A stretch of DNA of 54,466 nucleotides, the filler included, from Diploschistes diacapsis (lineage: Eukaryota): assembly GCA_023645945.1 (NCBI GenBank). It is 4 parts of 4 records of this genome, joined end to end, with 100 filler letters (N's around TTAATTAATTAA, not from the genome) between each part and the next. Parts side by side here need not be neighbours in the genome. Positions count along the whole stretch, not along the records: positions 40,935 to 54,466 come from JALAIB010000650.1; 3 more parts are not named here. One strand, 5' to 3'. The position numbers were made by a program, and so were the translations under genes. This document shows positions 1 through 54,466 of the stretch, piece by piece. Each line of letters opens with the position of its first letter. The stretch's first letter is position 1. Under the pieces are notes generated by a model, which was given only the letters and a program-made list of their open reading frames with translations, had not been told where the DNA came from and searched no databases.

Positions 1-3000
1 GGGATGGAAAGGGGCACGGAAAGGGGCACGGAAAAGGGGCACGGAAAGAGGAACAAGAGATGGAAAGGCGATTGCAGCTATCAACGACTATAATAACATT
101 GGAAAATACCGAAGAGGTAAATATGGTAAAAGGCTCTGAAGGAGAGTTAGTCTAATAAAACGGACAGGTAATGACAAAAGCACATATAGGTGAGAAGCAT
201 AAACAAAGTGTCCGGATGAGAACAAGTGCCCAGGGGGTTTTACTGGAGATGTCGATACCAGGGGAAGAGAAAATACAGCAAAAAAAAAACTGACCTTCCA
301 TAAAGCTTCATGGACTGATAACGCGAGCTCTCAACCTTCGCTCGACCTACCACAAAATTTTATAACTGGGCCTAAGGTGGCGTTTCAGGTATCATATATT
401 GCTACAGTAGGAGAAGGACGGAAGCGAATCGTTTGTTCTTGTTTTCCCGGGTTTCGAGATTGGGAACGGGGCGCTAAAGCACAGAGAAGTTCTCGTGGTC
501 AACGAAAGAGCGAATGGAACGCTCTTATAATAGTAGAAACAAAACATAGATGATACCTTTTCCTGATGATAGAGCTCCCGTCTTGCAATTTCTCTCGCTG
601 CCTTTCAATGGATGATCATGCATGACTAGTTTTCGAGACGCTTTGCCCAACCGAGAGAATAGTCACTTCTATCTTCTGCCACTTCAGAAGAAACTTTTCA
701 GCACCCCCAGAGTCTTCTTATTTCGACTTTCTCTCCGCCTCCATCATACCAGTATTGGGAGCGAGGATCGAAATGAGCCCGGACACTTCTCTAGCTTCGT
801 CAAATTCTATATACTGGGCGAGACCTTTTCGAGCATTCAATGTTTTCTTACCTGTTCATGCTAATTCTTAATCTGCCTATTGTTCATGCAACTTCCGCTT
901 ACATAGCCAGATTCCAAGACAGAATGGGCCCGGAGGTAGCCTTCCGAACATCCGATATTGCAAGGAAATAGGCAATCCACATGCTAACAAATCAATAAAA
1001 GTGTAGTGTAACCGGAGAACACGAAAGAGAGATGTGGCACCTCTGTCCCCAGAAGCAAAGAAAAAGGGGCGAACTTACTTGCCTTCCTCCCCCAAGCCTT
1101 TTTCTCTTGATACAGGACGGACACTAGGCCTACCAGATCGCGTGATGGAGGTGCAATCTGACTCAGCTTACCTGGTAAGCTCGCTTTGCACGCATCTCAC
1201 ATTTCATAGCGAATCTCCGCTTCTCGTTGTCTTGCGCCTTTCATGTGTGCGCCGTGGCCATGTCTGAAAGCAAGGACGGAATTGGTATATACTGCATGAA
1301 AGTCGTAATGAATAATAGTAAGAAGCTATGTATACCGTACCTTCCCTATGGGATGTCAGCAGAGACCGAGAGTATGGTTCCTGTCTAGCGTGGTCCTGGA
1401 AACAGAAAGCCAAGAGTGCCTTATTCCGCGCGGCGCCATGGAGTCCTCCGCCCGCTTAGCAATCTTCGTTATACCAACACCATCGGCGGCCAGCGGCCAC
1501 TATTTCGGGTGCTGCAGTGTTTCTGGAGATTCGGCCCCGATATCTATAGCATCTGAGATCCCCTCCGGCTTAGCGAAAAGACAACCGTAGTTCTTTGGGT
1601 TAATGATTAGAGGTCCTGCGCAGTCCGCTGCTCCGCTGCCTGCATGGTCCGCTCGCTCTTATAGAGACATCTTTCTCACAGCACGCAAAAGCTGTATTAT
1701 TAATCAAGACCGTGCTCTGCTTATTTACCGCGCCCCTACCTCCGTTATCTCACAACTTGCGCCTATTTGGTAGGCGTAGACGGACCGTCTCTCGATCGGC
1801 CATAGCCTCTCGCCGAGACTTGCTGAGCCCGGCTGACAGGTCGGCTTCATTATTGTAGTAGGCACGGAGCGCGGTTTGTTTGAACCCTCAAGCCAGCCCC
1901 GTTCGGATGAGCAAGGGTTCCTTGACGGGAAAGGTGGGTGAGAGCAAGAACAACAACGACCACATTCCCATGGGTCTACGATAAAGTAGTCGACCCTGCC
2001 GGCTCGTGATCTGAAATGTCGCCCCCGACTGGGTCACGTTGAGTTTCTGCCGGTAATGACCAATTGCGCCACGTAGACGTACGTCGGGGGTGCTGAATGT
2101 CCAGACATGCATGTCTTGCAACGCACAGAGTAGATCATCTCACGCCGGATCGCTTTCGAGCACATTTTAGATTGCCGTAATCCTGTAGTCCCACATTGTC
2201 ATTGGACCCGGCTTTTTGGATAAGCTTTCGGACCGGTAGATATGCGCTTCAGCAAAAAGCACGAGCAGAACCCATTCGGATACGCTTCAAGGACTTCCGC
2301 ATATCGAAGCATCCTGCCAGACCCAGACCTGTTTCTCAGGGGCACTTCGGGCAAGGAAGCAAATGCAGCCAAGGTCCATAATATGAAAACTGTGCGAACC
2401 CGGCTTCATGATTTGTATGTATGCACCGATTCTAATCATCCCATGCCCCAACACTGCGTGTTGTTCACTTGGAGTGCGGGAGCAATTGAATAACTATGGT
2501 GTCCAGCTTGTTGTCGGTATGGACTGCGCTCATGCCAGAAGTGGGGAAGTTCGACTCGGCGTATTGATCATTTCATCAGATTCGGTGGAAATGGTCCAGA
2601 CAATTACAGAGTTTTGGGACTAACAGCTGAGCTGATTCTTGGACCATCGACACCTGACGATTGTCCCAGTGGCCCGCAATAAACGCACCGAGGGTTTTAT
2701 TATAATGACAAGGTGATGGACTTTTGGTTCCGACGTATTCTGCGAAAATGGACCTTCTGGATGCCTCATCTCCAAGATATACTTGTAATGGGTTCTGCTG
2801 TTCGCAAGACACCAGGCTCTGTGCTAACAACTCATGTCTCTGCGTCATGGAAAGTGCCGTTGTGAAATCCAGTGTTGTTGAAAGGGGAGGAATTTGTTGT
2901 AGGCATCAAGCATCATCCCCTTTTGCAGAAACGAAATTCTACGCTTTTCATCTCGTTAAAAGCTTCCACTAATCTTCATTGCCTGTTTGCCCCAGACTTC

Positions 3001-5615
3001 AGGGATCAGTAGATCCTGAATTCGGAGTTCGGGGTCCCTCGCACGCTTCACGGATGCAACTGATGCAGACCCCGACTGACCATCTCCTAGGACGCGACCG
3101 ATGAGGAAGCGAAGAGGATTGAGAGCATAGAAACGCTCATGCCCTTTGTCCAACATCACTATGGACTCTTCAACATAAGCCTACCTGGACAGAATCGGTT
3201 GATTTTTAATAGAACAACAGATTCAACGGCGCGCTGGGCCCTCAATAGCCGAACACGTAGGAGCTCGTGAGTAAGCAAATACAATCCACAAAAGATGTTC
3301 ACAATTTCAGATTTTCATATTGACTTTCTTGCCTTCGGTATTCTATCCTGACCGAAGGGGTATCGGAGAAAGGTCGCCGCTTTTGGAGGTTAAGCACCAA
3401 TGTGTGGTGGTACCTTTTTCCAGCGCAGTAAAGCATGGTTTGAACAGGGAGGAGCTGGAGATGATTAGAGACCCCATATTGCTGGATCCACAGCATTTCT
3501 TCCCAGAGAGAATCTAGTCAAGGCTTTGCCGAGTTTTCTTCACGCCGTCCCCCATCATACTCCACCAAAGCGAAGGAAGTAGATTCTCCACTTACAATAT
3601 AGCTCACCCTTCTTCGGGGGGCAGAAGTATACGAAGCAATCGTGTCAAAACGTAGAAGAGGGGGCTGGTCATGAGTGCTGGGATCCTGTGTGTCGGACCT
3701 CAAGCATAGGACAATAGAGGCTGTGGCGAGACCTTGACTCGCCACTGGACTTGCGTCCATACAGAGGTAGGCAGGCCTCAGTGCTTGCGTCACACCTATA
3801 GGCCTCCCCAGACATGTTGTTGTTGGTGTGAGAAACTCGATGCCTGGGCTTTTGCGCGATGACAGTCTAACCCAGGGACCCTAACCAGCGTTTTGCGGGA
3901 ATTAAGCTTAATGCTCGAGCAGTTCCACGACGCAGTGCAACATGGCAGGGTACGACGTACAGATCCTTGCGACCGCGAGGCTCGCGTTGACTTGATACTT
4001 TCATCGGCAGTGGGCGGGGGCGGACCCTCCTTGATGGGGCCACACTCTCCCTTGGCCGCATGGGTAGATCCTGGATGGCTTCCCCAGACATGGGGAGAAA
4101 TCGAACGATGGGGCTGCATGCTAACCTAGACGGCACCCTTGGAGGCTTACGCCGCCTCGCACCATGCTTAACGAAGAAATGGGGTTAATCCTTTAGACTG
4201 TTGGGATGTCGGGGGTGGTTGGAATGCAGGTCAAAGCACAATGTCAAGGTTTGAAAGCCGAGGCGTGAATCCACAACGGTCTCTCCGTGCCTTTGGCCGG
4301 TCCGTTCCGGATATATGAAGGGAAGAGAAGGCACAGAATGTGTCAGCAACTTTGGTCAATGCTTTTCTGGTCAGTGCCCCTTGTTGATATTCTACACCAG
4401 GAGATAACTCACATCCGCCACTTCGCCGACCTGTGAAGCTGTGAAGCTGTGAAGCAGAAAGGGGGGGGGGGCATCGGCCCAAAACCACGAATCCGCCGCG
4501 AAAGGGGTTGGGCTCGCTTAAAGAGAATCATATATCCAATTTGGCAGGCAGGACCGGGCATTGAAGTCGTTCGCCAAGGGTTTGCCAAGACCACCACCCC
4601 CAACCATCCCATTGGAAAGCCTCTTGGCTTGCGCCTTTAGCCTGCTATCCTACTTGTTCGATCACAACGCAATTTTGGCTCTCCTCAAACCAAAACTCCC
4701 CCCCCCCCCTCCAAATCCCGATGTGTGCATTACGGATGCTTCACCTTTGGGTTATGGCGATTTCGTCTCGAGTATTAGAATAAATCAAAAACAGTCATTT
4801 CATTGCCCCAGTCGTCTTCCATTTCGTAGCCTCTTCCGATGGATCTTATATACTTTCACGTAAATGTAAAGGAAACGTGTACCGCGGGCGCTCCGTGGCT
4901 GTCCGTTTTCAAATATATATAGGAAATCCAAGTGGATACGTTGTAAGCACCCGTGGGGTGGAACGGTAGAGGCTTCAATGTCATTGGACCAATTGACTCC
5001 CGGTAAGAAAGAGAAATGTTGCTCATGGAAAAATGAAACATTAAGCAATGTTACTGTAACCCGCCAGGCTTTTGCTCCACCTCACCTCATTCATTTTCCT
5101 ATCATATGACCGTTGGCCCGCCAGTAAAGTCCATGTGTAAGAATGCCGCTTCTCGAGATGGTGTTGGGAACAAAATCAGATAGCCACCCTTTCTGCCCAT
5201 AACGCGTGCTGATCCGGGGTATTGTGCTGACATTCAAACCAATGTATAAAAAGCAAAAGTGAAAAAGGTGTCCTCAACGCGCAGCGGAGTTGACGGTAGA
5301 AATTACGAAAAGCGAGAAAGCCACCCCAATTTGGTCGTCGTAACATGGCAATTCAATAGAGTGTTCGAAAGCGACCCTTGTGGCTGGGGTCATAGAGCGG
5401 ATAACGGCAGAAAATTTTAATGGCGCAGTACCGTAAAAAAGGGCTCCCAGAACGTATAGACTCGCCCAACCGCCCCCCCGACCTCATCGTAGTTTTGGAA
5501 GGATCCGTATCATGTCCTTTTTCTTGAGGATCTCGGATACATTGACAGATTCGCCGGGCTGGAGCGTTGCTGCGAGGTAGATCACTGGGGAAGCAGAGAT
5601 CTGTTGGTGGTCATC

Positions 5616-6930
5616 TCACATGACTCTGCGATTCAGAGCCTTAAGCATATCGCTGTCTGCTGTCGAGCGGGTGCTCTGTCCTCCCTCGGCTGGTCCAAGC
5701 ATATCCCGGACGCTCATGCCCGGTCTCGAGCCATTGTTTATCGAAGGCCCCTCTCTACCGGCCGGTGGCGGAGTGCGACCAGTCTCGAAGGCAGGCGGGA
5801 GAACTTGTGGCGGATGCAAACCGGCCGGAAATGGTGGGAAGCTGGATGCGGAGGATGTGCTTCCACGAGGTGAACCGGAAGCCCGAGCATCATATGGATA
5901 CGCCGAGGGAGGAGAATTGCGACGCGGGTTGGCTTGCGACGAATTGTAATATGGCTGCGGTGCCTGGGGTGCCTGGGGAAATGGAGCAGAATAGGAGGTC
6001 GTCGAGGAAGCAGGCGAAACAGGAGCCATATGGGTAGGGTCTGGATATTCAAATGCGCCGCTGGAGCCGCGACGTGCACCAAGACCCAGTCGCTGCTTCA
6101 AATATCAGTATCAGTATTGCGCAAGTGGCTCGAACGAATGGAGGAGGGGGGGGGGCAGGAACTTACATGGTCTGGAGCATGTGCCTGGGCTCTGCCGTCC
6201 TCGTATGGTTGCGCAGAGTAGGGACTTGATCCGTAACCCTGCGCTGGTGGGGGATAATTGGGATCGTGGGCTTGCTGTTGTCCTATCGGGCCCAAAGGCT
6301 GACCGTGCGCACCATAGAGAACGGGGCCCGGCTGACCTTGGCCATACAGAGGCCGGCCGTCAGGACCTGTTTGGATTCTCCCCGCATTTCTCAAATGCGG
6401 GTATGCGGTGTGTGCCGGCACAAAGGCGTGAGCTTGCGACGAGACGGGAGTGAATATGCATTCTTGATGGAAGCGTAGACAATTGGTACACCTGCCATCC
6501 AGCGAAGAGTCGAAGCCGTGACATCGAATCTACGGAATTCAGCTACTGGCGCCAGCTACCACAAGTTCTTGCTCACCTTTCGCCTTCTGCAGTAGCGGCA
6601 GGCTATGGCTGTTCTTTGCCTTGGGGCAGGCTGGCTGAAGCCAACCTGAGGCTGGCCTTGCGCCTGCTGAGAAGGCGGTGGCGAGTATGGCATTTGTGAA
6701 GCATTTTGGTACATGTCGTAGGAGTTGTGCGGGTGGTGGTAAGTGTCTTGTTGAGGGTGAGACTGGGGCGGGGGTAGTGCTGCCATTTCGTTCGGCTGAG
6801 ATGCAGGCCGAGGATGCTGTGTGTATGGATCTTGAGCTTGACTGCCCGGTTGCTGCGCTTGGGGCTGATGCAAAGGCGAGTATCGGTAAGACGGTTGCGA
6901 ATACTGGTTTGGGGTCTGGTCTGCAGACAT
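5616..6930 (-). CDS. mcrA: Zn(II)2Cys6 transcription factor, McrA-like (regulator of secondary metabolism); 3 exons, introns 6530-6576 and ~6093/6096-6166
   Basis: Spliced translation gives RQRTAIACRYCRRRK|IRCHGFDSSLDGRCTNCLRFHQECIFTPVSSQAHAFVPAHTAYPHLRN and a C-terminal STADSDMLKALNRR. Donors are GTGAGC and GTAAGT. ATG at 6930 (MSADQTPNQYSQPSY). The zinc cluster is certain; the McrA name rests on recalled sequence similarity. Confidence 0.8.
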
Positions 6931-7278
6931 TGACTGGCGAAGAAGCGCTTTGCGTGACGAGGCGCTCCTTCGATCTGCTGCGTCCAGATGCTCAGGCGCT
7001 TTGATGCCTCGGGAGCATGTTTCGCGCAAATGCTACTACCTCGTTGGTCTTCACTTGACAAGATGCAAGTAATGTACAGTATGAAATTCGTAGGAGGAAG
7101 GTAGAGCACGAGAGGGGGTTGTAGAGGGTCGAAGAGTTGATGACGCGGAGTCGTGGATGTGCGGGATCCTCGGAAGGTGAAAGGAGGACGGAATTGATGA
7201 TGACTTAAGGCTGGACAAGGGAGGGGAGATTGTTGGCCATAAGTTCATATATTCCCCCAGGCCTGGCCTTTTCTCCTT

Positions 7279-7312
7279 ACCAGCAGCACCAGCACCAGCA
7301 CCAGCAGCACCA
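7279..7312. repeat. (CCAGCA)n hexanucleotide microsatellite upstream of the Zn2Cys6 gene
   Basis: accagcagcaccagcaccagcaccagcagcacc is read directly in the sequence. Confidence 0.8.
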
Positions 7313-10300
7313 ACAAGCAGCCTGGAGTGCAAAAGAAGGCTTGAAACCCTGAGAGGGGGCCACGTGCCGCCCGCGACCCTCGGGATCGGCTCGTAGCGGG
7401 TTTGCAAGAGAGCTCTTAGAAATCGACAGGGATCGGGGATCCTTCTTGCAAATAGTAGTAGTAGTACTGTTGCAAGTTAGCTCCAAAGGGGATGATTTTG
7501 GGATTCTCAGTTTCTGACGGATTAGTGGGATTTCCTTTGGGGGTGACTGGGGGGGACTGATTGATTCACTTTTAGATTAGGTTAAGCGTGGGCCGTAGTG
7601 GTGCAAACTTAGGCGGCAAGCAACAAACAAAGCACGTCCCACAGCCTCGGGACCCGCTCAAAGGGAAGGGGAAGAGTACATACATATACAGTAAGGAAAA
7701 AAAGTCCCGCTTTTCCTCCCCTTCCAGAACGATCTTTTGATGCTCATGTTCATGTCCACTTACAACTCCCAGGAGCAAGCTGCTACTATTCAGCATCTCT
7801 AACTGCACCGCAGGCTACATACTCTTTGCAATCAAAGGCAGTAGACATGTATTTAACCCACAAGACTGGTGGCGGCGTTGCGATTGCAACTACCATCAAC
7901 ATGTGGAAAAGCGATAACGGGGACTGCATAGTACTGATGGTAGATTTTGATGTGAAGATCATTTTAACAGATACCGAACCATGTTCACTGGCTTGGCATC
8001 CGTCCTCTCCCCGTCCACGCTGCTACCACCTCTCCAATAATAGGCGACCTGTCCCTCTGCTGAAGTAGCCTGAATTCAGCAAGAACAAATGCCAAGCCTG
8101 CGTACTGCAACAACGATGGCTCGGTTGGGCTTCTAAATGACTTTAGTGTCCCGAATGAAGGAAATCTAGAAAGCACGGGACTTCAGAAGAAGTAAGATGC
8201 GTTAAACTCAGAGCCCAGACTCCGAGATGAGTTACTAATCGGGATAATCCCGTTATCTCCGCCTGAGCAAACTTGGGAATAGCTTCTCATCCAGGGGAAC
8301 AGCCAGCAGTTGGTTTGCCGCTGCGCCGATTCCTGCACAGAGAAACACTCGTCTTGTAATCTTTTCTCGTTTTACAGCCTTGAAATGGTGCAAGCTGGTA
8401 ATGTTACACTACTAGTGGCTGTATCCCTTCTGGCGGGATACTACCTATGGTAGTATGTCGTACAGAGACGTGCGAATCAAATACCGTACGGATCCAATCC
8501 GATGTTGTAAGAAACTAGTCACTCTTACATACAACTACCGAGTAAATGTACTTTACACCTGCGCAGTAAGTAGAGCGCTCTAATGTACCACATTTGCTGG
8601 TACATTACCAGTGGTGCTCCGCATGGAAGAAGACATAAGTAAGGTCATGCTGATTCATTTTCCGTTGGGCGGTCAACATTTCGCTACCCAAGTCGGAAGT
8701 AGACTTTACAGACGTTGACATGTGTGCCTTTCTTGAGCCGGTCCGTTTCTAAGCTAGTACAAGATCTTGAGCCGACGTCGACATGGTTCGGTAAATGGCG
8801 ATGCATGGAGAGCGTGGTTTTTAAAAAAAGAAGAAGAAGAAATGAGGAACGAGCCTTAAGAGAATCACTTTTGAAAACGGGGATGATAACAATGAAAACA
8901 AAAAATACGTAAGCATTCCGTAGCGTGACGGCATCAGAGCATCACGGGTTCCGGCATGCCCAGGAACCGTGCTGGTGGGAAACTGAAAAACAGCAACTTC
9001 TAACTACTTACGCTCTGGTCTTTCGTACCCACCTGACATGAAACTTGTCGCGTGGCAGCCGACTGGGGGTTTTTTTTGCTCCCGAGAAGCCGCTTGGCTT
9101 GGCCTAAATGACGCCACCACTCAGCCCCATGCTTGGCCGGCAATTTCCGCCAGGCCTAGATTCTCTTGTTTCAGTTTCACAGGGCATCATTCGATGAATT
9201 CGCTTTGGACAAGACTCATGATGCGCTTCCCGGCCAGTCTCGTTTCACTTTAATGGACAGACGCCTTAACAAAGCTCCTGAGGCAACGCCACCAGCCTCA
9301 CTGATATATTGATGGTCAAACAAGACCTACTACCTCTTATAATAAACGCTTGCTCTATAACTGGTACTATTCTTTGGGAAAGCTCTTTGGGAGGCTGTGT
9401 AATCACCGCGGATGAGCCATGTAGCCATGCTAAGCATGGATCAGAGGAAAGGTATTCACATCGGTTACCGATGTGCCTAACGATTTAATTTATAAGGCCA
9501 AAGAAGTAAAATGATGATAGTAGGGTCGGAAGAGCTTCGGGTCCACGTCCCACCGTTCCCGATCTCGAAGGGTAAGGCATGACAACATTCACAGCGGTGG
9601 TCCCAATACGACAACCAACTTGCTCCTCTATGACAAGGTTCTTTTCGAAAGTCCCATCGCAAGCTAGCTAAATCAAGATTCAACAACCTCGTAAGGAGCA
9701 TACCCGTCCACATGTCCTGAAGTGATATTCCACCGCCCTCATTTGCTAGCTCAAGTCGTCATGGCTCCCGTATGCGTATGCGTAGAGGGACTTGAAATAA
9801 ACTTTGGCATATGTTACGGCGCTAGATAAAAGTTGTATGCTTCGGGCACAAGCTTTCTTTTTACTAGGTGATTACGCGAAAAAGCGCGTGTCAAATATGT
9901 AAGTTGATCATGGCTTGTAATCCGCTCAGAAAGGGTGTGCGGTCTGTGCAACTCGCCTTGCAAGAGAGCTACTAGACCAGGCTGCGCCCCGTTGCATTTC
10001 CCTTTGGCCAGCCATCCATGCCCGTCCTGTGGTCAAAGACTATTGATCCATGAGAGTAGCCTGGGCACTTGATGGTGGGGTTACAGTACACCCTCCATGC
10101 AACCCAGACCGCCTACATAAATTGGTCAAAACACACCTTTCATAGGGCGCATGTCGTACCCCGTAGTCGCATGGGCGAGATTATTTGTATGGCTGGAAGT
10201 TAACACACAACAACACAAAACATACCTCAGCTCTGGCTCTGGTGCCGGTTCCAAGCCCAAGGTGGCTGTTACCCAAAACCACATCCACGGGCGACCGAAA

Positions 10301-13300
10301 TATTCAAACGTCTCTCCCCAAATCTTAGTCCTGGGTCTTGAGTCACCTCTCCTTTGAACTCGCAACGGGGGGGCTTGTGGTGGATTAGCTGTCAAAGGGA
10401 TTCATAATAAGCCCCACGCGATAGATGATGGTGTGCTTGCGAGACGATAAGTACATGGTCTGGAATAAAAAATGCCGTACCTGACACAAAATCAGGGGAT
10501 CGGGTCTGGGCATTGTGATGTGGGGGGGTGGTGAAGGATTTGTGCCGCTGCGGCCAAGGCTGCCCCACAAGATGCAACTCCGTATCGTTCCAAGGTCTGG
10601 CTAGCGGTCAACCTAAGATCCAAGTCTTCCCCCGTTTCATTGGATATGTTTCGTATAGTTAAGTTACGAGATAAGCAACCCAATTAGCAAGGGAGTCCTG
10701 GTCCGTCACCTCAGCGTTAGTACCCAAGTAGTTTGTTTGCCTTGGCGGCAGGCCCCGGAAACAGATATTTTCATGAACTGTAGGAGGCGTCACGATTGCC
10801 ACCTCTACTGTGGCTTCTTGAGGCGCCAAGCTGCGGGCCCAGAAAACCACGCTCTTGATGGAAATCCAACATACACACGGCTGGATTGTTTATTTCGTCT
10901 CTTGGGACAAGGCCCTTGTTCCAAGTGGAACCATCGGGCGCAGTAACCACGTGGGTTTAGCAGCCAGCAAAAACCGTTTCAAGACGTACGCAGTTCCAGG
11001 ACATGCCCGATGGTTACATGGACTGGCGGTGAGCATTACCGGGTACGTAGAGAGATGTAGTGCGCCGGTCTACCTGGAAAAAGCCAAGCCTTTTTTTGTA
11101 CACCGATTGTTCTGGATACTATCTATTTCGTTTTAATCTGATTTTAGTAGTGAGATTAAACATTGCCCTCATTCTGTCATGTGCCTCCTGAACCTCCCTG
11201 AAGTTACACTCACGAACAGTTCCTATAAGTAGCGCTTCCCAATATTGTGAGGATAGTTCGCTCGCCTCTCCGTTCTTACCGCCTGGTAAAGTATCTTGTT
11301 TTGAGAGATAGATACTACTTCAAATGCGCGAATTATGATCGTTGTTAACTCTGTTGATTTATTTGTGTCTGCATTTTAGTAGTGCTTTAACAATTTAGAC
11401 GAGACAACGATGGTGGATGTTTCGTACCAGGGCCGCCAAGTTTTGTTAAATCAACGGTCCTTTCCAGCAATTTCGCTCTGGCGGAACCGGTTTTTATGGA
11501 AACAACACGGCCTAGTCGGAGAAGCCTCCACTAGGAACGGCCATGTTGTCCACACTCTTGGGTTCGAAGTAATTGGTTCCTAAGCCAAGAGGAGCCAAAC
11601 TCTCTTCCAATTCGTACTAAGAAATCTCAGCATTGTATCGTAATCAAGCTCAACCACGCTCATAATGATAGCTGATGAGTATTTCATAAGTAAAAATCCT
11701 CCTTGGACCTCTTCTGACTTTTCTTTTTTTAGATGTACTTATTGAAGATTGAATCGTTGAAGCTTAACCCTCTTTACATGCTCATATCGGTCCTATTTAA
11801 TCGTGGCTTATGTCTTGTCTCCCTGGATAAGGTAATAATCAATTATGCAGCGGATAAAATTTGGTCCAGTTTGAATATTGACACCTCGTTGACGAATAGT
11901 ACTCTTTGGATTCAGTATCCTCGCTCCATTTGAAACTTCGAGTTGAACTGGGATGATCCGCCCCTCCCGAAGGACCATATTTCCTTGACCGCGATTGCCG
12001 TACCTTGGAGACGAAGACTAGGTGAGTGACAATTACTCAAACCTTTGTATATTCTTTCTTGGGTCTTTTTAGCTGCTAGCCACACAATTTATCGACATAT
12101 CTGTAGCAGACCGAGCACATATGATTGTAGGGTTCGTGTGCTCAATGTTCTGATAGGATTAATGCCTTTCCTTGGACTTTTGGTTACGGGCCGCCAGTAG
12201 TCGAAGCCACACTCACATCTTGCGTTTTTCTAGTATGACGTGCCTAAAGAGATACGCAATCCAAGACCAACGGGGACTTTCTAGCGGACTCTTCTTCCAG
12301 TGGAAAAGAACGACCAAGAAGTGGGTACAAAAGAACAATTAGTACGGAGCGGCCCAGAGACCCAAGAAAGCTCCCGTCAAGAGGATTCCTCTCTAGGAGT
12401 CCGTCCGGAGCCATGACTGCCGTCCGTCTGCCGGGGCTGTGATGAAGACGAACCGTGGAACAGAAGTCAGATGATCAAAATGCAATGCGAAGTCCGGTGC
12501 AGAGTCCGGTGCAGACTCGAACGTGGTGGGCCTTCTCGTACCTTGCGTGTCTGAGCCACCCAGCATTCTTACGCGTGCAAAAAAAAAAAAAAAAAGAAAG
12601 ACAGGTTTTACTGCCGAGCCCATCAACAGGTGATGTACGATGTCCAAAGTTACAAAAAATGCATGTTGCAGCCTCAGGCTAATTCCATTGGCTGGTCAAG
12701 TGGAGACTAAACTGCACAGCGGGCCGTTAACACATAAGCTAACAACCTTGGAGCATGTAGGTCAGCATAAGAGGTAGTAGTAATCTTACGCCAGCTACAA
12801 ACCACATACACTAAGTCAAGCGGAGAGGTAAATAAATATGGAGTGTGGGCTCGGCACAGGCCTTGCAGCCAGCCGCACTGCGCAGGCACCACTTCCTGGT
12901 TGATGCCCAAAGGTTCAAATAAATGAGACAGAAGCCCTATTTCCACCTCTGCGTATCCGTATCCGGTTTTCTAAACGTCACGAATCTTAGCTGGACAGTT
13001 AAACCTCGAGCGGCTGCCATAAGTAGGACTAGCGCGTCTTGGCCGTCAGACACACACAACACTGGGGGACATGCAGAGGTATGGATTTCGTTCTAGTTAT
13101 ACGTGTAGAGTACAGCCCGGCCGTGTATGGAGACCTAGTCATCAGGCTAAACATCAATGTGGATCATGACCTGTCAATATAAAGCAACAATCACACAATC
13201 CTTCTCTATAAGCGAGGATGTTCCGGCACATCAACATGTGGCTTTTGTTAGCCAGGTGCCGCACCATAGCGGTGTGACACGCCGTTATGCCGCATCTAGA

Positions 13301-13555
13301 TAGCTCAAAAATCATCTGTGCGCAAGAAATACCCGTAGGGCCAAGGTAGCCGCTAATAGAAACTAAATAAAGCCCCTTTTCGGGATGGCTGAATCGCTGA
13401 AAGCCCCGCACGATATAGAGACAATACATTTGTAGTAGAATGTTGGTCACTAGAGCGTTTATAGCGGATGAGTGTGTGCATCGTAAATTGGAGGTGCGGG
13501 CTTTCTAGACAAATTGAGTTCGATTTGGCTCTAGAGCAATCAACCCCTTCAAGTT

Positions 13556-13655
13556 NNNNNNNNNNNNNNNNNNNNNNNNNNNNNNNNNNNNNNNNNNNNT
13601 TAATTAATTAANNNNNNNNNNNNNNNNNNNNNNNNNNNNNNNNNNNNNNNNNNNN
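13556..13655. other. Artificial contig spacer N44-TTAATTAATTAA-N44
   Basis: Exactly 100 nt with a six-frame-stop palindrome; identical to the other two spacers. Confidence 0.98.
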
Positions 13656-14577
13656 ATTGTGGTGCGTGAAGGGGGGGATGTATGTATCAGTAGTGGCCTG
13701 TGTTTTGCCCTTCGGGTGCGGGGAGTGGGAATTATTCGCGGCTGTGAGGTGGCGAGGCGTGGTGGTAGTTGCTGTTGTTTGAAATGAGCCATGCTGAGCT
13801 TGTCTTATGGTGCAAAGATGGTATGGATGGCGGTGTGGGCGAGGGGGCCTCTGCGCTGCAGGATGTTTTATGTAAAACAGTTTTTTATTGTATTGCTTCA
13901 AGTTGTGGAGGGCCCCTTTGGGGTCTTCATCAAACGTATTTATTTACCCTTTCGTGTAAAACTGCAGACTAACCGTTGGCGCTGTATGGCCGTGCCAGGT
14001 ACCCGGGTTTTCCAGCGCACGAGATTTCAATGGCGAGAGCCAGCAGTCTCGGCATCAGGGGAAAAAAATGGAAGAGGATATGATTCATGAGGGAGTAGGT
14101 ACCTAAGGGCCTTCACAGCACAAGTACAGAGCAGCTTATCGTCAACCCTTCTCGCATCGCTGCACCAGTTCCCGCAGCAACCAACTCATTGACTCAAAAC
14201 ACACGGCGGTCGCAGTTCATCAATTGCGGAAGACACCCCTTGCTCGTTTTGGAGCATTGCAATGCTATAGGTACCGTTATCCATGAGCCCCAAACCGCGA
14301 ACAGATCTTGAAACTGGTGCACGATACATAATTGCAATCCGAAAGACACCTGGCTGGCCTGGACCCCCCAAACACAACTTCGTTCCCGGCAAACAGCCTC
14401 AGGGATAACAACCGCGGTGACAGCGCCGAAAGCTATGACCCATTTTGAGGTCAACAGCGATGCAGAGCTAGAAGGCCTCCATTCATCATATCCTGAGCTA
14501 GAGGTCTCTGTGCCAGTCGAGTCCCTTGATTTTGCTTAAATTTGAACTCCATACCAGCTCTGATTTTTGAATATCAC

Positions 14578-16341
14578 TTACTCTGGCTTCCCACCTCGCG
14601 CTTCCCAGAAGCACGGCAACCACTCGTCCAGCGCCTTGCTGAAAAGCGTCAACCCCTGTTCGACCGGGTTTAATTCTGCCAAAACTTCTACAATGATGGG
14701 CCCAAATAGATCCTTTGCGTGCACAGCGCCGGGATACACCATTCCGAACAACTCGTTTCCGTTAGGTGGCCCATTACATTTGGGGATCTGGGTCATGCTT
14801 GGCCGGTCAGGGGCGTCTGGATTGAAATCTCTGCTCGCTTGAGCACTGAATCCACGCCAAGGGTTCAGTTCACCGTTAGTGAACATTGTGTTGGAGGGTC
14901 GCACGTGCCAGTCGCCATACTTCGGATAGCAGACACATTTGGGACATCAGGAGCGTAGGGGAAGGACGCCTTGCACTCGAATAGCTCATGCCTGGCTTTG
15001 CTTTGGAAAGGTGACAAGATGTTGGACGGATTTGAGGTGTTAGCGATCTCGAAATAACCAAGCTCGCTACAAAGCTGCCAGTTCCAGGAATTTCCGTCAG
15101 CCTCAAAGACATGGGGTTGAAAGGATCGTAATAAAAAGTCGATATCATCCCCACACTTGTTCACAGCGGCGCCAACAAACGCAAGAAGTGCGGCTTCGGA
15201 TCCAAATAAAGTCGCAACGCCCGCCGATGTAGAGAGATATTGGTACTAGATTCGATTTGTAGACTAAAACCTTCCGGTCCTTTGTTATAGTTTTCGAGCT
15301 TTGAGGGGGTCCAAGCCTCCATGTAATCGCAAAGGCCTCTAACAGCTTCGAAGCCGAAATCTTGGAACTGCCGACCCTTACCTCCAAAGGGCAATGCTAG
15401 CCATTTAGCGATGGACCATCTGATTCTATCTTTATTACTAGTAGTAGTCATGAACTCAAAAATGTCAGAAACAGGCTTCGCATCAGACTGGCCAGGAAGA
15501 CATTCAGTCAAAGTGCCATTCTCGAGACCCAGAGAAGATGTTTCCGTTTCGAGGAGGTCCATCAGTTCGCGTACAGATCCTTTAGCCAATAAATCATCAG
15601 CGAAAGTGACCGCTACGTGGACATCAGCGGAGCAGTTTCTTAGCAACGAGCGTTCCATCGGACTCAAATAGACTAGAGAGGATACAGCACCGTGTATTGG
15701 AGCGCTGAAAGCCCAACTTGCGAAAAAGAGATTAGGATTTTGTTGGCGGATCTAGGCAGCCCGTGCGCGTGGATAGCTTCCACCAACCCATATCCACGGA
15801 GTAGCATCCGCGCGGAGTGCAAGGGCTTTTTCTTCAGCATATCCTGGTGGGCTGAATGGGTCGCGAAATACACTGTGTCTTCTAAAGCCTGCTCGATACT
15901 CAGATACTTGTAACGTTCCTGCGCAGCAAGTATCGTCTCGGACATCTTCTTGGGTTCAATCGGTAGGCTTGCTTCATAGAATCAATGTTCCCCATGCAAT
16001 AACAATTCCTGCGTGCCGGCCTGCGAGTTCCAATAGGCTGAATGTGTAGGGTTCCCTATGGGAGCTACTAAGCATTTAAGATACCTCTCTATCTTCCATG
16101 CCCTTCTCCCCTACGTCGTAAAACACGACCGGTCCGCCTTTTCGGTAGTGCTCATCATTCATCCAGTATCTATTGGTATAGGTACGGGAGTCCGAAAGAT
16201 TGAAGTGGTCAATTGGAATGTGTATTCGCGTTCGTTATTGGTTTGATTGTCCAAAAGATGGTCTGCCGTGGAGTCTAAGAGAGAATATGTCGAAATAAGA
16301 GTCGTACTTGCTAATACCAGTGACCATAATAAGAGATACAT
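14578..16341 (-). pseudogene. Serine carboxypeptidase S28 family (prolylcarboxypeptidase-like) pseudogene
   Basis: Motifs in shifting frames: signal-like MYLLLWSLVLAS, IPIDHFN..RTYTNRYWMNDEHYRKGGPVVFYDVGE, YLSIEQALED, PWIWVGGSYPRARAA*IRQQNP..FASWAFSAP, NCSAD, WNWQLCSELGYF, MFTNGELNPWR. In-frame TAG at 15752-15754 plus several frameshifts. Confidence 0.85.
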
Positions 16342-17218
16342 AGATGAAAAAGTGAAGGTGCGCCTTAAGCCCAATCGACCATATCATTGATGAGCCCTCC
16401 TCAGATGTATAAGGCGTGGGAAACCCTTCAGACTGATGAGAGAGTAAGATAGGAGTAGAGGACGACGACGAACTGATGTCCGCAAAAAAACCGCTATAGC
16501 AATACCGAGGACTCGACGTCGCCGTTTAATAATGTTATTGATGCGCAAGGTCGATAAAAGAGTAATGAGAATCAATCATAAATAAAGACTATTCATCCAT
16601 TGGAGCCTCTGGGAACACGGGGCAACCGTAACAACGAGCAGATTGGGAAGCCACGCTCACCTCTTCCAGCCTTGTTCATTGCCGGTGAGTAGGCACTTTC
16701 CGCAAGAGAAACTTCAGGAACTCAGAGTAAAGCCTTGTAAATCCAGCTTCGCCAACCGTAATCTAATCTGCGATGTCACATCCAAGTTTCTAGAATCCTG
16801 GGCATACAACGTGCAGGCAGAACGTTGTCAGATGATTGGGAAGAGCTGCGAACGCTAAAGTTGTTTGACTTGTTGGCGACTTTGCGCACGAGGGAGATCG
16901 TTGAAGTCCACCCGACCAAATTGAGCGCGAATCCAGTGCGTTTGAAGCGAGTAAAGGGACCGCAGGAAAATAACAGTGCCAGCTGTTCGACTACAAAGCC
17001 TTCCGTCAGCTTCAGGACTCAGGAAGATAACCATGTGTTGTGAGAGGGTATGCGAGCAAGTTGACAATAGCCTTGAGTCCCATAGATGCAGGTTCGCAAG
17101 AGCCCGTGGTCGCGTATATCTAAACTCTTCTTCCGAATTTTGCTCATGAGTGAAGCGACTGAATGCTGCTACATCAGGGGTACACGAAATGTGTAATTGA
17201 CACACCTTTGACACACCT

Positions 17219-18905
17219 CTACAGGCTATGCTCCGATTGTATCATCCTTTTATGATGTCTTTTCTCCGGAGGTGATGATGAATCTTTTTCACTTGGCACG
17301 ACACGACGGTAGACGCCTAACGTACGTTGCCTAACAGGGTCCCAAAGAAGCCAGGAAAGCAGGACGAGCGCGGTCAACGGGACGGTCGTAGCCCAGTAGT
17401 ACCAAAAACGATAGTTCACCACCGATGTTCCAGGATCGGCGTCCCAGTTGAAGACGGGGATTGCGAAGAGAGCAGCTATGTACGTTCCAGGCAGAAAGAG
17501 CATCGTCACGATGGAGATGGTCTTCATTGCTGTGCTGTCGCGCTTGCTTGCGGCTGCTATGCGCTTGGAATCATTGGCGAGAGAGATATTGGTGAGGTTG
17601 TCCCTCTGAGCCATGAAGTTGAAGATGATGGTAAGATGCGTTTGGGTCCGCTTCTGCTCGGACGTATTGCGGTACAGGAGATTAGAGACATAGTTAAGTA
17701 AATGCTCGACTAAGTTGTCAACGTCCTCTAGCCCAGTAAGGATGTCGGCGTGGTGGCTCAGAGCCACGATTTTCGCATTGTACTCTTGCATCTTTCGCAA
17801 AGCCAAGATTAGGGAGTTTAGCTTACTCTCATTGATACCGAGACTATTATTATTGCTGTTTAACAGCGAGGTTCCCTGAACAAAGTCTGCTTTAAGTGGG
17901 TCGCCTTTCGGTCGTCCCGGGTACTCGTGCTGGCCAAGCTCCTCTTCAATGGCGTTCAATGTCAGGTTAGAATTGTAGATTTTCAGGCTCAGGATGTTCG
18001 AAATTGAGGTTGCTACTATGAACGGAACGAGCATCGGTTGCGCCGAAAAGGGTTTGTAGGATGGGTACCGAAGCATTTCAATGATACCTGCAGCGTCATG
18101 GTAATAGCTTTGAGCAAGCAGTAGGGCGCTGATCAGCCTCGATCATGGATCATATGCTACGCAAATTGAATAGTAGCCGGTAGCATGTATTCCGAGCTTG
18201 AAGATGAAAGCTATGAGTGCATTAGCAAGTCAAAGATTCTCATGTGCCGACGAAAGGACCAAGTCAAGGGGGAGACTGACCCAGCCACGCTTTATCAACA
18301 AGCTATATAATATACGAAGACAGGATATATATATTGAGACGGAAAGACTTCATTAAGAAGCTAGAGTTCTACTCACACCACGTTGAATCACCACCGTCTT
18401 TATCAAGGTGACGGAACTTTGCTACCTGTCCAGAGGGATCCTCGAGTGCCCAAACAAACTCGAATGGGACATGGAAGGCATCCGCTATCTTCTCAAACTT
18501 GGCCTTACTGAATGGGACAACGTTGTATCGAGAAGAGGTCGCGTCTATCCTGGTGCCAGTAGTTTGACGGCATTCGCCAAATAACACACGAAGCGTGGAG
18601 AAAGCAGCTGAAGCTCGGACATGGCTATCCTGCAGCCAGCCCTCAGTTTCTTCTGGTCTGAGAAAGCCGTGCTCAAACTTAGGAAGGGCATTGGCAGATG
18701 GGCTGGATATCTCGAAGAAGCGGGTCCGCTCGGGCGTGAACTGAAGTATTTGATTTTCGGTCCGGAACCAATGACGATCCATAACTATTACATCGAAGGG
18801 CCAACTTGGATAAATGGAATGGACCATCGGTATAGACACTTGAGGTTCTATTATTATTTGATAGAAATCGCCGATTGTGGTTAGACTCGGATCTACTTTC
18901 GGCAT
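17219..18905 (-). pseudogene. Fungal CorA-like (Mg2+ transporter C-terminal TM domain) gene with an in-frame premature stop; probable pseudogene
   Basis: C-terminal SKRDSTAMKTISIVTMLFLPGTYIAALFAIPVFNW...FWYYWATTVPLT. Predicted introns ~18303-18376 and ~18211-18280. TGA at 18143-18145 (YDP*SRLISALL) is in frame with the last exon. Confidence 0.7.
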
Positions 18906-19898
18906 GAAGTTCTGCCGAGCGAGCCGAGTTTTACTCGGACTGTCATATACACACTACTACTGCTGCTGCTGCACTCCATCCATCTTACATAAATAAGTGT
19001 GTCAGGACTCAGGTGCTGCAAATGCTGACTTTTAGGGGTTTAATTGGGAGCAGGAAGCGTGTTCAGCGGTCCTGAGGATAGGTTCGGACGTATTAAGAGT
19101 GCGGGCGTCATCGGAAGTCGTTCTGTTTTCCTTTTCCCGTGTTTATCGAGGCGGTTAATCCTATTACCTACGTACTGGGAGTCTGGAATGCGATATTTGG
19201 CCATCTTGGCCTTTTCAGTCGGGAATCTGGAAGGCCGTTGTGCGAAGGTTATAAACGGATTATCAGAGATTGGGTTACGATCACATGCAGAGAAGGGGAA
19301 AGAAGAAGGAACGTGAAGAGCTCTACTTTGGCACTCCGATATGACTCAGAAACCAAAATAGAAAGATAATCATAAGCATCCACAGAGACGATGATTCATT
19401 TTCAGGGGAGAAAAACAGAACTTGACGGGGGAGAAGACGGACTTAAGACTGAGCTTTGACTGGGAACAATAATTTCTAATCGGCTAAGCATATGGACCAA
19501 CGCACTGGACAACAACCCGCGCTAATAATGCTGGCTTTCCAATGCTTCTACAGATACCATACCCGTCAATCGTCAAGCCTTGTCATGTGCGTGAGCAGTG
19601 GACGAGAACACATGGCCGTGTCTATCTATCTAGGTAGGTATCGCTGCTTAGGCCTTATTCCTGCTTACTGATGGGGGGCATCTATGGGACTCCGGCAGCG
19701 AAAAGATTTCATGTTGTCATTGCCTCTATGCCGATACCGATTAAATTAATAATAATGTCGCACTTCTAGCTGCATTGGCTCATACATATAAGTTTTGAAA
19801 CCTGTCGCTCTGTTTTTCGAATATACAAATTTCACCGTTTCCATTTATAACCTGCGCTTCTGGATCCCGCACCACACAACCTGCGATTGCCTGGCGAG

Positions 19899-21699
19899 AT
19901 GGAAGGAGAGGGCCATGGCCATAGTAACCTAACTTTGGACGGACTTAGCTATCTGATTCCGCCAGTAACTGCGGATTCAAGCTATTTCACACGCGAGGGT
20001 CACTCCAGCATGATAACGGCGCATATCATATTGATGATCCTGTCTTGCGTGTTCGCGCTACCAATAAGTAATCTTCTCAAGCCCAACTTCTATCAACCAT
20101 AGCTCACAAACCACATAGGCGTCATGCTAAGCATTGCACGCTCAAGGTATACTAACCTATCGCAACTCATTGTCGTTGCCCTTAATGCCCTGGGACTGCT
20201 CTTCGGCGCCATCTACAACAGCAATACCCCAGATCTGTACGAAAACAACGCGCATCACAAGATCGGATGGATTGCAACATGGGTCATATCGGCACAAACT
20301 GTTGTGGGCCTTGTCCGACGATACGCGCACACAGGTGCCGCTACTGCAAATTTTGCGAGTATCCGGTACGACCGTCTGCCGGATATGCGCTCGTCAGACG
20401 AGTATAGCTTTTCACGCGACAGTGGTCATGGTACAGAACCAAACTCGCCGCGCTCCTTCTATCTACCTTCCCCTGCAGAATTCGAGGAAGGGCGCATGTC
20501 GCACTCAGCGCACATGGTGACGAACAACAACGAAGAGAAACACGGTCCTCTAGGGAACAATGTGGTCGACAGATATTTCACGCGGAAATTTGGATCTCTT
20601 GCATCGAGTCGAATAATACGCATTGCAGGCGTGCTTTATGACGTCATTGATCGCCTCATTCTGTTCCTCGCTTTCACTGCTCTTGCGACAGGGATCGTAA
20701 CGTATGGTGGACATTTTGTAAGTTGTCTAGCAGAAATGACCGCTAACAAAATATCAAGGACTAACAGGCCATGTAGAAAGGCGTCCAGGTTTTGAGCGGG
20801 CTCGCGCACTTCATCAAGGGTGGGATTTTCTTCTGGTATGGACTATTGACGCTCGGCCGCGTCATGGGCAGCTTCTCGGATCTCGGCTGGAGCTGGAACG
20901 TCAAGCCAGCCGCTAGCATCGTGGGACCTCGCAGAGCCGCATCTCCCTCTGCCGAGTTTGTCGAGTCATTGCTCATCTTCATCTACGGAGCCACCAACGT
21001 CTTTCTTGAGCATCTTGGCAGCGAAGACGGCAAGTGGACTGCCGCCGACCTTGAACATGTCTCCCTCTCAGTCATGTTTTTCGGTGGAGGCCTGGTAAGT
21101 TGACACAAATACTAACCAGCAAGTGTTATCGATTGATTGTCCTACAGTGCGGTATGCTTATGGAGTCCAAGCGCATCCGAAATATATTAAACTCTGCGCT
21201 CGCGATTTCTACGGATACGCAAGGCTTTGGCCAATCGCTCGATTTCCTCCGAGAGCCTAAGACATATGGTTTCTCAACGAACCCAATGCCTGCCATAATG
21301 ATCTTCTTACTCGGTTTGATGATGAGCTCCCACCACCAAATATCTCCAGTCTCGGCGATGATGCACAAGCAATGGGGAATGCTCTTCCTTGCGGCATCCC
21401 TTGCTCGCGGAGTGTCCTATCTCTCAGTATATATCTCGCCCCCTACATCCTATCTCCCTTCACCGCCGCCTTCGGAAGTTGTTGTGGCGTTTTGCCTCAT
21501 CTCTGGCGGTCTACTCTTTATGGGAAGCGCGTCAGACATCATCACCGGCATGGAGATGTACGGCTTGCACGCCATGTTTCTCTTCACAGTCGTCATGGGC
21601 TTGACAACCTTCTTGATGGCGTGGGAAATCGTTGTCTTGGCCATCAAAGGCTTGGCCATCCGACGAGAACAGAGAAGTCAATCGTTCACTGTTGCTTGA
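19899..21699 (+). CDS. ytp1: Ytp1/DUF2427 family integral membrane protein; 4 exons, start codon uncertain
   Basis: AHIILM..VFALPI, YNSNTPDLYENNAHHKIGW, GLAHFIKGGIFFWYGLL, SAEFVES..IFIYGATNVFLEHL, DLEHVS..MFFGGGL, MMSSHHQ...MHKQWG. Introns ~20068-20118, ~20718-20776, ~21095-21147. Confidence 0.85.
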
Positions 21700-22489
21700 G
21701 CCTCCCGCTATACGAGCTTAGATGACCTTTACTCTGTGGAGCTTTTCTTTTCCCTTTTTCTAGCAGCATGCAGCTGACATTACAGCTTCAGTTTCCCTTA
21801 TCATGGCGTCAGCGATATACCCCCCTATACCCCTAAGGCGTTGCTTTTTATTGTCTGGCTTTTTTTTAGCGATAGCATAGATTTCACGCACCTGTGCGCT
21901 CAACGCTAGCTCATGTCCTTCACGAGTCAATCCCTATTTTTAGTAGTTTTGTCAACTTGAAACGATTGCTCATCATCACATGTGATTAGAAGTCTAAGAT
22001 ATATCTAAGACCCGGAATTTGCACGTACTGAGGCCCACAGTTGCTTCGTTACAGGCATCCCAAAGGCACCATAATCACTTCACAACAACATCCATGTAAG
22101 TTTCAAAGGTCTCGAAATACCGACTGCGAAGAGAAACCCTTGGACAATTAGGCATGGTATTTGGTGGGGTTGTTTTAGGCTCGAAAAGAGGTGATGTAGA
22201 TAATCCCAATTTATGGTTTGAGATAGCTACGTACTGTAAAACGGTGCCTGATGTAAAGAGGGAGCTATCTCTACGAAATACTGGGCAGTTATTACGCTTC
22301 AATTTTCCGCCCCATCATCCACCAAGCTTCCTTTCTTAAACTTATTGGTTTGTTTACAAATGCACTGCAGTCGGCGATGCGGCCTCTACTGAAGAATGTT
22401 CTCCTGATGCTCTCATAGTTGACGCTCAAAGGAGCTTTTCACTGCCCGATGAATTAAACCCAAAGCTCCCAACTTCCGCGCTCGCAACA

Positions 22490-23692
22490 ATGCCTCCTCC
22501 CTCTCTCCAAACCTCCTTCGCGCCAGCCCGGATACGCTCCTACCTTTTCCGATTACCACTGTTCACGCGCATAGTACTGTTTCTTATTGTCCTATTATGG
22601 ATACTAGAGTTACAGTCGGCGTGGAATGTCGTGGCTTGGGCCGAGCTTATCCCGGCTCAAGTCGGGCTTCAGTCGAGTATGTCCCCGGTAGCAACCTTCT
22701 TCGAGATAATTGGAGTGCTTCATGGAACAAAATTGCTGACTTGGAGGTGCCATCTCTAGTGTATCGACTGAATACCTATCCTTTCATCCACCTTAGCTTC
22801 CTCCATATGCTTTTCAACACCCTTGCGCTGGTCCCTTTGATGGAGAGATTCGAGGCGGATCATGGGACACTGCTTAGTGCGGCTTTCTTTGTAGGACGTA
22901 CGTACAGAATACCAGGGTACTCCTAAGCCTGTGAACGAGGAGGCGTCGTGCTGGATTGCCCAGGGCGTGTCAAGAGAGCAGTCAGCCCTAATGCGTTGCA
23001 GCTCTCTCAACCTTGCCGGCAGGCCTCTACGTCCTTCTGGAGAAATATATATTGAGGAGCAATACTTCGGTACAAGGTGCAAGGTAGGGACGACACGTTG
23101 TTTGCCGAACAAGTCGTTGACCGAGACAGCGTGTGGGTGTTTGTGCTACTAGGCCACGAAGCTATCAAGACATGGAAACAGAATCCGTGGTTTAGGTTCG
23201 TTCGCCGCTTGAATGCACCACAACCGGCCCATGTTGACTGTTAATAGCCTAAGCACATACCGTATCCCGACGTGGACGACGCCTCTCCTCCTCCTTATAG
23301 CTGTTACGGCTCTGGTCCCGAACACCTCGTTCCTAGGCCATAGCTGTGCGCTAGCCGTCGGTTACGCCTGTACGTATTCGCCTTTCCTCCTCTGTGTTTA
23401 TTATTACGTCGCTGCTTGCTTTGTGGGCTTGTGAAGGCCCGTTTGAGAGACTCTCGTAGTTGACTCCTTACCAGATGGGCTGGGCTACCTTCGACTGCTG
23501 GCACCACCAGAACGAATTCTACGGTGGATCGAGGGCAAGCTCAATTTACTGGGCAGACTTCCTCACTACGTGTCCGTGGACCAGAAGACATACGGACGAT
23601 ACGGAGTACTCCCGACGCCCAACTCAGCGCCGCCGAACGTAGAAAGTTCGCCGATGAACTTCCTCGGCAGCGGACAAAGATTGGGGCCGTAG
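22490..23692 (+). CDS. rbd2: Rhomboid intramembrane serine protease, Rbd2 family; multi-exon
   Basis: RIRSYLFRLPLFTR, YRLNTYPFIHLSFLHMLFN..AL.PLMERFE, GAS|VWVF (catalytic Ser split by an intron), PNTSFLGH (catalytic His), IEGKLNLLGRLPHYVSVDQKTYGRYGVLP, GQRLGP*. Confidence 0.9.
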
Positions 23693-24621
23693 CAGTATCA
23701 TATGTGCCATGCATTCGATAGGCGAGGGCTGTACAGAAGAGCCTTCCCTTCTACTGGTTCGTTAGCGCTTGGATGGTGCAGACGGGCCAAAAGGTTCTGT
23801 TTCCTTTTACGGTTCTTCTTGTGTCTATAAGCGGCACACGGTCGATGTTCACGGCGAGCATTTTTCGGCAATCAGTCGTGGAGTTTGGATTGGATTGGAA
23901 AGCTGGTCCTGATGCCTCCGTACTATCTAATTAAGTGGCATATATTCCGAACATTGAACAATTGGTACCCGGTCTACTACCATACAAATAACAAACAGCA
24001 CTTGATGGTAGCTGGTGATTTTGCCTGCCCTTGCCCTCCCTAACCCAGATCTCCCGTCATACCAGATCTCGTGTCTGGCTCCCCCTGGAGAATGATTACA
24101 TACAGGTATTGTACAAAGTAGATGGACGATGGAAAAAGACCTGGAAGCTGAAGCGGAAGGGGCGTTTGTGGCGAGTGGCTGTGGCGAGTGGCTGCGGCGT
24201 CGATTCCATGGATTCAAAGTTCAATTTGATGCCTAAGGAAAGATCTACTTGATACAACATTGTTCTTTTCTTTTCTTTGATACAATAGAGAGTAACTTTG
24301 TACTTGGGCTATTGCAAGGCTTCGTATTGTCGGTTTCCGCAAATTGTATGGCCGCCACACTCATTGCGGGAGCATTGACAGAACTTGAAGCTGTATGCCT
24401 TGTCCTACCCAATAAATAAATGCTGGTTGCATGAACAAATTAGTATCCACACCCTACTAAGAAGCTTCCTGCGTCGATTCTTTGAACCGTTTGATCGGCT
24501 GGGACCTTTAAATTCCTTCCCCTTCTCGCAGAGCTGCTATACCAGACCAGCCAATTAAAATTTAGATTTCAGAGCAGCGTGTCCGCCACTCGAAGCCTGT
24601 CCTTCTTCAATCACCACCAAT

Positions 24622-26562
24622 ATGGACAAGTCTGGCAGTGTCGGCAATGTTGCCAAGAACATTGTAGCAGCACCAGACCACCCGCCCGTCAGGGAAGTCG
24701 AGTATGGTTGTGGTAAGTTTGCAATGCTATGTCCGAGAATGGAAATTCTGACCATCTCACAGAGCACATTCAAGACTTCATGTCACAGGCAAGCCAGACG
24801 GCAGAAAGTCTGACGAACGCATATGTTAATATGCAGCATACGCTCAGCAAGCCTCTCGAGACCCAGACGACCAAGGACAACAAAGACACCAAGAAAATCC
24901 CCATGACCACCCTAAGACCAACTTACATGTGCCTTCAATGCGCAACCATCTCATCGTTAGAAGACCGTGACGTGCACAGTCAAAGGACGAGGCATCAACT
25001 GTGTTGGTCAATTTCCTGTTGCAGACTACCGATGCTGATGCCTGCGTAGCGATAGAGAGCCGTTCGGGGTGCCTGTGGTGTGGCCGGTGTGATGATTTCG
25101 TGTATGATCCTACGTTTGAGAGGATCAGGGTAGATCAGAGTGGGCCAGCGAGTAAGGCCGGAAATTATTTGCAGTGAGAGCTAGATTTTAACCAGACACA
25201 AGACTCTAGGAAGCGGAAACCGAATGCCATCTATCCTACAGGCGAAGAGGACAAGTTTGTCCTGCCAAATTCGAATGCACTTTCATGCCAAGCTGGAGCA
25301 CCTCGGGGCATCTACAACATGGGCCAAACGTGCTATCTCAGCGTAGTGCTCCAAGCGATGATCCACAATCCGATGATGCGCAATTACTTCCTATCGAGTC
25401 GACACGACTCGGCAGAGTGTGAGGTAGAAAACTGCGTGGCGTGTGCTCTGACCATATCCTTCAGCGATATCTTGGCAACAGAGAAAATGGACGGTCATGG
25501 CCCGGTAGATCTGCTCTATCGATCCTGGAGACATGCACCAGTAAGTTCCCGATCAAGCTTTTCCGGTGAAGCAAAATTTTGACCCATGGAAAAAGAATCT
25601 TGCCGGCTACGCCCAGCAAGATGCCCACGAGTATTTCCAGTCCCTGCTCGACCATCTGCATATATCGAGCGGCTGTACCACTTCAAAAGACAAGAAAGAC
25701 TGCAACTGCCTCTACCACCAACTATTCTACGGCAAGCTGCGTAGTACGGTGACTTGCTTGAGCTGCAAGAACATGACCGTCGTCGAAGACCCAATCGTCG
25801 ACCTGAGCCTCGATCTGCGGCAACAGGCCAAGCGGCGAAGGCTGAACCCAAAAGCCAGCGGGTTGAACAACAAAAGCAACATGGAGGAAAGCGCTCCGCT
25901 CGAGCTTTCGCAATGCCTGAAGAGCTTCACCGCACCCGAGAAGCTGTTTAGCGACACGTACGTGTGCCACTCGCGGGAATGCGGAGACACGCCACAGAAG
26001 GCTCGGAAGCATCTTACCATCAAGAAGCTCCCCCCCGCTCTCTGCATTCAACTCAAGGTCCGCCCGTTCATTTACCCTATCCTCCGTTCTCTAACAAGCC
26101 CGCCAGCGCTATGAACACAACAAACAAAACCCCCAAAAACTCGAAACAAAGCTCAACTTCCCCCTGCAGCTTGACATGCTCCCCTACACCACGCGCGCCC
26201 ACCGCACCAAGAAGAAGAACCTGCCCCCCGGCACGGACCCGGCCGATTTCGACCCCAACGGCCCGACGCCGCTGTCGGCCCGTTCGCCGGGCTGGTACGA
26301 CCTGTCGACGGTGGTGGTGCACATGGGAAAGATGGACGCGGGCCATTATGTGTGCTACTGCCGTCGTGACGACACGTGGTTCAAGTTCGACGACAGCAAG
26401 GTCACGCTCGCGACGGAGGCGCAGGTACTCAACGCGGATGCGTATCTGCTGTTTTACGTCGTGAGGAGTCTGGGCAGGTCGCTGCCGCCGGAGGAGAAGA
26501 AGAAGAAGAAGAAGGAGAGAGGGGGTGAGGAGGGTGGCGAGGGCGAGGCGGAGGATGAGTAG
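24622..26562 (+). CDS. ubp8: Ubiquitin C-terminal hydrolase Ubp8 (SAGA DUB module, ZnF-UBP + USP); multi-exon
   Basis: YGC|EH and CLQC zinc-finger pieces, C..C.DFVYD, Cys box RGIYNMGQTCYLSVVLQAMIHNP, QQDAHEYFQ, His box VVHMGKMDAGHYVCY, WFKFDDSKV, AYLLFY. Confidence 0.93.
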
Positions 26563-27200
26563 GAGGGAGAGAGGAGGTGGGGGAAGGGGTAGGCTGTAGA
26601 GGATTTGGGTCGAGAAATCCGATTAGGTTTGGACCTCCTAGAGAGAGACATGTGGGATCAGATGAGAGACGCAGTGGATGCGTATGGTGTGGGTGTGTAT
26701 CGCACTGTGCATCTGGAGGCAGCGGGTACATCTATCTAGGCACGGAACGATTGGCGATGCATGGGCGGTAAAGGAGCAGGGATCTTGTACATATCTAGTA
26801 CATACCTATATGCAGTTCTGCGCCATCACCTTCCTACAACTTCCCACGAAACCAACCGCAAGGACTGCTGCATCCGCCACACACTGTGCTTACTCACCAC
26901 CACCACCACCACCACCTTACCAAGGCTCCACAGCACCATCAGTTCACATGCGACGGGGGTGCCCGTAACAGAAAGCTCTCGTGATAGAACTAGCCCATGC
27001 CGCAACTCGACTCCTGCCACCATGCCATCCTGTTCTTCGTAATAAGGCTTGGCACACACATCCCGTGTTGCAAGTACTAGGTCAACGCGGAAAGCACTCT
27101 GGCGTCCCAGGCTCACACGGTCGACAAGCCCACCAACCCCGGCAAGTCGCACCATCCCCCATCCTCATCAACCCTCAGGGAAAAAAAAAAAAAAAAAAAC

Positions 27201-27300
27201 NNNNNNNNNNNNNNNNNNNNNNNNNNNNNNNNNNNNNNNNNNNNTTAATTAATTAANNNNNNNNNNNNNNNNNNNNNNNNNNNNNNNNNNNNNNNNNNNN
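27201..27300. other. Artificial contig spacer N44-TTAATTAATTAA-N44
   Basis: Same 100-nt linker. Confidence 0.98.
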
Positions 27301-28199
27301 CTCCACGGGCTCTCACCCGCTCCCTACCACCAGCTCCTCGTCCCCTTCTGCAGCCTCCCGGCGCCGCACCTGCACCAAAGCAGACCTCATCTACTGGCTC
27401 CGCCGACCCTTCCCCCGTAACCCCCCCTCGCCCGGGATCTCCACCCTGCAGGCCCTCCGCATAGGCACCAATAATTGACCTCGGCTCCTCCCTCGAGGTC
27501 CGCGCCAGCCCCTACGACGACACATCCCCGGCAGGACGCGGGGGGCTCTGGGTGCCCGTGCACGCCGGACAAGGACGACTCGCCCCCACCGCGCTGGCCC
27601 AATCGAATCACAAAATGGCCGGGTTCTTGAGGTGACCAACACGATATCGAATATTTAGAATATTTTAGAAGATTCGGTTTATTAAATTTCCTGAAGGCAA
27701 TCTGCAAAGCAAAATTTTATTTTAGATTAATTATTACTAATTATTATCAGCGTTAAATGTGTCTTTAGAAGGCTTTTTATTTCTCATTGTTCATAGTTCT
27801 TAATAGCAACAATAGCAACAATAGTCAGCTAAATAGGTTAAGCAGACGAGGAATAGCTTCCTAGTTAGAAATAGCTCGGAATATATCTTAGCCACTATAT
27901 TAGGAACCTGCGTATTATCCACCTACTTTTAAGGAACGTGTTAAAAATGCCCTTCGAAAACCCCTTGCTTATGTGGCTTCGCACTAATTGGCGCCAACCT
28001 ATGTGCTGGGGGGCACTTTGTACTATTCTTCTTTGAAGAGATATGCTTAAGGGAGGGTTTTTGTCAAGTGGCTAAAACCAACAATTACCGAAGCTTCTTG
28101 CATGATGTTATGAAGGGGTAATATTTGGCTTAATTTTCATATACCTACCAGCGGCAAACCCCCTCGAGCAAGTGTATAACCACCCAATTAACCAGCATC

Positions 28200-30203
28200 A
28201 TGGATGGCTGTGAACCTCACCTCATCCAGAAACCATTATATGGTCTGTTTTTACCTCCACAAACATCTCTGCCTTCAATTAATTTTTGAGCAGTGTACGA
28301 TCTACCCGAAGAAATTTTGCTATCGTTACTGCCGCGAAGCCAACCATTGCTTGATTCTGCCCTTGGTCAGCAACCTGACCTTCAAAAGGACGGGCAGCAG
28401 AACGCCGATTCGGACTTAGGGGTTGGGAAGACTGCAGCATCATGCAATCTTTGTCGTGCTGCTTTCACCAACTTTACTGACCAGCGCGAGCACATGCGCT
28501 CAGATTGGCATCGCTACAACCTTAAGCGAAAGGTGAGCGGTTCGCATCCGCTCAGCGAAGGACATTTCGAGCGCCTGCTTGAAGAATCGGACATTAGCAT
28601 ATCAGCCTCCGAGGGTTCTAGTTCAGAAGAAGAGGACCTCGCAGCTGCACGTAAAAATAGCGGCTTCTCTAACTTGTTCAAGCGGCGTGCTCTCTCCAAT
28701 AGTTCTGCAGTTAGTGGCAGCGACATCGCAGCATCGGTGAGACCACAAGGGGGCGCACCGCTCCTATGGTTTTCTAGCCCGTTGCTACAGCCGCAGATGT
28801 CGCTAGGTTTCTATAAGGCCTTGTTCACTCGAGACGAACTTGATAACAATGTGTCAGCAGATACGATACGGAAGAAGCAAGTCAGATCCGTGCCCATTAG
28901 AGGCGGTGGTAAGGGTAGTAGAAACACGACGGAGCTGTCCCGAACCGCTGCCAGTCCTAATATCTTCCTCTGTATGATAGGAGGTGGACATTTTGCGGGA
29001 ATGATTGTGTCGCTGGCTCAAAACATAGTCAACAATGCATCCGGATTGCAAGCGCGTCAACCTGCAGTGATCTTGCATAAGACTTTCCATCGATACACGA
29101 CACGTCGAAAACAAGGTGGCGCGCAATCAGCGAATGATTCATCAAAAGGAAACGCGCATTCGGCTGGTGCCAGTATCAGACGGTACAATGAGGCCGCCCT
29201 TGAATCCGAAGTGAGGGGATTGTTAGCAGAGTGGAAGCCATTGATTCAAGAATGCGAGCTTCTTTTCGTGCGAGCTACAGGTAATTCAAACAGGAAAATT
29301 CTTTTTGGACCCTACGATGGGCAAGTTCTGCGGTATAACGACACTAGAATCCGCTCATTTCCATTCAGCACTAGGCGCGCGACTCAATCAGAATTGATGC
29401 GGGCCTTCGTTGAACTCACAAGAGTCAAAATTAGCGAGAAGGCTGATCTGCCGCCCCAGAAAGTGGAGGAAGCGTCAAACGAGAGGTCGTTGCTAAAGAC
29501 AGCTCGGAACGAGCAGCTTGTACCGCTGAAACCCGAGCGACCAAAAGAAGAAGAGGAAGCAGCGTTTCACACATCCCAGCTTCAAGCTTTGATTCGGAGG
29601 TCAAAAGCCCCGGCACTCATGTCTTATCTTGAATCGAATTCACTTTCACCCAACTTTGCTTTCTTTCCACCGGCTAGTCGTGCACACCATCATTCACCCA
29701 CTCTACTGCATCTAGCCGCTAGCATTAACTCTGACGCAGTGGTTTTGGCCCTGCTCACAAAAGCCGGTGCCGATCCTACTTTGGTGAACGGAGAGAATAA
29801 GGTTCCATTTGAACTGTCAGGGGAGAGACACACGCGAGATGCTTTTAGAATTGCCCGTTCAGAGCTAGGCGAGAATGTGTGGGATTGGCAAAAAGCACAA
29901 TGTCCGCCACCACTGACGAAAGCAGAAGTTGAGAGAAAATATCAGATAGAGAAGGCCAAAAGCCAGAAGACTGAAGAGGCGCGGAGAAAGGTAGAGATGG
30001 CTCGATTGGAACAGTCCCAACAGGTTGATAAGGTGGCTCGTGGGTCAGAATTGGTCCAAACTTTGAAGGCCCAGGGAATGACGGCCGAGGCTCGTAGGGA
30101 ATTGGAAGGCAGAGGGTTGACGCCCGAGATGAGAGCAACACTAGAGAGGGAGCGACGGGCACGAGCGGCAGAGGAGCGGATGAAGCGCATAGCCGGGGGT
30201 TGA
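28200..30203 (+). CDS. vms1: Vms1/ANKZF1 tRNA endonuclease (ribosome quality control): C2H2 finger, VLRF1 domain, ankyrin; intron 28243-28293
   Basis: MDGCEPHLIQKPLY|VYDLPEE, C..C...QREHMRSDWHRYNLKRK, MIGGGHFAG, HKTFHRYTTRRKQGGAQSAND..GNAHSAGASIRRYNE, PFSTRRAT, LLHLAA..GADPT, RERRARAAEER. Confidence 0.95.
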
Positions 30204-30399
30204 AGTATTGCAGTGTGCAGATGATCCCAGCCTGGTGGAAGTCTCAACTTAGCTCGGCCTGTCCTAGCTGCGAGAGGTTATCCATTATGCAATCCTAAGA
30301 GACATAAGATGCAGGCCAGCACCTCTCCGTCAATCTGATATGGTTGCCTTTATAATAAGCAATGGATCTCTTTGTGCCATGGCTGCCTTACGCTTCATG

Positions 30400-31026
30400 T
30401 CAAGCGTCGTTCTGATTGCTACTCTCGTCCATCTCATCGAGCTCTGCTGCGAGTGGGCTTATACGAACTTCAAGCTGGTCAAGATCTTCCAGGACTGCCC
30501 TCTGAGGAAGCTTTCGTAAACTGGTACCACAAACTCGATCTTTTGTCAAAAGGTCATCCACAAATTGGTCCATGTATGTTAAGACATAACCTCCGTCCTT
30601 AGTCCTCCTTTTGAGCTTCCGGTAGTCACTAAGCAGCGGCTCCAAAGTTCTGAACACATCCACTGAATCGAAGGTGAGCCTCACGTAAAAGGCTGCCAGG
30701 GCGCTTAAGTACTTGAAGTGGCTTTGGTGCAGGTACTCCAGAACGATCTCTCGATCTGGGAGAAGTTGCAGGAGCTTGAGTGTAAGACATAGGAAGGGTG
30801 TGGGCTTCTGCATTCCATAAGTTCCCCCAATGAAGGACATGTCCACGGCTCGATCACACAACGTAGCCTCATTAATAGCAAAGCATTGCTCCTTCCAGTA
30901 GTAAGACTCTGTAATGCGGTCTCGGACAGCCTTTTCAAGGAGATTTGCAGGGTTGGTGTTGTGGATCGTTTGACCACTATAGCCTCGATCGTCGAGCAAG
31001 CGGCGAGCATCGACCTGATGTGACAT
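30400..31026 (-). CDS. prp38: Pre-mRNA splicing factor Prp38, single exon
   Basis: NPANLLEKAVRDRITESYYWKEQCFAINEATLCDRA, GGTYG.QKPTPFLCL.LKLLQL.P, FKYL.ALAAFY.RL, LEPLL.DYRKLKRR, MDQFVDDLL.KDRVC. Confidence 0.95.
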   Translation of the reverse strand: MSHQVDARRLLDDRGYSGQTIHNTNPANLLEKAVRDRITESYYWKEQCFAINEATLCDRAVDMSFIGGTYGMQKPTPFLCLTLKLLQLLPDREIVLEYLHQSHFKYLSALAAFYVRLTFDSVDVFRTLEPLLSDYRKLKRRTKDGGYVLTYMDQFVDDLLTKDRVCGTSLRKLPQRAVLEDLDQLEVRISPLAAELDEMDESSNQNDA

Positions 31027-31296
31027 TTTGCCAACTTGTTTTGGAAGTTATCACTCCATACTCATAAAAAGACCAAATCAATACTCGGCTAACAGACCAA
31101 TCATATTGTCCAGTATTATGGATTGTTGTCGCCAAGCATTGATGTTTATTTGAATTCGGCTAAAGTATCCTTCGACATGTTTAGAGCTTCTTTCCTGGCT
31201 TCGATCGAAAACTCGCACCTTAACATTGCCAAAGAGAAATACTTGGGCTAATTTCTTGAAGTCTTCACGTTATTGCTGAATTAGGAGAGTGTAATC

Positions 31297-32388
31297 ATGC
31301 TTCTGACAAGTGGACAGATATCAATGGGCATCTCGTCGGCGATAGGTGCGAAAGTAACGAGCGCCATTTCCAAATCATCTTCTAATCAAGGCCTAGTCTT
31401 TGTATTTTCGACAATTTTATTCTTCTCCGGCTATGTACTCCAACAAAGAACTGTCAAAGACATCAAAGCCATCATGCATCCGCCACCCGAACCTACGGCT
31501 GTCTCCCTGAACGTCCAGGAAACAGCAGCTGCAGTAGACGATATGCGATGGGATGAAGTTGCTCACGTACAATTACTGCAGCGCTATGAGGACGCATGCA
31601 CGGTCACCATTGTCTTTGCTGGGTTGGCGCGCCAGAAGAGTTCCGCGAAGTGTATACTGTTGTATCCACAAGAGTGGGACCGGGAGATTAGGAGTGGGCA
31701 GAGCCAAGACCGATCAAAAGAAAGAAGCATCAGGCTCCTAAGAAGAGCAAAGACTCGCTATGGTGTGTCGCTCCGGCCAGCCGATATAATGCCTCAGAGG
31801 GACGGAGCCGAAGCAAAGCCTCATCCACTGGCAACGATCTTCTCGCTCACGGAGTTCAAAACGATCCTCTACTTGCCGCCTAGTGGCTTTGTCGCCAATG
31901 CTCAAGCGTTGGATAAATTGCTCAGCGCACCAAGCAATTCTACTATCCTGCATTTCGTTGGCGCTGAACCGGACGCCAACGAACCTTTGGCGTTCCTAGT
32001 AAGCCCTACGAGAGAAGCTCATTATCTAGCCAGGAAGAACTCATTGTCATCCATGTCCATGAAGCAGCTAGCAGAAGCCTTTCAAGCCGTCAAGGTTTCA
32101 ACCGGTTCCCTTCTTGCGACATCAAGTCTCAGATCGCAAGAGTATGCGGGAAGTAATTTGAGGACGGAGGAGGTCCTGAGCTCGACTGCGTACGTCAAGT
32201 TTGCCGACCCCGAAATCCTGGGGCCCCAGTTCGACATCCCTCGTCAAATATGGCTGGGTGCTCAACCCAGTACCAGAAGCGCACAGAGGATATGGGAGGA
32301 TCTATACGAAGAGTATCGCGGGCAGAGGATGGGTGTTTGTGGACTGGATTTGGAACCCTTGCCAGCTTTTGGAACACGATGGACTTGA
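31297..32388 (+). CDS. Conserved fungal type II membrane protein, nucleotide-diphospho-sugar transferase (GT8/Gnt1-like) fold, catalytic motif degenerate; probable intron 31346-31396
   Basis: Open 363-aa frame with MLLTSGQIS...LFFSGYVLQQRTV N-terminus, LLYPQEWD, SLTEFKTILYL, AYVKFADPEILGPQ and CGLDLEP C-terminus. Confidence 0.7.
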   Translation: MLLTSGQISMGISSAIGAKVTSAISKSSSNQGLVFVFSTILFFSGYVLQQRTVKDIKAIMHPPPEPTAVSLNVQETAAAVDDMRWDEVAHVQLLQRYEDACTVTIVFAGLARQKSSAKCILLYPQEWDREIRSGQSQDRSKERSIRLLRRAKTRYGVSLRPADIMPQRDGAEAKPHPLATIFSLTEFKTILYLPPSGFVANAQALDKLLSAPSNSTILHFVGAEPDANEPLAFLVSPTREAHYLARKNSLSSMSMKQLAEAFQAVKVSTGSLLATSSLRSQEYAGSNLRTEEVLSSTAYVKFADPEILGPQFDIPRQIWLGAQPSTRSAQRIWEDLYEEYRGQRMGVCGLDLEPLPAFGTRWT

Positions 32389-33496
32389 GTAGCAAAACTT
32401 TCCCAAAGAGAATGAAAGTCGTCATCAACGGCAGGCCGAGTGAGCCAGCCCTGGGTTAGTGAAAGGACTCGGTGAAGTATAGAACTTCGACGACAGCTTT
32501 TGACCTACTATACGGTAAGCTACTTGCTCCAGTCGCCTTCGGGAACTCTCAGGTTAAATTCTGAAGGCAAAGCAGAGAGCCTGGTTTGAATAGGAATTGC
32601 CTAGCGACAGACAGGCGACCCCGAATGGAAAACTGAAGGTATATGCCTGGTGGTATGGACACAGAGCACCTCAAGGCTTACTACTATGCCAATTACACAA
32701 ATGGGCACACTTGTGCAGGTAGGTATCCGCCATCCAGAATCTGCGGAGGTAGTGCCTGGTGGTTGCTCCTCCGGTTTGGGCGTGGTGTTCTAAATAGCCA
32801 GACCAAAGATATGTGAACACACAGACTAGCCGAATATGGACTACAGATTACAGACACACCCTGATCGGTGTAATACTGACAGACTAACAGGTGGAGCTCG
32901 AAGTAACACTTCGGTAGCACTAGTACGGTGCTTTGGCTTCTTTACGTACTCTGTACTTTGTATTTGTAGCACTTTGTTGAGCAGAATAATATCACTGCTG
33001 ATGAACATGTGTGGTTTCCTTCCTCTAAGGCTCTAAACCGACTCGGAAGCCGCAACCGGAAGTACTACTACTAGTTCGACTCGGAAAGGGCCAGATAGCG
33101 TACTCGTATTTGTATGAAGGGAAACCGGTTACGGCCTGTTTACTCGACCTTCCGTAATACTTATCCTCTAGCAGCGAATAGTAGAGCAGCTTACTGCATA
33201 CCCCTTCAATCAGTCACTAACGGGACCCTTGGTGGTACCTCCGTAATGCGTGAGTAAATACTAAGTAGCAATGGGGCTTTTCCCCTAGCGGCACCTCTAA
33301 GTTACTCCACAACAATTATGTATTTTTGCGCTGACCAACATTAACCTCTCCTAGCCTCCTAAGATTGCCTTACAAAGCCAGTTCCTACTTTCTATTGCAT
33401 ATGCAAATTGTAGGGACATATACTTTCCAAGCCGCAAAGGGTCAACACCCACTCTTCGCAATTCGCTCTAGGACAACACATCGTTAGCTCGCCATC

Positions 33497-34754
<1,258 letters not shown>

Positions 34755-35593
34755 CTCGTGCCAAAGCTGGAAAGCTGGGCCGGTACCTTGGTTTGTCAAG
34801 TCCGGCAGGCCCCTCATCCACGGAGACGTATTCTTGGCGGAGTGCTTGACCTCGATGCCCTGCAACGCCATCCCCCAGCGGAAAGATACTGGTCGGGAAG
34901 CGGGCCTGTAGAAAGCTGAAAGATGCTGCTTCTGGATTAGGCGTGGGAGGTTATTTCACGTGGTGAACTTGCACATAAAGCACCATAGAAATTGCGAACA
35001 GAGCGAGCAGAGCGAGCTATGCAAATGATTGAACTTTCAACTTCAAAGGCGGTCAATGTTTCAAATAGAGCTGAAAAGGAAATACTTTCTCTTTCGGTTT
35101 CATTAATACGTACAGTATATTCCCATGGTCCTGTGTCGCTTCCGAGTAGGGCAGCTTGAACACCAAATGCTCTGCCAACGCCGTACAAAACTCCCGCGAC
35201 CTGTGATTCCCAAGGTATCATAAAGTAAAGATCACCCGCAGATTCGCCAAAGTGCAAAGCGCCAGCTCGTGGCTGGCTGGCTGGCTGGCTGCATATTCGT
35301 GAAAGACGAAAGGGATCCGCGAAGGGAGAGGCCGCGCAACGTCGCTCATGCGCTGCACTCGCTCCACAGTGTCGAGGAGAGCATTGCAGAGCACGCTGCG
35401 TAGTCGCGGGCATCGTCCGGTGAAGGGACAAAGATCCTATCGATGCTCCAGACGAGGTTGCTTAGAGTATCCCATCAGACACGGTCGGGCAAAAGCGCTG
35501 TACAAGCGTGCGTCCCTCTCTCCTCCATTAAAACCCTCTTCAGAACCGCCTCGAGCTATGAGCAGAGGAATCGGGAGCCGCCGTTGCGGTCGA

Positions 35594-36737
35594 TCATAGA
35601 AGAATCAGGTAATTCGAAGGAGCTATCCCGGTCTCGCCGTTTTCTTTCTTGGCCTGCCACCACCTGCCGCTCACGTCCGACACTTCCAGAACCTCGTGCT
35701 TTGTGAAACTTATTTCGTTTGCGTCGTCGGGATTTGCTTCGTAGGAATAAATGGCTTTCGCTCGATACGGATATTCGGCCGGAGCAGCAGCGTCTCCTAG
35801 CTGGGTCTCACCGCCCGGCGGTTGGGCGGTTGTGGGCGATCTCGCGGGAGAGGTACCTTGGAATCTCGGTTGCGACGCATTGCGATCCTGCGCACCGATG
35901 GCACCGCCAGGGTAGCCGGAAACCGGGGAAGAGGTCTCGAAGCCATTCAATTGAGCCGAAGTGTAAAGGTTTTGCGGTTGGTGGCCGGATGCCGTGGTTT
36001 GAGGCCGGTCGAAGTTGTTCGTGCTCATTGGTCGGCTCTGTCTCGTCGAGGTTCTCTGGTCCTTGAAGGCTAGTGAATCAAGGTAGCGACGATGATCCGC
36101 CTGGTTGGTCGAGCCAAAGTAGAAGATCCAGACAAACTATGCAACTGTCAGTTCTGGACGTGGGCATCGTTTGCGAAGGCCTACGATGACGATCGATAGC
36201 AATATAAAGCCAACCGCGGTCGCCTCCTGCTCTCCCGTGGAAGTGTACACCAAGCTATTGATACTGAGGGTGGCAAAGCCTGCTCCAACCGCCAAAAATC
36301 CGACGACCTAATTATGCTGGTCAATAACTGCCACACATCGACCGCATCAGGTGATAGGCTTACCGCCACCTGGTAAATCTCCTTGGTATCCGATATTAGG
36401 ACCAGAGCAACCCCCACGATGCTGACGAATTCGTACGCGATAACCCACCAGATGAACTTGTTCAAGCCGTCTTTGATCGTACTTATGACGGCCGCAACGA
36501 GGATGATTATCCAGCCCAGCTAGACATCAGTCGCAATCAGACGCGTGTCCGTAAATGAGGGATTCTTGAGGCACCCACCACTGCTATCGAGACTGTCGCA
36601 AGCGCAAATGGGTCTCCTATCAAATGACCTTGATGAAGTTAGATATCGCTGAGTGAGATGGGGACACAGCGGACCATACCTATGCTGAAGGTCGGTGCAC
36701 CCCTTCTCCTCATGCTGGCGCCGTAAGGGGCATTCAT
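35594..36737 (-). CDS. sho1: High-osmolarity signalling protein Sho1 (4 TM + SH3); multi-exon
   Basis: [57 protein letters not shown]-terminal SH3 [54 protein letters not shown]. Confidence 0.95.
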
Positions 36738-37668
36738 TTTCTGGAGTGAGGGCGTCCTGAGACTGCCCTGTGATTGCATGAAGCAATGGGGCCAAGGAAG
36801 CGGGCGACTGCTCTGGTCGCTCGACGAATTGACACCGGCACTGGAGCTTAATGAGGCAACCGAAGGATGTTAAAAATATGGTGAAAGATGCCAACCGGAC
36901 GAAATGGGGTGAATTGTTCTGGGACGAGTCGTCGGTTGAAGTGGGGTGAATGGAATCAAGGCGAAGAAGATTGGGGAGGCAAGAAATGAAAGGAGGGTGG
37001 AGAAAGGAGCGTAAAGTTGGGAAGCAAAGTCTGCAAGCGAATAATCAAAGAACAATAGAACAATAGAACAAGAAAGATACAGCTTTGGATGTCTGAAGTA
37101 CAGGCCCGATCGCAGCAAACTGCGCGAAGAAGGACGGCAAGAGGCGAGTTGTAGCTGAGACTGGCGAGAGTTGATTATTTTCTTTAGTTGTGGGAAGAGG
37201 GCGAAGAGAAAGTGTGGAGATGGGGAGTTGGAGAAGTCCAAGAATAGTAGCGATCGGGTGGAAGATGGGAAGAAGGGGGCAGGGTGGGAAAAGAATAGGA
37301 TTATGCGATTGGAAGAGAAAGAGAGAGAGAGGGAGAGAGACTAGATGGGGTAGGGTTAGTGACAGGAACAGGAACAGGAACTGGAGCTGGAACTGGAGCT
37401 GAAAGACTGGTAACTCGATTAATAAATAAATAGTAATCTACTACTATCTGCCAACTACTACTGTTTCTCGCAGGATAGGAGACAGTTAGAACTGAAAGTA
37501 TCCGTGTCAGTTATTGATAGCTATAATCTGTCAAAGTACCAAGGCATATTCAGGAACAACATTTTCTGAAGGTTCCGGGAGAGCTTCAAGTAGCTCAGGG
37601 CGATATCGGTGTGTCGTGCTTTGTTGGCCTGGAGCATTCCTGAAGCTCTTGTATGGGCACAAAGTGTA

Positions 37669-37882
37669 ACTTAATTGAGTTGAGGGGAAACGGGTCACCC
37701 CCAGGAAGCGGGTTACTCATTATAATGTAGATGCGCTAGATAGTTTTAAGCGAGCTTTTGAGCCCCACAACCACGCATAAAATTATTTGTACGAAAGGTG
37801 AAAATGTTAAGAAATACATTTTACGAAGGTGCAGGGATTGTGACCCGCTTCCTGGGGTGACCCGTTTCCTGGGGAAACACGT
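37669..37882. mobile_element. Short non-autonomous pogo/Fot1-type (Tc1-mariner superfamily) element, MITE-like
   Basis: Inverted repeats of ~30 bp: GGAAACGGGTCACCCCCAGGAAGCGGGTTA (37686-37715) and TGACCCGCTTCCTGGGGTGACCCGTTTCC (37841-37869). The right end reads TA-ACGTGTTTCCCCAGGAAACGGGTCACCCCAGGAAGCGGGTCA on the minus strand, i.e. an ACGT terminus with internal direct repeats. The left boundary is approximate. Confidence 0.65.
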
Positions 37883-37955
37883 TAATAATTGATAATAATT
37901 GATAATAATTGATAATAATTGATAATAATTGATGATAATAATGATAAATAATAAC
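37883..37955. repeat. AT-rich 10-bp tandem repeat (GATAATAATT)n, about 5 copies then decaying
   Basis: Read directly, immediately after the TA at the MITE right end. Confidence 0.9.
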
Positions 37956-38184
37956 AGGCTGTGACCTTCACGTGCCTTTTCCATTAAACCGCTCATCTTG
38001 AAACTTGATCCGTTTCACGCATCGACACCCTGCCACAAAACGTGCATGTATACGTACGTACCTTGAGCGTCACAACCCCAACCCCAAAAACTATCTCAAT
38101 AATTCATCATCAACAACAAGTGTTCAAGGCAAACACCGTGGACTCTCGCAGAGCCGTCAAGAAGCGTCTGTCTAACATTGCGCG

Positions 38185-39385
38185 ATGGCTCCCAAGATCT
38201 TCATGTATATGCTGAGATGCCAGTACGCACGTCTTCGCTAAAGCTGAGACCGTTGGCAGCACCGGCTCCACGGGCTACATAGGTGGCGATGCCTTCTTTG
38301 CTATCGCAACAGCCCATCAGGATTACGAGATAACCTGTCTGGTGCGTAATACCGACAAAGCTGCCAGCATCGCCGCCGTCTTCCCGAAGGTCCGTTTCGT
38401 CTATGGCGATCTCGAGAAGACCGCGCTTGTGCAGCAAGAGAGCGAGAAGGCCGATATAGTCTTGAGTACAGCGAAGCTCCCTTTTCCTTGCATCACACGC
38501 CCATAATTAGTAGCGATGGCTTTTGACAGCTCGAAAAAGTTTGCTGATATCGCTCCAGGCTGCGCCAGCGCCGATCATCCTTCGAGCATCCAAGCCATGA
38601 TCCGGGGGCTTGCTACCCGCTCCCCTACGCCCGGCTTCCTCGTCCATACATCAGGCACCGGCATCCTCATGTATGAGGATATTGTCGCCAATAGGAGGGG
38701 TACGCGCCTGTCCGACAAGGTCTACGATGACTGGGACGCCGTTGCCGAAGTCACCTCCCTTCCGGATGAGGCTCCCCATCGGAAGGTCGACAGGATCGCC
38801 CTGGCGGCCGACGAGCAGGGCGTCAAGGTAGCCGTGGTCTGTCCTCCCACCATCTACGGCGCCTGTCGGGGCCCAGCAGGTGCACGTGGACACCAGGTCT
38901 ACGAGCTCGCACGTGTAACTATGCAACACGGTCACGGAGTCCGTGTCAACGAGGGTCTTGCCTATTGGACCAACGTACATGTTCACGACCTAAGCGATGT
39001 CTACCTTCGATTAATCGAGGAGGCCGTCAAGGGTGGAGGAGCGGCGACATGGGGTCCGCAAGGGTACTACTTTACCGAACATGGCGAACATGTTTGGGGA
39101 GATGTAGCTGCTTCGGTCGCTGAAGAAACGGCCAAGCAAGGCTTCATTCACGAGGCAAAGGTCGTGAGCGTGAACCCGGAAGAAGCGGATAGGCTTACCC
39201 CGTACGGATCCTTTCTCTGGGGTGGAAACTCCAGGGGAAAAGCGATCCGGGCGCGGAAAGTGCTGGGCTGGCGGCCACACAGGCAGGGCATGATGGACAG
39301 CTTACCGGAGATCGTGAAGGAGGAAGCCGAGCGGCTTGGCCTCGTCCAACACCATGCGCAGGTCGCTGCAGTAGGGGCTAGCTGA
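38185..39385 (+). CDS. NAD(P)-dependent epimerase/dehydratase (extended/atypical SDR); introns near 38205-38259 and after KADIVL
   Basis: MAPKIF|TGSTGYIGGD Rossmann motif, LVRN, VYGDL, VHTSGTGIL, PHRKVD, VCPPTIYG, WTNVHVHDL, WGPQGYYF, WGGNSR..A.RARKVLGW.P. Confidence 0.9.
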
Positions 39386-39517
39386 GCGTCCACCAGAAAT
39401 TGGTATTCTCGCCAAAAAGGCGTTCAAGTCCCAGTGGTCTAAATGGTAGCGCTACAGTAGGAACATCGCGAAACAACTTAGATCTTCCTGCTACTGAATC
39501 GCTGCAATGTCGCTCCG

Positions 39518-40786
39518 TCACCAGTTCTCGTCCCCCCAGTCTTCTTTCCCCTCTCCCCCACCACCGCTCGACTTCACTGCCGAGGTGCCGATCGAACTCC
39601 CCTTCTTGCCATCCGGTGGTGCCATCCCTGCTAGCAACGAACTCCCCGCCGGTCCCGAAGCCGTACCGCCGAAGCTGTCCCAGAAGTCTCTTCGTTCCGG
39701 TTCTCCCGCGGCCTTGGTCCCGGCGCCACCCTCCGATCCTTGGACGAATCTCTGAAACGAGGTGTTCAGCGAGCCCGCAGCGGTCTTGGTCCCCTTCTGC
39801 ACGTTCTGCGCAACGCTTGCTGCCGTTACCCGCGCCTGTGCCGCCAGATCGGTTTCCGAGATCTGCTCAGGGAATCAGCAAAACACGTCGTCATCGTCGC
39901 CACCGCAGCAGCAGGTCCCCTTCCCCATTGTTCATCAAAAACGCAGCGATTATTAAACCAGTCTACCCACCTTCTGCACCCCCGGCTGTATCCACCCGTC
40001 GTTGACCGTCTTCGCGCCCTTGCCAACAGTGCTCGTAAACCACCCGAGCCCCTTCGACAGCGCCGCCATCGGGTCCTTCTGAAACTCGTCCACGCCAGGT
40101 ATCTCCTGTCCACCGATCCCCCTGCCCGAGCCCTCGGGAACGAAGCCGCTGCCGAAACCTGCATACTTCCCGCCCTGGTTCGGCGGCACGTCTTCCGGCC
40201 GGCCCGCGTTCTCCGACCCCATCCTCGCAAAGTAGGACTCGTTACGCTCCTTCCGCGACCCGCCCAGCGCCGGGCTCGCCGATCGGCCTGACGTGGGACT
40301 CGCCCTCCCGCCCAACGGCGTGCTCGCCCCGGACGACCCCGCCACTCCGCCGGCGGCAGCAGCAGCAGCAGCAGCCGCAGCGGCTGGCACCCTGCGCTCC
40401 TTCTTCGGCAGCGGCACAAACTCCCTCCCCTCCACCTTGCACGCCAGACGCTCCTTGTACTCCTCCCCCACGGGTCCATCGTATCTCTCCGCCACTACCC
40501 CTTCCCACACGCCTTCCTCCCCGCGGCCGCCGCCGCCCTCGGGGTGGCTGTGCCAGAAGGCGCGCCAGGCCTCGTTGCCGCCGAGCTCCATGCGGCGCAC
40601 CTCCGAGACCTTGAACGAGTCCATCATGACGCTGCGCACGAAGGAGACGTGCACGCCCAGGCCGCGGTGCGTGCCGGCGCAGTCGAGGCAGATGAACGTG
40701 CCGAACTTGGGCGAGGCCCACTGCGGGGAAGGGGAGGAGCAGTCGGCGCAGACGGCGTTGGCGGGCGCCTTTTGGAGGGCGAGGAG
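39518..40786 (-). CDS. gcs1: ADP-ribosylation factor GTPase-activating protein Gcs1/ArfGAP1, first exon lost at the contig end; intron ~39803-39967
   Basis: ANAVCADCSSPSPQWASPKFGTFICLDCAGTHRGLGVHVSFVRSVMMD, MELGGN, NESYFARMGSENAGRPEDVPPNQGGKYAGFGS, DPMAALSKGLGWF, DFWDSFG, DWGDENW*. Confidence 0.92.
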
Positions 40787-40834
40787 CTAGACGGGCCGAG
40801 GATTCAGTTTCGTGTCTCACGGAGGGAGGGAGGG

Positions 40835-40934
40835 NNNNNNNNNNNNNNNNNNNNNNNNNNNNNNNNNNNNNNNNNNNNTTAATTAATTAANNNNNNNNNN
40901 NNNNNNNNNNNNNNNNNNNNNNNNNNNNNNNNNN
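40835..40934. other. Artificial contig spacer N44-TTAATTAATTAA-N44
   Basis: Same 100-nt linker. Confidence 0.98.
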
Positions 40935-41872
40935 GGAGAGGGAAAGGGAGAAGGAGAAGGAGAGGGAAAGGGAAAGGGAGGCGACGGAGGGTAGTAGGGC
41001 CAGGGAGAGCGGGGGTTCGAGGCCGAGGTAGAAAAGGGAAAAGGAAGCCAAGTGGGCATGTTGCCGTTTTACGCCCGTGGGCTGGGCTGGGGACGACTCA
41101 AGGGCGGGCGGAGGTGGATTCTTTCCCTTGACTCTTATAGCGCTCGAAAACGAACCCTTCTCGAAGGATGCGTGTTTTTGCCAAGACTGGCCCGCAAAGC
41201 GAGACACGGGAAGCGCCCCTTCTTTGTTTGGGGCGGTCGAATGCGAGTGAGATACACCTTCTTTCTCTAGGAGGTGCGGAAAGGGTTATGGGAAATCCCT
41301 TTTCCTATGCGAGTGTGCTTTGACGTTCCATAAACATGCTATGGGAGATGAAGCTGGCCACACTTGGCCGGTTACAAAGCGAGACAAACAATTGAAGTAG
41401 CTTGTGGTACGGAAGTGCTTTCATATTTTTCGCCACTCGGACCCGCCGCCTTCCAGGTGCATCCGAACTTTCCAACCCTTAAACAATTACTGGAGACTTT
41501 TCTCCCTTGCCGTCCGTTACCCGGCTGCCGTGTGGTATCTAGAGAATACAAACAACCTCCCTCGAATCCCTCAACGCGCTTCTTGAATCTTTGAAGATTG
41601 GTCCAAGGCAAGTAGGAAAAGTAATCGCCCGTGGTGATGCTGCGACACCGCCAAGCCTGCCCAGCCGGACCGCAAGGCCCCACCGACTCCGTGTCCGCAT
41701 TCAACCATCTAGATGCGCCCGCGTTCTTCCACGATTAGTCCATTAGGCGGCGAGATATCGCCGATAGAATAAAGACAGCTAAGAAAAGGCCGTCAGGTGG
41801 TATCATTTGCGCAGCAAAACCCACAGTCGAAATAAAGTTGCCAAAGCATGAAAACAGCAAGTCCCGCACGGA

Positions 41873-43440
41873 TCATTGTGACGGCTCAGGATATTCAGAT
41901 CCTTCCGATAGTCGGGAGCGCTTCGGGTACGGCGAATCGTGCGAGTCGGTGTGAGTGGCATTCCCATCAAGCTCTCGTTTCAAGTTGCTCGGCGAGGAGT
42001 GATTCCGCATTTCCATAATCTCCCTTTCTGACTCTTGCAACCTTCGACGAAGGCCGTTCTCCCTAGCTTGAGCTGCGTTGTGAGCCTGCCGATGCAGCAT
42101 GTCGTTGCGTTCGAGCTCCGAGATGCGGTCCTTGTAGAGGCCGTTGATGACCTCCAGCTCACTGACCTTCGTCCTGAGGGTGGTGTTCTGTTGCTGAAGA
42201 TAGTCGTAGGTTTGGGGAGGCTCCAGGTGCTTGTCACCGATCGAAGCCGCAGGAGAAGGATGCCTGAAATGTAAAGATGGAAGGGAGGGAGAGCGCCCTG
42301 GCCCAAAGGTCGGATCTGTCAATGGGCCGCCGTCGAACATGTGCGGAGGAGCGATACTGTGGTGAAGAGCAGGGGTATTGGCGCGTGAGATGGGGGAGTT
42401 CGATCTGTCAGAAGCACCTGAAGACTTTCCCGACACGCGACGGTAGGCCGGAGGAGGCGTTCCATCATCCGATCGTGCACGCGGGGCGCCATTGCTTAGG
42501 AACGAGGGCTGGATGGAGGTCAGACCTTGGCATGAGATACAACGGGTCAGTTTGACGGACCTTCTTCTTCTGAGCATGACCGGAGCTCTTGATTCGATTG
42601 CGGCTCTTGATGACATCGGTCTTCAAGCTTATCGGGCGAGGCCTACCATGAAGCTTGAGGAACAGCCCACAGGCGTTGCACAGGACGGATCCGATCTCGT
42701 CCCGGCGCCAGAGGGGAGTCGTTGAGGTTGCGCAGTTTTGGCATACGGGCTGTAGATCAGAACGGCAGTTGTCAGTCAAAGATGCCATGGTTCAAGTGGA
42801 TAATCATAGCAAGATACCTGTTCACGGGATGGTGACTTATCACGGACGTTTGTATGTATGGGGAAGATAAGAGTTTCTTGCCCGGGTAGATAAGGATAGG
42901 TGAGGATAAGGCTAGTGCAAGGGCATAGGGGGCAGAGGCAGGCTTGGCACTAACTTGGCAACATACCGGATTGGAACCATGTCCACCCACCGAGGTTGGT
43001 GTTGGGGAAGCCGTAAGATTGAGGCCAGAACCGGCTCCGCCGAAAGTCCTGTAGCATATTGAATCAGCCCCGGTCGAGACTGGACCAACTTGAGCATGGC
43101 ACAGGGAAAATAGCTTGGAGAAGAGAGATGGTTGCTCAACGTACCTCATGTGCGGTGGTGAAGGACCCACCGCCACAGAAGCCAATGTTGAAAGTCCTGG
43201 CAGAGAGACACTATTCGCAGAATTTGGCTTTCCATTTAGGTACAAGGCATTCGAGGCCTGAGTTGAGGCGGACGAAGGTCTCGAAATTTCGTGACCGATC
43301 GGTGGGAGCGGTGACGGAGCTCTATTGTCGATGTTAGGCCCCATATTGATCGGCGGGAGACTTCTGATCATTGGATCGGGGCTGGCTCGCAGGTCAAGGG
43401 GTGCCGACCCGTGCAAGATGGGAGGGAGTATTAAAGCCGT
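41873..43440 (-). CDS. areB: GATA transcription factor AreB/Asd4/NreB (GATA finger + leucine zipper). Long form exons ~43440-43145, 43048-42967, 42749-42561, 42508-41873; short form starts at ATG 42788
   Basis: [52 protein letters not shown] and zipper [26 protein letters not shown]. Splice sites GTACGT, GTATGT and GTCCGT with CAG acceptors keep the frame. The 5' start is uncertain. Confidence 0.88.
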
Positions 43441-43799
43441 TGTGGCGGTTGTTGATATTGACGCTCGGATGAGCAAGTTGTGTGATTTTTATTGAAGGAG
43501 AGACGTGCCGACGCTTGATAGTTGTTGTTCCACCTCTTTTGTATGTGTTTTGCTGTGCTCTGCTCGATTAATGATGAATAAGTGGATGGTCTGAATCTGT
43601 TCAGACAAGCGAGACTCGATCCATATGGAGTTGGCAAGTGAATGTCGATTATTAAAAGAATTAAAAATCGAGCCAGATTAGAGAAGTAGTAAGATATGAT
43701 TATAAAGATGGCAAACTGAACGAAGGTGATAATGATAATAGAGAAAAGAAATGAGTGAAAGAATGACGATGAAATATAGGAATGAGTGTCGAGATTTGG

Positions 43800-43880
43800 A
43801 TGTGGAGGAGATGGGAGATGGAGGAGAAGAAGAAGAAGAAGAAGAAGAAGAGGAGGAGGAAGAGGAAAAGGAAAAGGCGG
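43800..43880. repeat. (GAA)n/(GGA)n purine tract (pyrimidine tract on the areB sense strand) in the areB upstream region
   Basis: gagaagaagaagaagaagaagaagaagaggaggagga is read directly. Confidence 0.8.
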
Positions 43881-43945
43881 ACCGACGGTGATGTTACGCG
43901 GCGCGCGATAAGGGGCGGGGCTTTTCCCTTGGGGTGTGTACAACG

Positions 43946-44040
43946 GGGTGTAGGTGTTTAGGTATAGGTGTTTAGGTATAGGTGCTTAGGTATAGGTGCT
44001 TAGGTGTAAGGTGTTAGGTGTTAGGTGTAGGTACAGGTGT
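43946..44040. repeat. Degenerate tandem repeat of TAGGTGYT/TAGGTA units (~14-bp period) upstream of areB
   Basis: taggtgtttaggtataggtgtttaggtataggtgcttaggtataggtgcttaggtg... Confidence 0.8.
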
Positions 44041-44865
44041 GCGCCCCCCGGATGGAGTAGTAGGAAAACTGAGGATATGCCCCGGGAGCAAGTTGAACCA
44101 ATCTCTAGTGGTATTCCGTACTCTGCTACTCAGCCTTCCTACTCGACAGCAAATCTGGCCTATCAGCTCCCTTGGTTCTGCATCCATCGGCAATTTCGGA
44201 TGCAAGAAGCTACAAGTTCAGAAGTACAGCCCATCCCGCCACATATACAACGTACTTCTTCGTCGTAGTCGATAGCAAAGCCGGGCAAGTCACAAAGGAA
44301 CAGGGCAGGCAGACCAGGTATTTCAGCGCCATTTGCCAGCCGAAGTCTCCTCCTGAACTTTTGTTGACGGACGATGGCCGCCTCAGAGAGAAGGCTGCTA
44401 TATGGATATAGGAAGACAAAGCCACACAGTTCGATCAGAGACATGGAAAAGCGACTTGTAATTGAACATGGGCAGAAACCCTGAGCCCATCACGACCCCT
44501 AACTGAGGTCCCCGCAGGTCTTGTTCAGAGCTGACCTTCACGGCATTGATACAACAAGTCGCTGGTGGATCCCAACTGGTGGTACCCAAGCATTTTTCGT
44601 TAGCCAGAGACACATTGCAAGCAGCTGGACATTATGGCCCCTGCGGAAGGCCAAGGGCCTCAAATACATGGTTAAATAGCAAGCATCTATCAAGCTTCGC
44701 GACCAGTGGTACTATCCAGCAATATCACGATGGCGTTCGCGCTTTCCGCCCTCAAGCATCTCAACTAAAGCCCAGTCCGAACGGATTGGCCGCAATACTC
44801 TTTCCTTTTGGGTGAGAGCTCCAGTCGTACCTTCCGACCAAGGCTAGTCCATGATGCAACCCGAG

Positions 44866-46361
44866 TTATTGCTCTGTATAAAGTTGTTCGGGTCGAAGAT
44901 CAATCCACTTTGGTAGCGGCGGCGAGGTTTGAAATGACTTTGGGCTGAGCTCACTGTTCCATTTCTTTAACCACTCGTCGTAATTCCTTACACGGCTCTG
45001 TTCGAGCACTTGCTCTACATCCCATGAACCACCAATAGGGAAGTTGCAGCGGACGATTGACCTTCCTTCTATCATGTCCCCGACAGCTTGCGGAAGTGCT
45101 TCGAAGATGTAGCATGAATGGTCCCTCCTCTCCTCGGTAGACCGGGTCACAGAATTCTGGATGCACCACTGATCCAAAGCGGCTTGCCACGCAGCGTCTC
45201 GTTTCACAATTTCAAACACCTGGGCACTTCGATCGGGGATTCCATCCCCGTCAAAGACTAGAGAGAATGAAGTTGCAGGCATGCCAGCAGATTGTAGGGC
45301 TAACGCTTCCGTGATCCGAACACCGAAGGAACTGCTGATATCCTCGGAACGCGCCTCGTGGAAGCCATGATCCTCAGGGTCCCAGCCAGGGGTAACAAGG
45401 TCATACAATGTCGCAGAAGACCCTGCTGGTAAAACGTTTCTCCATATGCTCACACGGCGCTCAATATGAAGCCGTGGGATTTTCCAAGCAGAATGGAACG
45501 AGGCCCAGTGCATGGCTTTCTGGACGCGCGACAGACTCGTGGTCTTCACATAGCAGTATATTCCGTATCTGGAGGCGCGTGCTATCTGGCATAGAAGTGA
45601 GGCAACGGATCGCTACTGCGGCTGCTGAGAAACGGTATTTGATACGCTTCCAGAAATCCTCGTCGGGTTCGTATTCGTCCGCAACGAAGAACAGATTCTT
45701 ATACCACTCCGCGACCTTCATCTTCCGAGGGAAAGGCCCAGGGCGCGGGGTTCATGGCTAGCAGTGGTAGTGGCACTGAAAGAGAGTGATGGATGAGGGC
45801 CAGATCCATGGCTTTTTCGTAGACGTCCTCAGACCATTCAGGTTGTGTGGGAAGAAGCCCCAATGTGAAGTCAACAAATTCACGAAAGACGGAGCATGGC
45901 TCACCCCATGATTTGTCGTTTAACAAACAAGACGACGAAACCGAATCAATCATTTCATCGAGAATTGGCTGAAATTGTGGATACTTGCGAGCCCACCTTG
46001 GCAGTCACTTCTGAATTAGCATAAGAGCGGGAGGGGCATCAAGCAAACTATCTCGACTTTTTGGCTAGACCGATCCAAGTCATTATTCTGTGGAAACGGC
46101 CGGCCTGCCTTTATGCGTTCAGGTTCCGAGTACACGGTCGAGAAGGTGATGGTATTTGTTTCGACAGCGAGGCCATGCATTTTCTGCCGCGACAGATGTG
46201 CTTGTATACATCAGGGCTAGGTCGACTGGCCGGTTGTTGGACGCCCGGAATTTGCCCGATTCGTAGTTGAAATGGTAGCCATCATTTCCGAGCACGTAGT
46301 AGTGATAGACGATATCCCGCACCTCTCTGGGGAGGCTGAGAAACTGTGAATGTGAAGACAT
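44866..46361 (-). pseudogene. Frameshifted fungal hypothetical gene with N-terminal F-box-like motif
   Basis: MSSHSQFLSLPREVRDIVYHYY..VDLALMYT..VAAE, followed by collinear fragments in different frames (IKYRFSAAAVAIRCL..LRNILLCED..VARPESHALGLVPFCLENP / RLHIERRVSIWRN ... VRCNF). At least three frame breaks. Confidence 0.65.
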
Positions 46362-47950
46362 CTTCCCAGTCTGGGAGGCGAGTGCTGGAGATTCCTGGCG
46401 GGCTGGGAACGTAGAAAACGATCTCGGCAGTGATAGCTTGTGCTGGTGAATTCTGGGGATTGCAGTGGCAGCTGGGCGAGAAGGTTGCGCAGTAATTAAA
46501 GAACTAGAAGAGAGGTGCAATAAGATGCAGAAGACTGAGCAGCTATTATTGCTGACCCAGGACCCAGGCCCTATATAGCTTATAGCCTTCCTTATATATA
46601 CATATACCAGGCTTCAGAGTCAGCTGTTATAGGGTTAAGGGTTAAGCCATTTTGCATTATTATTATTATTCTAACGTTAACTTAGCCTATCTACCCGTCA
46701 TAACCATCGTCTTCGAAGCTCTTGGAATGCTTCTACACTCCAACATTTTCACCCATCAAATCTCAGGCTTCTATAACCTTTAGAACTAATCTCTTCCAAG
46801 TAAGGCATTGGATAGTGTTGATAGGGACTCGATAGAACTTCGTACCTTTTATCATGACTGCGGTGCAACAACGCACTAAATTAATGAGCATTGTCTCACA
46901 TTGAAGAAATAATAACTCGCATATCTTACGGCCATCAATGGACGGTGCCAAATGCGCCAACTTCGTCATCTGTCAGGACTGAAGCACATCAGGATGTTTG
47001 TTGTAGGTATACTTACAATAATCCATACCCGGACCGTCGCAAAGCATGTGCTGGAACTTGCCAGTGAAGCGAAAAGATTAAATGTTTTTAATCTTTTTCG
47101 ACGATAAATTCGAGTATGTTATGATTCCGATATCGATAATCAACCGTTAATAGAAGATAGCGATTTCCGTTTATGCTATAATTTACAGTTTGAATCATCT
47201 CTTTTCGGAAATTTTTGGCTTATGATTATCGCTAAAATCTCGAAAGCGGAATATAAAAGAGAAACGAAGCTGTTGCATCAGGTATTAAAAAAAATGGAAT
47301 AAAGACAAGGATTTTAGTCGTGCAGAGGTTGCCTTTTTCGAATTATGACTTTTAGGATTGGACGTCGGTGGTAGAAGGCCTGCGCGTACATTGCCATATT
47401 GATTAAGAGCTTTATTCCCAATCAATCAATTAGCGGAACCTTCAGTGGTATAAAAGATTATACCTACGGTTGACGAAGATGGGGGTTTGCTAGCCTAAGA
47501 TATTTAGTCAGTAACTATATGTAATAGATCGGCGTACAATAAACTACAGAATTGGAAACTGATTGGGAAACAAAAAACGCTTGTTTAATAAGAAATCGTA
47601 GACTTAAAAATTAAAAAGATTGTACGAGACATTATATGGTCCAAACTTGTAAGCGGTAAAGGAGATTTAAAGGTGCGCTGATATAAAAACTCACAGATGC
47701 CAGAGAGACGAAAGATGAAGGAATGTACCTGCTTGAAGGTTATATTAGCCGCCAATTGTTGCAAATCTGTTTCACAGAAGTATATGCTTACCTGTATGAG
47801 ATTGTACCTAGAGTTCATTAGGATGTCGAGACAACAAAATTGATCATCGATAAAGCCACACAAATATTTCACACAAACATGTCCATAAGTAACAAAAGCT
47901 GGAATTGGAAAGTGCGCTGGCGCTCGCTCGAGCATACTATACAGACTAAA

Positions 47951-50349
47951 CTATACAGCTGCAGGTAATGACTCAATGGCAAACCGATTTGGAACATTTT
48001 TCTTGGTCCACTCGAATTGCTGCAGTCCAAAATGATAAATGGCCCACTCCATGGCAGCACCGGCGTCGCAAGTCATCAATTTCTTCATGTTCGTGTGACC
48101 TACTACATGGATCAACGCAGACCTTGCTCCATGCAGCTTTCGGCAATGACAGAAGAGGTGCTCCACAGTGTGCACTTGGTTATCTCCACAGTCACACTTA
48201 TCAGAATCGACAATCTATGGCGTAGAGAAAAGGTTAGCCCAGTCAATAGCGTCCGCAAGACTTAGAGGACATACCGGATGCGTTCGGCGTATTGCACGAA
48301 TATAGATATTTTCTCAGACCGTTGACACCCGTCCTGCAGTGCAGTAGCATGGTGCTTTGTGCTCGAGACAAGCGTTTATAGTAGTTGAGGCTCTTGGGTC
48401 CCCATTCCTCAAGTAGGGCTGGCCGGTCTCTGCTCTTATACATGATCGGCTTCCGATACGTCTCCCATAATCGTGAGCTCTTTTCCTCGCTCCATTTCTT
48501 GATGAAGTCGCTAATAGCTTCTGCTCGAGTTTTTTGCATTCGCCCACATCTCGGCCACTTGGTCAGGGGTGTATCTTTTCTTTCAATCTCTCGACAAGCC
48601 TCGTGATGAACTAATAGTGCATGTTTTGCAAGCACGTGATACGGGTGAAGTGCTAGACGAGATGCTGATTGTCTCCTGTGCAGGCCAGTTCCTGTCTGTG
48701 GGAGACTTGAACGTTATAGATGATAGGTGTTTCTCGTTCAGGAAGATCGCATCTTGGGAATCAAGTGTTCGAGCCCGGAAAGCCGTTGCAGTGCGGTACA
48801 GATACAGCGCTATGAGCTCAATATGACGCTCTTTTAGCAGGTATTGACGTGAGGTCCTCTTGTAGGCGCCAGTAATCTGTATGAGACACTGGTACTGCAA
48901 CGATTCCAGCCCACAAATCAACTTTTGGGAGATTGCCCACTTGACATTTCTGCCGTAAAGATACCATACTGCACAGCCGAAACCGATAATGGGTCGCACT
49001 TTTGAGAGAAATAGCCACCTCATTTGAATAAGTGTGGGACCCCAGGTAGAGCCGGAGATCCGCTTAAAGTAAGTCATCTGTTTCCACACTTTGTGCTTTA
49101 TCTTGCAACCTCTGTTAGCATAAAGTCCAATAGTGGAGTATTGAGAAAGCTACCAGCGCTACATGGGCAGACCACTTGAGCTTGTGGTCTACAACAATGC
49201 CCAGGATACGAAGTTGCGTCTTCAACTGTTTGGCCTTGTCGTCCAGTCCAGGAATCTCGGGAAGTTCGCCGTAGGCATCGCCTGTGATTCCGGGCTGTTT
49301 AAAATGCATGACCGCATATTTAGACGGCTCGAATATGACACGATTTTCATCAGCCCAAATCATGATTTCACGATGAAGTACCTCCATCATGCGGTTGTTC
49401 TCGGCATGGCTTGGTGAGGTTACAACTAGGTACGTATCATCCACGTAGGCAAGTACAGCCACACTGGTTCCGAAATCTAGGCGACTGGCGCAGCGATCGA
49501 TAATGGGCGATGCGAAGAAGAGGAATAGGATAGGTGACAAGGTGCTCCCCTGCGGTATACCCACATTTGCCCAGAATAATCGCGTCGGGGAATGTCCTGG
49601 CATCCCGAGAGTTGTACAGCGATTAGAGAGGAATGACCGCACGAAGTGTATGGTCCAGTCGGGTTATTCCTTTGTCCACAAGAACTTCAAGTAACTTCGT
49701 TCGATCAACCGGATCGCAGGCTCCCTTAATGTCAAGGCTCAGTAAAGTCGACTGCTGTATGTTTTTTAAGCACCAGCCCCTGTATACAGGATTGAGGAGA
49801 TATTGGAGGGCTTTCGTAGTACATTTGCCAGTGGCTCCACATTGCGTGCGGGCCAGGAGACTGTGCTCGGGACTGACTTCTTTCAGACGGTTGGCCACGA
49901 TACTTTCAAGCAATTTGCCAAGCGACGACAACAATGCGATAGGCCGCCAACTCTTGGGGTGGTTGTAATTGTCCTTGTCCGGTTTTCGTAGTACGACGGT
50001 TTTGGCCTCCTTAAACAGGTTGGGATCGTAACAAAGGGCCAGGCAAGCCGTGAACAAGTGTTCCAGGTGTGGTAGAAGAGGATCTATGGCCCACTTGAAG
50101 ATCTCGTTCGGGACACCGTCAGGTCCCCGCTGCTTTGCCGGTCTTCAAAGCTTCGGCCAGCATCTTGACCTCGCCGCGCCTGAGAGCTTGCAATGACTCA
50201 TACTGTGGACGCCGAGGATCCAATTCAGGAAGGGAAACCAGTTTGGGCTCATCGTCACTTGTATCTGGCCAGATTGAGTCCCTGAAGCAACGAGCCTTGG
50301 CCTCTCCCGTCGTATGCGCCACGCCATCGACGATGAAACCGGGCATATG
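47951..50349 (-). mobile_element. Decayed Tad1-clade non-LTR retrotransposon ORF2 (RT + C-terminal CCHC), endonuclease region missing, with two intron-like insertions
   Basis: KAAG/PDGVPNE, KTVVLRKPDKDNYNHPKSWRPIALLSSLGKLLESIVANRL, LSLDIKGA, GIPQGSTLSPILFLFF, YVDD, FEPSK, LRILGIVVD.KL.W, GSTWG, ITGAYKRTS, LLHCRTG..GLRKYLY, CDCGDNQVHTVEHLFCHC. Frameshifts near 50125, 49665, 48630 and 48280. Confidence 0.9.
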
Positions 50350-50472
50350 AGGCGTTTTTGTGAAAGGCCCTTGCAATGCGGTCACTGCTCGGAACTACAT
50401 GACACAAGAGACTGTGACAAACAGTTGCCAAAGAAGTGTGCCAATTGTCAGAAAAAGCATGAGGCTTGGTCG
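50341..50472 (+). mobile_element. LINE ORF1 (gag-like) zinc-knuckle fragment, inverted relative to the adjacent RT
   Basis: GHMRRFC...CGHCSELHDTRDC...KCANCQKKHEAWS, the triple-knuckle pattern of fungal Tad1-type ORF1. Confidence 0.75.
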
Positions 50473-51048
50473 TTGCCTAGTCCAATGGACTCCTCTGCGG
50501 CCGAAAGAGCCTACAAAGGTGCTAAAGGATATAAACGTCGCATTGAAACTGTATTTGGACGAATGGATCAAAATTTCGGAATTGAGGAAAGCGATTCGGT
50601 AGCTAATTCGGTAACAACATCGCCGGCAGTATCCACTTGTGGGAGAGTGTTTCTGATGCGGGACTCTAGGTAGCTACATATAGGAACCGAATCGTTCAAT
50701 AACACGGAAGCTGTCCGTATGACTATCATTTTGGTCAATGTTATTTATTGTATACAGGAACTGTGAATATATTTACAACCTGAGAGCGATGATATGTGAC
50801 CGACCGACAATGACTGACTGCGCCCGTGAGCACTCGACTTAGATACTAGGAAACAAACACCTGAACAATATTAAGAGAGTGTTAGATGCCCCCCAGCTAC
50901 CTACTTGTGTAGGTAAGGGTAGTTGCTGATTCTGGTAGCTATCAAAATAGTGAGCTCTTTCTTGATACATGCTTTCAGAGTTCTGCAAAAGCACCATGAT
51001 GCCCCTACTGTCTCGAGTCGCTCAGTAGCCGCATCAACCTGGGTTAGC

Positions 51049-54000
51049 ATGGCATCCATCAAGCCCATAGAGGGTACCTCCGTATGAAACGTTGTGCATC
51101 CTGACGGTCAGCTCATTGATTGACATGGAGCTAGGTCCATCGGATCCAATCCGGCCAAGTTATTGTCGATCTGTGTTCCGCAGTCAAGGAGCTGGTCGAA
51201 AACAGCTTGGATGCTGGTGCCACATCGATAGGTGGGTAATTCTACATCATTAGAAACGTTCTGTGTGAGGGAAGTGACCGCCTGCAGATGTTCGGTTCAG
51301 GAACCACGGCCTTGACGCCATCGAGGTGCAGGACAACGGATCCGGCATAGCAAAGGAGGATCACGAGTCCATCGGTCAGTTCCTACTTGCAACTTATAGA
51401 CACCACATCGGGCTATACCGACGGAATTGCAGCTTTGAAGCACTATACGTCCAAACTCAAGAGCTACGAGGATCTCGAGACTCTCGATACGTTCGGCTTC
51501 CGGGGCGAAGCGCTATCTTCGCTCTGTGCACTTTCCAACGTGCACGTCACGACAGCCCGTGAGAACGAGGCTCCAAAAGGCACGCGGCTGGACTTTGAGT
51601 TATCGGGCAAGCTCAAGGGCACGTCTGTCGTTGCCGCCCAAAGAGGGACTACTGTTTTTGTTGAGACCATCTTCAAGAACATTCCCGTGAGGCGCCAGGA
51701 GCTGGGCAGAAACATCAAACGTGAGTATGGCAAAGTTCTTGCGCTATTGCAGGCGTATGCGTGTATTAGCACTGGGGTCCGGTTCTCTGTGAGCAACACG
51801 ATGGCAAAGAAGAAGATGAACGTCTTCTCGACAAAGGGCAACAAGTCCACGAGAGAGAACATTGCCAACGTCTATTCGGCTAAAGCGCTTGCCTCACTCG
51901 TTCCGTTGGATCTTGAGTTTGAGATGCACGCAACCTCTTCACTTCGTGGCTCGGAAAACGATCAGTAAGTCCCAAATAAATTTCTTTAGGAACATGCTTT
52001 GACAGCTTTGCAGCCAGGTCAAGATCGTCGGGCATGTCTCTAGGCCTGTGGTAGGTGGGGGCCGACCGCTCCCAGACCGCCAGATGTTCTTCGTCAATTC
52101 CCGGCCATGTTCATTACCACAAGTTTCTAAAGTCTTCAATGAAGTCTACAAGTCGTACAATCTATCTCAATCCCCTTTTGTCTTCGCCAATCTACTTCTT
52201 GACACCCGTATGTGGTCCTTGCGGTGCCGAAGCCTTCCCTCACCCCCCTGACCAGTGCAGATGCCTATGATGTCAATGTATCCCCCGACAAAAGAACCAT
52301 CCTGCTCCATGATCAAGGGGCTGTGCTCGAAGCAATAAAGGTGATTTGTTGCCAGAATGATGCAGAACGTGCTAAAGTTGGACAGACCAACCTTGGTTGC
52401 CTATTCGAGGCGCAACAGCAGACAGTTCCACAGTCAGAGAGAAAGGACGTAAAACTACCCTCTTACAAACCCCTGACGATCAGCAGGCAGCCTACCCGAC
52501 AGGATGAGCAGGAAGCAGGCTCCGCGGCGGATGATGGTAACGTAGAGGAACCTAAAGCTCAAGAAGGTCCTCGGTCTTCCTCTGCCCAGTTGAACCTTAT
52601 ATCGCGTTTTGCAGAACAAAACACTCGAAACAGATTAACGGAGACTAGGCTAGGACAGCCGGCTCTTGAGAAACAGAAGCTTGTTCAAGAAGTAAGAACT
52701 GGGACCGATGGCGAAGATGAGATTGGTAGAGACCGCGGCAATGATCTAGTATTGCCCGCTCGGGGCGTACCACCGTCCGAAGGTACTGAGCTTGAAAGTG
52801 GCGAAATCGAGCTACCCCTTGTTGTGCACCAAGCATCAGCCAAAGATATCGAGCCAGATGCGGTATCAGACAAGATCACAAAGTCCGATGAGCAGATACC
52901 GTCAGTCTCAACCTCTCCTATGAAGCCGAAGCCCGGGGCAGTACCGAATGCATTCGAACGTATGCGGCCGCTGCGTATGCCGGCTCAACAAGCTACTATT
53001 ACTATCGGCAACAAGATAATGACTACCACCATTGGCTCCGAGCCTTCATGTCCTAGACGAACCTCTTCGAGAAGAAAGGTCAAAAAGGGGAAGCTTAGCC
53101 AGTTTGCTAGCTCTTTGAGATCGTTCGCAGCGCCAGGTACCCAAAGGGGTAGGGAGAGTAGTGATGGAGGAGGAGGAGGAGAGGAAGAAGAGGAAGAAGA
53201 GAGCATGTCAGAAATTTCAGATCCTGTAGCTGTCAATCAAGACACGTGGAAGTCTGAGCAGGAGGGTGAGGAGGGTGAGGAGGAAGGTGAGGAGGAGGAG
53301 GAGGAGGCGGAGGAGGAGGAAAAGGGGGAGAAGGTGGTGACTAGTGACGAAACTGAGGACGAAGAGGATGACGATGTGCTTTCGGGCCGACGGGGGAAAA
53401 AGCAAGAGCATGAAGTAGTGGATGTAGAATCAGTCGGGTCTGATGGCGAGTATCTAGACGAGGAAACCAAGAAGAAATGGGAAGATGCCCGTGTCGCAAG
53501 GCTCATCCAAGAAGCAGAAGAGAAAGCCGCTCGTGTATCCCGATCAAGCGTCCAAAGAGCTCAGAAGCTGCTGAAGGGTGCCCACAAAGACTCGACAACC
53601 AAGCTCGTACAAAGCACCTCCACCTCCATCTCTAGCATCTCTCGTCAAGTTCAAACTCTCAACGCCCCAACGTCTTCCCTCAACCATCTTTCCACGGCCA
53701 ACTATGCAGGCACAGGAGAGACGACAACCTCCGCCGAAGAGCGCCTCTCCCTGACAGTTTCCAAGTCCGACTTTGGCCGCATGCACATCGTCGGGCAATT
53801 CAATTTCGGCTTCATCCTCGCCGTTCGCCCTTACTCCATAAACACTTCCTCCTCTTCCACGAGCAATGACCCCTCTGCCGCAACTGAAGACGACCTCTTC
53901 ATAATCGACCAGCATGCCTCCGACGAGAAGTTCAACTTCGAGCGCCTGTCCTCCACCACCACCCTACAAAACCAACGTCTCGTCCACCCGCAGACCCTCA

Positions 54001-54466
54001 ACCTAACAGCCATAGAAGAAGAAATAATTGCCGACAACCAAGCTGCCCTCCTCGCAAACGGCTTCCTCGTCTCCATCGACCCCTCGCACGACACGCCGGT
54101 GGGAAGGAGATGCACGCTCCTCTCGCTCCCCACATCCCGCGAAGCCACCTTCGACACCAGAGATCTGGAAGAACTCCTCGCCCTGCTCTCCGACACACCG
54201 TCCGCCTCCATCTCTACCTCCACCTCGGCCTCCGCGTCCCTCCACCACCAGCCTCGCAACGTCACCAGCGTCCCGAGACCGAGCAAAGTCCGGAAGCTGC
54301 TCGCGATGCGGGCGTGCAGAAGCAGCATAATGATCGGTCGGCCCCTGTCGACTAGGCAGATGGAAAGAGTGGTGCGGAGCATGGGCCAGATTGACAAGCC
54401 GTGGAACTGTCCGCACGGGAGACCGACCATGCGGCATCTGGTGGGATTGGGGGGTTGGGGTGGCTG
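51049..54466 (+). CDS. pms1: DNA mismatch repair MutL homologue Pms1 (PMS2 orthologue); multi-exon, last few codons cut off by the window end
   Basis: [92 protein letters not shown], endonuclease motif [39 protein letters not shown]. Confidence 0.95.

Follow-up and report, generated by a model that had tools for sequence, protein, structure and literature searches.

A decayed APE-type LINE copy in Diploschistes diacapsis with two probable spliceosomal introns at positions shared by many fungal relatives

The window, i.e. the whole stretch of 54,466 nucleotides (filler included) from Diploschistes diacapsis, carries on its minus strand the remnant of a LINE whose second open reading frame (ORF2) is interrupted by two intron-like segments. 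The locus was compared between the run from which the window derives (X1) and other DNA sequencing runs (X2 and X3). The following features were distinguished, in the direction of transcription of the element and then on either side of it:

47951..50349, minus strand: ORF2 remnant of an APE-type LINE, 5'-truncated and frameshifted (tblastn, Pfam)
50121..50130, minus strand: frameshift within a run of Gs (GGGG in this copy); an in-frame ...KAAGPDGVP requires three Gs and X2 has two
49196..49982, minus strand: reverse transcriptase (RT) domain (Pfam RVT_1), in two pieces owing to a 1-nt frameshift near 49664
49660..49668, minus strand: frameshift of 1 nt that separates the RT pieces, found in neither X2 nor X3
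49102..49153, minus strand: putative intron 1, 52 nt, phase 0, GTAGCT..GCTAAC..AAG (sequence; homologues)
48275..49101, minus strand: exon 2, post-RT region, ~275 codons, the frame shifted by 1 nt near 48669 and again near 48281
48215..48274, minus strand: putative intron 2, 60 nt, GTATGT..GCTAAC..TAG (sequence; homologues; gene models)
47951..48214, minus strand: exon 3, C-terminal tail with a CDCG..H..C..C motif and the stop codon
50340..50650, plus strand: inverted ORF with two C-x2-C-x3-H-x4-C/S spacings, adjoining the 5' truncation point (ORF 50278-50673)
47792..47879, no strand assigned: 88-bp dispersed repeat, 72-159 nt past the stop; a second X1 contig matches this stretch only

The remnant consists of a linker, the RT, a post-RT region and a C-terminal Cys/His tail, and the endonuclease part is missing. 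In tblastn searches with full-length relatives it covered residues 469-1215 of the 1232-residue protein P0151 in six pieces and three frames, with 43-53% identity in the RT region, and the homology was broken exactly at the two intron segments. Pfam RVT_1 matched both RT pieces (residues 55-160 of ORF 49623-50144, E 2.9e-9, upstream; residues 26-156 of ORF 49115-49663, E 3e-12, downstream), for exon 2 an HMMER search yielded 421 matches at E <= 0.001, and exon 3 aligned with P0151 residues 1145-1215. Exo_endo_phos_2 was found N-terminal to RVT_1 in all seven full-length relatives tested, which together with the RVT_1 matches bears out the LINE-type RT proposed in the first-pass annotation. As this endonuclease is present in every one of them, its lack in the D. 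diacapsis copy, in which homology begins only at P0151 residue 469, fits a 5' truncation. RNase H usually follows the RT in the Tad1 clade; none of the same seven proteins matched RNase H at E <= 0.01, and this mark of the clade was thus not seen in them. The family differs in this respect also from a distant intronless group (P0189-P0192), which carries PF00075.

Both intron-like segments were recovered on the minus strand as previously described, at 49153-49102 (52 nt; GTAGCT, GCTAAC, AAG) and 48274-48215 (60 nt; GTATGT..TAG). Excision of the first joins ...KLKWSAHVAL to IKHKVWKQMTYFKRISGSTWGP in a single frame, ~14 codons past the end of the RVT_1 match, and the joint is gapless with respect to full-length relatives in tblastn (the match to P0151 up to residue 891 ends at 49130 and that from residue 883 onward starts at 49104). 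If read through, it adds 12 codons followed by a stop. The second segment lies 6 codons ahead of the first Cys of the C-terminal motif and does need the 1-nt correction noted earlier; the preceding exon, however, does not end at GLRKYLY, since its frame continues to ...GLRKYLYSCNTPNAS(G), up to the GT. Intron 2 is in phase 0 if an extra base at 48281 is discounted, the final codon then being a stop, and in the X2 copy, which has one base fewer at 48281, the segment is a phase-0 interruption.

The two segments have the properties of U2-type introns in filamentous ascomycetes, namely GT..AG ends, a CTRAY motif 10-25 nt from the 3' end and a length of ~45-75 nt: GCTAAC stands 13 nt ahead of the last AG of intron 1 and 18 nt ahead of the 3' TAG of intron 2, and introns of the neighbouring MutL-like gene, read by eye, measure ~50-57 nt. 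The usual fungal 5' splice site is GTRNGT, from which the GTAGCT of intron 1 departs, and each of the three DNA sequences available for this intron has a 5' site that is weak or non-canonical (GTAGCT in the window, GCTAGT and GTAATA in the metagenomic loci L001 and L002 described below). In X2 and X3 DNA intron 1 is retained, with CAG in place of the 3' AAG.

To see how far the two interruptions extend beyond this copy, 149 homologue representatives less than 50% identical to each other were compared. ORF calls from ENA, Logan and JGI were assumed to be unspliced, an assumption supported by the read-through in P0010. Thirty-eight of the 149 proteins begin 0-14 residues past site 1; apart from 26 near-full-length proteins, every other bin of 15 residues contains 10 starts at most. 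Past site 2, 33 proteins end within 0-14 residues. A start after site 1 is a heuristic sign of an intron, as P0159 and P0161 start there yet their 90% cluster mates are contiguous. Among 35 tails at site 2, 23 begin with V (corresponding to GTN) and 16 with VS, VC or VR. In-frame read-through inserts at site 1 (P0010, P0017, P0079 and P0183) begin with VS or VR, include AN, TN or LT (corresponding to CTAAC) and finish with Q or K (CAG/AAG), and inserts of the same pattern occur at site 2 in P0001, P0010 and P0025. The few members of the P0010 type have both introns in frame and free of stops, so that their unspliced RNA could encode the full protein. Intronless relatives were found as well (P0034, P0054, P0167, P0169-171 and P0175). 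Where hosts are named they are Fusarium, Colletotrichum, Monosporascus and other Sordariomycetes; several divergent members occur inside individual Fusarium species, and some clusters include several near-identical intron-bearing members from different sources.

DNA and gene models point in the same direction. A metagenome scan with an 8-row alignment returned seven loci (L001-L007), five of which (L003-L007) are distant intronless LINEs. L001 has open exons on either side of a 59-nt intron 1 (frame +1 to +3) and a 73-nt intron 2 (frame +3 to +1), with GCTGAC as branch site and one of the two beginning with GC. L002 has a 53-nt intron 1 (frame +3 to +2) with TCTAAT as branch site, and its intron 2 is absent; its exon junctions, AAG|AT and AGA|GT, resemble proto-splice sites. 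The segments of both loci lie at codon boundaries identical to the sites in the window. In the Fusarium solani model P0160 the joint reads ...HLSKIS|CTESPRC, at a point from which raw ORFs instead run on as ...HLSKIS|VRFPL up to a stop; in Colletotrichum, the models P0125 and P0194 are joined at both sites and the raw ORFs P0195 and P0196 break there. The Logan ORF P0198 equals P0048 at 96% identity minus exactly one 21-residue block at site 2, and may represent either a transcript after splicing or a DNA copy free of the intron.

On alignment, both segments are insertions relative to intronless relatives, recurring at fixed codon boundaries in many lineages and between open exons in different frames. 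Judged from sequence, both sites would be spliced; among the sequencing runs found to contain this stretch, none is recorded as RNA. The proposal of two spliceosomal-type introns is thus upheld by protein and DNA comparison, position and phase being kept in many relatives and gene models splicing there, and the homologue check that had been suggested found introns at both positions and phases in many relatives, with some members missing one or both. That the segments are eroded coding sequence, or insertions confined to this copy, with a fortuitous likeness to introns is scarcely credible. The copy does carry other indels and segment 1 has a poor 5' site, but relatives align through both joints with no residue missing, interruptions at the same boundaries occur in L001, L002 and dozens of raw ORFs, and splice-like signals are present at both ends. 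With 60 occurrences of CTAAC in the 54 kb on both strands, the motif has a chance of ~1% per 20-nt stretch, and this rarity and the recurrence of both positions in homologues make a chance origin unlikely.

The state of the copy was assessed by comparison with X2, which holds a copy ~97% identical that retains both intron segments. The 1-nt indels of three of the four frameshifts (the extra base at 48281, 48669 and 49664) are not in X2; at the fourth, site 50125, both copies are out of frame in opposite directions. With the three X2-type corrections made and both segments excised, a single open frame of ~700 codons results, against an uncorrected maximum of 188. The four frameshifts were also considered as introns and rejected in view of small frame overlaps and of X2 differing by only 1-2 nt indels. 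Among the coding differences listed between the two copies, 10 were synonymous and 29 non-synonymous (~12 synonymous expected), and divergence in the flanks was similar to that in the coding region. The earlier designation as a pseudogene holds, given the four frameshifts, the 5' truncation (near residue 469 in a relative of 1232 residues) and neutral-looking substitutions. At an identity of at least 80% the source run has one copy of the element, and X2 has it at the identical locus; a depth profile of X2 showed extra partial depth, which suggests further partial copies there. In X3, as in X2, both intron segments are kept. Contigs from four DNA runs, X4 contributing nothing, showed no joint at either intron border, and no intronless DNA copy at this identity was seen.

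These data bear on whether the locus could be a recently pseudogenised orthologue of a domesticated host RT gene whose lineage gained host-type introns. The rvt genes and domesticated RTs are fungal RT genes that may contain introns; they have no endonuclease, are single-copy and are under selection. The single, syntenic copy in X1 and X2 and the host-like introns agree with such an origin. The 10 synonymous and 29 non-synonymous differences, however, fit neutral decay, show no sign of purifying selection and speak against a domesticated gene, and each copy has frameshifts of its own. Moreover, the endonuclease and ~470 N-terminal codons are absent here and relatives, unlike rvt genes, retain an APE endonuclease; several divergent members within individual Fusarium species and the further partial copies suggested in X2 argue in the same sense. 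We regard domestication as very improbable.

The reading we prefer, with a probability of roughly 0.7, is that the locus holds a defunct, 5'-truncated member of an APE-type LINE family of filamentous ascomycetes, which has up to two fixed phase-0 introns in the 3' half of ORF2, and that this copy was made from unspliced RNA and has since decayed neutrally. Of the two alternatives offered in the first-pass annotation, the intron-keeping retroelement family is therefore favoured, whereas the domesticated gene is disfavoured by the neutral differences and the endonuclease of relatives. Intact members would make the complete ORF2 protein from spliced RNA only, because retention of intron 1, as in this copy, stops translation after 12 codons. 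Genomic copies that keep introns, the front-truncated one included, would have been reverse-transcribed from unspliced RNA, and the ORF2 protein would then work in trans to at least some extent, or use nuclear pre-mRNA. Spliced RNA copied now and then would give rise to the members that have lost one or both introns, and the present copy would have decayed neutrally after insertion.

Mobility of intron-bearing copies is putative here, since the source run has a single copy and X2 carries it at the same locus. An alternative has to be weighed in which the introns are real but the copies bearing them did not multiply by retrotransposing their own unspliced RNA. Such copies might be old relics, inherited vertically or duplicated as DNA, have been mobilised in trans by intronless relatives, or have gained introns at proto-splice sites after immobilisation. 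Besides the single shared locus, intronless full-length ORFs within the family and the exon junctions of L002 would be in keeping with this. So would the locus itself: a poly(A) or simple 3' tail was sought downstream of the stop at 47951 and none was seen, as previously reported for poly(A), and no target-site duplications were identified, the element ends being ill-defined. It is hard to see, however, how both positions came to be common to lineages less than 50% identical without many copying cycles, and this copy is 5'-truncated yet carries both introns. Near-identical intron-bearing cluster members from different sources also count against it, as do the switches in intron presence (at least 13 at site 1 and at least 9 at site 2, on a FastTree phylogeny with many weak deep branches and heuristic states), which are expected if spliced RNA is sometimes copied. 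Altogether we consider this alternative unlikely.

The preferred reading of an unspliced-copied LINE family can be extended, tentatively and at somewhat less than even odds, to a splice-switched life cycle of a widespread ascomycete LINE, in which poorly spliced RNA would be the template for target-primed reverse transcription and spliced RNA the sole messenger for complete ORF2. The enzyme would act in trans or on nuclear pre-mRNA, contrary to the rule of cis preference, and the recurrent intronless offshoots would mark copying of spliced RNA. Known LINE biology would lead one to expect intron loss, which speaks against the preferred reading as well: LINEs show cis preference, and an engineered intron was reportedly lost upon Tad transposition. 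The proposed scheme resembles splicing-regulated retroviruses and LTR elements in that one transcript would serve unspliced as template and spliced as messenger; in Ty1/copia, a splicing-regulated LTR retrotransposon is said to use unspliced genomic RNA beside a spliced mRNA. It differs from them in that here the spliced form would encode the polymerase and the unspliced form be the template, and in the use of target-primed reverse transcription in elements that have no LTRs.

For comparison we took Tad1 (Neurospora) and CgT1 (Colletotrichum) as presumably the relevant Pezizomycotina APE-type LINEs, set beside the family by description only. The family shares with APE-type LINEs an N-terminal APE endonuclease, an RT and a C-terminal Cys/His motif in full-length relatives as well as the 5' truncation of the D. 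diacapsis copy, and differs from those of Pezizomycotina by one or two conserved spliceosomal-type introns interrupting ORF2. A literature search, outside of which lay most subscription journals and Repbase Reports, returned no description of sense-strand introns in the ORF2 of fungal APE-type LINEs.

Intron loss is the textbook proof that LINEs move through RNA. Retention of introns after retrotransposition is described as 'highly unusual among retroelements' and counted as a trait peculiar to Penelope-like elements (PMC8557442); the APE-type LINE family studied here would also retain them. Penelope-like elements combine a GIY-YIG endonuclease with a telomerase-like RT, and the intron studied in them is located in the 5' UTR or pLTR, whereas here the endonuclease of relatives is APE-type (Exo_endo_phos_2) and the introns lie within the ORF2 coding sequence. 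In Cryptococcus, introns of transposon-derived transcripts are inefficiently spliced and linked to the SCANR pathway (PMC5851062), a picture of poor splicing that the weak 5' sites of intron 1 would fit; that work concerns host RNAi recognition in a basidiomycete yeast and not conserved intron positions in LINE ORF2. The same two coding introns in lineages less than 50% identical raise the question of which RNA is the template, whether the ORF2 protein acts in cis, and whether the introns aid expression or help to evade or trigger fungal genome defence. The presence of the family in genetically tractable Fusarium and Colletotrichum makes these questions testable. For annotation, ORF-based transposon searches cut such elements into three pieces, and gene predictors render them as 'hypothetical proteins'.

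Two further features flank the remnant. The inverted zinc-knuckle-like ORF at 50340..50650 had no Pfam family, no match to family proteins and no homologue in a large protein database, which left its candidacy as a twin-priming ORF1 fragment unconfirmed; its junction with the 5' truncation point is also found in X2, and whether it is part of the element is uncertain. The 88-bp repeat downstream of the stop reached a summed depth of 550-1100 in X2, its surroundings only 75-90; numerous loose ends mark its two borders, and it could be the 3' end of the element or a separate small repeat.

Two intron-like segments interrupt the LINE ORF2 remnant, and an adjacent gene served as the yardstick for host introns:
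49153-49102, minus strand: segment 1, 52 nt, GTAGCT..GCTAAC..AAG
48274-48215, minus strand: segment 2, 60 nt, GTATGT..GCTAAC..TAG
51100-54466, plus strand: presumed MutL/PMS1-like mismatch-repair gene, beginning ~700 bp from the element

KLKWSAHVAL precedes segment 1 and IKHKVWKQMTYFKRISGSTWGP follows it with the frame shifted by one; the upstream frame GLRKYLYSCNTPNAS(G) leads into segment 2, after which comes IVDSDKCDCGDNQVHTVEHLFCHC. The first-pass annotation had the coordinates and letters right, but had the upstream frame end at GLRKYLY; it reaches the GT of segment 2. The yardstick gene, which we take to be MutL/PMS1-like from the motifs ..DVNVSPDKR.. and ..HGRPTMRHL.., has apparent introns of ~50-57 nt with GTCAGT, GTAAGT or GTATGT starts and CTGAC or TTGAC branch sites. 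As for a chance resemblance to introns, the window contains just 60 CTAAC motifs, counting both strands, which gives any particular 20-nt stretch a ~1% chance of holding one.

Both ORF pieces that precede segment 1 matched Pfam RVT_1. In tblastn comparisons with full-length relatives, residues 469-1215 of the 1232-residue P0151 fell on 50349-47996 as six pieces spread over three frames, and homology broke exactly at segments 1 and 2 with zero residues missing. The window copy is 5'-truncated, since it lacks ~470 N-terminal codons, the part that held the Exo_endo_phos_2 endonuclease in all seven full-length relatives tested. None of these seven matched RNase H, which was present in a more distant, uninterrupted group (P0189-P0192). 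Beyond the two segments, the frame changes four times (near 50125, 49664, 48669 and 48281). Only one copy lies within the window and, as annotated earlier, no poly(A) was found downstream of the ORF stop at 47951. Elsewhere in the window, six runs of 44 N form three pairs (13556-13655, 27201-27300 and 40835-40934), ~13.6 kb from one another, which resemble masking more than gaps in the assembly.

With exon 2 (48586-49101, minus strand) as query, exhaustive HMMER searching gave 421 hits at E <= 0.001, of which the best 150, each representing one cluster at 50% identity, were analysed; the 149 proteins other than the window's own ORF were mapped onto the contiguous model P0009. Among these, 38 of 149 started 0-14 residues past site 1 (segment 1), the other 15-residue start bins holding at most 10 proteins each except for 26 near-full-length proteins, and 33 of 149 ended 0-14 residues past site 2 (segment 2), with 60 of 149 reaching the natural C-terminus. 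Of 14 proteins recognised by then as NCBI gene models, none started at site 1; NCBI proteins are contiguous, and ENA, Logan and JGI proteins behave as plain ORF calls. Where homology ended within 5 residues of site 2 (35 proteins), the next residue was V (GTN) in 23 and the next pair VS, VC or VR in 16, as expected from reading GTNAGT, GTNTGT or GTNCGT. Four proteins (P0010, P0017, P0079 and P0183) continue in frame across site 1, with inserts of 16-28 residues that begin VS or VR, include AN, TN or LT (GCTAAC, ACTAAC or CTAAC) and have Q or K as last residue (CAG, AAG); a like pattern was seen at site 2 in P0001, P0010 and P0025. In most relatives the intron calls are based on ORF boundaries rather than DNA, and the ORF-start heuristic is imperfect: P0159 and P0161 begin past site 1, yet their cluster mates are contiguous. 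In the ENA and Logan ORFs P0010, P0153 and P0154 (~1194 aa) the two intron-like inserts, of 17 and 19 codons, keep the frame and lack stops, so that the unspliced sequence encodes one uninterrupted endonuclease-RT protein.

A single scan of JGI metagenome contigs yielded seven loci, L001-L007. L001 matched P0009 at 136-510 (frame +1), 558-1331 (+3) and 1405-1662 (+1). The interruptions in L001 and L002 are:
L001, 511-569: gap 1, 59 nt, GCTAGT..GCTGAC..CAG
L001, 1341-1413: gap 2, 73 nt, GTAGGT..GCTGAC..CAG
L002, 144-196: site 1 segment, 53 nt, GTAATA..TCTAAT..TAG, frame +3 to +2

L002 has no interruption at site 2, and L003-L007 are distant LINEs, contiguous at site 1. In L001 and L002, the flanking exons are open on either side of the segments, and because these shift the frame, such apparently intact copies need segment removal to encode the whole ORF2. 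The ORF2 of this APE-type LINE family contains two conserved, phase-0, host-sized, signal-bearing interruptions maintained between open exons.

Pairs of raw ORFs and gene models show where sequence is joined. The raw ORFs P0092, P0157, P0158 and P0159 read CHLSKIS followed by VRFPLQWFTLDDPI and a stop; their 90% cluster also contains the Fusarium solani model XP_065475466.1 (P0160), which reads CHLSKIS|CTESPRCPC. The Logan ORFs P0195 and P0196, each on a 4,829-nt contig (probably one contig), terminate SWKYHVHQ|VRLFLG..stop and open MGYMRKRF to terminate YLYRRK|VCRAIS, respectively, and the corresponding joins in the Colletotrichum models EQB55563.1 and KAF4831474.1 are HVHQ|IQQKVN..MGYMRKRF and YLYRRK|LADSPMCPCG. 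Over 742 columns, the Logan ORF P0198 shares 96% identity with the F. verticillioides model P0048 and lacks a single block, 21 residues (VSQSQ...TMVQ) at site 2; P0198 comes either from a spliced transcript or from a retro-copy of such RNA.

No RNA-labelled run containing the stretch was on record; the best DNA run, X1, is labelled lichen metagenome and may be where the window comes from. Contigs of run X2 (organism A) span the element at ~97% identity and single-copy depth and extend into the upstream flank of the window copy; the two therefore share the locus. Both segments are retained in X2 and in a third run, X3, segment 1 ending in CAG in each, and no joints at segment borders were found in these contigs. 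X2 is one base shorter at 48281, 48669 and 49664, as is X3 at 49664. Applying the X2 indel changes to the window letters and removing both segments gave one open frame of ~700 codons ending at 47951, compared with longest frames of 188 codons unmodified, 342 with only the segments removed and 359 with only the indel changes. The G run at 50125-50128 is GGGG in the window and GG in X2 where the frame needs GGG, so both copies are broken, by a slippage mutation of their own or by homopolymer assembly errors. X2 also has a 1-nt insertion at 49501 and lacks the 341 bases 47668-48008, replaced by 4 other letters, with loss of the last 19 ORF codons and the 3' flank. The two copies decay independently. 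Among the 39 coding differences listed, with 56 further differences beyond the listing, 10 synonymous and 29 non-synonymous changes were counted; ~12 synonymous are expected given 30 transitions and 9 transversions. The element is not a gene under selection.

The introns vary among relatives. Site 1 is crossed without an insert in the raw ORFs P0023, P0076, P0053, P0080, P0092 and P0138, which stop past site 2; both sites are crossed in P0034, P0054, P0167, P0169-171 and P0175; L002 and P0183 have intron 1 only. On a FastTree phylogeny built from 177 rows covering exon 2, in which many deep branches are weak, doubly interrupted members occur across most of the tree. The interruption at site 1 is scored as present in 51 and absent in 30, with 96 unscored, and that at site 2 as present in 57 and absent in 14, with 106 unscored, requiring at least 13 and 9 changes, respectively, on these weak deep branches.

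Both interruptions are probably spliced. Spliced RNA would be the sole source of full ORF2 protein, unspliced RNA would be the template for intron-retaining copies, including the 5'-truncated window copy, and intron-poor members would arise when spliced RNA is copied. Less likely readings are that the intron-bearing copies are relics, immobile or mobilised in trans, that the element descends from a domesticated gene, or that the segments resemble introns by chance. Among known fungal APE-type LINEs are Tad1 and CgT1; LINEs show cis preference, and Tad reportedly loses an engineered intron on transposition. No report of sense-strand introns in fungal APE-LINE ORF2 was found in the literature searched, whose coverage was incomplete. 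At intron 1 the 5' sites are weak (GTAGCT, GCTAGT, GTAATA), as would suit inefficient splicing. In Cryptococcus, transposon transcripts are described as poorly spliced (PMC5851062).

Two further features flank the element:
50340-50650, plus strand: ORF in opposite orientation, adjoining the 5' truncation point
47792-47879: 88-bp dispersed repeat, 72-159 nt 3' of the ORF stop

The ORF has two C-x2-C-x3-H-x4-C/S spacings reminiscent of gag-type zinc knuckles, and no match in Pfam, among the fetched family proteins or in a large protein database. Its junction is also present in X2; twin priming may have inverted the ORF, or it may be a relic unrelated to the element. The repeat is the only part of the stretch matched by a second X1 contig, and summed X2 depth climbs from 75-90 in the surroundings to 550-1100 within the repeat, with numerous loose ends on either border. 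The repeat may represent the 3' terminus of the LINE, common to other copies or to SINE-like elements, or may be an independent small repeat.
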